DNA from: an archaeon 13_2_20CM_2_53_6
GTDB taxonomy: Archaea; Thermoproteota; Bathyarchaeia; 40CM-2-53-6
Length of the DNA: 61,259 nucleotides
Assembly: GCA_001915065.1 (NCBI GenBank)
Contig: MNDT01000020.1
Location: 1-61,259 of the forward strand
Reading direction: 5' to 3'
The position numbers and the translations under genes were made by a program. The notes beneath the pieces were generated by a model, which was not told where the DNA came from, ran no database searches, and saw only the letters and a list, made by a program, of their open reading frames with translations. Positions 1 to 61,259 of the stretch are shown piece by piece (within the stretch, counting starts at the first letter, position 1; every line of letters starts with the position of its first letter).

Positions 1-83
1 CATAGACTGACAGGAGCGCGTTACCAGGCAAGCCTCTCACATTGAGAGCCTATCCCGGACTATTTTAGCCTCGGCGGGACCAA

Positions 84-2651
84 TCACACGAGCTCCAGTG
101 CACGAGTGATCTCCATCCGAGACGCTCGCAGGGCAGGATATAGACTGCCAGCCAGAACGGCGACGATCGCGAGGACGAATGATTGGATGATCGCGTTGTA
201 GGGGACGACGAAGGGAATGAAGAAGCCTGCAAGGGCGGTGCTGTTTGTGGCTCCCTTCAGCAACAACAGTCCGCCTGGAATTGCGAGCAGGAATCCGAAG
301 AGGCCGAGAAGCGCTCCTTCACCAAGGAATAGTGCCATGATCTGTCCTCCGCTCATCCCTTGAGACCGAAGTAGTCCGATCTCCCGTCGCCGGTCTGACA
401 CATTCATTATCATCGTGGCTCCTATCCCGAGACTCGCGATCAGGAGGGCGAAGTAGAGTATCAAGAGTATCAGTGTAAATATTCTGTTGATCGTGTTGTT
501 GACGAGCGAGAGGAGTTCGCCGAGTGTTATGGAGTTCTTGCCGAGATCGTAGCGGGGGAACATGGTCGCGATGTCTTGAGCGATGCTAGTCGCCTGAGAC
601 TTGTATTGCGGTTTGAGGTCGACTAGGAACAAGGGGGATGTGTCGTCTCCTCCAAAATATTCGTGTTGCGCGGCGAAGGAGACAACGATCGAATCGCTTG
701 CAAAGTGTTCGCCGAACTGAATATACTGCAGCACTGGACCCGTAAAGACTCCGGCAACTGTAAAGGACACAATGAGATTGCTGTTCGCTGTGGAGTTTCT
801 TGTTAGAATTGAGAGCTGGTCTCCAGCACCGACATCAAGCTTGGATGCCAGCGAATCTGGTATCAATAGCGATTGATTGTCGGATGAGAGTTGAGAATAG
901 ATTTGGGACACTGGCGGTGAGTTGACAAAAGTATAGGAGATGATTGTTGGAAATACTGACGGGTCTACAGCTACAACTCCGATACTGCTAGTTGCGCTTT
1001 TTCCAAAGGCCTTGGCAGGGTGGAGACTTGGGGAAAGAGGTGTTGCGCTTGCAACTTGTTTTAGACTTGTGAGGCTGTCTGTGAAGCTGATTGGGACGGA
1101 CTGGTTTGCGACGAGAATTATGTCTGCTCCCAGTGCTTCTCGAATTCCCTGCTGGAGTGCGCCTTGGACTCCGCTCTGTATTCCACCTATCATTATCGCA
1201 AAGCTGAGAGTTATCGTTATCATCCCGAAACAGACACTGCTACGCAACAGCCTCTTCCTGCCGCTCTTTGACGCAACGTATAGCGCAGCGCCGGATAGCA
1301 GAAACAACGGCCGCGTCAGCGCGCTCCCGGTTTTTGCGAAGATCGCTGAGCCGAGCAGGACGAGACCGATCGGTACAAGGATCACATCCAGGTAATTGAC
1401 ATGGAAGGGGGTAAGTCGGAGGGATTCTCCGACTCCAAGGCCTAGCATGAGAACGCCTACTAGGCCGATGAGTCGTAGTGGGACCTGGCTCCTCGAGTTC
1501 CTGGCGGAGGGTCTGATGGCCTGTATGACGTTGATCCGGCTTGCTGATAGTGCGGGGTAGAGGGACCCTGCGATTACAGTCAGGAAACCTGCTCCAAGAC
1601 CTACGAGAGCAATGCTGAGGGTCAGCTGGGCGACGGGGAGGTTGGGAATGCCAAATGTAGTCTCGAACAAGTAGGTAAAGAGCCGGGCAAGTCCCAGTCC
1701 GCCAAGTAATCCAGCGACTGTTCCGAGGGTTCCGATTAGAGCCCCCTCGGCGAGGAATATCCGGAATATCTGGGCTCTAGAGCTTCCAACCGCTCGTAGA
1801 ATTCCGATCTCGTAGGTTCTCTCGCTGACCGTCATGAACAGCGTGTTGAATACAATGAAAGAGCATACGACTAGTGAGACTCCTATCATCACGTTGAGTC
1901 CTATCTGAAAGCCTGCGGTCTGTCCCTGGATGCGTTGGACGGCTTCTGCCTTAGGAGCGCTCACGTCGTAGGTTGGCAGAATCTTCTGCAGCGCATTCGC
2001 TGCATCTGTCGCGGTAGTGGGGTCGAGGAGGCTAGCGTAGACATGAGTGATCTCTCCTCGAAGTCCAACCTCGGACTGCAGCTCAGGCAGAGACATGTAG
2101 ATTGTTGAGCCAAGGCTACGGAGAGGATAGTTGATTCCAGCGATTTCGAGCAGGATCGATATCTGCTGACCTTGAGCAGTTAACGTTGTTATGTTTAGAG
2201 TGGACCCTACGCCTGTTCCGAGTTTCTCGGCAATCACGTTGTCGACGACTGCTTCGCCTTGCGAGAATTGACGTGTGCCGGTTACGTTGAAGGTTGCATA
2301 ATCGAAATCACTTGTCGTGTTTATTCCTGTTAGGAAGAAGGTAGTGTTATGCTCGGTGCTTCCGACTATTCCTCCCCATTCGAGTCTCTCCGCGGCCTGA
2401 CGGACTGGAATGTTCTTCTGTACTACTTTGAGTGTCTGGTTGGAGAATGGTAGTCCGTTGCCGGATGTTACGACGATATCGGTGGCTCCCCAGAACTTGT
2501 TGATGTAGATGTCGAATTCTCCGAGAGCGCTCGCAGTGGCCATATTGATCCCAACCAGCAGAGCAACGCCGAGAAAAACGGCGGTAACCGTGAGGAGTGT
2601 CCGAAGTCTTCTCTTCGGAAGGTTTCGCGAGGCAATCTTGGCAGATAGCAA
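84..2651 (-). CDS. ABC transporter permease, FtsX/MacB family (two FtsX halves)
   Basis: 855 aa; N-terminal RRLRTLLT+TM; two ERxxEIG(I/L)LR-like motifs; adjacent ATPase; TTG start. Confidence 0.9.
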   Translation of the reverse strand: MLSAKIASRNLPKRRLRTLLTVTAVFLGVALLVGINMATASALGEFDIYINKFWGATDIVVTSGNGLPFSNQTLKVVQKNIPVRQAAERLEWGGIVGSTEHNTTFFLTGINTTSDFDYATFNVTGTRQFSQGEAVVDNVIAEKLGTGVGSTLNITTLTAQGQQISILLEIAGINYPLRSLGSTIYMSLPELQSEVGLRGEITHVYASLLDPTTATDAANALQKILPTYDVSAPKAEAVQRIQGQTAGFQIGLNVMIGVSLVVCSFIVFNTLFMTVSERTYEIGILRAVGSSRAQIFRIFLAEGALIGTLGTVAGLLGGLGLARLFTYLFETTFGIPNLPVAQLTLSIALVGLGAGFLTVIAGSLYPALSASRINVIQAIRPSARNSRSQVPLRLIGLVGVLMLGLGVGESLRLTPFHVNYLDVILVPIGLVLLGSAIFAKTGSALTRPLFLLSGAALYVASKSGRKRLLRSSVCFGMITITLSFAIMIGGIQSGVQGALQQGIREALGADIILVANQSVPISFTDSLTSLKQVASATPLSPSLHPAKAFGKSATSSIGVVAVDPSVFPTIISYTFVNSPPVSQIYSQLSSDNQSLLIPDSLASKLDVGAGDQLSILTRNSTANSNLIVSFTVAGVFTGPVLQYIQFGEHFASDSIVVSFAAQHEYFGGDDTSPLFLVDLKPQYKSQATSIAQDIATMFPRYDLGKNSITLGELLSLVNNTINRIFTLILLILYFALLIASLGIGATMIMNVSDRRREIGLLRSQGMSGGQIMALFLGEGALLGLFGFLLAIPGGLLLLKGATNSTALAGFFIPFVVPYNAIIQSFVLAIVAVLAGSLYPALRASRMEITRALELV

Positions 2652-2666
2652 GCCTGTTTCGAGACT

Positions 2667-3440
2667 CTAGTTCGGCTGTGACAATGATCGTCCCGGCTCC
2701 GGCGGCACAGATTCTATAGCACGGATAGCATGTTTCTCACCAGTGAGTGGTTCGTGGACGATTTCGGTGATTCTTCCATCTCTCATCTCGAGAAGCCGGT
2801 CGGCCCTCTCGGCGATTATCGGGTCATGAGTAACCACCACGACTGCCGCGTGTTCCTGTCTGGCAACTTCGTACATCATACGGACCACCTCAGATCCTGT
2901 CTGCGTGTCAAGGTCTCCAGTCGGTTCATCGGCGAGAATGATTCGGGGTCGATTGGCGAGAGCTCTCGCTATCGCTACCCGTTGTTGTTCTCCGCCACTG
3001 AGCTCGTCAGGCAAGTGCCTAGCACGTTCTTTGAGGCCTACTCTGTCTAGAAGCTCGTTCGCGCGGTCTTCCGCCTCTCTACGTTTCGTTCTGGATGTTA
3101 GGAGTGGGAGCTGGACGTTTTCGAAGGCCGTCAGAACCGGGATTAGGTTGTGGAACTGGAAGACGAAACCTATCTTATGGCGTCTCAGCCTCGTAAGTTG
3201 TCCATCGTTCATCTTCGCAATGTCCTCTCCGTCTATGAGGGCTCGTCCCGAAGTGGGCTTGTCCAGGGTGCCGATTAGGTTGAGTAGTGTCGTCTTGCCC
3301 GAGCCTGAGGGTCCCATGACAACAGTGAATTCTCCCTCTCGCACGGTCAGGCTGACGCCTCGGAGAGCATGGACTGTCGTCTTTCCAAGCTGGTAGATCT
3401 TCTCAAGATTCTCCAGCTGCACAACGGGTGGCTTGTCCAA
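2667..3440 (-). CDS. ABC transporter ATP-binding protein, LolD/MacB-like
   Basis: GPSGSGKTT, LSGGEQQRVAIARAL, ILADEPT, VTHD. Confidence 0.95.
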   Translation of the reverse strand: MDKPPVVQLENLEKIYQLGKTTVHALRGVSLTVREGEFTVVMGPSGSGKTTLLNLIGTLDKPTSGRALIDGEDIAKMNDGQLTRLRRHKIGFVFQFHNLIPVLTAFENVQLPLLTSRTKRREAEDRANELLDRVGLKERARHLPDELSGGEQQRVAIARALANRPRIILADEPTGDLDTQTGSEVVRMMYEVARQEHAAVVVVTHDPIIAERADRLLEMRDGRITEIVHEPLTGEKHAIRAIESVPPEPGRSLSQPN

Positions 3441-3540
3441 GCTGAGCTCCGGCTATCATTGTCAGATGTCGAGGCTGGGCTATGAAATCTGCGTTGCTAA
3501 AGGAAGCGATTTAGGATGGTCAAGTAGGTGCGAGCGGGCA

Positions 3541-4071
3541 ATGTCAAGAATCGTGTTCCTCGACTTGGAGACATCGTCTCTCGAAGCGGACGGCGGGATA
3601 ATTGTAGGAGCGGGGGTTATGTCGGAGGCTGGTGAGAGCGAATATTTCGAGGCTAAGAAGACTAGTCATGAGAAGCCTCTGCTCTCGGAGCTTCTCAAGC
3701 GGCTAGAATCCTCCGAGGTAATTGTGACCTGGAGTGGTCGAGGCTTCGACATTCCCTTCCTCACGACCCGGCTATTGAAACATTCAATGGATCCTCGTCC
3801 CGTGCTTGGTATGGTGCACCTTGATCTTAACGAGGTTGTGAAGTCTAGGCTTCGCTTGACCTTTACCTACTTGGATCACGTCTGTGACTTTTTCGGGATC
3901 AGACGCGAGAAGGGGCCAATGGGACTGGAGGTGCCGAGCTTGTTCGTCAAAGCGTTGGAGGGGGATGAGGCCGCTTTGAGGTCGATCCGAGATCACTGTC
4001 TGGATGATTTACGAGTGACCCGCGAGGTTTTCTTGAGACTCAGACCATTGCTAGAGGGGCAGCTCGCCTAG
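3541..4071 (+). CDS. YprB-like RNase H-fold (DEDD) exonuclease
   Basis: FLDLETS, GRGFDIPFL, HLDL, HCLDDL; start moved to in-frame ATG 3541. Confidence 0.8.
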   Translation: MSRIVFLDLETSSLEADGGIIVGAGVMSEAGESEYFEAKKTSHEKPLLSELLKRLESSEVIVTWSGRGFDIPFLTTRLLKHSMDPRPVLGMVHLDLNEVVKSRLRLTFTYLDHVCDFFGIRREKGPMGLEVPSLFVKALEGDEAALRSIRDHCLDDLRVTREVFLRLRPLLEGQLA

Positions 4072-4745
4072 AACACGCCGAAGGGTAGAGGAGACCCGAG
4101 GACAGTGGCGAGGATGAAGAGGATGATGAGGTAGAGGCCGAAAAGTCCTATAGTTATCAGGAGGTTCTTCTTCCATTTCTGGCTCCAGGCGATTCCGAAG
4201 GGGATTCCGACTGTGAATCCGATGACGTGGGCAATGTAGGCGACGCTTGGGTCGAAGAGTCCCTGGCCGAGAATGGACGGGTCGGTGACTATGATCGCGT
4301 TGAGGGTGAAGTAGATGATTGCCACTAGTCCCTGTGGTGCAAGAAAGAGCCAGCTGAATTTCAACGGTGACATGAGCATGACGCATGCTGCCAGGGTGAA
4401 GATTGCCGCGCTCGCGCCCAGCATCCCAGTGTCGGGGCTGTAGATACCTACTAGGGGCGGTAGTAGGAAGCTTGTGAACCCGCCGATGAAGAAGACGAGA
4501 AGATGATTGTCTCGGCCAATCATCTTCTCAAGGGTGTTGCCGAAGACGAATAGGAACGGCATGTTTCCCAGAAGATGAGCTACGCTGGCATGGACGAAGA
4601 GTGCAGTAACCAGGGTCCAGAAGCGTCCGGCCAGGAGGTTGTTGAGGCTGAAGACCAGGTTCTGGTCCGCCCAGTTCGGGTCTTGCTGCCACGCGTAGAG
4701 GCTTGCAAGCACGCACCCGAGGATGAGGAACCAGTTGACGCGCAT
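4068..4745 (-). CDS. Rhomboid intramembrane serine protease
   Basis: HxxxxHLLGN, GASAA catalytic Ser, AHVIG catalytic His, multiple TMs. Confidence 0.9.
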   Translation of the reverse strand: MRVNWFLILGCVLASLYAWQQDPNWADQNLVFSLNNLLAGRFWTLVTALFVHASVAHLLGNMPFLFVFGNTLEKMIGRDNHLLVFFIGGFTSFLLPPLVGIYSPDTGMLGASAAIFTLAACVMLMSPLKFSWLFLAPQGLVAIIYFTLNAIIVTDPSILGQGLFDPSVAYIAHVIGFTVGIPFGIAWSQKWKKNLLITIGLFGLYLIILFILATVLGSPLPFGVF

Positions 4746-5196
4746 AGATCTCGACCTTGGATAACGAAGAGTCGCGAAGTTGGGCTATTTCAGAAATATC
4801 CTACCTTGGAGCGACCAGCAATGTGCAGTCGGTGATGAGAGTCTCTCGGCGGCCATCGGACGCCTGGTAACTTGTAAATCTCTTGATTTGTAGGGTGAGA
4901 AGTTGCCGGGGGAGTCTCGAATTCCTTTCGATCGGTCCTATTGTTACATCGGCTGATGACTTTGATTGGTTTGAATACACTCATCTGGCCTGCATTTTTC
5001 GCCGATCACAAATCTTGATCAGGATATCTGCGGCAGACAATAGGCCCTGTTGTCTATCTCAGGTTCATCGAGCTTGAGAGTCCTGGTTGAGCCCATCCAA
5101 AATATTATATGCCGATAGCCGGGTTAGCGGGGAAGTGAGCGATGGATAAGTGTGGACCGCTATGCGTTGAAAATGTGGCTAATCGCGATGCTAGTC

Positions 5197-5489
5197 TACA
5201 GCTTGTTCTTCTGACCCTCTTATTGCACCGCTCGGGTGGACGAACTTCGAGGGACGCGCCTAAGCGTTATCCTTCTCACGAAGTCGAGTCTGAGCTTCAA
5301 CAGATGAGACCGAATGCTACGGGTCTCGCCCATCTGTCCGGAGTCTCGTAACTGCTTGACGGAACGTCGAGTTCCGTCGATTCATAGTGTTGGGGATAAG
5401 AAGGCCCCCAGGGAAGAAAACCCGAACCAAGAGGAGCTTTGGGCTCTCTTGGGTGGTCATCAGGTTAAGATTCCTGGGGACCCTCTGTA
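5197..5489 (-). ncRNA. Candidate large structured non-coding RNA, unknown family
   Basis: Nested helices found by hand, with G-U pairs that work on the minus strand; terminal UACAG/CUGUA stem; TATA-like TATTATAG at ~5513-5506; no credible ORF. Confidence 0.5.
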
Positions 5490-5646
5490 CCATTTCATTT
5501 CTTATCTATAATAGATTACCCCTCGTATAGATATCGCTGGATTTCGACCGGAAGAGATTTCTTTCCCTTAAAAACGGACGAATTTTCGGGTGGGATTGTT
5601 CGGACAGTTTCTTGGCTGTTGCTACATGTATGCGCTTGTACCACAA

Positions 5647-5674
5647 GACAACACAGTTGTCACAAGTCTTATAT
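5647..5674 (+). promoter_or_regulatory. Palindrome GACAAC-N3-GTTGTC followed by TATA-like TTATAT upstream of the PKD gene
   Basis: Perfect 6-3-6 inverted repeat at 5647-5661; TTATAT at 5669-5674. Confidence 0.35.
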
Positions 5675-5811
5675 CTTGTATTCAATACATAGGGCGTTTG
5701 GTCATCGGGTTGAGGATGAGTACGAGAGTTGTTTTCGGGTAAGACTCTCCGGATAGCCCTTCACGGTAAGGTTCTGTTCGCCTTCTCCCTGCCGCCGGGA
5801 GAAGGTGAGCG

Positions 5812-8800
5812 CTGAGCAAGCACACAACAAGGAGCCTTAGGGCTCTCCTCCTCTGTACGGCCGTTCTGATGAGTGCCACGCTGGCAATCCAGTTATTGGC
5901 ATTGCCGGAATCAACAACTGGAAACGGGTCGAGCTTCAACCACAGCGTCCTAGAGTCAAGCGCTTCTACTACGGTCGGGTTCAACTGTACGGACTGGAAT
6001 TGCAACCCTAGTAATGGTCAGTCTTTGACTGTGGCAGGCAACGGGACGATGGAAGTTCGACAGACGAATACCGCCTGTGGATGGAATGGGACTTACTATG
6101 ATAGCGCGGTGAGAGGTACGCCGCCCCCAGCACAAGGCGGCCCTCAAGGAACGCCTCTTCCACCCGGGCTCTCCACGGTCTCGGTACAAGTAAAGTACCT
6201 GGGAAGTAGGTCAAGCAGTTCCAGCTGTGAAGAATATCACCTATTTGTTTCAATGTATTTCCGGTTGTCTCAAAACGTGACACTGTACTGTTCAGAAGGT
6301 GGAAGAACAGAGAGCTCGAATTATCTCGATACTCAGGTAAGACTTGACAATGTTAACGGTACTGACCGACCACAGCTTTCGAGCCCTGCCTATTGTGGCT
6401 CAGCCGTGGGGGCCTGGGGTTGGAGCAACAATGTCCTTTCCCTATCTCCCGGTCAGGATGGTACACTGACAGCAAATGCAACAACACAGTGCCAGCAGGC
6501 CGAGGCTGCCTGGGGCATCTCTGGAATCCCATGCACGCTGACTGGAATAGAGATAGGGACAGAAGGCTACGGAATCTCCTCGCTAGATACGAACTGGTAC
6601 AGTGTGACATATTCCCTACAGAGCTCTGCTGTTCCTTCCGGTAGCAGTTTCGACCACATTGTCATGATCGCTATGGAAAACCAGTACTACTCGACGGTTC
6701 TCGGCACTGGGACGGGAGCTTCATGCTGTCCGTTTCTAACAAGCCTCCTTCCATACAGCGCTACTATTCCCAGCTTCCACAACTACGGAGCCAACGATTT
6801 CTCAGGGGACACCATCAGCGGCTGTTCGGCTGCCTGCTATACTGCCGAGACATCAGGAGGAACCTACGGTGTATCGGACGGTCTTGCAGGTGGAAGCGTA
6901 AGCGCGACCAACATATTCGACAGGCTGACAGGAGCAGGATTGACATGGAAGGGCTTCTGCGAGGACAACTGCCCACGCAACGCTGACCACTTCCCACTCC
7001 TACAGTACGCTGACACTTACCAGAGCACGTGCGCGGCCGCGTCATCGGAGAACTGTTTCCTCTACACCTGCACAAGCTGCACAGCGGCGGATGTCTCTGA
7101 TTCGCAGCTAATCGCAGAGCTCAACTCTCCCAGCCCAGCCAACTACATCTGGTTCACTCCAACAGATGAGCATAACATGCACAATGTCCCACCCTCATCG
7201 GGAGACGCTTATCTCAAGCAGATCCTCGTCGGAACAGGCACCGTCTCCAGTCCTTCCCCCGGTAGCATGCTCAGTACAACAGCCTTCACTTCGGGCCATA
7301 CCCTCCTCTACATCTGGTTCGACGAGTATGATCCCTCTCCAAACCTTCTCTACGAGCCAGGCATAGTCCGTTCAGGTTTCATCTCGACAGCTAACAACTA
7401 TGACGAATACGCCAGCCTCCACACCATAGAGAACAACTGGAGCCTGCTAGGTCTAAACCTTGATACCAACGCTCCTCTCATCTCAGACATTTTCAGCCCG
7501 ACTACTTCCATGTCCGCGGCTTTCACCTACACTCCACCCGTGCCTACCGCGGGAACCGCCGTGACGTTCGTGGCCTCGGCTATTGGAGGAACGCCAGTGT
7601 ACACATATTCGTGGGACTTTGGCGATGGAACAAGTGGAACAGGATCATCCAGCACACACGCCTATTCATCAGCAGGGTCATACAATGTTCTAATGACTGT
7701 CAAGGACAACGGTTCACCACAACAGACAGCACCGTCCCAACAGACCGTCACAGTCACGAGCCCACCTCCGCCTCTCAGCGCCAGCTTCACATTTAGTCCC
7801 TCATCACCTGCGACGGAACAGCAGGTCACATTCACCGCCTCATCAACTGGTGGAACTGCTCCGTACAGTTACAGCTGGTCTTTCGGCGATGGGTCGATAG
7901 GAACAGGCTCTACCTCAACGCACGCTTACTCATCCGCAGGAAGCTTCACTGTGACTCTGACTGTGAAGGATACTGGTTCGCCTCAGCAGACGGTAACGTC
8001 TCAGAAAACCGTCACAGTCACAAGTCCGCCTCCCACCCTGACCGCCAGCTTCATCTATAGTCCGTCTTCGCCCCAGACGGGTCAGCAGGTAACCTTTACC
8101 GCCTCGGCGGGTGGTGGTACAACACCCTATAGCTTCAGCTGGTCGTTTGGAGACGGATCAACCGGAACAGGCGCCTCGGTAACACACGCATACTCGTCGG
8201 CAGGGTCCTTCACTGTCACCCTGACTGTCAAAGACAGTGGTTCGCCCCAACAGACAGTCACTTCACAACAAACCGTCTCAGTCAGCAACCCTCCTCCGGC
8301 TCTGACAGCAAGCATCACCTATAGTCCGTCCTCTCCGCAGGCTGGACAGCAAGTCACGTTTACCGCTTCAGCCAGTGGTGGAACCGCGCCCTATTCTTTC
8401 ACATGGGACTTCGGTGACGGCTCAACCGGAACAGGCTCGTCTGCTGCTCACACCTACTCGTCGGCGGGAACCTTTAACGTCGCTTTGACCACCAGAGATA
8501 GTGGTTCTCCTCAACAGACTGCGAATTCGCAACAGCCTGTGACTGTGACCATCACCACTCTAACTGCCAGCTTCAGCTATGATCCTTCCTCACCCCAAGT
8601 TGGACAAGTTGTAACGTTCACAGCCTCTGCCAGCGGCGGGACGTCTCCGTATGCCTTTAGCTGGAATTTTGGCGACGGATCCACGGCTGTCGGCTCATCA
8701 GCTACCCACGCTTATTCCTCTCCAGGCAGCTTTAATGCTGTTCTAATAGTCAACGATAGCGGTGTTCCAAACCAGACGGCTAGTTCTCGCCAGACCGTCA

Positions 8801-10686
8801 GCGTCACTCCTCCTCTATTGACAGCCAATTTCACCTACAGTCCATCCTCACCACAGGCCGGACAGCAGATCACATTCACAGCCTCAGAATTGGGAGGGAC
8901 AGCACCCTACTCCTTCAACTGGACGTTTGGTGACTTATCAAATGCTACAGGGTCAACGGCAGCTTACACATACTCATCGACAGGAAATTTCAGCGTCACA
9001 CTGACCATCAAGGATAGTGGCTCGTCACAGCAGACGGCCACCTCCTCCACAACAATAGATGTCTCTCCGACGCCTACTTCTACGGCTGTAGCTTGTCCAG
9101 GAACGGGCATCGTCAGTGTAAGCCTGATATGCAGTGTCACAGTCGCCGACACCGCGTTTGGGATTATCAGCATGCCAACCGGTTTCGTCTCGGTTAATTC
9201 GAGTATCGGTTGCTTCCTCTCTAGCGGCTTATGCACTGTGAACATAACCTCATCAGTCTCAGGTAGCCTCGACGTATCCGCAAGCTACGGAGGAGATGCC
9301 GGACATCTCGCCAGCATCAGTCCTCCCGTACTAGTAAGGATCAATAGTCGTGAGACTTCAATGGTGGTTACTTGTGCTCCGTCGACTCTGACGCTAGGCC
9401 AGGACACTACCTGTTCCGCTACTGTGACTGACACGTCGCCTGGTATGACTAATACCCCATCCGGCAACGTGACCTTCACTCCTATCGGCGTCTTTGCACT
9501 AACGGGCACTGGAGCTTCGGCCAGCTGCTCAACAAACATCGCTACAACTGCCGTAGGGAAGCTGTCGATCTCCGCCGCCTACCTCGGTGACTCGAATCAC
9601 AATGCCAGTTCGGGAATCACGACGGTCGATGTGCTCCCGCTTCCGCCACCACCCTTCGTGGCCGATCTTGCCTTCATTCCCAACAGCCCTGTAACGGGTC
9701 AAACGGTCAACTTCACAGCGACCGTTACCGGCGGATCGCCCCCCTACACCTACTCTTGGAGCTTCGGCGACGGCACCATAGACTCTGGAAGCCCTACCAG
9801 CCACACGTATGAAAACGTCAACACCTACTCCGTCGTCCTGATCGTGACGGACGCGAACCGAACAACCTTCTCTGACACTAAATTACTCGCCGTAAAAGTC
9901 ACACCAAATCCCCCCATTATCCTTACAGTTCCAAGCAACCAGTCGATCGATCACGGTTCGAATCTAACATTCAACGTGACAGCGGTGGAGGACTCGCCAC
10001 AGCAGATTAGCATATCATGTGTGTCCTGCCCTAGTCTAGGCGCGGATTTCACATTCAACAGCGGCCCCGGTGCCGCGTATGGAACGTTCAGCTGGACCCC
10101 TTCCGAAGCGCAAGCCCCGGGAATATACTTTGTAGTCTTGTCCTCAACGGATGGAACACAGATCGTAAACGCGACCGCTACAGTAACCGTCAACGAGTAT
10201 AACGTACCCCCGGTTTTACATGTCCCTGACACTCTTACCGTCCGGGACGGAGAGACCCTTCAGTTTACAGTGAACGCAACAGACTCTGATGCTCCATTCG
10301 AGAATGTCACTTTGACAGCCATCGGGCTTCCAGATGGCGCGTCGTTCGACCCCGAGACAGGGGTCTTCTACTGGCCCATCCAAGGAGTCCAGCCTGGCCC
10401 GTACACTCTCACTTTCACGGCCACGGATAATGGCGTTCCGGCTCTCCAAGATTCGCAGATCGTCGTAGTCCATGTGAATAATGGGAACGGCCGATGTTTC
10501 ATCTGCGAGATGTTTCTTGAATCGCAGCTGGGCGTGAACCCGAGCCCATTGATCCTCATCCTGCGGGCGATGGTTGCGTTGATGGGATTTCTCTCGGTAA
10601 TAACAATGAAATATTTGAAAGATCATGGACGAGAGAGGGTCAAACGCACGGTCCAACATTCTGGCGATGTCGAGAACGCATCATAA
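5812..10686 (+). CDS. Large membrane-anchored surface protein: phosphoesterase-like domain, 7 PKD domains, Ig-like and cadherin-like domains, C-terminal TM
   Basis: FDHIVMIAMEN and IWFDE motifs; repeated Y/FxWxFGDG; LPDGASFDPETGVFYW; in-frame CTG at 5812 completes a signal peptide (ORF track start 5869). Confidence 0.85.
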   Translation: MSKHTTRSLRALLLCTAVLMSATLAIQLLALPESTTGNGSSFNHSVLESSASTTVGFNCTDWNCNPSNGQSLTVAGNGTMEVRQTNTACGWNGTYYDSAVRGTPPPAQGGPQGTPLPPGLSTVSVQVKYLGSRSSSSSCEEYHLFVSMYFRLSQNVTLYCSEGGRTESSNYLDTQVRLDNVNGTDRPQLSSPAYCGSAVGAWGWSNNVLSLSPGQDGTLTANATTQCQQAEAAWGISGIPCTLTGIEIGTEGYGISSLDTNWYSVTYSLQSSAVPSGSSFDHIVMIAMENQYYSTVLGTGTGASCCPFLTSLLPYSATIPSFHNYGANDFSGDTISGCSAACYTAETSGGTYGVSDGLAGGSVSATNIFDRLTGAGLTWKGFCEDNCPRNADHFPLLQYADTYQSTCAAASSENCFLYTCTSCTAADVSDSQLIAELNSPSPANYIWFTPTDEHNMHNVPPSSGDAYLKQILVGTGTVSSPSPGSMLSTTAFTSGHTLLYIWFDEYDPSPNLLYEPGIVRSGFISTANNYDEYASLHTIENNWSLLGLNLDTNAPLISDIFSPTTSMSAAFTYTPPVPTAGTAVTFVASAIGGTPVYTYSWDFGDGTSGTGSSSTHAYSSAGSYNVLMTVKDNGSPQQTAPSQQTVTVTSPPPPLSASFTFSPSSPATEQQVTFTASSTGGTAPYSYSWSFGDGSIGTGSTSTHAYSSAGSFTVTLTVKDTGSPQQTVTSQKTVTVTSPPPTLTASFIYSPSSPQTGQQVTFTASAGGGTTPYSFSWSFGDGSTGTGASVTHAYSSAGSFTVTLTVKDSGSPQQTVTSQQTVSVSNPPPALTASITYSPSSPQAGQQVTFTASASGGTAPYSFTWDFGDGSTGTGSSAAHTYSSAGTFNVALTTRDSGSPQQTANSQQPVTVTITTLTASFSYDPSSPQVGQVVTFTASASGGTSPYAFSWNFGDGSTAVGSSATHAYSSPGSFNAVLIVNDSGVPNQTASSRQTVSVTPPLLTANFTYSPSSPQAGQQITFTASELGGTAPYSFNWTFGDLSNATGSTAAYTYSSTGNFSVTLTIKDSGSSQQTATSSTTIDVSPTPTSTAVACPGTGIVSVSLICSVTVADTAFGIISMPTGFVSVNSSIGCFLSSGLCTVNITSSVSGSLDVSASYGGDAGHLASISPPVLVRINSRETSMVVTCAPSTLTLGQDTTCSATVTDTSPGMTNTPSGNVTFTPIGVFALTGTGASASCSTNIATTAVGKLSISAAYLGDSNHNASSGITTVDVLPLPPPPFVADLAFIPNSPVTGQTVNFTATVTGGSPPYTYSWSFGDGTIDSGSPTSHTYENVNTYSVVLIVTDANRTTFSDTKLLAVKVTPNPPIILTVPSNQSIDHGSNLTFNVTAVEDSPQQISISCVSCPSLGADFTFNSGPGAAYGTFSWTPSEAQAPGIYFVVLSSTDGTQIVNATATVTVNEYNVPPVLHVPDTLTVRDGETLQFTVNATDSDAPFENVTLTAIGLPDGASFDPETGVFYWPIQGVQPGPYTLTFTATDNGVPALQDSQIVVVHVNNGNGRCFICEMFLESQLGVNPSPLILILRAMVALMGFLSVITMKYLKDHGRERVKRTVQHSGDVENAS
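7510..9065 (+). repeat. Six tandem PKD-domain repeats (258-264 bp period)
   Basis: LxASF/IxYSPSSP-type units start at 7774, 8038, 8302, 8560 and 8818, plus a first unit at ~7510. Confidence 0.85.
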
Positions 10687-10810
10687 GGCGGCCTCTCCCT
10701 TTCTAGGTTCCTCTAAAGTGCTCGTGATATGAGCGATTTCCGGGCCCTAGTCAGTCCTGTCTCCGACAGCAAGGAACCAGTCTGTACAATAGTCATACTT
10801 CTGAGAATAG

Positions 10811-11749
10811 TTGCCGCTAAACCCTTTTACCCGCGACCTCCAAACCTCGTCCGTCGCTGAATTGCAGATCCACCGGCCCAGCACTGTCAGTTCGTATTGG
10901 GAACTGATGAAGCCGAGAATTGTTCTCCTGCTGGACTTTACTGCTTTGGCTGCGTTTCTCGCCACGCCTTCAAGCATCGACATTCTTCGACTGGTGGCGG
11001 TCATTGCGGCGGGCACGCTTGCTTCAGGAGGAGCAGGGGCGCTCAATAGCTACCTCGACGAGGACATCGACAGGTCGATGGGACGAACCAGTCGTCGGCC
11101 CATCCCTCAGGGAGATATCTCCCCCTTCAAGGCGCTGATCTTTGGCCTCGCGTTGATAGGTGGAGGATTGGTTATATCTGCTCTCTATCTGCCGTTACTT
11201 GCAGGACTCTTCATTCTCCTAGGGGCCGCGATCTACGTCCTCTTCTACACGAAATACTTGAAGAGAAGAACCAGTCTCAACATCGTCTTGGGAGGCTCGG
11301 CCGGGAGCTGTGCGCCCTTGGCCGGGTGGGCCGCGGCAACGGGAAATCTCTCAAATGCTGCGCCGTGGTTGATGGCCCTACTCGTCTTCGTCTGGACCCC
11401 CAGCCACTTCTGGGCACTCGCTATGAGAGCGGTCAGCGATTACACCAGGGCTCGGATTCCCATGCTACCCGTGGTGGTTGGAGAAAAGAGGACAGCACAG
11501 TACATAGCGCTGAACACCTTTCTCCTCGTTCCGTTATCGCTGGCCTTGGTTTGGTTCGGCTTCGGTCTGCTCTATCTGGTCGTGGCCGGTCTTTTGGGAT
11601 TCGGGATGATAATGGTAGACGTGAAACTGGCAATGAATCCGACCAAAGCCCGGGCATGGACGGCGTTCAAGTTTTCCAGCCCGTACTTGGCCATTGTTTT
11701 TCTTGCTATGGCGCTTGATGTGAGGCTGCTCCCTCACTATCTTGTCTAG
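10811..11749 (+). CDS. cyoE: Protoheme IX farnesyltransferase (heme O synthase)
   Basis: LMKPRI, NSYLDEDIDRSMGRTSRRPIP, YTKYLKRRT, WTPSHFWALA, IPMLPVV. Confidence 0.95.
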   Translation: MPLNPFTRDLQTSSVAELQIHRPSTVSSYWELMKPRIVLLLDFTALAAFLATPSSIDILRLVAVIAAGTLASGGAGALNSYLDEDIDRSMGRTSRRPIPQGDISPFKALIFGLALIGGGLVISALYLPLLAGLFILLGAAIYVLFYTKYLKRRTSLNIVLGGSAGSCAPLAGWAAATGNLSNAAPWLMALLVFVWTPSHFWALAMRAVSDYTRARIPMLPVVVGEKRTAQYIALNTFLLVPLSLALVWFGFGLLYLVVAGLLGFGMIMVDVKLAMNPTKARAWTAFKFSSPYLAIVFLAMALDVRLLPHYLV

Positions 11750-11761
11750 CGGAGCATCGAG

Positions 11762-12364
11762 CTAGGATTTTGCAACTAGTCTCACGAAGTTCTGAATGAT
11801 TAACTGTCCGTGTGGATTCTTATCATCTGATCTCTCGGGATGAAACTGGAGCCCGTAGATCGGACGAGTCTCGTGGGCGATGGCTTCTACTCGCGAGGTG
11901 GACGATTCTGCGAGGTGGCGGAATCCCTTCGGGACATTCGAGAGGGCTTGTCGGTGAGACTCGGATACTTGGATGGTTTCAGGTAGCCCATCAAAGATAG
12001 GATCTTTGGCTAGCAATTTTACCTCCTTGAGAGCTCTGATGGTCTGGCCGAGGTCGTTAACCTCCGCGCCATAAGCGGCGCCTATGAGCTGGTGACCGAA
12101 GCAGATTCCGAGAAATGGAATGTCAAGTTTTCTGACAAGGTCCATCTCCTGCTGGAAGACTGTTTTGGTGTCAGACTTGGATAGCATGAAGTTGGAGCCA
12201 GTGAGAATCGCGAGGTCAGGGGATCTGTGAGTGACCATGTCTAGCAGGCCTCGCGACCTGTAGTCCAGCATCTCTACTCGTTGCCCAGTACATCTTGTCA
12301 GATTGTGAAGTGCCTGTCCCGCCTTTTCGTCTTCTTTGTAGTTATTGATGACAATGATTTTCAA
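11762..12364 (-). CDS. Class I glutamine amidotransferase (GMP synthase subunit A-like)
   Basis: GICFGHQ and QFHPE catalytic triad motifs. Confidence 0.85.
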   Translation of the reverse strand: MKIIVINNYKEDEKAGQALHNLTRCTGQRVEMLDYRSRGLLDMVTHRSPDLAILTGSNFMLSKSDTKTVFQQEMDLVRKLDIPFLGICFGHQLIGAAYGAEVNDLGQTIRALKEVKLLAKDPIFDGLPETIQVSESHRQALSNVPKGFRHLAESSTSRVEAIAHETRPIYGLQFHPERSDDKNPHGQLIIQNFVRLVAKS

Positions 12365-12373
12365 ACGGTGAAC

Positions 12374-13531
12374 TCACAGAGCCGCGAGAAGCTTGTCGAT
12401 TTCCTCTTCTGTATTGTAGTAGTGTGGCGAGACGCGTATAGCTTTGACTCTACTCGCGACGGTGATGTTTAGTGACTTTAGTTTGTTGAAGGTCGCTTGA
12501 GGGTCGGGGTCTTCGAAGACAACTATTCCGCTCCTGCGGTCAGACGCTAGTGGTGTGACTATTTTTCTTCCTTTCTTCTTCAGGCCCTCGATCAGGTGAT
12601 CGGTTATCTTGAGGACACGATGATACCTCTCCTGCTGGTCATGCTTGAGTGCATATTCTAGGGCGGCTTTAGCTCCGATGATGGAGATGACCCCCCAGCT
12701 TCCCCCTTCGAAGCGGGTCGCATCTTTGGCCGGTTCAACAACTTCGATGTTGAATGGTTTGCCGAACAAGTCTTGTTGCGTTGACAGTCTCCGGACTACC
12801 GAGTCTTCAACGCCATGCCAGCCGATATAGTTGGGGTCGAGATCGTTGAGCCGGTCGTTGCGAGTGTAGAGGAATGCCGCTCCGTGGGGTCCCTGCATCC
12901 ACTTGTACATTCCACAGACTAGCGCGTCCACGTCGTCCTGTCTGGCATTTATGGGGAAGACTCCCAACCCGTGGAACGAGTCTGCGATGATGAAGGCATT
13001 GTGTTCATGCGCGAGCTTTGCTATCTCGCGAACCTTCTCTCGACAGCCGTTCGTCCAGGAAACATAGTCGACTGAGACGATCGAGGTGTTGTCATCGATC
13101 GCTTTCTCCCAGTCGTGTAGCGGGATAATGCCGTTGCTGTCTTTGCGGAGGAGTCGGACTTCGCTCGCACGCCCGTGTCTCTTCTGGAGATGCCACATGT
13201 AGATGTTGGTGGGGAAATTCAGCTCGCTGATGACGATGTTGCCGTTGGGCTTGTATTTCATGCTGCTCGCCAGTGCTGTCAATGCAGAGGTGACGTTCGG
13301 CACGCTAGCCACCTCGTCCAAGCCGGCCCCGATCATCTTTCCGAAGAGTCTACGGGACTCGATTATCATGGGAAGCCATTCTTCCCAGTTCTCACCGTAG
13401 TCACGCCAGTCGGTCATGTATTCGTGAATGGAGTCGAGGACATGAATCGAGGGAGGGCCAGTCCCGGCATTGTCGAAGTATGCGCGTCGAGAAGTTACCG
13501 GGATCTCCTTCCTAACCAAGTCGATATTCAA
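12374..13531 (-). CDS. Class V PLP-dependent enzyme (aminotransferase/lyase)
   Basis: YFDNAG, YKWMQGPHG (PLP Lys), IRVSPHYYN; start moved to TTG 13531 to avoid overlap with the GTPase. Confidence 0.85.
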   Translation of the reverse strand: MNIDLVRKEIPVTSRRAYFDNAGTGPPSIHVLDSIHEYMTDWRDYGENWEEWLPMIIESRRLFGKMIGAGLDEVASVPNVTSALTALASSMKYKPNGNIVISELNFPTNIYMWHLQKRHGRASEVRLLRKDSNGIIPLHDWEKAIDDNTSIVSVDYVSWTNGCREKVREIAKLAHEHNAFIIADSFHGLGVFPINARQDDVDALVCGMYKWMQGPHGAAFLYTRNDRLNDLDPNYIGWHGVEDSVVRRLSTQQDLFGKPFNIEVVEPAKDATRFEGGSWGVISIIGAKAALEYALKHDQQERYHRVLKITDHLIEGLKKKGRKIVTPLASDRRSGIVVFEDPDPQATFNKLKSLNITVASRVKAIRVSPHYYNTEEEIDKLLAAL

Positions 13532-13700
13532 ATGAACACCAGATGCAGGATTATCGGATAATTTCGAGTCACGGGTATAAAGAGAGTGCTCGCGGATTAT
13601 CATTCGGTTGCCAATATCTAGGCTTCTCTTCGAGCTTCCTATTCGAAACGTAAGGTTCACAATGTCCTGAGCCTCTCGATGACACAACTGGAGGGACGGG

Positions 13701-14789
13701 ATGGGTCTTCCTGAGAAGATTAAGCAGATCGAGGAGGAGATGAAGAAGACCCAGATCCACAAGCATACAGAGCATCATATCGGGCTCCTCAAGGCCAAGC
13801 TTGCGCGGCTGAGAGCGGAGCTGGAAGCGTCCACCAGCAAGGGTGGTGGACCTGCCTTCGAGATTCGGAAGGGAGGCGACGCTACAGTTGTTCTGATCGG
13901 TCTGCCAAGCGTCGGAAAGTCTACGATTCTGAACAGGCTGACGAACGCGAAGTCGAAAGTGGCAGCGTACGCGTTCACGACGCTAACCGTTGTTCCGGGA
14001 ATACTCCGTTACAACGGCGCTGACATTCAGATACTCGACCTGCCTGGAATCATCAGCGGCGCCTCGTCGGGAAAGGGTCGAGGGAGAAGGGTTCTCTCGG
14101 TAGCTCGGAACGCAGACCTTGCCATGCTGATCCTCGACGTTTTCCAGCCGGGTCAGCTCGACCTCTTGAAGCACGAGCTCAATGAGATGGGCATACGAGT
14201 CAACCAGAAGCCACCGGATGTCGTGATCACAAGGTCGAACAAGGGAGGGCTGGCCGTCACGTCGAGCGTCAAACTCACCAAGCTCTCCCTTGCAACTGTC
14301 AAGGGAATCGCCGATGCCTATGGCGTTAGCAACGGCAGCATTCTGATCCGTGAAGACATCAACGACGACCAACTTATCGACATATTGACCGGAAACAGAA
14401 GATACGTACCCGCGCTCGTCGTCCTCAACAAGGTAGACCTTGTCAACGAGCAGTATCTCGCGGCGGTGAAGAAACAGGTTGGAACCAGCTTCGTGCCCGT
14501 GTCTGCGGAGAAGGGGTTGAACATGGATGTGCTCGCGGACCGGTTATGGGAGACTCTGAATTTCATCCGTATCTATCTGAAGCGGCCTGATGGAGAGGCT
14601 GACTTCGAGAAGCCTCTCATCCTCCCCGCAGGCTCCAGTCTTAGAGATGTCTGCAAGAAGATCCACCCTCGATTCGTTGAAGGGGCCAAGTACGCGTTCG
14701 TAACCGGGTCCAGCGTAAAATTTGAAGGTCAGAGGGTCAGCCTAGACCACGTTCCCGCAGACAAGGACGTCGTGACGATAATGCGATAG
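13701..14789 (+). CDS. DRG/Rbg1-family GTPase (OBG family, TGS domain)
   Basis: TQIHKHTEHHIGLLKAKLA, GLPSVGKS, FTT, DLPG, NKVD. Confidence 0.95.
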   Translation: MGLPEKIKQIEEEMKKTQIHKHTEHHIGLLKAKLARLRAELEASTSKGGGPAFEIRKGGDATVVLIGLPSVGKSTILNRLTNAKSKVAAYAFTTLTVVPGILRYNGADIQILDLPGIISGASSGKGRGRRVLSVARNADLAMLILDVFQPGQLDLLKHELNEMGIRVNQKPPDVVITRSNKGGLAVTSSVKLTKLSLATVKGIADAYGVSNGSILIREDINDDQLIDILTGNRRYVPALVVLNKVDLVNEQYLAAVKKQVGTSFVPVSAEKGLNMDVLADRLWETLNFIRIYLKRPDGEADFEKPLILPAGSSLRDVCKKIHPRFVEGAKYAFVTGSSVKFEGQRVSLDHVPADKDVVTIMR

Positions 14790-15062
14790 CGCTAGGTTGG
14801 GCAGGTGGATGCCCATCGTCGGAGCTAGCGTCGGGTTCGATTCCATCACGACTTCTTATTCATATTGAACATCTATGGCGTGGACCAATTTCGTGACACT
14901 TAATATCAGAATTCTACGGGTCGTTCTGTCGACGAGAGTCTCAATCACTCTCTTCGCGCAGCCAGGCGGGTGCTCTCCAGAGAGCCTCAGAACACCGATT
15001 TCTCGAGCTTAGCAACTCAATAGTTCTATCGTCTTTTCTCCGCTTTCGAAGTGAATGGGTAT

Positions 15063-15818
15063 TCAGATCATTTTGAAGTCTGTCTGTGGAATGTCCGCTC
15101 TGACTACGCTTCCACTACTGCCGTCAATAATTGCATTGAAGTTTTTCCCCTTGTACTCGTACTGTATGAACCAGAGTGGTGCGTGCAGGTAGGTCGGCTT
15201 CTCCACGTCGAATGTCGTGTCGAACTTTGTCACCTGGTCTACTTCCTGTTTCAGAAGGAATCGTTGGTTGTCTTCAACCTCGTCCTTTGCATGAGCAATT
15301 GCCTCAGAGCTGTCCAGTTCGCTGTTCAGAAAATTGGCCTGGGGTTCCACCTTCGTGAAGTCAAACGGTATCTTACCTTCAGAGGGAACCTTGTAGTCTC
15401 TCGTCGGAAACTCTGCGGCCTTTCGTCCCAGTACCAGCCAGTCGTAGTCGTTCTGGATCGTCCCCTTTCTCTGGGTTGGGGGAGAGATTCTTTCCAATAA
15501 TCCCTCGTAGGTGCTGGTCGCGGTCAGGGGAACTAGCCAGAAAGGCAGGTATCTCAGCTCTAGCGTAGTGATCCGGCTCTTCTTCGCCAAGTCTCTAGGC
15601 TTCATGAACCCTGACCTCATCCATTCTTGGAGGTCCTGAGTTATTCTAGTGCTGTCAAGCTCGTTGAGTATGAGGCTGTGTTCCAGCTGGAATGGAGTGT
15701 TGGCTCCAACTACCGACGTGTAGCCGCAGTATCTGCATGTAGCTACAAGCTCCCCAGGGGAGAGCTTGAGGGGGGCTCCGCAGTTGGGGCACTCGATCTC
15801 TGAGACGATCCGGGACAT
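15063..15818 (-). CDS. Zinc-ribbon protein, YdjG-like
   Basis: CPNCG...CRYCG; YLPFW; PLWFIQYEYKG...IDGSSG. Confidence 0.65.
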   Translation of the reverse strand: MSRIVSEIECPNCGAPLKLSPGELVATCRYCGYTSVVGANTPFQLEHSLILNELDSTRITQDLQEWMRSGFMKPRDLAKKSRITTLELRYLPFWLVPLTATSTYEGLLERISPPTQRKGTIQNDYDWLVLGRKAAEFPTRDYKVPSEGKIPFDFTKVEPQANFLNSELDSSEAIAHAKDEVEDNQRFLLKQEVDQVTKFDTTFDVEKPTYLHAPLWFIQYEYKGKNFNAIIDGSSGSVVRADIPQTDFKMI

Positions 15819-15892
15819 GACGCGTTCTCTCCTCGTCCTAGGATAGAATTAAAGAAGGGCCGAATTAAGTTCTCTAGGATCAGGAATGGATC

Positions 15893-16939
15893 ATGGCCGG
15901 ACTAGGCGCTTTGAAGCGTACGATGAGCTTCACGATCATCCTAGTCTTCGCCATATTCCTCGGGCTGATCTTCGTTGTCTCCTTCTTCTTTTTGGACCCT
16001 TTTCAGGGGCTGGTTCTTGCCATCGTGGGTTCCGTTTTCATAATACTGTTCCAGTACGCTATAGGACCCGTCATTGTTAGAGCTACCAGCCGGCTCCACT
16101 ATTTAGCCCCCGGCGAGAACCAGTGGCTGGAATCAAAGGTCGCCCAGCTAGCGTCACAGTCGAATATTCCCGTGCCTCGGATCGCGATATCGCCTGATCC
16201 AACGCCCAACGCTTTCGTCTTCGGTCGGACTAGTAAGGGCGCAACCCTGGCAGTTCATCAGGGACTGTTACAGCGTTTGAACGAGGATGAGATAGAAGGC
16301 GTGATCGGCCACGAGCTCGGCCATGTGAAGCATCGCGATTTTATCGTTGTCACTATGATCTCGGCGATTCCCCTTGTTGCGTATCTGATCGCCCGGGCTG
16401 TTCTCTGGGGAGGCTATGCCAGCGGTTCTAGCAGGCGTGGCTCCGGCAAGGACAATAGCGCTGGCGCGCTGATCATCATCGCAGTCGCGGCCTATCTTGT
16501 CTACATCTTGACAACTCTGCTAGCTCTCAGGCTTACGCGTCTCCGAGAGAGCTACGCGGACGCCTACTCCGCATTTCTAACCCAGAGACCGAGAGAGCTT
16601 GAGAGTGCGCTGACAAAGATCGCCTATGGCCTATCTATCGCGCCGGGCGAGCCTAATGGTGCCCGTGCCTTCTTCATCGAGGATCCTGCTCAGGCGAAAC
16701 ATGATGTGGCACGGATAATTGATCAGAAGTCGAAGTATGATCTTGACCATGACGGTGTCCTGAGCGAACGGGAGCTGGAGTTGGCTATGGAGGCCGACGC
16801 CAAGTCAAACTGGAGGAAGGCGGCTGAGCTGTTCATGACCCATCCGCCAACCTACAAGAGGATTCTCATGCTGAGGGAGATCGAGCAGGATATGAATACT
16901 GGAAACTTCCAGCAGTCAAACATCTACAAGCACGTCTGA
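15893..16939 (+). CDS. htpX: Zinc metalloprotease HtpX (M48) with EF-hand-like insertion
   Basis: PNAFVFG, HELGH, RESYAD, THPP..KRI; DLDHDGVLSERE loop. Confidence 0.92.
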   Translation: MAGLGALKRTMSFTIILVFAIFLGLIFVVSFFFLDPFQGLVLAIVGSVFIILFQYAIGPVIVRATSRLHYLAPGENQWLESKVAQLASQSNIPVPRIAISPDPTPNAFVFGRTSKGATLAVHQGLLQRLNEDEIEGVIGHELGHVKHRDFIVVTMISAIPLVAYLIARAVLWGGYASGSSRRGSGKDNSAGALIIIAVAAYLVYILTTLLALRLTRLRESYADAYSAFLTQRPRELESALTKIAYGLSIAPGEPNGARAFFIEDPAQAKHDVARIIDQKSKYDLDHDGVLSERELELAMEADAKSNWRKAAELFMTHPPTYKRILMLREIEQDMNTGNFQQSNIYKHV

Positions 16940-17012
16940 CTTGGGCCTTCGCCAGCCGTCCGAGTGCAATAGGACTATAAACAGGGAAGGTCCGAGATTT
17001 ATCGAGTCTGCA

Positions 17013-17393
17013 ATGAATCGTCTTCCTTGGGCGCCTCTTAACGCTGGCGTCTTCCTGATAATCTTCGGAGGACTGATCCTCGTCTCATTCTTCAACTTCG
17101 CCGGAATCAACCTTTTCACGGTCTTCCCTCTCATCTTCGCCGTTTTTGGAGCATGGCTCGTCGTCGAAGCCTTTGTCATCCCGCCCGCCGATGCATACGC
17201 GCCTCCCAAGATCATGATTGTCGGCTGGGGCGCACTCATCTCTGGTCTCGGTATTCTCTGGTACATTGGAGCGACAGCCGGGCCACTCTTGCCATTGGCG
17301 TTCGCGGTGATGCTGGTCATAGCTGGAATAGCCGCTGTAGGCTACAGCTTCGCGAAGGCTGGTCCAAGTACTCCAAAGACTTCCACGTCCTAG
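17013..17393 (+). CDS. Small 4-TM membrane protein
   Basis: Four hydrophobic segments; in-frame ATG at 17013. Confidence 0.7.
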   Translation: MNRLPWAPLNAGVFLIIFGGLILVSFFNFAGINLFTVFPLIFAVFGAWLVVEAFVIPPADAYAPPKIMIVGWGALISGLGILWYIGATAGPLLPLAFAVMLVIAGIAAVGYSFAKAGPSTPKTSTS

Positions 17394-17396
17394 CCC

Positions 17397-18107
17397 GTGT
17401 TTGACGCAAAGGCCCGGTATGTCCGGAGCCTCTTCTCAAGGGTCCCGCTGGAATATGACATTCTTCTGGGCCTGCTATCTTTCGCTCAAGACCGGCGATG
17501 GCGGGGCTACGTTGTAGGACGAGCCAGACCGTCAGAAGGCGGGCGAGTTCTCGATGTGGCCACTGGGACTGGACTGTTGGCAGCTGATTTCGCCCGGACA
17601 CTCTCCGGATACGGTTACGTTGTAGGTGTCGACCTTACTCTATCGATGCTGAAAACTGCTCGATGGCGGTTGAACTCGAAAGGACTGGGACACAGAGTGG
17701 ACTGGGTGCTGGCCAGGGCTGAGAATCTTCCATTTCGCGACGAGAGTTTTGGTGGCGCATCCATCAGCCTTGCGCTCAGAAATGTTTCCGATGCTCAGAA
17801 AACTTTCGGAGAAATGACCAGAACTACTGGACTAGGAGGGACAGTGATATCACTGGACTTTGCCCGTCCGCCGAATCGTCTCTTCCAAATCTTCTACTAC
17901 GACTATCTGCTCGGACTATTCCCACTCTTCGGCCGCATGGTCTCGGAGGACTGGGGACGAACATTATCCTATCTAGGACGGTCCATACTGCGTGCTCGAA
18001 CCGGGAAACAGATCGCTGGCCTCCTGAGCCGGGAGGGACTGGCTGATGCAAGCTCGGTCCCGTTGACTGCTGGAATCGTCTGCGCCGTCTACGGAAAGAA
18101 GCGATAA
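17397..18107 (+). CDS. UbiE/MenG quinone methyltransferase family
   Basis: LFSRVPLEYD, QDRRWR, VLDVATGTG, AENLPF, ALRNV. Confidence 0.85.
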   Translation: MFDAKARYVRSLFSRVPLEYDILLGLLSFAQDRRWRGYVVGRARPSEGGRVLDVATGTGLLAADFARTLSGYGYVVGVDLTLSMLKTARWRLNSKGLGHRVDWVLARAENLPFRDESFGGASISLALRNVSDAQKTFGEMTRTTGLGGTVISLDFARPPNRLFQIFYYDYLLGLFPLFGRMVSEDWGRTLSYLGRSILRARTGKQIAGLLSREGLADASSVPLTAGIVCAVYGKKR

Positions 18108-18165
18108 CGTCGAGCGCGCTTGCGAACCGGCTCAGAATATTACAAAATCACACGACCGGGACTGG

Positions 18166-18861
18166 CTAGGTGGATCCCGTGATCAATGAAATAACTCCGC
18201 TTGTAAAGAAGATCAGACCGAACGACAGAAGCACGAGCCCCGCTATAATATCGAGTAGCCATCGCGGGACCCGCATCAGATAATCATAGGATATCGCTGA
18301 TACGATGATGAGCACGAGCAGGCTGACCCCGGCTCCGATCAGTGTCCACTGAAAATTGTATGCTCCAGCAGCCGCGAGCACGAGGCTTGCCTCGAACCCT
18401 TCGGTAAGAGTTATTGAAAGAACCGGTAAAGAGTTGGGGACTGAGAACGGGACCACCGAGAGCCTCGGGTCAGCGCCTTCTCGTCTCAAGTCCTTCTCGA
18501 CGACCTCGCGCTCCATCCGCTCCATCTTTTCCCTGAACGACTTGTGCCTGATCGCATACTTGACAAAGCCGCGCAGGAACCGACTAGAGAAATAGAACAG
18601 AACAATGGAGGTTGCGAAATCAATGATGATGACCGGCAGAAGGAGGAAGACCTGTCGCACCGCGAGGAAAGTGACGATCGAACCAAGTCCTCCCATAACG
18701 ACTCCGAAGAGAATATTGTTTCTGCCGAGCTGTTTGATAGTGGCAAGTGAGAGGATGGCGACCTCGCTTCCTTCGACGAGTATTGCCTTGAAGGCGAGAA
18801 GGAACGAACCGATTATGACAACCGTCGGATCAGTCAAGATTCCCTGAATTCCTATGTGCAA
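18166..18861 (-). CDS. Integral membrane protein with duplicated EGxE motif (putative metal transporter)
   Basis: VEGSE and TEGFE in two 3-TM halves. Confidence 0.6.
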   Translation of the reverse strand: MHIGIQGILTDPTVVIIGSFLLAFKAILVEGSEVAILSLATIKQLGRNNILFGVVMGGLGSIVTFLAVRQVFLLLPVIIIDFATSIVLFYFSSRFLRGFVKYAIRHKSFREKMERMEREVVEKDLRREGADPRLSVVPFSVPNSLPVLSITLTEGFEASLVLAAAGAYNFQWTLIGAGVSLLVLIIVSAISYDYLMRVPRWLLDIIAGLVLLSFGLIFFTSGVISLITGST

Positions 18862-18936
18862 ACGGTCCTGTTTGCCCGCGTGTCTTTAGAGTTTGTTAGA
18901 GTGGGCCTTCCCGGCTCCCTCTAGTCGTTTTTCCAG

Positions 18937-19545
18937 TTACCATCGGTCATAGTGCGTAAACTGTTCTAGAGGCTTCCGTCTTGGAGGTCCAAGTTTGACG
19001 GTAGGATATCCAAGATATACCAGACATGCTATCTTGACATGGTCAGGGATGCGGAGTATCTTCTTGACCTCGGGCTCGCCTCGGGTCGATGTGGACCCGT
19101 GGACAGTTAGGCATGTTCCCAGTCCCATCGCATGTGCGGCGAGCATTAGGTTCTGTACAGACGGCAAAATACTGGCATAGCGGACCTCTTCACTCTTGCT
19201 CACCCGGTTCAGGTCTATGCAGCAGTAGATTATCGCGGGAACCTTCTCAGTATTCCTCAGCATCTCGGTCGCGTCATCGTACACTTCCTTCATGCGGCCA
19301 GTCATTCTGGGTCCGCTGCTCAGCCTCTCCAGCCATGTCCTCAACATCGGTTCGGCGAGGCGAGCCTTCACTCTGGCGTCTCGAACAACCACGAACTCCC
19401 ATGGTTGCGTATTGCTACCGGAAGCAGCTCTGGTTGCGGCTTTGAGTATCGAACGAATGATCTCATCTGACACGGGGTCCTGTCTGAACTTGCGAACTGA
19501 TCTTAACGAGTTGATTCCGTGAAGCAGAGTCATCTCTTTCGACAT
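18937..19545 (-). CDS. Nitroreductase family protein
   Basis: RSVRKF, AASGSNTQPWEF, QNLMLAAHAMGLGT, LGYP. Confidence 0.92.
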   Translation of the reverse strand: MSKEMTLLHGINSLRSVRKFRQDPVSDEIIRSILKAATRAASGSNTQPWEFVVVRDARVKARLAEPMLRTWLERLSSGPRMTGRMKEVYDDATEMLRNTEKVPAIIYCCIDLNRVSKSEEVRYASILPSVQNLMLAAHAMGLGTCLTVHGSTSTRGEPEVKKILRIPDHVKIACLVYLGYPTVKLGPPRRKPLEQFTHYDRW

Positions 19546-19606
19546 GGCGCTCTGCCGCTGTAATTCTCAAGGTTAAAGGCTCGCGCCAACATGGAATAAT
19601 CCCCGT

Positions 19607-20236
19607 TTGTCCAAAACGTCACCCGCTAGATTGAAGGTTGCAGTCGACCTGGACGGGGTCTTGGCAGAGTCGATGCTCGTCTGGTGCGACCGAGCCAACA
19701 AGGAATTCGGGACACACCTGAAAATGGAGGAGCTAGACAGCTGGTCCTCTTGGAAGAGATTCTCTATCTCCAAAGACGACTTCTACCGGCTCCTCGACCA
19801 GACTTGGATAGACTGGGAACAGATCCCGCCAACCGAGCCTGGACTCGCAGACAAGGTAGCGCGGATCGAGAAGTTTGGAGACATAGATATCGTAACCGGC
19901 CGTAGCAAGGGTACAGAAGCGGCCGCGAAGAGTTGGGTCGAGAACCAGAAAGTTCGATACCGCCATTTCGTCAGGGTCGCTGGTTGGCGAGACAAGATCC
20001 ATCTCAACTATGACGTCTATATCGACGATGCTCCCGACTTGATGCCGCTCGTCTCGCACAACCCGACGGCTTGGGCCATTCTCTACGACCGGCCCTGGAA
20101 TCGGGACGTGCCGCGCATGCGGAAGGTTCTCAAAGCCGAGAGGTGGAGGCAGATTCCAGGATTGTTGAAGAAGATACAGGAAGTCAGGATACAGAATGAT
20201 GGTTCCAGGAAACCAGACTCTTATACGAGAACGTGA
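19607..20236 (+). CDS. HAD-family 5'(3')-deoxyribonucleotidase-like protein
   Basis: VDLDGVL, IVTGR, VYIDD, PWN. Confidence 0.8.
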   Translation: MSKTSPARLKVAVDLDGVLAESMLVWCDRANKEFGTHLKMEELDSWSSWKRFSISKDDFYRLLDQTWIDWEQIPPTEPGLADKVARIEKFGDIDIVTGRSKGTEAAAKSWVENQKVRYRHFVRVAGWRDKIHLNYDVYIDDAPDLMPLVSHNPTAWAILYDRPWNRDVPRMRKVLKAERWRQIPGLLKKIQEVRIQNDGSRKPDSYTRT

Positions 20237-20263
20237 CGCTGTCTAGAAATCGAGGGCATACTA

Positions 20264-20674
20264 TTGAAAGGCGAATACCAGGCCCCGAACGAGCTAGTCT
20301 ACACAAAGGAGCATGAGTGGCTCCGATTAGAGGGCGACAAATGTCGCATAGGCGTCACGGATTACGCCCAGGCCTCGCTCCACGAAATAGTATATGTTGA
20401 CCTGCCCAAGGTAGGGGCGAAGGTGGCTCAGATGCAGAGCCTCGGAACCGTGGAGTCAGTCAAGGCCGTGGCCGACGTATACAGCCCCATCGCCGGTGTC
20501 GTCCTCGAAGTCAACAATGAGCTCTCCGACGCCCCCGAACTTGTCAACAAGAGTCCCTACGAGAAAGGATGGATCACCGTAATCCAGCCGGACGATCTGA
20601 AGAAGGATCTCCCCTCACTAATGAAGCCCGAAGCCTACCGGGACTTTGTGAAGAAGATCACCGAGAAGAAATAG
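20264..20674 (+). CDS. gcvH: Glycine cleavage system H protein
   Basis: YTKEHEW, GVTDYAQ, VESVKA lipoyl-Lys, PYEKGW. Confidence 0.95.
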   Translation: MKGEYQAPNELVYTKEHEWLRLEGDKCRIGVTDYAQASLHEIVYVDLPKVGAKVAQMQSLGTVESVKAVADVYSPIAGVVLEVNNELSDAPELVNKSPYEKGWITVIQPDDLKKDLPSLMKPEAYRDFVKKITEKK

Positions 20675-20821
20675 CTGCCATTCTGCAATATGCGTCAACT
20701 GTTTGGTCTTCAACTCCGACCACTCTCAGGCTTCTCGAATCTGAACGCACTTTTGGGCACCTAGGAAGTTTATTTCTCAGAAGTACAATGCAATAGACCC
20801 TCAACCATCGGGGATCTCGCA

Positions 20822-23677
20822 GTGCAAGAAGCATTCACTCTACTCTCACCGCCCTTGAAGGGTCTTCTGCAAGAGACTGGGATCTCCGCCCCAACCCCTC
20901 CTCAGGCAGAGGCGATTCCCTTCATCGTTCAAGGCGAGAATGTCTTAGTCATCGCGCCAACTGGATCAGGGAAGACAGAGGCTGCTCTCCTACCACTCAT
21001 AGACAAGATGGTCCAGGACGGGAATCGACAAGGAATCTCGCTGCTCTACATCACTCCCCTCAGAGCACTAAACCGCGATCTCCTCAAACGACTCCAGGTC
21101 TGGTCAGCTAAACTAGGCTTCACGGTCGAGGTCAGGCATGGTGACACTCCTGCGGTTGATCGCCGGAGAATGGCCGGGAGACCCCCGGATCTTCTGATAA
21201 CTACTCCGGAAACACTGCAGGCAATCCTTCCTGGAAGGAGGATGAGACAGCACCTTCGGCATGTCAAGGCAGTAGTGGTCGACGAGGTTCACGAACTGGC
21301 GGGAGATCGTCGCGGCGTCCAGCTGACAGTTGGGCTAGAACGACTGAGAGAAGCGCGTCCGGAAGGGTTCCAGAGAGTGGGACTCTCGGCGACCGTTGGG
21401 AATCCCGAAGAGATTTCTCGATTTCTCGGCGGCTCTGAGCCGGTCAGGATTGTTCAGATTCCTCTTGGCAAAGATACACGGTACAAGATCGAGTATCCGC
21501 CCCCCGGTGAGGAGGATCAGGAACTCGCTCGACGCCTCTACACGGCCCCTGAGGCTGCCGCACGACTGGCCTTGGTATCTGATCTTGTCGAGGCGCACGA
21601 TTCGACTCTGATCTTCGTCAACAGCCGGGTCAACGCTGAGATGCTCGGCTCGAAGTTCAACATGATGGACCAGAAGATAATGGTCCACCATGGCTCGTTG
21701 CCCAAAGAAGAGCGGGTCCGGGCTGAGGAAGCCTTCAAGGCCCGCCAGATCAAGGGACTAGTCTGCACGAGCACCCTAGAGCTGGGCATCGACATCGGCT
21801 CCGTCGACCTCGTCGTCCAGTACATGTCCCCGCGGCAGGTAAACAGCCTCGTCCAGCGAGTAGGGAGATCCGGACACAGTCTGACCAGGACCTCACAGGG
21901 AGTTCTAGTATCTGTTTCGACAGAGGATCTCTTGGAGTCGATAGGAGTCATCGAACTAGCCAAGGAGGGCCGGCTCGAGCCAACAATCATCCACCACGGG
22001 GCGCTCGATGTCCTCGCGCATCAGATCGCCGGCCTATTGATGGACTCTGAAGGCAGCGTCTCCTTCACACACATCAAGCAGGTCCTGTCGAGAGCGTTTC
22101 CCTACTCTAGGCTTGAGGATGCTGAGCTGGAGAAGGTTGTCGAGTTCATGCGGAAGATGGGCTACCTCAAACGAGACGATCAGCATCTCTACCGGACTTC
22201 TCGGACGAGACTGTACTACTACGAGAACCTCAGCATGATTCCGGACGAGCGGCGCTATCCCGTGATTGATCTAACCAACCAGCAGTCGGTGGGGATACTC
22301 GGCGAAGAGTTCATGCTAACAATGGCTCATGTCGGCCTCAACTTCATCGTCAAGGGACGGGTCTGGCAGATGAAACAGATCACCGACGATGGGAAAGTGT
22401 ACGTCCTACCCGTGAACGATCCTACCGCGGCCATTCCCGGATGGGATGGCCAAATACTCCCGGTGCCGGGCACTCTTGCCGTCCGAGTTGGCGAATACCG
22501 GAAACAGATCGATAGGTTGTTGGACGAACACAAGGCCCGCGCTCCTGTTGTCGAGAAGTTCTCGCGAATATGGCCTGCGGACCCGTATGGAGTACGCAGG
22601 GTCGTTGAAGAGATAGAAACCCACAGAGCCACAGGCGCACCAGTCCCGACCAACGATCGGGTCCTGATCGAAGGATTCGACCGCTACATCATAATTCACA
22701 CCCACTTCGGAGACGTCCTCAACTTCACCCTAGGCGAGGTGATCGAGGAGCTCTTCCGACGCCAAGGCCTCGTGCGAATGTGGTGGTGGGACTCTTACCG
22801 GATACTGTACGAGATGACGGCGGACACGGCAGACCTGGATCTTGAAGATCTCTTCCTAAAACAGGTCTTCGGGGTTGACGAGCCAGTCCTGGGAGGCGCC
22901 TGTCACGGTGTCTTGCACCGACACTTTCCCTGGGAACTGCAGATGAAGCAGATCGCTGAGAGGTTTGGAGCATTGAGCCGTGGACGACTCATGTATGGTG
23001 GCGCAATGAAAGAGCTACAGGTCCGTTTCCGGCTGACCCCAATCTACGACGAGACCATTCGCGAGGCGCAAGTCGAACGGGCCGACTTTGAAGGAGTCAA
23101 GAAGATCTTCAAGCAGATCAAAGAACAGAATATGGAAGTCAGATTCTTCCGATCAAGAGACAAGCCGACACCACTAGCTTATCACATCCTCTACCGCCAT
23201 GTTGACATTCCAGAGCTGATTGCTCCGGAGAATTTTGCAGCCGACAATATGGCGCGGCTGCGGATCTCGATTGAAGGACGAGCCATCGACCTGCTCTGCT
23301 TCGAATGCGGGAGTCTCGCCACCGACATCACGATCGCCGATCTACCCGCTAATCCTTCCTGTCCGAAGTGTAGCTCCAAACTTCTAGCGCCTGTCTTCTG
23401 GTCTAGTGGTTATGTGGCAGGCGTTCTCCACAAAAAGCGAAACAAGCAAGCACTGGACGAGAATGAGCAGAAGGCGTTGACTAGGGCGCGCCGTTCAGGC
23501 GATCTGGTCATTGCATATGGGAAGAGGGCTGTTATCGCACAGTCTGTTTACGGGATTGGTCCTCAGACAGCCAGCAGGGTCTTATCGAAGATGCATGAGA
23601 GCGATGATGAATTCTACAGGGACCTCTTAGAGGCCAAGCTACAATTCATAACAACAAGACCTTACTGGAACAATTGA
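20822..23677 (+). CDS. Lhr-family SF2 helicase with C-terminal Zn ribbon
   Basis: APTGSGKT, ITPLRAL, DEVH, LSAT, LELGIDIG, QRVGRSGH; CFEC/CPKC. Confidence 0.9.
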   Translation: MQEAFTLLSPPLKGLLQETGISAPTPPQAEAIPFIVQGENVLVIAPTGSGKTEAALLPLIDKMVQDGNRQGISLLYITPLRALNRDLLKRLQVWSAKLGFTVEVRHGDTPAVDRRRMAGRPPDLLITTPETLQAILPGRRMRQHLRHVKAVVVDEVHELAGDRRGVQLTVGLERLREARPEGFQRVGLSATVGNPEEISRFLGGSEPVRIVQIPLGKDTRYKIEYPPPGEEDQELARRLYTAPEAAARLALVSDLVEAHDSTLIFVNSRVNAEMLGSKFNMMDQKIMVHHGSLPKEERVRAEEAFKARQIKGLVCTSTLELGIDIGSVDLVVQYMSPRQVNSLVQRVGRSGHSLTRTSQGVLVSVSTEDLLESIGVIELAKEGRLEPTIIHHGALDVLAHQIAGLLMDSEGSVSFTHIKQVLSRAFPYSRLEDAELEKVVEFMRKMGYLKRDDQHLYRTSRTRLYYYENLSMIPDERRYPVIDLTNQQSVGILGEEFMLTMAHVGLNFIVKGRVWQMKQITDDGKVYVLPVNDPTAAIPGWDGQILPVPGTLAVRVGEYRKQIDRLLDEHKARAPVVEKFSRIWPADPYGVRRVVEEIETHRATGAPVPTNDRVLIEGFDRYIIIHTHFGDVLNFTLGEVIEELFRRQGLVRMWWWDSYRILYEMTADTADLDLEDLFLKQVFGVDEPVLGGACHGVLHRHFPWELQMKQIAERFGALSRGRLMYGGAMKELQVRFRLTPIYDETIREAQVERADFEGVKKIFKQIKEQNMEVRFFRSRDKPTPLAYHILYRHVDIPELIAPENFAADNMARLRISIEGRAIDLLCFECGSLATDITIADLPANPSCPKCSSKLLAPVFWSSGYVAGVLHKKRNKQALDENEQKALTRARRSGDLVIAYGKRAVIAQSVYGIGPQTASRVLSKMHESDDEFYRDLLEAKLQFITTRPYWNN

Positions 23678-23693
23678 ATTCTGTTGCCTAGGG

Positions 23694-24593
23694 TCAGCGT
23701 GCTATTTTTGCGATAATCTGAGACGGTCTCTTGCTTCTTAGCCTCTCCGATCTAGGAATCCTATTCGTGTCCCTTCTGAACAGAAACTCAACCTTCCAGC
23801 CCGACTGAGAGTTACCAGCCAGTTTCTGTTTGATGATTTTTCCCAGTCCACGATCTATCTCGAAACCCCAGCTGCTACGCCCGAGTTCCTGGGCAACCTT
23901 CATGGTGGTTCCTGATCCGAGGAACGGGTCCAGAACTGTTTCGCCGTGAAAGCTGAAGAGTCTGATTAGCCGTTTCGGAATCTCTTCCGGGAATGCTGCT
24001 ACGCCCTTCTCCAAACGCTGGCCCATAGGCAGAACGTTTGTAATGTTCCACACAGTCAGAGCCCACCCCTCACCATTGTAGGCGTCTATCGGAATTCTCG
24101 ACTTCTCGAGCTCCTTTGCAGGGAGCCCTCGTAAGTATGAGTAGTCGAACTTCCCCTTCTGGAAGACGAGAATGCTTTCCTGAATATTGTCCGGATAATA
24201 GTACATCGGATAGGGGTGCTGAATTACGACCCCGCTACGACGGCTTATTCGTACGTATCCTTTCGGTTTGACCCATACGATCCTGTCTCTGTATCGAAAA
24301 CCTGCATCGAGCATCAGCCTCGTAACATCAGCAACAACGGGATACTTCTGACCCTTCACTAGCATATCGTCAGTGACGAAGCATGCTACCCGCCCAGGGG
24401 CCATCACACGATACAGATCTTTGGACAGATCTCGAACAAGTTGGAGGAACTCCTCGTATGTCTCGAAGAGGTCGGGATATTCGAAAGGTGCATTGTAGTA
24501 TGGTGGGCTCGTGACCATTAGGTGGATCGTGCCATCAGGGATTTCCTTCATAGTCTTGCAGTCGCCGAAGACAACCCGATGGAATGGTTTCAA
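23694..24593 (-). CDS. Beta-class N4-C/N6-A DNA methyltransferase (orphan)
   Basis: TSPPY precedes VLDPFLGSGTT; no endonuclease adjacent. Confidence 0.88.
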   Translation of the reverse strand: MKPFHRVVFGDCKTMKEIPDGTIHLMVTSPPYYNAPFEYPDLFETYEEFLQLVRDLSKDLYRVMAPGRVACFVTDDMLVKGQKYPVVADVTRLMLDAGFRYRDRIVWVKPKGYVRISRRSGVVIQHPYPMYYYPDNIQESILVFQKGKFDYSYLRGLPAKELEKSRIPIDAYNGEGWALTVWNITNVLPMGQRLEKGVAAFPEEIPKRLIRLFSFHGETVLDPFLGSGTTMKVAQELGRSSWGFEIDRGLGKIIKQKLAGNSQSGWKVEFLFRRDTNRIPRSERLRSKRPSQIIAKIAR

Positions 24594-24821
24594 TCGAGAA
24601 CGATGAGCCGATGTGGAGTTCCACTTTAAAGATTGATGACTTGTCTCGGAAGGCCACTTTCACATTGACTCCGCGGGTCCTTGTTCCCCCACTTATCCCA
24701 CTCTCTGCAAACAAGGAACCAGCGGGGGCTTGCCACCGATATTCCTCTCAAGCGAATCGGGTGTCTTTCAGGAAAGCGTTTTCTACGAGAATAGTAACTT
24801 GAAAGATGGGCGGCCGCATCG

Positions 24822-26978
24822 TTGCTCAATCCTCTAATATCCCATGTTCAAAGCGAAGCCTCCTCAAGCGCACAGCGCCATCATCTCAACAATCTCGCAC
24901 GAAAAGGACGTGGTAGCTCCAAACCAGAGACGAACTCGCAGATCACTCAGAGAGGCATAGCAAGAAGGTCAAGGTACTATCTTTGCGGAACCATCTTCCT
25001 CGTACTTTTTTTCTCGATTGCGAATGCGAGCGGCGGTCATGAAGCTGGGATTAAGGCCACTCTACCAGGGCCTATCCCTACCGTTGTAGGAGACTCTTCT
25101 TTCAGTTACTCTTCGCAGTGGGGCTCGTACGGCGGCCCGATAATGCCCAACGGAGTTACGGTGGACCCCTCGGGCAACGTGTACATCGCCGACGCCAAGA
25201 ACTATGCCATAGTCAAGCTGGCAAGAGACGGATCATTCGTCACCTCATGGGGATCCTACGGCACAGGACCCGGACAGTTCCGCAATCCAGAAGGGGTTGC
25301 TCTTGACGCTTCCGGAAACGTGTACGTTACAGATTCAGTCAACAACAACCTTGAGAAGTTTACGAACGCAGGCATTTTCATTACGTCCTGGAGCACTTGG
25401 AATACGACAAACGTCCTCAGGAACCCTATAGGTCTGAGCGTCAATGCTACCGGCTTCGTGTATGTCGCAGACCAGGGAAACCAGCGGGTGGAGATCTTCA
25501 GAAGCGACGGAACCTACGTAAGTTCGTTTGGTGGTCTAGGCTCGAACCTAGTTGGAAAGTTTCAGAGCCCCTTCGGGGTGGCAGTAGGGCCCACGTACGT
25601 CTACGTGAGTGACGCTTCATTTCAGTCGGGTAATATTACAGAATTCACGAAAACGGGAGGTTTCGTCTGCGCATGGGGGAGCAGCTCCTTGTTTCAGCCC
25701 GCGATGGTAGCCACGGACAACGTGTCCAACGTATACGTCACCGACAATCTTGAGAACGATGTTGTGAAGTTTAGCGCGTGCAACGACACGGCTGTCTGGA
25801 TTTCAGGCTCAACAGGCGGTTTCCCAGGACAGTTCAACAGTCCGGTTGGCGTGGCCGTCGACAGCGGGATGAACGTCTATGTCGGGGACTCAAACAACTT
25901 TAGGATTCAGAAACTATCAGCTGGCACAGGAGGCTACCTCTCGAGTCTCACATACCCAAGACCGGGCATGTTTTCTAATCCCTATGATGACGCATTTGAC
26001 GGCCTAGGCCACGTCTATGTTGCGGATGAGGGCAACAATCGGGTTCAGATGTTTTCACTAGCCGGAGTTTTTGTGCTGGCTTGGGGAACGACTGGAACCG
26101 GAAACGGCCAATTCAACGCTCCAGTCGGAATCGCGCTCGACCATGCTGGGAACGTCTATGTGGCCGACTCATCGAATAATCGAGTAGAGAAATTCTCTCC
26201 AGACGGCACCTTCATCACAACGTGGGGTACGTTCGGGGCCGGCAATGGACAATTCTATAGCCCGTTCGGCGTTGCGATCGACAGCTCAAACAATGTCTAC
26301 GTGACGGATTACTCCAATAACAGAGTCGAAAAGTTCGACAGTTCGGGAATTTTCCTGGCAAAATGGGGATCCTCCGGCGCAGGTAACGACCAGTTCAGCG
26401 GTCCAATAGGGATTGCAGTGGACGGCTCGAACAATGTGTATGTCAGCGACTCGTCCAACAATCGCGTCGAGAAGTTCACGAGTTCTGGTACTTTCCTGAC
26501 AACTTGGGGAAGTTTTGGTTCAGGAAATGGACAGTTGAATTTTCCGGGGCATTTGTCTTTGGATTCAGCTGGAAACGTGTACTTGGCGGATACTTACAAT
26601 AACCGGCTCCAAGAGTTTACCGGCAGCGGCACGTTTCTCACATCCTTTGGAACAGTGGGCTCGGGAAACGGCCAATTAGTCTATCCTGAGGGTCTAGCGA
26701 TTGACAATTCGGGAAATGTCTACGTCTCTGATACAGGCAACCCATCAGGAGTTGGCAATAGCCGGATTGAAGTCTTCGCCCCGGCATCGGGGAGCGTTGG
26801 CGGAGTTACAGTGCCAGTGGACAAATTTGCTTTGCTAGCTGTGTATCTAGGCCCTCTGCTGGCGGCCTTGGGAGCAGTGATCACACTAATCATTCTTGCC
26901 AACAGATACAGATACATGAAACAAGCGACAGCGGTCGGAAATTGTACAACGATTCCGCTGTTCCTAGCTCCGCATTGA
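24822..26978 (+). CDS. Secreted/membrane-anchored NHL-repeat protein (about two beta-propellers)
   Basis: Repeated GQFxxPxGIAxDxxxNVYVxDxxNNRVEKF; N- and C-terminal hydrophobic segments; start uncertain. Confidence 0.9.
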   Translation: MLNPLISHVQSEASSSAQRHHLNNLARKGRGSSKPETNSQITQRGIARRSRYYLCGTIFLVLFFSIANASGGHEAGIKATLPGPIPTVVGDSSFSYSSQWGSYGGPIMPNGVTVDPSGNVYIADAKNYAIVKLARDGSFVTSWGSYGTGPGQFRNPEGVALDASGNVYVTDSVNNNLEKFTNAGIFITSWSTWNTTNVLRNPIGLSVNATGFVYVADQGNQRVEIFRSDGTYVSSFGGLGSNLVGKFQSPFGVAVGPTYVYVSDASFQSGNITEFTKTGGFVCAWGSSSLFQPAMVATDNVSNVYVTDNLENDVVKFSACNDTAVWISGSTGGFPGQFNSPVGVAVDSGMNVYVGDSNNFRIQKLSAGTGGYLSSLTYPRPGMFSNPYDDAFDGLGHVYVADEGNNRVQMFSLAGVFVLAWGTTGTGNGQFNAPVGIALDHAGNVYVADSSNNRVEKFSPDGTFITTWGTFGAGNGQFYSPFGVAIDSSNNVYVTDYSNNRVEKFDSSGIFLAKWGSSGAGNDQFSGPIGIAVDGSNNVYVSDSSNNRVEKFTSSGTFLTTWGSFGSGNGQLNFPGHLSLDSAGNVYLADTYNNRLQEFTGSGTFLTSFGTVGSGNGQLVYPEGLAIDNSGNVYVSDTGNPSGVGNSRIEVFAPASGSVGGVTVPVDKFALLAVYLGPLLAALGAVITLIILANRYRYMKQATAVGNCTTIPLFLAPH

Positions 26979-27042
26979 ATTAGGCCGCGACCTGGACGGA
27001 TCGAAGGCAGTGTCTACCGTTCTATTTTTGAGGCGTCTTACA

Positions 27043-27071
27043 AAAAGAGGGTTTGGGAGGATTCTCCTCCC
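27043..27071 (-). terminator. Hairpin plus T-tract downstream of the S53 gene
   Basis: GGGAGGA-TTC-TCCTCCC at 27055-27071; TTTTT shortly after on the minus strand. Confidence 0.5.
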
Positions 27072-27087
27072 CCGTCTTCACTTTAGC

Positions 27088-28518
27088 CTATGCTGCTGCT
27101 AGGTCGACGATCAGTTGGTCGACGATAGGTGAGCCGATGCCTGATGCGACATCATAGCCCGTTCCTGCCGAGAAACCAACAGATGAACCGACCAGTTGGT
27201 CGTTGCCCACGGTGATGTCATGGAAGTCGGTCGCATAGCGGGCGCTGTGGTAGATGCCATAGAGGACCGGGTTCAAGTCACCGATTGGACCCTTACCCAG
27301 GCTAGCGCGAGCCTGGTTCGCCAAAGCAATGATGCCAGCCCATTGCGGTGAGCCGGCACTGGTTCCCCCGACGATGAACAGGACTGGGCTTCCGAGGCCT
27401 CCATAAACCACTAGGACGCCGCCGTCGATGGCTGCGTTGTAGTCTACGTCTGGGCCTCTAGCTGATAGGCCTAGGCCGGTCTGGTATGATGGGACGCCGA
27501 AGATTATGCTGGGTGCTCCACCTGTGGCAGCTCCGAAGCTGGGCTCGTTCCAGATTTGTTCGCCGCCATAGCCGTCAGGAACGCAGTTTGGCGGGACGGT
27601 GCGGCCGAGGACGCATGGTCCGTGGTAGCTGGAGAGGCCTGATGTGCATGAGAAGGGTGTAGAGGTTGGGCAGGGAGTGAGGGTTCCGGTTGCATTGTAT
27701 GGAAGTCCCTGAGTGCCGGTTACGGCGGTGTTGTGGAGGTCTGAGGCTGGGAAGTTGGACATTTCAGTACCAAAGCCGAAATCTGCGCCGGTGTCGCCTG
27801 CTGATGCGAAGAACGTGTCGCCCATGGCGACTCCGTTCGCGTAGTTGGTCTGGGCTTGCATTATCTGGCCATTGTTGGCTGTTAGAAAGATCTCAGGTAT
27901 TCCGAAGCTTTGGGAGAAGATGGCGCCTGGAAAGGCGGCGATGGCGGCAGCTTCTGCCTCGTTGATTGCGTTTCCTGAGGAGGTGGCTGCTACGTCTAGG
28001 ACGATGTTGGCTCCTGGGGCCATTGCATGTGCGTATTGTACATCAAGGCTTGTCTCGATTGTCCATGAGAACACTCCGTGCATCGGATTCGTGTTAATGT
28101 TGACATGGGGACATGTGCTGGTGTCGAAGGGTTTGGGAGAGTTTCCGCAGAATATTGTGAAGGATGGCGGGGCCGGGATTCCGAAGAGCGAGTCAAACAG
28201 TGCCAGGTCACTTTCAACGGTGGGGCTTCCGAAAGCGTCGACGATGACGATCGTCTGTCCCGCGCCGTCGATGGTGGCGGTGGACGGGTACTCGTATGCT
28301 TTCTTGATGAATGATGGTGAGTAGCATACGATGCTACCGAGGGAAGCGTTTTTGCAGAGAGGAAGTCCCTGGGGCAGAGTTGTCAGGGGGCCGAGCTGAA
28401 CATAGCTCAGGTTCGGTGCGTAGTTGAAGTTGAGCAGGCTAGTTACGGGGCCTATGCTCATTGGGGTTAGCATTAAGGCGGCAATTGTTAGGGTTGATAT
28501 TGCGAGTATTTTCTTCAT
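27088..28518 (-). CDS. Secreted S53 (sedolisin) peptidase
   Basis: ETSLD, ASAGD, GGTSAGSP, FHDITVG, GYDVASGIGSP; MKKILA signal peptide from ATG 28518. Confidence 0.9.
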   Translation of the reverse strand: MKKILAISTLTIAALMLTPMSIGPVTSLLNFNYAPNLSYVQLGPLTTLPQGLPLCKNASLGSIVCYSPSFIKKAYEYPSTATIDGAGQTIVIVDAFGSPTVESDLALFDSLFGIPAPPSFTIFCGNSPKPFDTSTCPHVNINTNPMHGVFSWTIETSLDVQYAHAMAPGANIVLDVAATSSGNAINEAEAAAIAAFPGAIFSQSFGIPEIFLTANNGQIMQAQTNYANGVAMGDTFFASAGDTGADFGFGTEMSNFPASDLHNTAVTGTQGLPYNATGTLTPCPTSTPFSCTSGLSSYHGPCVLGRTVPPNCVPDGYGGEQIWNEPSFGAATGGAPSIIFGVPSYQTGLGLSARGPDVDYNAAIDGGVLVVYGGLGSPVLFIVGGTSAGSPQWAGIIALANQARASLGKGPIGDLNPVLYGIYHSARYATDFHDITVGNDQLVGSSVGFSAGTGYDVASGIGSPIVDQLIVDLAAA

Positions 28519-28794
28519 GTTCAGGGCTTGGACCCTACTATCAATATAAGTTCTTGGCTTCTTGAAGATAGACATGGATACCTATGAGCTGAAAACCCTA
28601 GCCCCAGCTACTCTAAGGGTTTATTCTGCTAGGGCAAACATTCTCCCTTGAGAAGTCGCAAAACGGTTTCTAGCGTGTTCTAAGCCTGATGTTCTCAAAT
28701 GAACACGGTCTCCACCCCGTTCAAAGCTGTGCTTGATCGGTGATGGGGGCAGACAATGGTTAACTGATATTGGCCAGAGCTCCCCTCAACGACC

Positions 28795-29445
28795 ATGGTC
28801 TTGACGATGAAGAACCATACTATTGTGGTAGGCCGCTTGCAAACAAATTGCTACATCCTTCAATCCGGAGCAGAAGTGATGATCGTCGATCCAGGCGATG
28901 AGCCAGAGCGAATTGTGAGGTTCATCAAAGATATCAACGCCAGAACAACGCGGATTGTTGCCACGCATACTCACTTTGATCACGTGCTAGGCGTTGACGG
29001 GGTCCGGAAAGCAACCAAGACTCTGTTCTTGATCCATCCGGAAGACCTGCCTATACTACAGTCGATGCAGTCGCGCGTGCGCCAGTTCATGGGATTCGAA
29101 GTTCCGCCGCCGCCTAGGGTCGATGGCTACCTCAAGGACGGAGACTCTCTGAAGGTGGGAGATGAGACGGTCCATGTTCTCCACACTCCAGGCCATTCGC
29201 CCGGCAGCATCAGCCTGACCGGCGACGGATACGTCTTGACAGGTGACGCTCTGTTCAACCAGTCAATCGGAAGGACGGATCTTCCAGGAGGAGACCTCGA
29301 CACTCTCATCCGCTCCATCAGGGAGAGGCTGTTCAGGTTGGACGATGACACAGCAGTCTATCCTGGCCATGGACCTGAGACTACAATTGGCGATGAGAAG
29401 CTCGCAAATCCCTTCGTAGGAGAGGCTGCAAGGCCTATCAGATAG
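28795..29445 (+). CDS. MBL-fold metallohydrolase (glyoxalase II-like)
   Basis: THTHFDH, TPGHSPG, TGDALF, PGHG. Confidence 0.92.
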   Translation: MVLTMKNHTIVVGRLQTNCYILQSGAEVMIVDPGDEPERIVRFIKDINARTTRIVATHTHFDHVLGVDGVRKATKTLFLIHPEDLPILQSMQSRVRQFMGFEVPPPPRVDGYLKDGDSLKVGDETVHVLHTPGHSPGSISLTGDGYVLTGDALFNQSIGRTDLPGGDLDTLIRSIRERLFRLDDDTAVYPGHGPETTIGDEKLANPFVGEAARPIR

Positions 29446-29489
29446 GCAATCGTCTTATCCCACTATCGTTTCCCAGAACCGAAACAGCA

Positions 29490-29936
29490 TTGTCCAGCCT
29501 AGACTCGATCCTCAAGAACTCTCTGAGCCAAGCCAGCCCTCACACCAAGGAGGTGTACAGTCAGAATCCCCTAACTGCCAACGAGGTCATCGAACTCGCC
29601 AACAGTCGAGTCCTCACACTCGCAGCCACTGTAAGACCGGATGGCAGACCCCACCTCTCACCCACCGACCTCGTGGTTGTTGACGGAGTCTTCTATCTCG
29701 GAGTGGACATGTCCATGGCCCGTTACCGGAACCTCAGACAGAATCCCGCCGTGACCGTAATGCTGGCCGACGGCTGGAAGCGTCAGGCGATCCTCGAAGG
29801 AAACGCAGACTTTCTTGACATGAAGAGCGAGACAGCCAGGGGAGTCTTGGAGGCTCAGAAGAAGAAGTACGGCTGGGTTACAGACGCGCTGGCAGAATTC
29901 CGACCAGCGAAAGCGTTCACCTGGAAGACAAAATAG
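29490..29936 (+). CDS. Pyridoxamine 5'-phosphate oxidase-like split-barrel protein
   Basis: ATVRPDGRPH, RNLRQNPAV. Confidence 0.8.
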   Translation: MSSLDSILKNSLSQASPHTKEVYSQNPLTANEVIELANSRVLTLAATVRPDGRPHLSPTDLVVVDGVFYLGVDMSMARYRNLRQNPAVTVMLADGWKRQAILEGNADFLDMKSETARGVLEAQKKKYGWVTDALAEFRPAKAFTWKTK

Positions 29937-29960
29937 ACACGGGCCACTCTGAGAAGAAAA

Positions 29961-30145
29961 TCGCCCAGAATAAGCCTGGATCAGCAATCTGGGACGGGGG
30001 TCCCAGGCGGCGCCTTTCGCACGCTTGAACGCCGCCACACGGCAACTATAGAAAACAGCCAATCAGCCCGTTCTGCGCGACAAACCGGAGTTCTCGCCCA
30101 GAAACGTTCCAGATAGCGAAAGACCCCTCCTAGAATTTAGAAAAC
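29961..30145 (+). repeat. Degenerate dispersed intergenic element, copy 1
   Basis: Aligns to the reverse complement of 54378-54565; 37/65 identities ungapped over the first 65 nt (hand count), with further collinear words. Confidence 0.5.
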
Positions 30146-30326
30146 AAAAATTTCCCGCGACACAAGAGTGCCCCTTTGGAAAACTCTCCATCCTGGAAAA
30201 ATCCGTCCCAGAACAAGGCCAGCTCCCGGACCTAGAAGGCCCCACCGCTCGACCCACGCTTCAATTCTGTTCCAACCCGCCTACCGGCGTCAGGCGTTAA
30301 AATAATGCCCAACGTCCCTAGAACTC

Positions 30327-30725
30327 ATGGTCATGAACAAGACAGACGAGGAATGGAAGAAAGAGCTAGACCCACAACAGTACAAGATACTGAGGAAGAA
30401 GGCCACAGAACCCGCCTTCACCGGCAAACTACTACACAACAAAGAAAAAGGAGTCTACACATGCGCAGGCTGCGGAACAGAACTCTTCTCCTCAGACTCA
30501 AAATATGACAGCGGCAGCGGATGGCCCAGCTTCTGGACCACGCTGGCCAAGGACAAGATAGTCGAAATACCAGACCGTACCGTGGGAATGGATAGAATCG
30601 AAATCATCTGCAAAAACTGTGGAGGTCATCTCGGCCATCTCTTCGACGACGGACCCCAGCCCACCGGAATGCGCTACTGCGTAAACTCGCTATCCCTCGG
30701 CTTCAAGAAAAAGGACGCTAAATAG
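30327..30725 (+). CDS. msrB: Peptide-methionine (R)-S-oxide reductase
   Basis: SGSGWPSF, HLGHLFDDGP, RYCVNS, two CxxC. Confidence 0.95.
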   Translation: MVMNKTDEEWKKELDPQQYKILRKKATEPAFTGKLLHNKEKGVYTCAGCGTELFSSDSKYDSGSGWPSFWTTLAKDKIVEIPDRTVGMDRIEIICKNCGGHLGHLFDDGPQPTGMRYCVNSLSLGFKKKDAK

Positions 30726-30788
30726 GCAACTGTTCAGATTCCAATAGTCTGTTGTCCATAATCGTCAGGGACCTCTCCAGAAGCTCCT

Positions 30789-31169
30789 CTACTGGCCAGA
30801 GCTTGTTCCAGTCTCGTTCCTCTGGTCCGGCTGGCTCTCTCCAAACACAGCCTCAGACAATCCCGAATAGGTCTCGGTGGAAGTGCCAAGAGAAGTATCG
30901 GGCGACGGCTGCCAAGCCGGCGAGGTTTCTGGAGCGGCCTCTGGCTTGATCTCTTGTTTTGTCTCAGGTCGCGTTTCAGAACCCAACTCCGCAGGCTTCT
31001 GCTTCCTTCCAGCTTTGACGTAGACAATTAGTATTTTGTAGGTCTCGTTACAGCTCTTGCATCGTCCAACCTGGACAGTCCTTTTCAGCTTCAGAGTATG
31101 GTTCTTGCAGACAGGGCAATCGGCAAAACGGCTTCTAGAGACAGCCTCCTCCGTCTTCACAGTCTTCAA
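30789..31169 (-). CDS. Hypothetical Zn-ribbon protein with low-complexity tail
   Basis: CPVC...CKSC; start chosen at TTG 31169 to avoid overlap with the transporter. Confidence 0.55.
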   Translation of the reverse strand: MKTVKTEEAVSRSRFADCPVCKNHTLKLKRTVQVGRCKSCNETYKILIVYVKAGRKQKPAELGSETRPETKQEIKPEAAPETSPAWQPSPDTSLGTSTETYSGLSEAVFGESQPDQRNETGTSSGQ

Positions 31170-31239
31170 TGCTGCCCGCCCGCATGTATGCGACGCCTGC
31201 GAATAGTCGTTCTGTAACCAGCAGATCGACAGAATCGAC

Positions 31240-32307
31240 CTAGAAGGATATTTTCGGATGGTGGACCTCGTCGTCAAGATGCTTGTACTTCCACACCGCC
31301 ATCGAGGCAAGCCATGATGCCACGAATATGCTAATAATCCCATAGCCGATCGTTTCAAAGTCAAGCCGAGCAAGCCAGCCCCAGAACGGGCCCTGAAGAT
31401 TCAGTTCCCCAGACAGCACCTGCAGAAGCTCAACACCGCCAATAACAAACGCGACGAGGACAGAGATGACCGTAATGGTCAGATTATAGTAGATCTTCCG
31501 GAGCGGCTTCACAAAAGCCCAACCGTACGCTACACACATAGTCACACCGTCAGTCGTATCGACAAGTACCATTCCCAGAGTAAACATCACCGGCAATATC
31601 AGAACCATCCAGACAGGAACTGTCGAGGCAACCCCAAAACTCACAGCGAGAGCAAAGAAAAGAATCTCACTCGCGGTGTCAAACCCCAAGCCGAAGAGCA
31701 CGCCGATCGGGTAGATCTGCCATGGCCGCTGGACTATCCGGAAGAGCCCCTTGAAGTACCGGTTGAGAAATCCGCGATTCTCCAGCAGATCATTCAGCTC
31801 AGACTCGTCAACACGTCCCCGTCTAAGATTCTGGAACATGCGGTAGACCCCTATCACGATCAGAGCGTTCACAGCTCCAATCAAGAACAGGAACAATCCG
31901 GACACGGTGGTTCCGATAACAGTTCCCGAAGTCTGCAGAAACGAACTATCCTGGACAACAATCCGGGTTGCAAGAACAAGCCCCACTGTGAGCCCCACTA
32001 CGATGGTTGAGTGACCGAGCGAAAACCATGTTCCTACGGTAACAGGTCTCTTCCCCTCATGCATCAGCTTCCTAGTAGTATTGTCAATCGCTACGATATG
32101 GTCAGCGTCCACCCCGTGGCGCAGTCCCAGAACGAAAGCAGCTATGCATAACCCGAAGAGTAGCGGCGAGGCCCGGCCGAGGACGATAGAGCCGATGAAA
32201 CCGAGCAGAGTCGCGATCGCCAGACCCGCATACAAGCCAAGAATGCTCGCCTTCTCCTCGCCAGTAAGTCCCAGCCTAGAACTGATTGGAGTGGAATTTT
32301 CAGACAA
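31240..32307 (-). CDS. NiCoT-family (HoxN/NixA) nickel/cobalt permease
   Basis: RHGVDADH, FSLGHST, LFGLGFDTASE. Confidence 0.93.
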   Translation of the reverse strand: MSENSTPISSRLGLTGEEKASILGLYAGLAIATLLGFIGSIVLGRASPLLFGLCIAAFVLGLRHGVDADHIVAIDNTTRKLMHEGKRPVTVGTWFSLGHSTIVVGLTVGLVLATRIVVQDSSFLQTSGTVIGTTVSGLFLFLIGAVNALIVIGVYRMFQNLRRGRVDESELNDLLENRGFLNRYFKGLFRIVQRPWQIYPIGVLFGLGFDTASEILFFALAVSFGVASTVPVWMVLILPVMFTLGMVLVDTTDGVTMCVAYGWAFVKPLRKIYYNLTITVISVLVAFVIGGVELLQVLSGELNLQGPFWGWLARLDFETIGYGIISIFVASWLASMAVWKYKHLDDEVHHPKISF

Positions 32308-32508
32308 GGCTACAAGAGCCGCTAACCCAGACCGATCACGAGTTGCGATATAAACAGATGCTCAGACTCGAGTATAAGACAGAAGTGGAGATCGGGCACT
32401 ACGAGAAATGATCCCGTCACGCGATTTGCCAATCCCCGGTTTTGACACCCTTAAATAAGGAATTGAGAAAGGAAATCTTGGTCCCTAAACAGAGACGGGT
32501 TTGAAACC

Positions 32509-33048
32509 TTGAGTTCTACAACCAACCCCTACTTTGACAGAGTAAAATCACAGACCGGCATACTCGAAAAGATCGAGCTCCTCGTTCCCGGATTCCACGG
32601 CTACAAGGAGAAAGAGATGAGACGAGAGTCTGACAAGCTCATCCGAAACCAGATCTACCAGAAACTCTCCGATGCCGAAGGCCAGGCCAAAGACATCTAC
32701 CGCGCCCTCGTCAACCAGGGAGCAAACGACACATGGGACGATACCGACCATCTCCTCGCCCGTCTCGACCGAATAATGGAGAGAATCAACCACTCAGAAT
32801 ACGGATACGCAGGATTCTTCGACTCGACCAAGGTCAAAGAACCTGATCTGGACCGGATGATGGGCTACGACATGCAACTCATACAGATGGCCGACAATGT
32901 AACGACATCGATACGGTCGCTCAAAGACGTTCTCGATAACGACCGGCTCCAAGAAGCCAAAGGCAAAGTCAGTGAGGCCATGAAGGTTGTAGACGCCCTT
33001 GAAAACGCGTATAATGGCCGAAAACAGATTATAGTAGGAGTCCAGTAA
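32509..33048 (+). CDS. Uncharacterised alpha-helical protein
   Basis: 179 aa; PGFHGYKEKE and GYAGFFD motifs; 4 nt from the SPFH gene. Confidence 0.75.
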   Translation: MSSTTNPYFDRVKSQTGILEKIELLVPGFHGYKEKEMRRESDKLIRNQIYQKLSDAEGQAKDIYRALVNQGANDTWDDTDHLLARLDRIMERINHSEYGYAGFFDSTKVKEPDLDRMMGYDMQLIQMADNVTTSIRSLKDVLDNDRLQEAKGKVSEAMKVVDALENAYNGRKQIIVGVQ

Positions 33049-33052
33049 GATA

Positions 33053-34012
33053 ATGCCACAGGTAATAGAATGGAGAAACGCTGGACCAGACGACGTCGTA
33101 TGGCGCTATCCAGTCGAACAGATCATAACAGGCGCTCAGCTAGTTGTCCACGAGTTTGAAGCCGCTGTCTTCCTCCGAGATGGCAAGGCGTACGATGTCT
33201 TCGGACCCGGACGGCACACACTCACGACCCTAAACCTCCCGCTGATATCGAGAGCCTACGGCATATTCTTCGGCGGAAAAGACCCCTTCACGGCCATCGT
33301 CATCTATGTCTCCACCAAACAGTTCGCAGGCAAATGGGGCGCAAAGGCTCAGACGACCGAACTAGCACCGTTGATGGTGCACGGAACCGCCTGGTTCCGT
33401 ATCAAGGATCCGAACCTATTCGTAAACGAGGTGGTAGGAGGACAGGGAGCCTACACGACATCCCAAGTAGACGATTTCATCCGGGGCTTCATCAACGAGC
33501 GAGTCATAGACGTAATGTCAAAGTACGATCTGACTACCGCCTTCACCCAGCTGGACAAGGCGTCCACTGATGTCAAGGTCAACATCAACGATGCTCTCAA
33601 CAGGCTCGGAACCGACCTCGTCGACTTCAAGTTCGAAGGGATCGACACATCCGACCAATTCCGAGACCGCCTCTTCTGGATAAAGCAACACGCCGCAACT
33701 TCCGACGTCCTACGAATGGAGACAGCCAAGGACATCGGCCAGAGCCTAAGCACTTCCCAGGGAGGAGCCGGACTCGGCTCAGGAATGGTCCTCATCCCTC
33801 AAGTCATGAACGCTCCCATGCAGTCACCAATGATTCAGTCACAGACAGCCTTCGTCGCATGTCCGAAATGCGGCAACCAAGTCCAGCAAGGCGCGAGATT
33901 CTGCCCGAACTGCGGCGCCAACATGGCCCCGGCAACAAGTCCATGTCCCCACTGTGGAAAACCGGTTGCTGTTGGAGCGAAGTTCTGTCCCGAGTGTGGA
34001 CAGAAAATATGA
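33053..34012 (+). CDS. SPFH/Band-7 protein with C-terminal double zinc ribbon (YdjI-like)
   Basis: AVFLRDGK...FGPGRHTLTTLNLP; four CPxCG motifs. Confidence 0.85.
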   Translation: MPQVIEWRNAGPDDVVWRYPVEQIITGAQLVVHEFEAAVFLRDGKAYDVFGPGRHTLTTLNLPLISRAYGIFFGGKDPFTAIVIYVSTKQFAGKWGAKAQTTELAPLMVHGTAWFRIKDPNLFVNEVVGGQGAYTTSQVDDFIRGFINERVIDVMSKYDLTTAFTQLDKASTDVKVNINDALNRLGTDLVDFKFEGIDTSDQFRDRLFWIKQHAATSDVLRMETAKDIGQSLSTSQGGAGLGSGMVLIPQVMNAPMQSPMIQSQTAFVACPKCGNQVQQGARFCPNCGANMAPATSPCPHCGKPVAVGAKFCPECGQKI

Positions 34013-34587
34013 TCAAGAAGCTTGACGGAACCTTCGTCGTTCCTGGCGAGAAACTCGGAGTGGTCGAAGAATTCGACCCTGGACGAGGAACAGTCGAGGT
34101 AGACGGCATAGTCTATTCCTCCCAGACCGGAACGGCCGCCCTCGACCCAAAGAGACACGTTGTCACCGTCAGACCCGCGACCGGGCCCCCGGTCGTCCCC
34201 GAAGAAGGCTCCTCGATCACAGGCATAGTCGAGAAGGTCCAGGAGAAAATGGCCATAATCAACATAGTAGTCGTGGACGGAAAAAAGATGGCGCTTCCCT
34301 TCACAGGGATGCTTCACATATCCAACTCTAGCCCACGCTTCGAACGAGTCATGGGCGAGGTATGCAAGCCCAACGACATCATCAGAGCAAAAGTAATCGA
34401 CACAAGCCAGCGGATACCTAAACTTACAACGATCGGCAGAGAACTGGGCGTCATCAAAGCCTACTGCTCCCGTTGCGGCAATGAGCTTGTCCTCTCGGGC
34501 CGGATACTAAGGTGCGGTGTCTGCAGAAACGTTGAAAGAAGGCGCCTAGCCGAGGACTTCCAGACAGAGACCGAGGTACAAAGTTGA
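34009..34587 (+). CDS. csl4: Exosome RNA-binding subunit Csl4
   Basis: VVPGEKLGVVEEF, S1 domain DIIRAKV, LGVIKAYCSRCG..CGVC; ATGA overlap. Confidence 0.92.
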   Translation: MIKKLDGTFVVPGEKLGVVEEFDPGRGTVEVDGIVYSSQTGTAALDPKRHVVTVRPATGPPVVPEEGSSITGIVEKVQEKMAIINIVVVDGKKMALPFTGMLHISNSSPRFERVMGEVCKPNDIIRAKVIDTSQRIPKLTTIGRELGVIKAYCSRCGNELVLSGRILRCGVCRNVERRRLAEDFQTETEVQS

Positions 34588-34871
34588 AAATCAACATTCT
34601 GAAGAGATCCAAAGGACTGTTGAAGATAGAGGTCGAAGGAGAAGGACACTCTTTTGGAAACCTCATGCAAGAGACCCTACTCGAAGACAAGACCGTCGAC
34701 TGGGCAGGATATGACCAGCCCCATCCACTCTTCAGGCAATCAATAATTACCGTCCGGATGAAAGGAGAAGCGCAGGCTGACAAAGCTCTCGACAGGGCCT
34801 CCAAGAAGATTAGGTCTGACACTGAAGAATTCGTCGAGAAATTTTCATCCGCTATAAAGAACGAGAACTAG
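34584..34871 (+). CDS. rpoL: RNA polymerase subunit Rpo11/L
   Basis: GEGHSFGNL, AGYDQPHPL; csl4 synteny. Confidence 0.93.
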   Translation: MKINILKRSKGLLKIEVEGEGHSFGNLMQETLLEDKTVDWAGYDQPHPLFRQSIITVRMKGEAQADKALDRASKKIRSDTEEFVEKFSSAIKNEN

Positions 34872-35558
34872 CTGGAGCCCGCCGATCTGGCCAGAGGGCT
34901 CCTCTTCGACTTCGACGGCACACTCTACGGCGACTGGAGAATCTGGATCTCAATCATAGAAGAAACCCTCTCTGACTACCAAATATCAATCAACCCCCAC
35001 GATGCCCTCGAAAAAGCTCGAGCGATGATCGAGCACGAAGGAGGCTCAAACAGTACACTAAGAATCAGCAGCGTCGCCACAGCCCTGGCACGAGACAACG
35101 GCGTCGACCGAGACGATCAAATAAGAACACGATTTTTCGAAATACTCGACCAACGGATGGATGCGACGGGTCCGGGCAAGAATCTTGTCAAGATGTTGGG
35201 AAAATTCGAACATGAAGGATGTCGCTTGGGCATAGTGACGTTCGTGAGAAAGCCTCGTATCGCTCGAAGGCTGGGCGTCTGGAAGATCAAACAATACTTT
35301 CAAACAGTAATAACGCCGGACGATGTGCCAGACTTCAAACCTTCACCAGACCCGTTCATCAAGGCTATGGAGCAGTTAGGGGTCACGCCCAAACAGTGCT
35401 TCGTCGTAGGAGACGAACCGGTAGACATGATCGGGGGAAAGAAAGCTGGAGCAACTACAATCGGCCTTCCACAAGGATTCTTCAGACGAGAAGAGCTGGA
35501 AAAAGCCGGCGCCGATTACATTCTCCACTCCCTTGAGAATCTAACGGGTATCATATAA
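34872..35558 (+). CDS. HAD-superfamily phosphatase
   Basis: In-frame LFDFDGTL lies upstream of the ORF-track ATG (35025); KPSP, VGD; needs a CTG start (34872 or 34887). Confidence 0.85.
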   Translation: MEPADLARGLLFDFDGTLYGDWRIWISIIEETLSDYQISINPHDALEKARAMIEHEGGSNSTLRISSVATALARDNGVDRDDQIRTRFFEILDQRMDATGPGKNLVKMLGKFEHEGCRLGIVTFVRKPRIARRLGVWKIKQYFQTVITPDDVPDFKPSPDPFIKAMEQLGVTPKQCFVVGDEPVDMIGGKKAGATTIGLPQGFFRREELEKAGADYILHSLENLTGII

Positions 35559-35594
35559 AATAGTGTCTGATGAAGAGTCCGTAGAGGCAGAGGG

Positions 35595-35960
35595 GTGCTA
35601 GATGATCAACATCTTGCAGGAGTCTTGACAGACCATGGACTAGCCCAGTTTGGCGATGCTCTTCTGAATTTCGCCTTCTCATTGGCACTGACAGAAACGA
35701 CCGGACATCCCAGAGGGACAAAAGTTTCAGACAAGACGCTCGCTGACGCCGCATTTAGGGCAGGCCTTAGAAAATACCTGCCGAGGAGGATAGGGCGCGG
35801 AGACGTGGCCAACAGCCTCGAAGCCCTGCTGGGCTTCGTCTGGCTCAAGAAGCTCTTGACTCTGGAAGAAATACTCAACTGCCTGAGAACCGAGAGTTTC
35901 ACGCACGTCCAAAACTTCGCCCAACTTGCAGAACTCGCGCTTGCGAGATTGAAACGATGA
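35595..35960 (+). CDS. Archaeal RNase III-like domain protein
   Basis: LAQFGDALLNF and ANSLEALLG. Confidence 0.7.
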   Translation: MLDDQHLAGVLTDHGLAQFGDALLNFAFSLALTETTGHPRGTKVSDKTLADAAFRAGLRKYLPRRIGRGDVANSLEALLGFVWLKKLLTLEEILNCLRTESFTHVQNFAQLAELALARLKR

Positions 35961-36448
35961 GCGGGCCTCTTCGACACGTGAAAAAGGAGATACGCATCTT
36001 GGGTCTCGATGCATGCAATCCCAGTCTCACCGTTGGAGCTGTGGTCCGAGGAGGGCTTTACTTGGACGGCGTCATGACCTTCTCCCGAGATGCAGAGGAG
36101 GAAGCAGATCTGATAGCCAATAAAATCGCTAAATCACGCTACTTTCCAGAATTGAGAACCATAATGGTCCATGACCCTAAGAGCCTCCTAGATCCAAAGA
36201 TCATGCAGCAAGGTACCAGGTTGCCGGTTGTCAATATCGCTCTCGACAGTCGTATCAAGGCCGGAGGGTACCGGTTCTATGGGAAGGACCGACAACAATT
36301 GTGGATCAAGACAACGTTAGAATCACCGAGTCTAGAGAAGATTCTCTCTCTAACCAAATCACGTGGTAGGTTGCCGGAACCTCTCCGCATCGCCCATCTG
36401 CTAGCAAAACTAAATATCCCCAGAAGGCTTTCGCGGGATAAAGAATAA
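35957..36448 (+). CDS. DUF99 (endonuclease V-like) protein, divergent
   Basis: KKEIRILGLD, GAVVRGGLYLDGV, LPEPLRIAHL. Confidence 0.75.
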   Translation: MSGPLRHVKKEIRILGLDACNPSLTVGAVVRGGLYLDGVMTFSRDAEEEADLIANKIAKSRYFPELRTIMVHDPKSLLDPKIMQQGTRLPVVNIALDSRIKAGGYRFYGKDRQQLWIKTTLESPSLEKILSLTKSRGRLPEPLRIAHLLAKLNIPRRLSRDKE

Positions 36449-36485
36449 ATTCGCGCAGACAGTCTCGCTCTGAGCTGAACACGTT

Positions 36486-36809
36486 TTGCAGTTTTGTCCG
36501 AAGTGTGGGTCTACCCTACTTCCTTCCAAGATGGAGAAGAAGGTCTTCATGGCGTGCGCAAAGTGTGGCTATACTAGCAGCCGGGCTGACAAGGTAATCA
36601 GTCGACTCTCCCACGAGAGGGAAAACATAATCGTTCTAGGCAAAGAAGAGCAGAAGATCCGCACCCTCCCCAAGACGAAGGCTGAGTGTCCAAAGTGCAA
36701 CAACCACGAAGCCTTTTATTGGCTCGTCCAGACGAGGGGTGCCGACGAGTCGTCCACGCAGTTCTTTAGATGTACCAACTGCGGGGCAACCTGGCGAGAG
36801 AATAGTTAG
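36486..36809 (+). CDS. tfs: Transcript cleavage factor TFS
   Basis: FCPKCG, ECPKC, QTRGADE..FFRC. Confidence 0.93.
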   Translation: MQFCPKCGSTLLPSKMEKKVFMACAKCGYTSSRADKVISRLSHERENIIVLGKEEQKIRTLPKTKAECPKCNNHEAFYWLVQTRGADESSTQFFRCTNCGATWRENS

Positions 36810-36813
36810 ACCA

Positions 36814-37629
36814 ATGTTGGAAAGCTCATTAGCAGAAACAACGAGCAAGAAAGAAGGAACGGCAAAACCAGCTTTGTTTAAGGCCACGATGAACGATGCC
36901 CGATTATTCAGAAACCTAATCGGAGCCATTTCGAGCCTAATCGAAGAGGCGGACTTCAACGCCACACCGGAAGGAATCAAACTCCGCTCCATGGATCCGT
37001 CACACATAGCGATGGTGGATTTCGAATGGCCGAAAGCGGCCTTCGACATCTACGAGTGCACCAGCCCAACAAAGCTGAGATTGAGCGTATCAAATCTCCT
37101 CAAGCTTCTCAAGAGAACTAGGAGTGACGAGTCTGTAGAGATCGTGTACGACGATGCGAACAAGAAGCTCAACATCACTCTGAAGAACAAGATCGTCCGG
37201 AAATTCATCACGCCGACACTAGAGCCCTCCACGGAAGAGGTGCCAACTCCCAAAGTCCCATTCAATGCGAGAGTAAAGATCACCGCGGTCAGCCTTAGAG
37301 ACGTTATCGACGACGCACAATCCATAAGCGACAACGTCAAGCTCGAAGTGAGTCCGGAAAAGTTCATTGTCAGAGCTACTGGCGAACTTAGCAGCGCGAT
37401 CATCGAAATGGACAAGGGAAGCGACGCGATACTAGAGCTAGACGCAAAAGAGGCCTGCAGAGCAACATACAATCTGAACTATTTTGGGGAAATCATACGG
37501 GCTGGCTCGGGCGCGTCAGAGGTAGCATCTCTAGAGTTCTCGACCAACATGCCAATCAAGGTCGAATTTGAGATGCCCCAGCAGGGCAGACTCCTATACT
37601 ATCTCGCGCCCAGAATTGAGCAAGAATAA
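36814..37629 (+). CDS. pcn: PCNA sliding clamp
   Basis: SMDPSHIAMV, YYLAPRIE; start ATG 36814 or TTG 36874. Confidence 0.95.
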   Translation: MLESSLAETTSKKEGTAKPALFKATMNDARLFRNLIGAISSLIEEADFNATPEGIKLRSMDPSHIAMVDFEWPKAAFDIYECTSPTKLRLSVSNLLKLLKRTRSDESVEIVYDDANKKLNITLKNKIVRKFITPTLEPSTEEVPTPKVPFNARVKITAVSLRDVIDDAQSISDNVKLEVSPEKFIVRATGELSSAIIEMDKGSDAILELDAKEACRATYNLNYFGEIIRAGSGASEVASLEFSTNMPIKVEFEMPQQGRLLYYLAPRIEQE

Positions 37630-37638
37630 GACGATGGC

Positions 37639-38691
37639 ATGCTAACAAGGGCTGACCTAGCAAAGTACCCCTTTGTCGCAGAAGCCACGGATTACGTTAG
37701 AGAACTAGGTTTCTCTATCGACGAGATAGCAACCCCAGAGTTCAGTCCAGTCTTGGACAGAGCGGAGAGACGCCTGGAAGAGGCGCTCTCTAAGAGCCAG
37801 ATCTCGGTTGAGGTCAGCAACGAAAGTGCCGAGATCCTCTCATTCCCTGTATCCAATCTAATCCTAGGTCTCATCGGAGATGAGAGGGCCCGGCGAAGGT
37901 TCGCTCTTGCAGAAGCGAAGAGAGCTTACGACCTTCTCAGACAAGAGAGCCCTGAGAAACTAGAACACATTGCAACCACCACATTCGGATGGAGACTCGA
38001 GAGGCTCGACATAAGGCTGGGACTGAGACTTTATGATTTCGGCCTCAATTTAGCAGACTTTCTTCGCAACTCAGTCCATCTCCGAGAGCCACGATGGAAC
38101 CTTCCAAACAGAGTTCTCAACCACGGGCTTGTATATGTCACACGTGAGGAGACCGCTCGCCTAATGGAGGAAGAAGTGAGAATGAGAGTTCTGGAGAGGT
38201 CTAGTAAGGTACCTGCGTCAGTCCCCCAACCCTTGGGATCAAAGGTGGAGAGGGCCAGGGGACTTGTTATCAAATGGCTCGGAATTCCTACTCAATATGA
38301 ACTCCCCAAGGTTCCCATGCCGGACGCGATGCCCCCGTGCATCAGGCATCTGATAGACAATCTGAATGAAGGAAAGAACGTCCAGCACATGGGAAGGTTC
38401 GCCCTAGCAGCTTTCTTGCTGAATATCGGAGCTGGCGACGAAGAGATCGTGAAAATGTTCAAGCCTGCAACTGACTTTTCGGAGAGGATGACTCGTTACC
38501 AAGTCGAGCATATCGGGGGAAAAAGAGGGGGCAGGACAAAATACACCTGTCCGATGTGCACCACCCTCAAGACCCATGGAGTTTGTTTCAAACCAGACAA
38601 AATTTGCGATACCATCAGGAACCCTCTAAGCTACTACAAGAGAAAATCACGGATTCTCTCAGGCAAAGGTCCTAGCCGTGAGTTCAGCTGA
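37639..38691 (+). CDS. priL: DNA primase large subunit
   Basis: LAKYPF, PPCI, HMGRF, YQVEHI, Fe-S Cys cluster. Confidence 0.93.
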   Translation: MLTRADLAKYPFVAEATDYVRELGFSIDEIATPEFSPVLDRAERRLEEALSKSQISVEVSNESAEILSFPVSNLILGLIGDERARRRFALAEAKRAYDLLRQESPEKLEHIATTTFGWRLERLDIRLGLRLYDFGLNLADFLRNSVHLREPRWNLPNRVLNHGLVYVTREETARLMEEEVRMRVLERSSKVPASVPQPLGSKVERARGLVIKWLGIPTQYELPKVPMPDAMPPCIRHLIDNLNEGKNVQHMGRFALAAFLLNIGAGDEEIVKMFKPATDFSERMTRYQVEHIGGKRGGRTKYTCPMCTTLKTHGVCFKPDKICDTIRNPLSYYKRKSRILSGKGPSREFS

Positions 38692-39895
38692 ACACTTAAT
38701 CAAGCAAAAATTCCAGCAATTCTACCTAGAACGGAATCGGACGCTGTTCTCACCGCCAGCTGCTTCCCAACGAGAGTATGGGTTCCTCCTCTTCAAGGGG
38801 AAGTTCATGGTACGACATAGGACTTTCAAGAATCCAGAAACTCTCTTGACAGCAATAAGGGATCTATCGCCAGCTCATGTTTACTTCTCGACCGCTTACT
38901 ATCAAGATCCGACTGCTTCAATGGACCAAAAGGGTTGGCTCGGAGCGGATCTCGTCTTCGATATCGACGCCGACCACTTGGACACGCCTTGCAAAATAAT
39001 GCATGATAATTGGAAATGCAAAGCGTGCTCAACCGTGGGAAAGGGGAGTGCTCCCAAGACATGTCCAAAGTGCAAGAACGATCGAGTGGAAATCGAAACT
39101 TGGTTGTGCGATCGGTGTCTTCAGGAGGCCAAGGAAGAGACCATCCATCTATTGGAGATGATTTTTTCAGACCTTCAGATGGGGGATGCGAATCTGAGTG
39201 TTTACTTTTCGGGTCATCGGGGTTACCACGTTCACCTGCACTCCGAAGATTTCCGAATGCTAAGGGAAGAACAGCGTCGGGAGATAGTAGACTATTTGCT
39301 GGGAGAACAGCTAGATCCCTCACTTCAAGGCATGGAGGATGTTCCCGAAGGCGGCGTTTTGATTCTCAAGGGTCCCCAGTGGGGAGAACCAGGTTGGCGA
39401 GGGAGGATGGTCAGGGGAATATACGAGGTTCTGACGAAAGAAGGAGAGAACTTAGGCTTGAACCAAGCCCAACTCAAAGTGATCAATGCCTGGGACAAGG
39501 CCAACTTCTTTACTAAACCCTTCTGGAGTTCTCTCAAAGGCATTAACGCTGGAACTTGGAAGAATATTGTTCAACGTGCAGTCAGGGAAACTGCCGCAAA
39601 AATCGATTCGGTCGTTACCAGCGACGTACACAGACTTATTCGCCTGCCGGGGACCTTAAATGGACACACTGGTCTCCTTGGAGTAAACGTTCCACTCGAA
39701 AGGCTCGATGAGTTCGATCCATTCATCGAGTCTATTGCCTTTCCCGAGGGACAGGTGAAGATAACCGTCAAAGACTCCCCCGAATTTAGAATCGGGTCAC
39801 AGAACTTCGGACCTTTCCACGACGAGAAGATAGAGTTACCTACAGCAGCCGCGATGCTGCTACTTTGCAAGCATAAGGCTGAACCAACGAGCTAA
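38678..39895 (+). CDS. priS: DNA primase catalytic subunit
   Basis: DLVFDIDAD, FSGHRGYH, IDSVVT, RLIRLPGTLN. Confidence 0.95.
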   Translation: MSSAEHLIKQKFQQFYLERNRTLFSPPAASQREYGFLLFKGKFMVRHRTFKNPETLLTAIRDLSPAHVYFSTAYYQDPTASMDQKGWLGADLVFDIDADHLDTPCKIMHDNWKCKACSTVGKGSAPKTCPKCKNDRVEIETWLCDRCLQEAKEETIHLLEMIFSDLQMGDANLSVYFSGHRGYHVHLHSEDFRMLREEQRREIVDYLLGEQLDPSLQGMEDVPEGGVLILKGPQWGEPGWRGRMVRGIYEVLTKEGENLGLNQAQLKVINAWDKANFFTKPFWSSLKGINAGTWKNIVQRAVRETAAKIDSVVTSDVHRLIRLPGTLNGHTGLLGVNVPLERLDEFDPFIESIAFPEGQVKITVKDSPEFRIGSQNFGPFHDEKIELPTAAAMLLLCKHKAEPTS

Positions 39896-40058
39896 GGATC
39901 CCGTAATTGGGCAACGATTCAAAAAATGGTTTTCCCGGACTGAGAGTGGATGGTCAAGGAATCCTATACCTTACGGCAATGGGGCATGAATCTTCTGGAA
40001 AGGTCAAGATATTTAGAAGCAGTAAGAGGAGGAGCATTCGTCTGACGCTGGGAAAATT

Positions 40059-40622
40059 GTGACCGCTACATATGATGAGTTACATGAAGCTTGGAAACGA
40101 GAATTCCACAATCCCGAACTACAGCCGTTAAGGCCAGGCCTGTTCAAAGACCTATCATCCTACATCAAGAGGCTCAGAGAATCGCAGAAAAACCTGGATG
40201 CAAAGTCTCTCAAAGCAATCGTATTGGAAGAGGAAATGCTTCGCCTCGAGCAACTGTTAACCCAGTTCTTGGATCGAAGGCTCGAGAAGCTCTGGCTACA
40301 GACAGGTCTCGTTCAATCTACCAGCCTAGAATACACGGAGAAGCTGACCCATCAAGCAATCTCAGGGATCCTGAGAGACTACGACAAGATGAAACAAGAT
40401 CTCCTTCAGGGCCAGGAACCGTCTCATTCAAAGCCAAAGAATGGGGAATTTGTCTTGATACGGTTTGTAAAAGACGTTCCATCAATCATAGGAGTGGACT
40501 TGAAGGCGCACGGTCCATTTCACAAGGAGGACGTTGCGAAGTTGCCACAAGAAAACTCTGACAGTCTAGTCAGACGAGGGGCTGCCGTCGAAATAACCGC
40601 CTCGAACAGGGATAATGAATAA
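40059..40622 (+). CDS. GINS subunit (Gins15/51 type)
   Basis: N-terminal helical domain; C-terminal IIGVDLKAHGPF..DV..LP; priS synteny. Confidence 0.85.
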   Translation: MTATYDELHEAWKREFHNPELQPLRPGLFKDLSSYIKRLRESQKNLDAKSLKAIVLEEEMLRLEQLLTQFLDRRLEKLWLQTGLVQSTSLEYTEKLTHQAISGILRDYDKMKQDLLQGQEPSHSKPKNGEFVLIRFVKDVPSIIGVDLKAHGPFHKEDVAKLPQENSDSLVRRGAAVEITASNRDNE

Positions 40623-40667
40623 AAGGCGGCTGGGCACTCCCCGAAGTCTTTCGCCGGTGTTAGAGAG

Positions 40668-40946
40668 TTGAAATTTCCGAAGGAGGTCAACACCTACTGT
40701 CCCAAGTGTGGACACCATACTGCCCACTCGGTCACGGTCTACAAGGCTGGAAAGGCCCGTACCATGGCCTGGGGAACCCGTAGGCAGGATAGACGGAAGC
40801 ACGGATACGGGGGACAGAAGTTTCCAGAACTGAAACGCACAGCCAAGACGACAAAGAAATCGCTCTTGCGACTAAAATGCAGAACATGCAATTATACAGT
40901 CATGCGTCTAGGCATTAGGCTGAGAAAATTGGAGGTAGGAGCCTAG
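40668..40946 (+). CDS. rpl44e: Ribosomal protein L44e (eL42)
   Basis: TYCPKC, GYGGQ, AKTTKK, LKC. Confidence 0.95.
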   Translation: MKFPKEVNTYCPKCGHHTAHSVTVYKAGKARTMAWGTRRQDRRKHGYGGQKFPELKRTAKTTKKSLLRLKCRTCNYTVMRLGIRLRKLEVGA

Positions 40947-41138
40947 ATGAGATGGGAACTGATCCCGAAGCCTCGAAGCGTATTCCTCCGGGTCAAATGT
41001 TTGAAATGCGCCAATGAACAGATTGTCTTTGAGAGAACAAGCAGCTACGTCAAATGTACAGTCTGCGATGAGCTCCTGGCTCAGCCCACCGGCGGAAAGG
41101 CCACGATTCGCGCAGAAATATTACAGTCATTAAGCTAG
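40947..41138 (+). CDS. rps27e: Ribosomal protein S27e
   Basis: PRSVFLRVKC..C, PTGGKA. Confidence 0.95.
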   Translation: MRWELIPKPRSVFLRVKCLKCANEQIVFERTSSYVKCTVCDELLAQPTGGKATIRAEILQSLS

Positions 41139-41157
41139 CAAGGTCCAAGGTCCAATC

Positions 41158-41949
41158 ATGTCCACCCAGGCCTCCCAGACAGTATTCCCGGAAGTAGGAG
41201 ACCTTGTCGTCGCGACGGTCACAAGGGTGGAAGACTATGGCGCGTACGTCAAACTCGACGAGTATGCCGGCATCGAGGGTCTAGTCCACATCTCGGAGAT
41301 TTCAACGACTTGGGTAAGGAACATCCGAGATCATGCCCGTGCGGGCCAGAAGCTCGTCCTCAAAGTCCTCAGAGTCAATCCACAACGGAACCAGATAGAT
41401 CTGTCTCTGCGACGAGTGACAGGCAGGGAAAAATCGGAGAAGATGCTCGAGTGGAAGAAGGAGAGGAAAGCAGAAGCGATTCTCAAGAGTGCCGCCGAAA
41501 AAATGCAGAAGCCGGAAGAGGATGCTGAGGTCATCAAGAACACTATTCTAGAAAAGTTCGGCGGTCTCTACCAGCCTCTGGAGGAAGCGATTGACGAGGG
41601 TCCGGAAGCACTGGTCAAAGCGGGGCTCTCCGAGGAATGGGCTCAGGCAATAGCCGAGGTTTCTAAGAGCAAGATTCGGCTCGAGAGGTCGAAGGTTCGA
41701 GGAACGGTCTCGGTAAGCTGTCACAAGCCTGGCGGTTTGGAGATCATTCGTCAGACTCTTGTCAGCGCCAAGAAAATACGCCGGCCTCGAGGTAGCGAGA
41801 TAAACATCTACACGATAGGCGCCCCCAAGTATCGGGTCGAGGTGGAAGCAGGCAGCTTTGAGGCAGCAGAAAAAACACTGAACCTCGTAATGGAGGATAT
41901 ACTCGAATCCATCAAGAAAGCCGGTGGGGAGGGGCGGAAGATTGGATGA
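41158..41949 (+). CDS. eif2a: Translation initiation factor aIF2 alpha
   Basis: S1 domain, [23 protein letters not shown]. Confidence 0.95.
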
Positions 41950-42110
41950 AATGGTTGATGCGACGGTGCACGAAGTGTTGGCGATATACCCTCAAGAATC
42001 CCTGTCCCCATTGTGGCTCGCCGACTAGTATTCCGCATCCTGCAAAGTTTTCCCCAGAAGACAAGTACGCACGTTACCGAATCAAACGTTCTGAAGCCGC
42101 GACTGCCTAG
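41946..42110 (+). CDS. nop10: H/ACA RNP protein Nop10
   Basis: Not in ORF track; [40 protein letters not shown]. Confidence 0.95.
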
Positions 42111-42113
42111 AGG

Positions 42114-44546
42114 CTAGTGCTCGATAAGAGTCTGGTTACCACTCAATACCATATTCAAGTTGAGAGCGGGATCCCCATTCCACCAGCCCCCAACGGTTAT
42201 CGATCCCAACTGATTAGGAGGTGTCCAATCTCGAAATGTGAAAGTGCCCGAAGACGTGATTGTCGCATTTCCGATCAAGGTCCAGCCAGTACTTGTCGTC
42301 GCGTATTGGAGCACTACCGGCTTCACCGTGGTCAGTACAGGGAGTCCGCTCGGATAGGAGAGGCTCCCAGTTATGTTGGTGGTGCCTCCCTGAGGCATGT
42401 ACGGGTTGCTGAGAACGGTAGTAAGAGTAGGCGTCTGTGGATAGTTCACTTTATAGATCAGCACGTAGTTGTTAGACGAGGCAAAGACCCTGCCGAAGAA
42501 ATAGAAATTGTCGGTTATCACTGTACCATTGTCGGTTTTGCCTCCTATGGTGATGTACCTGTCGTAGACCGAAGCGCCGGTCTGCGCATTCTCGGTGACC
42601 TGTCGATAGGTTACGGTAGCTAGACCTAGCGGCGTGTTTATGACCGTTCCATTTCCTATGCGGACCATCCAGTACCATTTGCTGTCATCGCCGTAGCCGC
42701 ACACGGGAGGGCTTCCAGCGCCTGACGAGCAGAGACCCGATCCTCCCTGCTGGTAGTTGAAGCTGATGAATATTGCAACATGGGTCACGCCGTACTGGCG
42801 CAGAAGGTTGACGCCCATGGATTCGTTGAGCATCAGTCCTGTTGCGATAATCTGAATCTGCGTTAGATTTCCTGTTCCATTGTCGGCAAGAGTATGCAGT
42901 CCTGTGTTTACCGAAATCCAGTATCCGTAATCCCACCAAGCGAAGACGACGCTTGTGGAAGGTAGGTTGTTGTTCATCCAGGTTAGGGCCTGAATCCAGT
43001 CGGGATAGTAGCCTCGTACTGGGAGGCTGGCTGACGCTATGGTCGTCGGAGTATAGGCTGATTGGACCGCGTTTATGAACGTGGGAACCACAAGGATTAG
43101 GATGATTAGGAGTATGCCGAGGCTGAACTCTCGGCTCACTCTGCTTGTGAATCGCAACTTCCTTCTTGGGAATATGACAGCCTGTTGGATGATGTCCATT
43201 GCAGGCTTTCCAAGTTCGACAATAGTGATTGCTCCTAACGTAGCCACGGCGGGGGCGAGGATTAGTGTAAGTCTAACGAGGCTGGCAGCGAAATAGAAGG
43301 CTGTGACTCCGAAGATTATGAGGAGTACATCGCTGTCTCGTAATCGTTGAAAGGCAAAGAAGAAGCCGAAAACGGCCAGAAGTATGACGCTTCCTATTTC
43401 AAGGTAGAGGCTCGCCCATGTTGAAGGTCTATTCTCCGCGACGGAAGCCACAAGGGGAATACTGTTCCGGATGAATGGGTTTAGTGTTGCATAGAATTTT
43501 CCTCGAAGGCCTGCGGAAATCAGACCAGTGCTGACGCCGAGAATCGCCACCGCCGCGACACCAGCCACTGTGAGACCGGCTACTGCCAATCTTCCCCTAG
43601 AAGTCGGGGCAAGCCGGGCCAGTTCCATTATCGCGAGAACTCCCATCACACCCAACAGGGCAATTGTGGTGCTCTCCGTAAGGTAAGTATGCCCTAACAA
43701 CGGAAGTTCAGTTCCTGTGAATAGGAACAAGCCCATCGTAATCCCATACGAGAGCATGAGGCGTGGAGAGTATCTCTTCAAAACCACCAATGCCAGGGCG
43801 AAGAGTCCCAACACCTCCGCGGCATACCGGAAACTTCCCCAGGCGAAGGCCATGTAGATTAGGCTCATGCTGGAGAGTATGCTGTAGATGATCGTGGCCT
43901 TCAGCGACCGGTTCGCGTCGACAGCTCTTATGAAGAATAGAAATGTCATGACCATCGTTGGTATTCCAACGGCCTCGTTTCGGAAGAAGCCAAGGTCGGT
44001 ACGGCTGATCAAGCTCGAGCTGAACGCTGAGAGTAGGGCGGCCAATAGGCCAGCACTGTTACCCCAAATGTCTCTGGCAAAGAAGTAGATGACGAGTACT
44101 CCGAAAACGCCCAGAGTCACAGGGGCATAGACGGCCGCATCATAGAGACTAACATTGATACCTATTGCCTGGAGAAACATGTAGATGAGTGTCCCGGTGA
44201 AGCTGGTTCCGGGATAGCTCGTCGTGACCGGTGGTCTACCAAAGGGAAACCATGCCTTGAAATCTGTGTAGGCGTACCAGCTCTGCCAGCCACCAGAAGT
44301 TATCTGGCGCATGTCGTTGAAGTTGAAATATGGGTCGAACTCGCTGATGTAAGCCCCCCATCGCAGGGGAAGTAGGCGGATAATGGCGGCAAGTCCAAGG
44401 GTCAGGGTTAGGATGGAATAGTGAAGAACTGTGGCGCGGGGGATTCCGCCAAGTGTCTTTCTGATAGCTCTGAAACGGGCGGAAATGTTCTCGCGGCTAA
44501 GCCCTCCCCTTATTCCAGTGAATATGCCTTCAGGCTCGAGAGTCAT
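42114..44546 (-). CDS. aglB: Oligosaccharyltransferase AglB (STT3)
   Basis: EFDPYF, SVAEN, WWDYG, ADN; many TMs. Confidence 0.95.
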   Translation of the reverse strand: MTLEPEGIFTGIRGGLSRENISARFRAIRKTLGGIPRATVLHYSILTLTLGLAAIIRLLPLRWGAYISEFDPYFNFNDMRQITSGGWQSWYAYTDFKAWFPFGRPPVTTSYPGTSFTGTLIYMFLQAIGINVSLYDAAVYAPVTLGVFGVLVIYFFARDIWGNSAGLLAALLSAFSSSLISRTDLGFFRNEAVGIPTMVMTFLFFIRAVDANRSLKATIIYSILSSMSLIYMAFAWGSFRYAAEVLGLFALALVVLKRYSPRLMLSYGITMGLFLFTGTELPLLGHTYLTESTTIALLGVMGVLAIMELARLAPTSRGRLAVAGLTVAGVAAVAILGVSTGLISAGLRGKFYATLNPFIRNSIPLVASVAENRPSTWASLYLEIGSVILLAVFGFFFAFQRLRDSDVLLIIFGVTAFYFAASLVRLTLILAPAVATLGAITIVELGKPAMDIIQQAVIFPRRKLRFTSRVSREFSLGILLIILILVVPTFINAVQSAYTPTTIASASLPVRGYYPDWIQALTWMNNNLPSTSVVFAWWDYGYWISVNTGLHTLADNGTGNLTQIQIIATGLMLNESMGVNLLRQYGVTHVAIFISFNYQQGGSGLCSSGAGSPPVCGYGDDSKWYWMVRIGNGTVINTPLGLATVTYRQVTENAQTGASVYDRYITIGGKTDNGTVITDNFYFFGRVFASSNNYVLIYKVNYPQTPTLTTVLSNPYMPQGGTTNITGSLSYPSGLPVLTTVKPVVLQYATTSTGWTLIGNATITSSGTFTFRDWTPPNQLGSITVGGWWNGDPALNLNMVLSGNQTLIEH

Positions 44547-44716
44547 GTTGAAACGCTATTCTCGGTTTTTCCTGGAGCGGCGGAGACCGCGATTCCCAAC
44601 GTCTCGTTGTTAATATTCTTGTGGTTTGGAAATGATATGGCGCGGCACTGACCGACGAGGGGGGGACCTCTTCTGTTTATTGTTCCGCCCAAATTCGCCT
44701 GTGAGGAAAGTGTAGC

Positions 44717-44956
44717 CTAGAGCCTCGTTCCGCAGTCCTTGCAATAGATAGCGTGATCCGGGTTCTCAGCCTTGCACCCTGGACACATGCTTCGAACCAC
44801 GGGCATCCTGGGTATCGTGAACGTTTTGCTGGCTCCTTTGTAGAGGTTGAATTTGTCGCCGTTGTCACATCGGAACCGTGAAACGTGATAGTCTTGGAAT
44901 GTCCATTCTCGTTCGGGAGGATCGGAGACCGGGCCTCCGCATCGCGGACAGTTTAG
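44717..44956 (-). CDS. Small Zn-ribbon protein without a canonical start
   Basis: Not in ORF track; LNCPRCGG..EREWTF..RFRCDNGDKFNLY..CPGCKAENPDHAIYCKDCGTRL*. Confidence 0.55.
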   Translation of the reverse strand, partial: LNCPRCGGPVSDPPEREWTFQDYHVSRFRCDNGDKFNLYKGASKTFTIPRMPVVRSMCPGCKAENPDHAIYCKDCGTRL

Positions 44957-45000
44957 GAAGAGCCACTCCCCCTTCGGTCGGGCCTAATGAAAAGTGATAT

Positions 45001-45312
45001 TTAAGACACGCCTGGAGGGAATTTGAATCCGTCTATCTTTCGCAGTTGCCACCGCACCTCATTGTTGCGCGAGTCTATCCAGATCAGAAAGGCCCGCCCC
45101 TTGTCATGTCCTCGGCTGTGGGAGTTCAATGCCTCCACTAGGCGAGGGTCTACAACCGCCTCCGCCGAGCCACCCTCTCCGGTGTTGGGATCCGCAAGGT
45201 CAAACCTGATCCGGGTGAACTCATTCTCTGGGATGGCCGAGTAGTGGAGAACATAGAAGCCTCGACCATCAAGACTCAGCAGCACGGGCCTCTCCTCGGC
45301 ATTTACAGTCAA
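45001..45312 (-). CDS. Hypothetical protein
   Basis: Globular-looking 103 aa from TTG 45312; no motif recognised. Confidence 0.55.
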   Translation of the reverse strand: MTVNAEERPVLLSLDGRGFYVLHYSAIPENEFTRIRFDLADPNTGEGGSAEAVVDPRLVEALNSHSRGHDKGRAFLIWIDSRNNEVRWQLRKIDGFKFPPGVS

Positions 45313-45599
45313 TCTGCCCTCAAAACAATATGCCTCTCCATACGCTATTAGCTGTTCTATGCATAGTACTCGAATCCAGATCGCTGCAACCAGCAATATT
45401 GCAGTGCGAGAACTAGGATCTTCCTAAGACCCCTTTACGGTCGCAGATTGAAGGGTCTTGAGCCAGAATCCTGTCCGCCATCTTATCTTTTCTTTTTCTG
45501 TTAACTATTCTTTTTCCGTTATCTTTTTCTCGACCCCCGGGGGGGCATACCAATACTCCAGAAACCCTTCACAGATTTCGTCCCGACGTTCGTCTTTTT

Positions 45600-45709
45600 T
45601 GGCGCCGGGAGTGGGATTTGAACCCACGAGGGCCTAAGGCCCATCGGATTTCCACACCCGGACCTCAGGTTTAGCAATCCGACGCCATACCTGGCTAGGC
45701 GATCCCGGC
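45600..45709 (-). tRNA. tRNA-Ser(GCT) with 22-nt intron at 37/38 (45650-45671), CCA encoded
   Basis: GCCGGGA/TCCCGGC acceptor stem, TCGGA/TCCGA anticodon stem, long variable arm, GGTTCAAATCC, BHB geometry. Confidence 0.93.
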
Positions 45710-46100
45710 GTTCGTCGCTCTGGTCCTGACTGTTCTAAATAACTCTATACGATAATGATCGAACTCTCACGAAAGTCAGGTTTCGGAGAGGGAGCTTTTG
45801 ACGACTGATAGACGTGGAAAGGCTACTCGGAGGTCTCGAACAGAACCATTTCCAAAACCCAAACATTGAATGGTCGATGGCACCTAATTTGAACCATTGA
45901 GCTGTTCATCTTTGCACCTTGAGCGCTCAGCCAGCTTTAGGATGTAGCAAACCAACAGGCACGATATTACTCCTCGAAACTCGTCAGAAACATAGTTGTG
46001 GAGAAATGTTAGGTTTATTAAACCGGCGATTAGTTTCGCCAATCCAGCCTGGTAGGTCGGACCCTAAACCCCTCCGTCACCCTGAGGTAGCATCAAGTAC

Positions 46101-46370
46101 TTGGTCAAGAAGCAAAGCAAAGAGAAGGAACCCTCTTACGACGTATTCAAACACGAACTAGTACCGAGACACATTCTGCTCAAACCCGCCGAAGCGAAGG
46201 AAGTCCTGGAACGCTACCATATCAAACCCTTCCAGATACCCTACATCAAGTCCACAGACCCTGCAGTACGAGCGATCGGGGCTAAACCCGGAGATATCGT
46301 CAAGGTCGTTCGAAAGAGCGCCACGGCGGGAGAGTCAGACTTTTACAGGTATGTTGTAGAAGATTTTTGA
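46101..46370 (+). CDS. rpoH: RNA polymerase subunit Rpo5/H
   Basis: HELVPRH, DP..GAKPGDIVKVVRKS, YRYVV. Confidence 0.96.
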   Translation: MVKKQSKEKEPSYDVFKHELVPRHILLKPAEAKEVLERYHIKPFQIPYIKSTDPAVRAIGAKPGDIVKVVRKSATAGESDFYRYVVEDF

Positions 46371-46395
46371 AAAAAATATTCTTGAAAGTGAGAGA

Positions 46396-49300
46396 ATGGC
46401 AGTAACAACAACCCAGCTTTGGAACCTCACCAAGGAGTTCATCCATGACAGCGGCTTAGTTAGACAACATATAGACTCGTACAACGAATTCGTTGAACGC
46501 GGCCTCCAAGCCATCGTAGATGAAGTCGGAGATCTGCCCATAGAAATCGGTGACTATCCCCTAAAAATCAAGCTAGGCAAGATCGAGATTGGAGCGCCCA
46601 GGGTAATTGAGGTAGACGGGACAGAACGATCAATCTATCCGGCAGAGGCGAGAATCAGGAACCTGACCTACGCCGCTCCTCTACATATGGAGATGATCCC
46701 GGTCATCGGAGAACGAGAAGGACAGCCGGAGATGGTCTACATCGGAGATTTGCCTGTGATGCTCAAATCTCGAATCTGTCTCCTATCCAAATTATCCCCG
46801 GATGACCTGATAGGCGTCGGAGAGGACCCTCTAGATCCTGGGGGGTACTTCATAGTCAACGGCTCAGAACGAGTAATTGTAGCTCTAGAAGATCTCGCTG
46901 CAAACAGGATACTTGTCGACATAGAACACACAGGTGTTAATCCCGCCTACAAAGCCAAGATCTTCTCTACGACCGTAGGATTCAGAGCCCGCATAGAGGT
47001 CACGCTCAAGAGCGACGCAGGCGTCTACGTCACAATGCCCGGCATTCCCAGCGACATCCCTTTCATGATTCTGATGAGAGCGCTGGGATTCGAAGAGGAT
47101 GCCAGAGTTGCTGAACTCGTCAGTCTAGATCCGTCAATCCAGAACGAGCTGGAGGGATCTTTCGAGAAATCGCTAGAAGCGACGAATCAGAGAGACGCGC
47201 TACTCTACTTGGGGAATAGGCTAGCACCTGGGCAGGTCGATGAATATCGACTCAGGAAGGCCGAATCCGTTCTTGACAGAAACTTCCTCCCCCACATGGG
47301 GCGTGTCCCGGGCGACAGGAGAGAAAAGGGGCTTTTCCTTGCCGAGATCGCGACGCGAATAATAGAGGTGAAGCTGGGAAGGAAGACTCCCGACGACAAG
47401 GATCATTATGCAAACAAGCGACTGAAGCTGGCAGGGTCGCTCCTCGCCGAACTGTTCAGAATCTCTTTCCGCAACCTTACTCGTGACCTGAAATACCAGT
47501 TGGAAAGGATAACCATCCGACGACACATCGAGTTCTCTATTGCCAACGCGATTAGACCGGGAATAATAACCGAAAGGGTCCAGCACGCCATCGCGACTGG
47601 GAACTGGGTGCGGGGAAGAATAGGAGTCACACAGCTGCTGGACAGAACCAACTTCGTCAGCACCCTAAGCCATCTACGCCGACTTCAGTCGCCACTCAGC
47701 AGAAGTCAGCCCAACCTGGAGGCAAGAGACCTCCATCCTACCCACTACGGAAGGCTCTGCCCCGACGAGACTCCCGAAGGGTCAAACTGCGGCCTAGTCA
47801 AGAACCTCGCACTGTCTAGTAGCATCTCCGTGGGAATCGATCCGAAAGAAATCGTTGACAAGCTTCATCGAATGGGAGTCACGCCCGTCGAAGAGTCTGA
47901 CAAGAGACTTCGCGCGACGGGTGGAAAGGTAGTAGTGGACGGTATCATTGCAGGATACTCAAAGGATCCTGTTGCCCTCGCTGATGAACTGAGAGAGTAC
48001 AGACGCCAGGGCAAAATGAGCTCCGAGATGAACATTGCATATCACCCGCCTGAAGTCGAGGATGGACGGAGAGAACTGTACATCAACTGCGACTCAGGGA
48101 GGGTTCGGCGTCCCCTAATCGTGGTGGACTCGGGCAGACCGAGACTCACCGAAGAACACTTGGCGTCGGTAGACGATGGACGGTTGAGCTGGCAGGACCT
48201 GATCCGGAATGGAGTGGTCGAGATGCTTGATGCCGACGAGGAGGAGAATGCTCTGGTGGCAATGTATGAGCACGAGCTGCGGAGAGATCATACTCACCTT
48301 GAGATCGCCCCGTATCTAATGCTCGGTATCGCGGCAAGCCTAATCCCATTTCCCGAGCACAACCAGTCCCCCCGCAACGCGTACGAGTCGGCAATGGCCA
48401 AGCAGGCTCTTGGCGTGTTCTCCACAAACTTCTTCACTCGTGTCGATTCTCGTTCTCATCTCCTGCACTACCCCCAGACTCCCATAGTTCAGACGAAGCC
48501 CATGGAAGTCTTCAACTATCTAGAACGGCCCTCCGGACAGAATGTTGTCGTCGCCATTCTATCATTCCAAGGATACAACATGGAGGACGCGATCATTATC
48601 AACAAGTCATCGGTGGATCGAGGCCTCTTCAGGTCCACATTCTACCGGATCTATGAAGCAGAAAGCCGACAGTATCTGGGAGGCCTCCGTGACAAGTTCG
48701 AGATACCAGAAGCAGGTATCCGAGGGTACAGAGGAGACCGCTACTACCGCATGCTAGAAGAGGACGGGATGATCTCCCCCGAGGCAGAGACCATGGGCAA
48801 CACCGTCCTGGTCGGGAGAACGAGCCCCCCGAGATTTCTCGAAGAATATCGCGAGTTTGAGGTGAAGGGCCCTACCAAGAGGGACTCGTCGGTCACCATG
48901 AGACCATCCGAGCAAGGCATCATCGATCAGGTGTTCGTGACAGAGTCGATTGAAGGCAGCAAACTAGTGAAGGTCAAAGTCCGAGACCTGAGGATCCCAG
49001 AGCTAGGCGACAAGTTCGCGTCCCGTCATGGACAGAAGGGCGTCATCGGGCTACTTGTCCCACAAGAAGACATGCCCTTCACCGTAGACGGCGTCGTTCC
49101 GGACGTGATAATCAACCCACACGCAATCCCGTCGCGAATGACCATCGGCCAGTTCGTAGAAACACTCGGTGGTAAGACCGCATCACAGATGGGCGAGATA
49201 ATGGACGGAACAGCCTTCGAGAACGTGGGCCCAGAGGCCATTGGGGAGATTCTCAACAAACTTGGATTCCAGAGTAGTGGGCGTGAAACACTCTACAATG

Positions 49301-49743
49301 GGATCACAGGCGAGAGACTCGCAGCCGACTTATTCATCGGCGTGGTATACTACCAGAAATTACACCACATGGTCTCAGACAAGATGCACGCAAGGGCTCG
49401 GGGACAGGTTCAGATGCTGACAAGACAGCCAACAGAAGGTCGCGCACGCGGGGGAGGTCTTCGATTTGGCGAAATGGAGCGCGACTGTCTAATCGGGCAC
49501 GGTGCAAGCGCACTCCTCAGAGACCGGCTACTAGAAGAATCCGACAAGTACGTGGCGTATGTCTGCGAAGTCTGCGGCACCCTCGCATACCATGATATCA
49601 AACAGAACAAGTACATCTGCCGGATAGACGCTGAGAAGGCCCAGATCTCGCCGGTCGCAATATCATACGCGTTCAAGCTGCTCGTACAAGAGCTCATGGC
49701 GCTCGGAATCGCTCCTAGACTGAACCTAGAGGAGAGGGCGTAA
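46396..49743 (+). CDS. rpoB: RNA polymerase subunit Rpo2/B (unsplit)
   Basis: GDKFASRHGQKG, QPTEGRARGGGLRFGEMERD. Confidence 0.98.
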   Translation: MAVTTTQLWNLTKEFIHDSGLVRQHIDSYNEFVERGLQAIVDEVGDLPIEIGDYPLKIKLGKIEIGAPRVIEVDGTERSIYPAEARIRNLTYAAPLHMEMIPVIGEREGQPEMVYIGDLPVMLKSRICLLSKLSPDDLIGVGEDPLDPGGYFIVNGSERVIVALEDLAANRILVDIEHTGVNPAYKAKIFSTTVGFRARIEVTLKSDAGVYVTMPGIPSDIPFMILMRALGFEEDARVAELVSLDPSIQNELEGSFEKSLEATNQRDALLYLGNRLAPGQVDEYRLRKAESVLDRNFLPHMGRVPGDRREKGLFLAEIATRIIEVKLGRKTPDDKDHYANKRLKLAGSLLAELFRISFRNLTRDLKYQLERITIRRHIEFSIANAIRPGIITERVQHAIATGNWVRGRIGVTQLLDRTNFVSTLSHLRRLQSPLSRSQPNLEARDLHPTHYGRLCPDETPEGSNCGLVKNLALSSSISVGIDPKEIVDKLHRMGVTPVEESDKRLRATGGKVVVDGIIAGYSKDPVALADELREYRRQGKMSSEMNIAYHPPEVEDGRRELYINCDSGRVRRPLIVVDSGRPRLTEEHLASVDDGRLSWQDLIRNGVVEMLDADEEENALVAMYEHELRRDHTHLEIAPYLMLGIAASLIPFPEHNQSPRNAYESAMAKQALGVFSTNFFTRVDSRSHLLHYPQTPIVQTKPMEVFNYLERPSGQNVVVAILSFQGYNMEDAIIINKSSVDRGLFRSTFYRIYEAESRQYLGGLRDKFEIPEAGIRGYRGDRYYRMLEEDGMISPEAETMGNTVLVGRTSPPRFLEEYREFEVKGPTKRDSSVTMRPSEQGIIDQVFVTESIEGSKLVKVKVRDLRIPELGDKFASRHGQKGVIGLLVPQEDMPFTVDGVVPDVIINPHAIPSRMTIGQFVETLGGKTASQMGEIMDGTAFENVGPEAIGEILNKLGFQSSGRETLYNGITGERLAADLFIGVVYYQKLHHMVSDKMHARARGQVQMLTRQPTEGRARGGGLRFGEMERDCLIGHGASALLRDRLLEESDKYVAYVCEVCGTLAYHDIKQNKYICRIDAEKAQISPVAISYAFKLLVQELMALGIAPRLNLEERA

Positions 49744-49745
49744 CC

Positions 49746-52700
49746 ATGGCGCTAGCAATGGTGGACGAAGCTGCCAAGATAATACAGAGCATCCGTTTCA
49801 GCCTACTCTCCCCGGGGGAGCTCCGCAAGCTCTCAGCAGTCGAGATACAAGCCGCCGACACCTACGACGAGGACGGAGTACCGATCGTCTCAGGTCTCAT
49901 GGACGGAAGACTCGGAACCCTCGAACCGCGACAGAAATGCAAGACGTGTGGGAATACCGCGTCTGCCTGCCCCGGGCATTTTGGACATATCGAACTCGCC
50001 GAGCCGGTGATACACGTGAGCTTTGCGAAACTCATCCATCGTCTCCTCTCGATCACGTGTCGAAACTGTGGAAGAATCCTCCTCACCGAAGAGAAGATCG
50101 AAAAGTACAGAGCCAGACACGCTGAGCTAAAACAGCGCCTGAACACGGTCCCAGACGCCTTTCTAGACGAGATTATCCGGGACGCAAAGAAGGCCCAGCA
50201 GTGCCCCCACTGCAGCCAAAAGCAGTATCCGATCGAGCATGGAAAGCCCACAACCTTCCACGAGATAGTAGCCGAAGGAGGGGCGGTGCGTCTAACCCCG
50301 AGCACCGTTAGAGAAAGACTTGAGAGAATAACCGACGACGACCTCATCCTGCTCGGTCTCGACCCGAAAGCAGCTCGGCCAGAATGGGCTGTGCTACAGG
50401 TAATGCCCGTTCCCCCTGTCTCTGTAAGACCAAGCATCACGCTAGAGTCTGGAATCAGATCAGAGGACGACCTGACCCACAAGCTCGTCGACATAATCCG
50501 GATCAACCAGAAGCTCAGAGAAGCCCTCGAATCCGGAGTACCCATCAACATAATCCAGGAGCTGCACGAGCTACTCCAGTATCACGTAACCACCTACTTC
50601 GACAACGAGGTCTCAGGTCTTCCTCCTGCCCGACACAGGTCAGGCAGGGCGCTGAAGACCCTCGTACAGAGGCTCAAAGGGAAGGAGGGTAGGTTCAGAG
50701 GAAACCTGTCCGGGAAGAGAGTCGACTTCTCAGCTAGGACAGTCGTTTCTCCAGATCCCAACCTGGACATCAACGAGGTCGGGGTCCCGCTCGACGTTGC
50801 GAGCAGGCTCACAATTCCCGAGAAGGTTACCGCGCACAACATGGACGAGATGAAGCGGCTCATCGACAACGGTCCCGACAACTACCCAGGGGCGTTGTAC
50901 ATCGTGCGTCCTGATGGGAGACGGGTTCGTCTAGAGTTCGTCACAGACAGGAAGGTAGTGGCGGAGGCTATGCAGCCAGGCTTTGTCGTGGAGAGGCATC
51001 TCCGGGATGGCGACATTGTCCTGTTCAACCGCCAGCCGAGCCTTCACCGAATGTCGATAATGGCCCATCGGGTTCGTGTCCTCCCGTACAAGACCTTCAG
51101 GCTCAACCCGACCGTGTGTCCGCCGTACAATGCGGACTTTGACGGGGACGAGATGAACCTGCATGTCCCGCAGGGAGAAGAGGCGCGCACTGAAGCTCGG
51201 CTATTGATGCAGGTGCAGGACCAGATTCTCTCACCAAGATACGGTGGACCCATCATTGGAGCGATACGCGACTCACTGACGGCGGGCTTCCTTCTTACCC
51301 AGAAATCGACGAGTCTCGATCTGCATGACGTGTCGAAGCTCTTGGCGGCCGCGGGCTATGAAGGGCCCGTGCCTGAACCTGCCTCGGCTCGGCCAGAGGA
51401 GAGATGGACGGGCAAACAGATCTTCAGCATAGTACTACCAAAAGGCTTCAACTTTGTCTCGAAGTCTAATCTTTCCAGCTACTACAAGTGCGAGGACTGC
51501 AACAGGGGAGTGTTGCACGACTGCCCCTTCGACGCGTTCATTGTTATCAAGGATGGTATCCTCGAACAGGGCGTCATCGACAAGGCCTCGATAGGAGCGG
51601 AAAAGTCTGAGAGCCTATTCCACCGTATAGTCAAGGACTATGGAGCCGAAGAGGCTCGCCGGTTCCTCAACGCGGTTACGAGACTCCTGGACAGGTTCAT
51701 GCTCCTCCGCGGATTCACATACGCGATGGACGAGCTGCAGACACCCGCAGCGGTCAAGGAGAAGATCTCTCGGGCCATAGCCAAGGCTGAGGAGAAGGTT
51801 GACGAGTACATCGACAACTTCCGGAAGGGTTCTCTTGAACGTCTTCCCGGCCAGTCAATGGAAGAATCGCTGGAGATATACATCATGAACGAGCTCTCCC
51901 GGGCTCGGGATGTCGCGGGGGACATCGCTGACCAGTACTTCCAGATGGACAACAGCGGGGTCATCATGAGCAGAGCAGGTGCCAGAGGGTCATCGCTGAA
52001 CATCGGCCAGATGACTGCCAACGTGGGACAGCAGTCCATCCGAGGCAAGAGGATCCTTAGAGGATACAGGGGAAGAGCGCTGAGCTTCTTCAAGCCTGGA
52101 GACGTGAGGGCTGCACCGCGGGGATTCGTCTATCACAGCTACCGTGACGGCCTTGAACCAATAGAGTTCTTCTTCCACGCCATGGGGGGAAGAGAGGGGC
52201 TGGTCGATACGGCTGTCAGGACCCAGCAGAGCGGCTACATGCAACGCCGGCTCATTAACGCGCTCGAACACTTGAGGGTCGAGTATGACTCGACGGTCCG
52301 AGACTCGCGGGGCAACATTATCCAGGTCAGATACGGAGAGGATGGGGTCGACACGGCCAAGAGCGACCATGGAAAGGCGGTGAACATTGACAGGCTAGTT
52401 GAACGTGTACGGCTCACTATGAAGAAGGGGACATCGGCGGGCAAGGAGTATGTCGAGGAGCAGGCCGAGAAGGCTAAGGAGGTTCTATCCCCACTCATCC
52501 TCAGTCGACTACGACAGACACTGCTCAACGCCAAGCTGACGAAGGCCGGCGTTGACGACGCGGTTGACGGTGCCATCGAGAACTACAAGCGAGCTCTCGT
52601 CGAGCCGGGCGAGGCTGCGGGAATAGTCTCGGCTCAGTCGATAGGCGAGCCGGGCACGCAGATGACCCTGCGCACTTTCCACTTTGCAGGCGTCAGAGAA

Positions 52701-53591
52701 CAGAACGTTACGCTAGGTCTGCCGAGGCTCATCGAGATAGTTGACGCTAGGAAGATTCCGTCAACACCGAACATGATTGTCTACCTGGACGCGAAGCACC
52801 GGATGAGCAGGGAGAAGGCACAGGAGGTTGCGACGCTGCTCACGCATACGACGCTCGGGGATATTGCGAGTAGTTTCGAGACGGACGTGACGCATATGCG
52901 TGTCGAGGTGAAGCTGAATCCTCAGGTGATGAGGGAGAGGGAGGTGACTGTCGCCGAGGTCCGGGAGGCGTTGACGCTGTCGAGCGCGGATGTGAAGGTC
53001 GAGTCTTACAATGTCGAGATAAAGGCGAAGGACCTGGAGATTCCCCAGTTCCGGAGACTTGTCACAAAGCTGAACGTTGCTCATATCAAGGGTATACCGG
53101 CGGTGAAGAGGGCACTGGTGGTGGAGGAGAAGGGCGAGTGGATCGTCCGGACGGAGGGATCGAGTCTCGCGCTAGCGCTTGAGGTGCCGGGGGTGGACAC
53201 GTCGCGGACGGTCAGCAACAGCATCAACGAGACCGCCGTGGTGCTCGGGATAGAAGCGGCCCGGAACGTTATCGTCAAAGAGGCGCTCGGGGTGCTCGAG
53301 GAGCAGGGGCTCGACGTCGACGTGCGGCATGTCATGCTCGTGGCGGACATGATGACCTCGTCGGGAGATGTTCTCCAGGTTGGACGACACGGAGTGAGCG
53401 GGGAGAAGGCGAGCACACTGGCCAAGGCGGCGTTTGAGATTACGATACCGACCATAGTGGATGCGGCGGTGAAGGGGATTACGGACACGCTGCGGGGCGT
53501 GGCGGAGAACGTGATAGTCGGGCAGCAGATCCCCATGGGGACTGGTCTGATCGAGGTCTCCATGTCGATGCCTCGCAGGACAGCGAAATAG
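49746..53591 (+). CDS. rpoA: RNA polymerase subunit Rpo1 (fused A'+A'')
   Basis: YNADFDGDEMN and GEPGTQMTLRTFH in one 1281-aa ORF. Confidence 0.97.
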   Translation: MALAMVDEAAKIIQSIRFSLLSPGELRKLSAVEIQAADTYDEDGVPIVSGLMDGRLGTLEPRQKCKTCGNTASACPGHFGHIELAEPVIHVSFAKLIHRLLSITCRNCGRILLTEEKIEKYRARHAELKQRLNTVPDAFLDEIIRDAKKAQQCPHCSQKQYPIEHGKPTTFHEIVAEGGAVRLTPSTVRERLERITDDDLILLGLDPKAARPEWAVLQVMPVPPVSVRPSITLESGIRSEDDLTHKLVDIIRINQKLREALESGVPINIIQELHELLQYHVTTYFDNEVSGLPPARHRSGRALKTLVQRLKGKEGRFRGNLSGKRVDFSARTVVSPDPNLDINEVGVPLDVASRLTIPEKVTAHNMDEMKRLIDNGPDNYPGALYIVRPDGRRVRLEFVTDRKVVAEAMQPGFVVERHLRDGDIVLFNRQPSLHRMSIMAHRVRVLPYKTFRLNPTVCPPYNADFDGDEMNLHVPQGEEARTEARLLMQVQDQILSPRYGGPIIGAIRDSLTAGFLLTQKSTSLDLHDVSKLLAAAGYEGPVPEPASARPEERWTGKQIFSIVLPKGFNFVSKSNLSSYYKCEDCNRGVLHDCPFDAFIVIKDGILEQGVIDKASIGAEKSESLFHRIVKDYGAEEARRFLNAVTRLLDRFMLLRGFTYAMDELQTPAAVKEKISRAIAKAEEKVDEYIDNFRKGSLERLPGQSMEESLEIYIMNELSRARDVAGDIADQYFQMDNSGVIMSRAGARGSSLNIGQMTANVGQQSIRGKRILRGYRGRALSFFKPGDVRAAPRGFVYHSYRDGLEPIEFFFHAMGGREGLVDTAVRTQQSGYMQRRLINALEHLRVEYDSTVRDSRGNIIQVRYGEDGVDTAKSDHGKAVNIDRLVERVRLTMKKGTSAGKEYVEEQAEKAKEVLSPLILSRLRQTLLNAKLTKAGVDDAVDGAIENYKRALVEPGEAAGIVSAQSIGEPGTQMTLRTFHFAGVREQNVTLGLPRLIEIVDARKIPSTPNMIVYLDAKHRMSREKAQEVATLLTHTTLGDIASSFETDVTHMRVEVKLNPQVMREREVTVAEVREALTLSSADVKVESYNVEIKAKDLEIPQFRRLVTKLNVAHIKGIPAVKRALVVEEKGEWIVRTEGSSLALALEVPGVDTSRTVSNSINETAVVLGIEAARNVIVKEALGVLEEQGLDVDVRHVMLVADMMTSSGDVLQVGRHGVSGEKASTLAKAAFEITIPTIVDAAVKGITDTLRGVAENVIVGQQIPMGTGLIEVSMSMPRRTAK

Positions 53592-53594
53592 GCC

Positions 53595-53903
53595 ATGGTC
53601 GACGTTAACAAGCAGATAAGGAGAGCGGTCAAATCCGGCAAGGTCGGGTTCGGCTCGAAGGACGCGCTGTCGAGCGCTGCCTCTGCCCGGGCGAAGCTGA
53701 TCATACTCGCAAAGAACTGTAGGGAATCCGACCGCGAGGATATTCTTCACAACGCTGAACAGTCCGAGGTTCCAGTCTACATCTTCCCCGGCTCCAGTCT
53801 GGATCTCGGGGCCGTCTGCGAGAAGCCCTTCCCAGTGTCCGCGCTGGTCGTCCGCGAGGCGGGCGACTCGGAGGTCCTGAAACTGGTCGCTGAGAAAAAG
53901 TGA
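53595..53903 (+). CDS. rpl30e: Ribosomal protein L30e
   Basis: KSGKVGFG, DLGAVCEKPF, GDS; synteny. Confidence 0.93.
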   Translation: MVDVNKQIRRAVKSGKVGFGSKDALSSAASARAKLIILAKNCRESDREDILHNAEQSEVPVYIFPGSSLDLGAVCEKPFPVSALVVREAGDSEVLKLVAEKK

Positions 53904-54340
53904 TGCTCCAGCCCAAGATCAAGCTGACCAGTGAGGAGATGAAGTACATGGCCCTCTTCGAGAGCATCACCGGCGCGACAACCCAGGACTGTATTATCGA
54001 CGAGAAGCTTGAGAGGATTATTTTCGTTGCGAAGCCGGGAGACATGGGGCTCGCCATTGGCAAGGGCGGGAAGAACATCAACATGCTCCGCCGGATGACC
54101 AGCCGGCAGATAGAAGTGGTAGAGTATGCAGAGACTCCCGAGGCTCTTATCAGGAATAGTCTGGCGCCGGCGCGGTTGAAGGAGATCCGGGTGACGGAGC
54201 GGCCGGATAAGAAGATCGTCGTGGTCGAGGTGGACCCGCGCGACAAGGCGATTGCCATCGGCAAGAATGGCCGGACTATCGACAAGACGCGTCTGCTTGT
54301 GAAGCGCTACTTCGACATAGACCATGTAGTAGTCGCATGA
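53900..54340 (+). CDS. nusA: Archaeal NusA
   Basis: Two KH motifs, AIGKGG and AIGKNG. Confidence 0.95.
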   Translation: MMLQPKIKLTSEEMKYMALFESITGATTQDCIIDEKLERIIFVAKPGDMGLAIGKGGKNINMLRRMTSRQIEVVEYAETPEALIRNSLAPARLKEIRVTERPDKKIVVVEVDPRDKAIAIGKNGRTIDKTRLLVKRYFDIDHVVVA

Positions 54341-54377
54341 AGCGGCGAGATTCGCATTATTGCGTCGCGAGACTCAA

Positions 54378-54565
54378 CGCTTTTGAGATTTTTGGATAGG
54401 GCTCCCGCCTGTTGAACGCGATCTGGGGCGGGTCTCGCGATTCTGGGCTTGGAACGGGCGGGTCCGGCGTTTTAGAAGGCGCAAGTTATCCGCATGAATC
54501 AGCGTGAAAAAGTGTCGATTTGAAAACGCCTGCTTGAATCTTCGATCTGGGCTTATTCCGAACGA
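54378..54565 (-). repeat. Degenerate dispersed intergenic element, copy 2
   Basis: Reverse complement aligns to 29961-30145. Confidence 0.5.
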
Positions 54566-54764
54566 TTTCAAGTGAACTATTCGCCGAGGGGCCGGGTGGC
54601 GGCGCGAGATGGAGCGATGGGGTTTTTGAAAAAAAGAATTCTTGCTTTCTTTTCGCGGTTTTGAAATTGAATGTTACGATTTTTTGGACGGGGTCTTGTT
54701 GGCGGGGCGTTATCCTTAGAAACAAGTCCGATGGCTACGCTCTACCTAACAAAGGTCGAGGATT

Positions 54765-55202
54765 ATGGGTAAGGCTTCGAGCGGTATGTTCGCGGGGCGG
54801 AAGTTGCGGAAGCGTCGGAAGGGCTTCCGTTGGGCTTATGCGCCCTATAAGCGGCGGATGCTCGGCCTCGACTACAAGGCCGACCCGCTAGAAGGGGCGC
54901 CGCAGGGCCGGGCAATCGTGCTAGAGAAGGTGGGTGTGGAGTGCCGGCAGCCTAACAGCGCCGTCCGAAAGTGCGTCCGTGCACAGCTCATCAAGAATGG
55001 CAAGGTCGTTACTGCTTTCCTGCCGGGCGACGGGGCGCTGAACTTCATAGATGAACACGACGAGGTGCAGATTGAGGGTATTGGAGGTGCCGAGGGCAAA
55101 GCCTACGGAGATCTTCCCGGGACAAGATACCGGGTCTACACGGTTAACGGTGTCAGTCTGGATGCTTTGTTGAGGGGTAAGAAGGAGAAGCCGCGCCGTT
55201 AG
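54765..55202 (+). CDS. rps12: Ribosomal protein S12 (uS12)
   Basis: [26 protein letters not shown]. Confidence 0.97.
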
Positions 55203-55346
55203 CAGTTATCGCTTAGGGTCCGGAGTTAGCTGTCCCATGTCCTGTCAACATATGGTTCGACTATCTTTTTGTGTAAAAAGAGTCCATACTTCTTTTCTAA
55301 TCAAGGCTAACCGATCTGAGAGATTACAGGAAGCGAATAGAGAAAA

Positions 55347-55496
55347 TTGGCGCTAGTCTGGGGAGCAGTCTGCACCGAATGCCAGCTACTGGCAGTCGAG
55401 AACTGCCCCCACTGCACGAGAGATCTATGTGAGAAACACAGCGGCCGCCACGACTGCGAAAGACTCAGATCCAGAGAATACGCAGTCGCAGGCTAG
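55347..55496 (+). CDS. 49-aa AN1-like zinc-finger microprotein
   Basis: Not in ORF track; C-x2-C-x7-C-x2-C-x4-C-x2-H-x3-H-x-C; TTG start. Confidence 0.65.
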   Translation: MALVWGAVCTECQLLAVENCPHCTRDLCEKHSGRHDCERLRSREYAVAG

Positions 55497-55551
55497 AACA
55501 GAAAGAATAGATCCGTAAATCATCATCTCCTGCTCGTTGTCTACTCGGTTC

Positions 55552-56748
55552 TCAGTTCTGAGCCACCAGAGTCTTAGGATGTCCATGCCGAGTTCTGAAG
55601 TCCCGAAGCCCCATCTCCTCACCCATTACCACAACGGTGCTGTCGGATCGCCGCTGGTAGAATGGCATCCTCACAACACTGGCCGACACTCGCCGATCTC
55701 TAATCATGATCTCTAAAGATTGGCCTGGTTTTGAAACTCGGGGTGAGGCATAGCCCATCCCTATTCCAACCCCTAGTGTCGGAGACAAGGTGCCGCTCGT
55801 AACCCGCCCAATTCCGACGTCATCCGAACAGATCTCTTGGCCCTGTCTGGGGATTCCCTTGTCTGTAATCCGAAAGCCTGTCCGGACCCTCGAGGGGCCT
55901 CGCTCCTTCAGCTGTTTGATAGAAGCACGTCCGATGAAGTCGTCCTTCTTGTCCGAGCGGACAGCAAAGTTGAGCCTAGCCTCAACCGGCGACGTGTGCT
56001 CATCGATGTCGTTCCCGTAGAGACACATGCCGGCCTCTAGCCTCAACACGTCCCTCGCTCCCAGACCGACGGGCCTGAGTCCATGGTTCTTTCCAACTGA
56101 CAGGATCTTCTCCCAAACTTCGAGCGCGTCCTTTGGGTGCTCTGCACTAGTTTTCCAGATGTAGATCTCGAAGCCATCCTCGCCGGTGTAGCCGCTGCGA
56201 GTTATGAAACATGAGAGGCTTCCGACTTTAACGTCCCTGCCAGAATATCTCGCGATATCCTCCAGGGCAGTTCGAGAAATATCTCGAAGAATCAGCGCGG
56301 CCCTCGGTCCCTGGACGGCGAACATGGCCGACTCATCGGAAAGATCTGTCAGCGTAACATCTGCATCGCGATGCTGCTCGAGCCAGTTCCAGTTCTTCTC
56401 TCGATTCGCCGCATTGTAAACGACAAGGTATTTCGTGCTGTGAGTTCTGAAGATCGTAAGGTCGTCGATGATTCCGCCAGTCGGGTTGCAGAGTAGCGAG
56501 TAGTGGCCCTGTCCAACGGAGAGAGAAGATACGTCGTTGGTGGTTAGACGATTGAGGAATTTTTCCGCGTTCTTGCCTTCGACAGTTGTTCTTCCCATGT
56601 GGGAGACATCGAATAGGCCAACGCTTGACCTGACAGTTCTGCACTCGGGGACTATCCCTTCAAACCAGACGGGCAGATCGAATCCAGCATACTCGACGTT
56701 GTGGCCATGCTTCTCATGATACGAGTAGACCTGCGTCCTCTTCGCCAT
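55552..56748 (-). CDS. gcvT: Glycine cleavage T protein (aminomethyltransferase)
   Basis: LFDVSHMG, RSGYTGEDGFE, GLGARDVLRLEAG. Confidence 0.95.
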   Translation of the reverse strand: MAKRTQVYSYHEKHGHNVEYAGFDLPVWFEGIVPECRTVRSSVGLFDVSHMGRTTVEGKNAEKFLNRLTTNDVSSLSVGQGHYSLLCNPTGGIIDDLTIFRTHSTKYLVVYNAANREKNWNWLEQHRDADVTLTDLSDESAMFAVQGPRAALILRDISRTALEDIARYSGRDVKVGSLSCFITRSGYTGEDGFEIYIWKTSAEHPKDALEVWEKILSVGKNHGLRPVGLGARDVLRLEAGMCLYGNDIDEHTSPVEARLNFAVRSDKKDDFIGRASIKQLKERGPSRVRTGFRITDKGIPRQGQEICSDDVGIGRVTSGTLSPTLGVGIGMGYASPRVSKPGQSLEIMIRDRRVSASVVRMPFYQRRSDSTVVVMGEEMGLRDFRTRHGHPKTLVAQN

Positions 56749-56797
56749 TTTCCAGTTCCCTTAGAAAGGAAGCTCCGGACTGGATAGAAAAGGAGAG

Positions 56798-56980
56798 CTA
56801 TTGCGTCGGAGGAGTACTCTGCGGCTGGATCTTGAGATTCTCTATCGCAAAGCCCAGCTTCTTACCACACTTGGGACAGTAGCCGCCAAGACGCTGTATT
56901 GTCTCACTCGGCGTCTCCAGCTCTATTCCAGTATAGAGAGGTTCGCCACACTTTGCGCAAATGATCCGTTGAGGAGACAA
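56798..56980 (-). CDS. Small zinc-ribbon protein
   Basis: CAKCG...CPKCGKKL; TTG start at 56980. Confidence 0.7.
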   Translation of the reverse strand: MSPQRIICAKCGEPLYTGIELETPSETIQRLGGYCPKCGKKLGFAIENLKIQPQSTPPTQ

Positions 56981-57135
56981 AAACCGGCTAAGGCCTCGTT
57001 GAACGTCAGTTCTCAAATCCGGTATTAAAACAGTTCCAGAAATCGACCCTGCACATCTCACGTAAAGGATGACTTATTATCGAGGACTCAGACTCTTAAC
57101 ACGATAAGAAAGGCGGCCAAGGGGAAGAGGTCGAC

Positions 57136-57576
57136 TTGGGAGTGAAGACAGGTCTCTGGAAGCTGAAGAGGTCATTGAACAATCTGGCCTTCAGAATGAG
57201 CTTCGTAAGACTCGCGCCGGGCTCAAGCAGGCCCTTACTACCGATCGCCCAGTTTTTCATTGTAGGATTCACCATATTCGTCCTCGCAGGCGGACTCTTC
57301 GTGCTCGCCCAAGGCGGACAGGGACTCCTAAACGTGTCTAGGGGGCTGCAGTGGGTCTATCCCGGAGATGTGAACAACCAGACGACTCTGGAGGCGGTCT
57401 TCTCTGGACTAGTCTACATTCTAGGTTTCGTCGGTGTCTATATGATGTTCATGAGCACACGCTTCGTCTATCGTCCAAAGCGAGCCTACGGCTTTCTCGC
57501 TTTCGGCATGATGCTCATAATCATCTTCATCATATCCCTGTACTTCGTAATCTACGACAAGATAGGCCAACTATAG
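57136..57576 (+). CDS. OST3/OST6-family (OSTC/DC2-like) 3-TM protein
   Basis: TM ending LAGG; loop ending VNNQTTLE; TM with GFVG; third TM followed by K. Confidence 0.7.
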   Translation: MGVKTGLWKLKRSLNNLAFRMSFVRLAPGSSRPLLPIAQFFIVGFTIFVLAGGLFVLAQGGQGLLNVSRGLQWVYPGDVNNQTTLEAVFSGLVYILGFVGVYMMFMSTRFVYRPKRAYGFLAFGMMLIIIFIISLYFVIYDKIGQL

Positions 57577-57587
57577 TCTGCGATTCG

Positions 57588-57770
57588 CTAAGCCCATCGT
57601 CCAAGGACTCGGCGACAATCTGGACAAAAACCGTGCTTCGCATCAACAGTCTTCTTCCCACATCTCGCACAAGTCCTCGGATTCTGACGGCCATGAACTG
57701 TCAGGGTCCGCCGAAAGCCAGGCCCAGTGTGATAACCAGGTGGCTTGACCATACGCCGTTTCCGAGTCAT
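57588..57770 (-). CDS. Basic C4 zinc-finger protein, eL37-like spacing
   Basis: CARCG with CxxC-x11-CxxC spacing; Arg/Lys-rich N-terminus. Confidence 0.5.
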   Translation of the reverse strand: MTRKRRMVKPPGYHTGPGFRRTLTVHGRQNPRTCARCGKKTVDAKHGFCPDCRRVLGRWA

Positions 57771-57863
57771 TCCCCGCTCTCCTCATTCAGATGCGACTGA
57801 TTCGGGCAGCATTGACACTCGCATCGACCAGACATTGGATGCAACTCCAATACCGTATTAGGA

Positions 57864-58604
57864 CTAGCTGCCAGCCTGAGCGCAGTAACCGGTTGCGGAG
57901 GGAGCGGCGTTTCGCGTTACACCTACATTCGGATGCATAACCCCGGTGCCTGAGGCCACGTATACCGCTAGATAGTCGGCGCATCCCTCCCCCAGTGTGA
58001 ACAGGGTGAACTGTGGGGAGTTTGTAGTCGCAGGAATCGAGTTGTAGTATCCTGAGACACAGCTGACATCTCCATTGCAGACGCTGAACTGTACGAATTG
58101 CCCCATCGTGAAGAAGTAGACGGTCACGTTGACGTTGCTCGTGAAGGACACGTAGTAGTCGAACGTGTCAGGTACTGATCCTTCTCTCCAACCATTGGCA
58201 GTCATGCTGCAACCCGCGCTTTGACTTGATCCGCAAGCGTTCCAGATGATGTAGAAGGGAGATTGCGAAGTGATTGCGGGGGCTGGTTGGGAGTGTTGAA
58301 AGTCGGGCGGGTTAGCCAATTGGTAGTGGTTGGTTCCAAGCGAGAAGGGGAGACGGCCCGCTGAGGATTCGTAGTATAAGATTCCGAGAAGTACAATGAT
58401 TATCAATAGAGCCGCTACTATTGCTTTGTAGGCTCCAGTTGAAACGGGGGGTTGCGAGATGGGTGTGGGTCCATAGTAGCTTTGTTGCGTTTGGGTCGTT
58501 TGTGAGGATGACGATGAAGTCTTAGCGCCGCAATTGGCGCAGAAGCCGATGTGTGATTGGACCGGTGCTCCACAATTTGGACAGTATGAAATTCCTGTCG
58601 CCAA
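57864..58604 (-). CDS. Zinc-ribbon + TM + Cys-containing extracellular domain protein
   Basis: YCPNCG..FCANCG, single TM, C-terminal domain. Confidence 0.75.
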   Translation of the reverse strand: MATGISYCPNCGAPVQSHIGFCANCGAKTSSSSSQTTQTQQSYYGPTPISQPPVSTGAYKAIVAALLIIIVLLGILYYESSAGRLPFSLGTNHYQLANPPDFQHSQPAPAITSQSPFYIIWNACGSSQSAGCSMTANGWREGSVPDTFDYYVSFTSNVNVTVYFFTMGQFVQFSVCNGDVSCVSGYYNSIPATTNSPQFTLFTLGEGCADYLAVYVASGTGVMHPNVGVTRNAAPSATGYCAQAGS

Positions 58605-58780
58605 ATTCTGTTCACCTTCAGTCTGTGGAAACGGTCATGCTTCTAAAGGCGGCGTCAAATCGTGAGGACATTATCGGTTACACAACTGATCCAAGATTTG
58701 TTCATCTAAGCAACAATCTGTTGACGATCGGGAACGTCCAGAGATTGACCGGTCTTCGATCTTGTTCTAGGTCTGTGCTC

Positions 58781-60085
58781 TCAGATCGTGGGTGGAGTAG
58801 CTGGACTGCCTCTATTCTTGCGTCTCCTAGCGACCCAAAGGCTTGTGCCGATGATTGCTATCAGGGCGATTGCAATGATCCGATAGATCCCGGGATCCAT
58901 GCCTGGGGATGGCTTTGGCGACGCTGATTGAGGTATGCTGCCTGGATTGGAGCCTGAGCCAGGTCTTGAATTAGGACCTTGATCATATCCGCCGGTACCT
59001 GTACCAGACCCTGATCTAGTCCCACTATCAGACTCGCTTCCTGTTTCCGAGCCAGATCCTGAGCCGGAGGCGGTTGTACTGCCCCCCGATGGGTCCGTAG
59101 GGACCAAGCGCTGGTCAAGGTTGAGACTGGTATTGGCAAGGATGAGTGACGCTTGGATGCTTAGTCCAGATTGGATGATGAGGGTCGAGCCAGAGGCGTC
59201 AGAGCACCAGGTTGTAGAGGTGGCTGTGGACGGATTGCATTGGTCTGTTTGATAGGTCGATTCTTCGAGGTACCCGACGTGTATGTCTGCGCTTGCGCTT
59301 AGGAGGAGGTCGCTTTGCTGGTCGTAGTTGAGTGCGAACGCCGCCTGAATTTTGTCTCCAGTTGGTATTGACGTCCCGGATGTTTCCTGCTGAGGTAAGG
59401 GTGTGGGCAGTGTGAGGTTGTAAGTCAGCGTCCACGCTGCTCGAGTCCCGAGGCTTCCAAGGTTCACGGTGGTTGAGCCTGTCACATTAGTTGGAAAGAA
59501 TAGGACCGGGATCGTCTGGTTCAGATGCAGTGGTCCGTTGGCCCACCACATTGTATGGATAGGTTGTCGCTCCATCATGTCTGATGTGATGATGTTTGCG
59601 GGAGTGCTCCAGCCCGTGCCCTGGGAAAGTGTCATGCCCATAATGTTCTGGGCAATCTGAAGTGCTTCGGACATTTCGGGTGTTACGAAGGGCACGATGT
59701 TGGCTATTCTAGTCGCGAGGTCGATTGACTCATTGAAGCTGTGCAAGCTTCTGAAATCAGTAGCGGCTAGACTGTCCCAGGATGAGGTTGTAACCTCTCG
59801 GACGACGTTCAGGACGGCCGTGGTGTTTGTGAGGTTCGTCGCAGTCCAGTCGAGGGTTCCGTTGATGTTGAAGGTTGGAGGTACAATGGCGATCATGGGA
59901 CAGTAGACGATCATCTGAGGGTCGGAAGAGGGACTTGTTTCGCAGAAGGGCGGCGAGAATGTAATCGAGAAGGAGAGAGTGTAGCTCGAGTTGCTGCCCA
60001 CTTTGAGCGCAGGGGCTCCGCTTACTGGAACGGCTACCAAGAGAATTAGGGTCAAAACTCCAACGGCTAGTTTTGCTGACCGCAA
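58781..60085 (-). CDS. Hypothetical secreted, C-terminally anchored protein
   Basis: Signal peptide, N-x-S/T sequons, Gly/Ser linker, TM + RRRKNR. Confidence 0.75.
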   Translation of the reverse strand: MRSAKLAVGVLTLILLVAVPVSGAPALKVGSNSSYTLSFSITFSPPFCETSPSSDPQMIVYCPMIAIVPPTFNINGTLDWTATNLTNTTAVLNVVREVTTSSWDSLAATDFRSLHSFNESIDLATRIANIVPFVTPEMSEALQIAQNIMGMTLSQGTGWSTPANIITSDMMERQPIHTMWWANGPLHLNQTIPVLFFPTNVTGSTTVNLGSLGTRAAWTLTYNLTLPTPLPQQETSGTSIPTGDKIQAAFALNYDQQSDLLLSASADIHVGYLEESTYQTDQCNPSTATSTTWCSDASGSTLIIQSGLSIQASLILANTSLNLDQRLVPTDPSGGSTTASGSGSGSETGSESDSGTRSGSGTGTGGYDQGPNSRPGSGSNPGSIPQSASPKPSPGMDPGIYRIIAIALIAIIGTSLWVARRRKNRGSPATPPTI

Positions 60086-60315
60086 TGTTGGAGTTCTCGG
60101 GCTCTTTTAGACTGTATGGCATAAAAAGGGTTAACGGTGTTCATCTCTATTGAACAGAGAAAATCAGATCAGCAACGATCGGTAATATGCGTCTACCGCG
60201 GGCAATCCCGGTCAGGGTCGCACTGTGAAGCTAAGACATTCTAAGGGCGACATGTTTCTCCGAATGGCTTTTAGAGGGTTCGAAGTGCTAAGGCCGGCCT
60301 CTATCGGCGAAGACT

Positions 60316-60480
60316 TTGCCAAGCAATAAGACGAAGTTTATGCAGATGCTTGACTCTCCGACCTATCGTCTTCTCCAGAAGGAGGCGCGTGAGAGGGGCG
60401 CTTCAGTCCAGGAGCTACTTAGGGCTGTCATAATTCCAGACTGGCTTACGAAGAATAGGAATAGAGAAAAGGCCAAGTGA
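60316..60480 (+). CDS. Ribbon-helix-helix-like small protein
   Basis: Not in ORF track; KFMQMLD..YRLLQKEARERGASVQELLRAVII. Confidence 0.65.
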   Translation: MPSNKTKFMQMLDSPTYRLLQKEARERGASVQELLRAVIIPDWLTKNRNREKAK

Positions 60481-60482
60481 GA

Positions 60483-60836
60483 CTAGTCGAGCTGAGCAGC
60501 GGTCTGGGTCCCCGAGGGAGTCTCTTGAAGGTCCAGGCTGTCACTGCTTGGCAGAGGTTTCTTCAGGATTGTTTCAAGCGTCAGGACCTTTTTTTCCAGT
60601 TCAATTATCTTCTTGTGTTGGCCGAACAGCATTGAGATGAGCAGTGGAACTTCCTTGACGGGAGAGGCCATCGTGCTGGCATAGGGCGCATAGAGCTTGC
60701 ACTGGCCAAGGAGGTCGTGGAATACCAGCTTGTCTTCTACTCTGAGAAAGTCTTGGAATTTTTTCAATTTGGCGGTTTCTGCCTCCACAACCATCCGCCA
60801 TGAAGGAATTGTTCTACCCGAGCCCAGAGCCCCCAA
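60483..60836 (-). CDS. Small helical protein resembling arCOG07300/PPB2 (PolB2 partner)
   Basis: GRTIPSWR...FQDFLRVEDKLVFHDL...SMLFGQHKKI. Confidence 0.55.
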   Translation of the reverse strand: MGALGSGRTIPSWRMVVEAETAKLKKFQDFLRVEDKLVFHDLLGQCKLYAPYASTMASPVKEVPLLISMLFGQHKKIIELEKKVLTLETILKKPLPSSDSLDLQETPSGTQTAAQLD

Positions 60837-60932
60837 AGATTCGAAGTCCTGTTCGTAGGATGATAGCGCGGATAATAACAAGAGGGTGACCAGTAAGTGA
60901 AGGTCGAGATGGAGACCCGGTGAAAGTAGTTA

Positions 60933-61259
60933 ATGAATAGAGGCAGAACTAGCGGACTGGAGGCCAAGGATCCCTTCCTCATCGATTACAAGGAGAATCT
61001 GGAAGAATTAGTCAAGGGAATGAAGCGTGTTGGAGGGAGCGGATTCCGGCTTCTGATTGTTGAGATGATTCGGTCACGCTGGATCAAGGATCGGAGGACG
61101 ACTTACCCATACGAGGTTGCCTGGGTCTTTGACCGGGACGAGAAGGCTGTGTCGAAGCTCCTGAAGGAGCTTGAAGAATCGGGCGATATTGAGCTAGTAG
61201 GCTTGGGCCGTGGAAAGAAGGGGCTGGTCAAGCCTTACAAGCCACGAACTCTGAGAAAA
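60933..61259 (+). CDS. Winged-HTH protein (runs off the window end)
   Basis: Not in ORF track; YPYEVAWVFDRDEKAVSKLLKELEESGDIE. Confidence 0.6.
   Translation, partial: MNRGRTSGLEAKDPFLIDYKENLEELVKGMKRVGGSGFRLLIVEMIRSRWIKDRRTTYPYEVAWVFDRDEKAVSKLLKELEESGDIELVGLGRGKKGLVKPYKPRTLRK

Follow-up and report, generated by a model that had tools for sequence, protein, structure and literature searches.

The window, that is, the whole stretch of 61,259 nucleotides analysed here, comes from an archaeal genome (labelled G000) of 1.79 Mb that is 80% complete. The 1.1-kb gap that holds the element under study is bounded by a rhomboid protease gene and by a gene encoding a giant surface protein with PKD/Ig repeats; the features of the element are collected in Table 1. 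The surface protein comprises 1,600-1,900 residues; its reading frame is open from a conserved CUG at 5812 (1625 aa), and the first ATG is found at 5869 (1605 aa). Besides the features discussed below, an alignment of the intergenic region contains further conserved boxes (GCATCGCGAT, CCATCGCTC and CAGCGATATC), which are likely protein sites.

Table 1. Features of the gap between the two genes and of its surroundings, in coordinates of the window.
Feature	Position	Strand	Details
Gap holding the element			1.1 kb; rhomboid protease gene on one side, PKD/Ig-repeat surface-protein gene on the other
Rhomboid protease gene	4068-4745	minus	PF01694, 1.8e-24
Variable region 3' of the hairpin	5150-5401	minus	Holds the other originally proposed helices; z -0.17; unconserved beyond close relatives
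RNA-library contigs	5267-5453, 5292-5440, 5241-5395, 5164-5296, 5199-5296, 5150-5321	unstranded	
Conserved 82-nt hairpin	5402-5483	minus	MFE, z -4.31; model R1, 88.4 bits; covariation
P1	5473-5483/5402-5412	minus	11 bp
J1/2	5467-5472	minus	Ends in UCUU
P2	5460-5466/5419-5425	minus	AACCUGA/UCGGGUU, with a U-G pair
5' bulge	5453-5459	minus	7 nt, UGACCAC; faces a single U
P3	5446-5452/5427-5433	minus	CCAAGAG/CUCUUGG
Apical stem-loop	5434-5445	minus	Variable
Proposed seed	5454-5470	minus	UCUU + AACCUGAUGACCA (3' end of J1/2, 5' strand of P2, bulge)
Small-RNA TATA-like box	5506-5513	minus	TATTATAG/TATTATAT in 8 loci, TTCTTATAC in 7, TTGTTATTAG in 4
Surface-protein TATA box	5668-5675	plus	CTTATATC; kept 20-24 nt upstream of the leader motif in 15/15 loci
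Leader motif	5698-5711 (with GAGG, to 5715)	plus	UUGGUCAUCGGGUU; predicted mRNA 5' end, complementary to the seed
Leader hairpin	5781-5805	plus	CCUUCUCCC/GGGAGAAGG; 3' strand Shine-Dalgarno-like, 6 nt before the conserved CUG
Giant PKD/Ig-repeat surface-protein gene	5812-10686	plus	PKD_4, 2.3e-99, and other Pfam matches

An original prediction for this gap described the minus strand of 5197-5489 as a structured RNA of about 295 nt with several domains, a claim that is supported for its long arm but not for the remaining domains. All 11 helices proposed can be drawn, every pair being standard or G-U in the window. When folded against shuffled sequences, the whole 293 nt reach -106.8 kcal/mol on the minus strand (z -3.00, 1/200 shuffles as good), and the plus strand gives a z of -1.67 (14/200). 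This folding excess comes only from the long arm: positions 5402-5483 alone yield a z of -4.31 on the minus strand (0/200) and -1.88 on the plus strand (9/200), whereas positions 5197-5400 alone behave like their shuffles, with values of -0.17 (86/200) and -1.37 (18/200), respectively.

A comparison with six close relatives, 90.9-100% identical over the region, leads to the same division. The closing stem 5485-5489/5197-5201 acquires an A-C mismatch in 2/6 of them, two pairs of helix 5394-5399/5267-5272 are broken (in 4/6 and 2/6) and so are two pairs of the arm 5249-5253/5215-5219 (each in 2/6), which means that three helices break in relatives that are still 91-98% identical. Helices 5345-5351/5276-5282 and 5235-5238/5226-5229 show one-sided, wobble-compatible changes only, 5332-5338/5299-5305 and 5322-5327/5306-5311 are invariant, and the 8-bp hairpin 5371-5378/5358-5365 persists apart from one break in 1/6. 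The arm 5276-5351 and this hairpin are thus retained among the six, yet with almost no informative variation. Beyond near-identical relatives, the long arm is the sole part of the 295-nt region that can be aligned; it remains 80-100% identical in other lineages of the genus, in which its flanks fall to about 60% identity.

These results bear directly on the reading under which the ~295-nt RNA would function by its overall architecture, as a ribozyme, a scaffold or a large cis-regulatory leader. Apart from the fact that its helices are drawable, this reading can draw on the arm 5276-5351, which shows two wobble-compatible changes and no breaks among the six relatives, and on RNA-library contigs. 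Six contigs from three of four runs tile 5150-5453, so that a transcript of about that length may exist, although the four runs are soil metatranscriptomes from one study whose contigs are unstranded, have a depth of 2-6 and may include DNA carry-over. One of them, an exact contig at 5267-5453, joins the 3' half of the hairpin to the tail. Other contigs cover 5492-6083, and that at 5492-5873 spans both predicted promoters, which a simple picture of two transcripts does not predict. Contigs are missing from 4202-5110 and 6121-6625, to which no evidential weight attaches. If the transcript is indeed about 300 nt long, its 3' part is possibly a fast-evolving tail instead of a set of conserved domains. 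That the RNA serves the rhomboid gene as its leader is improbable, since the gene downstream of the hairpin changes between lineages (the rhomboid gene at 2 loci, another family at 4 and a third family at 1), while the surface-protein gene is the constant neighbour. Given domains that fold like shuffles, break in close relatives and are unconserved across the genus, we consider a multi-domain RNA of this size very unlikely.

The long arm itself is a genuine covarying RNA structure. It forms one unbranched stem, with a length of 72-84 nt among homologues, and single-sequence minimum free energy predictions recover P1 and P2 in 19/19 homologues and P3 in 18/19. Since differing junction lengths hid P1 when MAFFT and RNAalifold were applied to untrimmed hairpins, a covariance model was seeded with nine consistently aligned rows and all copies were then realigned. 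In the resulting alignment of 21 sequences (18 distinct), fitted to the model, 96.9% of the pairing cells can pair, compared with 86.6% in shuffles, and both sides change in 16/28 pairs against 5.8 expected, a figure that none of 500 shuffles reaches; controls with slid partners attain at most 62% pairing. Covariation is strong in the long arm, the other domains not being alignable beyond close relatives. A divergent paralogue (G012:C67:20939-21018) has its P3 swapped from CCAAGAG/CUCUUGG to CCGUCGC/GCGACGG. The G-U pairs said to exist only on the minus strand are real, as the covariance model scores 87.6 bits on this strand versus 23.5 on the plus strand.

The proposed promoter was also recovered: the TATA-like TATTATAG occupies 5513-5506, its end 22 nt upstream of the first G in the hairpin, and in all 19 loci inspected (19/19) an octamer of this kind ends 21-25 nt ahead of that G. 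With a promoter of archaeal type of its own and no Rfam match, the hairpin conforms to the view of an unrecognised minus-strand non-coding RNA. Across the whole window, Rfam 15 at gathering thresholds returned only a tRNA at 45603-45709, and a search of 4700-5900 at E up to 10 gave four weak matches, whose 10.5-19 bits fall short of the cut-offs (40-53.5) and which all lie outside 5402-5483. The likeness in size to SRP RNA or RNase P RNA proved irrelevant. These RNAs are normally present in one copy per genome, and both are encoded elsewhere in G000 above the Rfam cut-offs (SRP RNA, RF01857, at G000:C20:23873-24191 with 154.9 bits; RNase P RNA, RF00373, at G000:C41:32311-32632 with 139.5 bits), neither family having a match in the region. 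A small open reading frame over the hairpin (5317-5493, 58 aa) was rejected as well, given that length differences among homologues are not multiples of three and that its ATG is missing in several lineages.

With regard to its distribution, the hairpin appears from these searches to be restricted to its genus and to one genome of a sister genus, all from uncultured (soil) Bathyarchaeia. A BLAST search of 5100-5600 against 40 relatives found matches in 14/21 genomes of the same genus and in 0/19 outside it; apart from one 94%-identical relative, the match was confined to about 5400-5490. The covariance model detected 21 copies in 16/59 genomes of the family (by genus, the hairpin occurs in 14/21 genomes of g1, 1/3 of g2, 0/10 of g15, 0/23 of g3 and 0/1 of g4) but no copy in nine other families of the order, represented by 46 genomes. 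A more sensitive model (R2), applied to the 22 genomes of the genus, found no additional or divergent copies in the seven that lack the hairpin. Exact pattern matches fell on contigs labelled Candidatus Bathyarchaeota or Bathyarchaeia in 16/18 cases and on contigs labelled bacteria in 2/18. In metagenomes, model R2 recognised at least 24 true hairpins among the 80 matches listed. Among viral contigs, a degenerate hairpin pattern gave 15 matches, none of which is a real hairpin; the best of these (15.8 bits, the only one at E up to 1) is coding sequence on an unrelated contig.

What the original prediction missed is that the bulge of the hairpin is complementary to the neighbouring mRNA for the surface protein at its predicted 5' end; this complementarity is what points to a function. 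The 13-mer AACCUGAUGACCA, which is invariant and consists of one helix strand plus the 7-nt bulge, has a second copy, AACC(U/C)GAUGACCA, on the same strand about 250 nt upstream in an intergenic alignment of eight genomes. Read on the opposite strand, this copy is UGGUCAUC(A/G)GGUU. In all genome loci with a second copy (15/15), a TATA box precedes the complement (U/C)GGUCAUC(A/G)GGUU by 20-24 nt, and the motif runs along the sense strand of a PKD-type gene. Hairpin gene and PKD-type gene are arranged divergently in twelve of these loci and in tandem in three. The tandem loci carry the motif in the reverse DNA orientation, which again places it on the sense strand of the PKD-type open reading frame. 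The complementarity is kept in every arrangement: divergent (groups 1 and 3, and G041, in which hairpin and leader motif are both present), tandem (the three loci), convergent at a distance of 8 kb (G012) and on separate contigs (G002, where a leader of the same architecture sits on another contig).

Occurrence of the two elements coincides closely. Within the genus, every one of the 15 genomes with the hairpin (G000 among them) also has the leader motif, as do 0/7 of those without the hairpin; in the other genomes of the family it occurs in 2/36, about the rate of a reversed-pattern control (9 matches in 59 genomes). Among the metagenome matches listed, 17/20 hairpin loci with at least 250 nt of upstream sequence carry a divergent leader motif at -145 to -229. 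A regular-expression search found the main-type seed in 36 of at least 120 metagenome stretches, the rest of which look like chance matches in coding sequence, and no new seed variant appeared among those stretches. Within the 1.79 Mb of G000, the exact 13-mer has a single occurrence, where 0.05 would be expected, and no complementary site exists apart from the leader; two further matches, each with one mismatch, fall in sense-strand coding sequence. Across 14 distinct hairpin/leader pairs, 177 of the 182 core cells are Watson-Crick, four are G-U and one is a terminal mismatch. Some hairpin copies have no leader nearby, namely the second copies in G001, G008, G017 and G018, as well as L110, L123 and L166. 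Conserved and co-occurring complementarity to a target mRNA, by which base-pairing small RNAs are recognised, was accordingly found at 15/15 loci and over the 22 genomes of the genus.

The repeat of 13-19 bp, which occurs where the surface-protein gene begins and again within the small-RNA gene, could, alternatively, be a double-stranded DNA operator for a transcription factor, the RNA complementarity being its by-product. A site over the transcription start is a classic position for a repressor in archaea, and the motif overlaps the predicted start of the PKD-type gene; the conserved intergenic boxes mentioned above indicate likely protein sites in the region, and an island in G012 with a variant repeat carries a MarR/wHTH gene of its own, whose product might be the corresponding variant factor. 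Such an operator, however, would leave unexplained the covarying P1, the apical stem, the variant P3 and the G-U pairs that exist on the minus strand only. Moreover, the DNA orientation of the motif flips from divergent to tandem loci in a manner that preserves RNA complementarity, differences between the copies are compatible with G-U pairing in 4/5 of the differing core cells, and no regulator gene is conserved beside the main-type loci. An operator is for these reasons an unlikely account of the repeat.

The complementarity might also be inherited instead of being in present use, if the hairpin were a protein-binding or self-contained RNA, such as a decoy or a stability element, derived from an inverted duplication of the leader. 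Indeed, the 3' strand of the hairpin, UGGU-UCGGGUU, is an imperfect copy of the leader sequence UGGUCAUCGGGUU, and P3 is invariant in the main type, yet has no role in target pairing. A past duplication would nevertheless not keep 177/182 core cells Watson-Crick across lineages whose flanks are at about 60% identity, nor would it covary in the G012 paralogue, and we regard it as the least probable of the readings considered here.

The divergent paralogue in G012 deserves closer attention. Its seed, GCCUGAGUACCAG, carries a change from AUG to AGU, and a leader with the matching change from CAU to ACU is located about 8 kb away on the opposite strand of the same contig, where a TATA box is followed after 22 nt by UUGGUACUCAGGCAU-GAGAAG..GGAAAUUUGG, a continuation that resembles group-2 leaders. 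The cognate duplexes are predicted at -27.8 (main type) and -31.3 kcal/mol (variant), and the cross pairs at -15.5 and -19.4. The gene behind the variant leader encodes a tyrosine integrase (PF00589, 3.4e-8; phrog_1, 2.3e-7), and the ~8 kb between the repeats contain 13 open reading frames without family matches together with the MarR/wHTH gene. As seed and target are nearly invariant elsewhere, the case for pairing rests on this single compensatory variant pair. The pair is supportive, although not decisive, because it may alternatively represent the repeat that flanks an integrated element.

This second possibility can be extended to all loci, the two copies then being recombination sites, either att-type direct repeats of an element that targets the hairpin gene or sites of promoter inversion or excision for phase variation of the surface protein. 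The ~8-kb island of G012 has the variant hairpin at one end and the variant second copy at the other, as direct repeats identical in 18/19 positions, and the integrase is adjacent to one of them; the body of the surface-protein gene is swapped between near-identical relatives, homology ending at about 5892 and the proteins being only 48% identical. Against this, a recombinase nearby and a constant orientation of the sites, as att or invertible sites would have, were not found: an integrase is near one locus only, and the copies have direct orientation in divergent loci but inverted orientation in the three tandem ones, so that recombination would delete the segment in the former and invert it in the latter. 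In the main type the repeats are 145-257 bp apart and enclose only two promoters; at about 30 loci other than that of G012 they are 145-610 bp apart, with no mobile genes between them. In G012 itself, the TATA box of the integrase gene lies outside the segment bounded by the repeats, with the 22-nt spacing also seen in PKD leaders, and the integrase leader continues as group-2 leaders do. The scan of viral contigs, with 0 real hairpins in 15 matches, also speaks against a mobile origin of the sites. Recombination sites are thus decidedly unlikely as a general explanation, if not quite as improbable as the multi-domain RNA.

Taking these lines of evidence together, we estimate at roughly 60% the probability that the hairpin is the structured 5' domain of a lineage-specific base-pairing small RNA of soil Bathyarchaeia, paired to the leader of the surface-protein mRNA. 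The structure with its conservation and covariation, the strand, the promoter spacing and the complementarity, co-occurrence and neighbourhood of hairpin and leader are observed; from these we infer that both RNAs are made as predicted and pair in the cell, where pairing could stabilise, destabilise or refold the mRNA. Under this proposal, the small RNA would be transcribed from its own TATA box and its hairpin would display the bulge UGACCAC beside P2; the bulge and the 5' strand of P2 (AACCUGAUGACCA, optionally with UCUU) would complement the first ~13-17 nt of the divergent PKD mRNA leader. Pairing would nucleate between the single-stranded bulge and the 5' end of the mRNA, and the duplex would spread into P2, displacing the imperfect target copy UGGU-UCGGGUU that the hairpin itself carries. 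The resulting duplex of 13-17 bp might then alter the fate of the mRNA, through its stability or through folding of the leader around the Shine-Dalgarno hairpin.

The predicted probability of being unpaired is 0.48-1.0 for the bulge and 1.0 for the UCUU of J1/2, and the 17-bp duplex of seed and leader is worth -27.8 kcal/mol at a cost of 8.7 kcal/mol for opening the seed; compared with the two RNAs folded separately, the predicted net gain is small, with a cofold ddG of -3.3 kcal/mol. A full-length duplexfold of the hairpin against the leader was uninformative, 9/1000 shuffles being as good. Pairing of the variable tail with the leader gave no signal either in a crude comparison of 200-nt pieces with RNAduplex (cognate mean -84.5, non-cognate -83.9 kcal/mol). 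On the side of the mRNA, three pairs of the leader hairpin change on both sides in an RNAalifold alignment of 21 leaders, and across leaders its Shine-Dalgarno-like strand lies 6-10 nt before a conserved CUG(A). The folding model suggests that the 5' motif UC(A/G)G of the leader may pair with the conserved start CUGA, and its GAGG with the anti-Shine-Dalgarno strand, with a consensus energy of only -2.56 kcal/mol over columns that are invariant. The leader exceeds 100 nt and the target site lies 100-170 nt from the start codon; the effect would therefore not be a simple block of the ribosome site.

It is possible, albeit in our judgement doubtful, that the two pairs represent a portable key-and-lock module, composed of a hairpin RNA with a bulge seed and a matching leader 5' end placed one promoter spacing after a TATA box. 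The host version would control one hypervariable giant adhesin among about 20 paralogues, and the re-keyed version (AGU/ACU) the integrase of a mobile element. If true, the module would be natural evidence of a specificity reprogrammed by paired changes in seed and leader. More generally, Bathyarchaeia are abundant and uncultured, and comparative genomics alone provides here a small RNA and what is probably its only target, a pair that offers a concrete handle on the control of cell-surface display in this group. The short seed and leader, with one natural re-keyed variant, should be easily testable in vitro or in a model archaeon. The papers searched contained nothing on regulatory RNAs of Bathyarchaeia and nothing relevant on their PKD-domain surface proteins.

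Several known classes of RNA share isolated traits with the hairpin. Archaeal box C/D sRNAs carry a C box (RUGAUGA) near the 5' end and a D box (CUGA) near the 3' end, which form a k-turn, as well as C' and D' boxes. The CUGAUGA of the hairpin (5456-5462, minus strand) resembles a C box; however, its 3' strand, CUCUUGGUUCGGGUU, contains neither CUGA nor the GA needed for a k-turn, length and architecture differ, and no C/D family matches the hairpin even at E up to 10. Box H/ACA sRNAs are marked by an ACA or ANA box that immediately follows the lower stem on its 3' side and by a k-turn or k-loop in the upper one. Downstream of P1, by contrast, the sequence is variable and rich in pyrimidines, ACA has no fixed position among 19 loci, and tandem G-A pairs are absent from the hairpin. 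The same heptamer next to helices recalls hammerhead ribozymes, in which CUGANGA, GAAA and a cleavage-site triplet surround a three-way junction; the unbranched hairpin has no GAAA, third helix or cleavage-site context, and no Rfam match. Two further likenesses, of the bulge ACCA to a tRNA acceptor end and of GGUUCGGG to a T-loop, were set aside as unsupported.

The arrangement in G012 invites a comparison with the attachment sites of archaeal integrative elements, which are of the tRNA-gene type. As in those, a structured-RNA gene and a site on the integrase side share a direct repeat that flanks an island of open reading frames; unlike them, this is seen at one locus only, and about 30 others have no mobile genes between repeats that occur in either orientation.

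In its mode of action, the hairpin would come closest to base-pairing regulators. Among bacterial plasmid and toxin antisense RNAs, such as CopA/CopT, RNAI/RNAII and hok/sok, pairing begins at an exposed loop and then propagates. Here too, pairing would start from a short single-stranded element and would require an intramolecular helix to open, but those systems are fully complementary cis-antisense pairs, whereas the genes described here do not overlap and their complementarity amounts to 13-17 nt. Among archaea, sRNA162 of Methanosarcina mazei is a base-pairing small regulatory RNA (PMC3510493; reviewed in PMC4152357). The hairpin RNA resembles such small RNAs in having its own promoter and in being antisense to the 5' part of a specific mRNA encoded nearby, and it differs from those of the sRNA162 type in that it shares no sequence or structural similarity with them and has no Rfam family. 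By this analogy the hairpin, which belongs to no described RNA family, resembles base-pairing small RNAs in how it would act, with a proposed seed that is located in an internal 7-nt bulge and a helix strand, and with a proposed target that is the very 5' end of the leader instead of the ribosome site.

The reading frame of the surface protein opens immediately after a TGA triplet. Its first in-frame canonical start is an ATG; a protein initiated there would lack the charged N-region together with half the hydrophobic stretch of the signal sequence (LSKHTTRSLRALLLCTAVLMSATLAI). On sequence grounds, a CUG codon located behind a Shine-Dalgarno-like stretch may possibly serve as a non-canonical start codon, and CUGA is kept in all 21 aligned surface-protein leaders. 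Comparison with contig C211 of a relative (G009) revealed 91-94% identity over the intergenic sequence and the opening codons, while nucleotide homology ends at window position ~5892 (+) and the N-terminal domain of the surface protein shares only 48% identity with the neighbouring protein of that relative. The gene body seems to have been swapped between these two genomes, leaving the promoter, leader and signal peptide ahead of it conserved. This N-terminal domain has 21 matches in the window's own genome and belongs to a large paralogous family.

The opposite strand carries another conserved TATA element (CATATAATATTTTGGATG), probably the promoter of the gene downstream of the small RNA. 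Two boxes upstream of it, TAGCATCGCGATTGAC, which includes the palindrome ATCGCGAT, and CCATCGCTCAC, are kept in all eight group-1 loci, and a related sequence, CAGCGATATC, is found upstream of the small-RNA promoter; all three are likely transcription-factor sites. In the variable region 3' of the conserved hairpin, the 5-nt loop of a perfect 8-bp hairpin is inverted between the window (TCGAC) and its five closest relatives (GTCGA), and the soil RNA-library contigs carry the other form of this loop, which is a small inversion polymorphism inside a palindrome. The features are collected in the table.

Positions of the features discussed
Feature	Position	Strand	Remarks
TATA element CATATAATATTTTGGATG and two upstream boxes	window 5095-5113, 5138-5150, 5180-5196	-	
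Related box CAGCGATATC	window ~5530-5545	-	
Perfect hairpin	window 5358-5378		GACGGAAC-loop-GUUCCGUC
TGA	window 5806-5808	+	
CUG	window 5812	+	6-10 nt 3' of SD-like GGAGA(AGGUGA)
ATG	window 5869	+	
Two-hairpin locus (example)	G018:C6:33000-48000		L060
Island, ~8 kb	G012:C67:20939-29182		L224, L061, L064
tRNA match	window 45603-45709	-	46.8 bits; 107 nt vs 71-position model

Four genomes (G001, G008, G017 and G018) contain two hairpin genes each, ~8 kb apart, on either side of a 1907-aa PKD gene. One hairpin is divergent from the PKD gene and is accompanied by the leader motif. The second is located downstream of the PKD gene, behind a 179-aa ORF and a DUF3147 gene and ahead of thymidylate kinase, with no leader nearby. 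In the island of a further relative, G012, 13 ORFs match nothing in Pfam or PHROG; the island also encodes a MarR/wHTH protein and a tyrosine integrase of 432 aa. A 19-nt direct repeat (copies 18/19 identical) borders it, and one of the two copies forms the seed of a hairpin of divergent sequence. The island resembles an integrated mobile element.

Elsewhere in the window, the tRNA match presumably represents a tRNA gene with an intron, as is usual in archaea.
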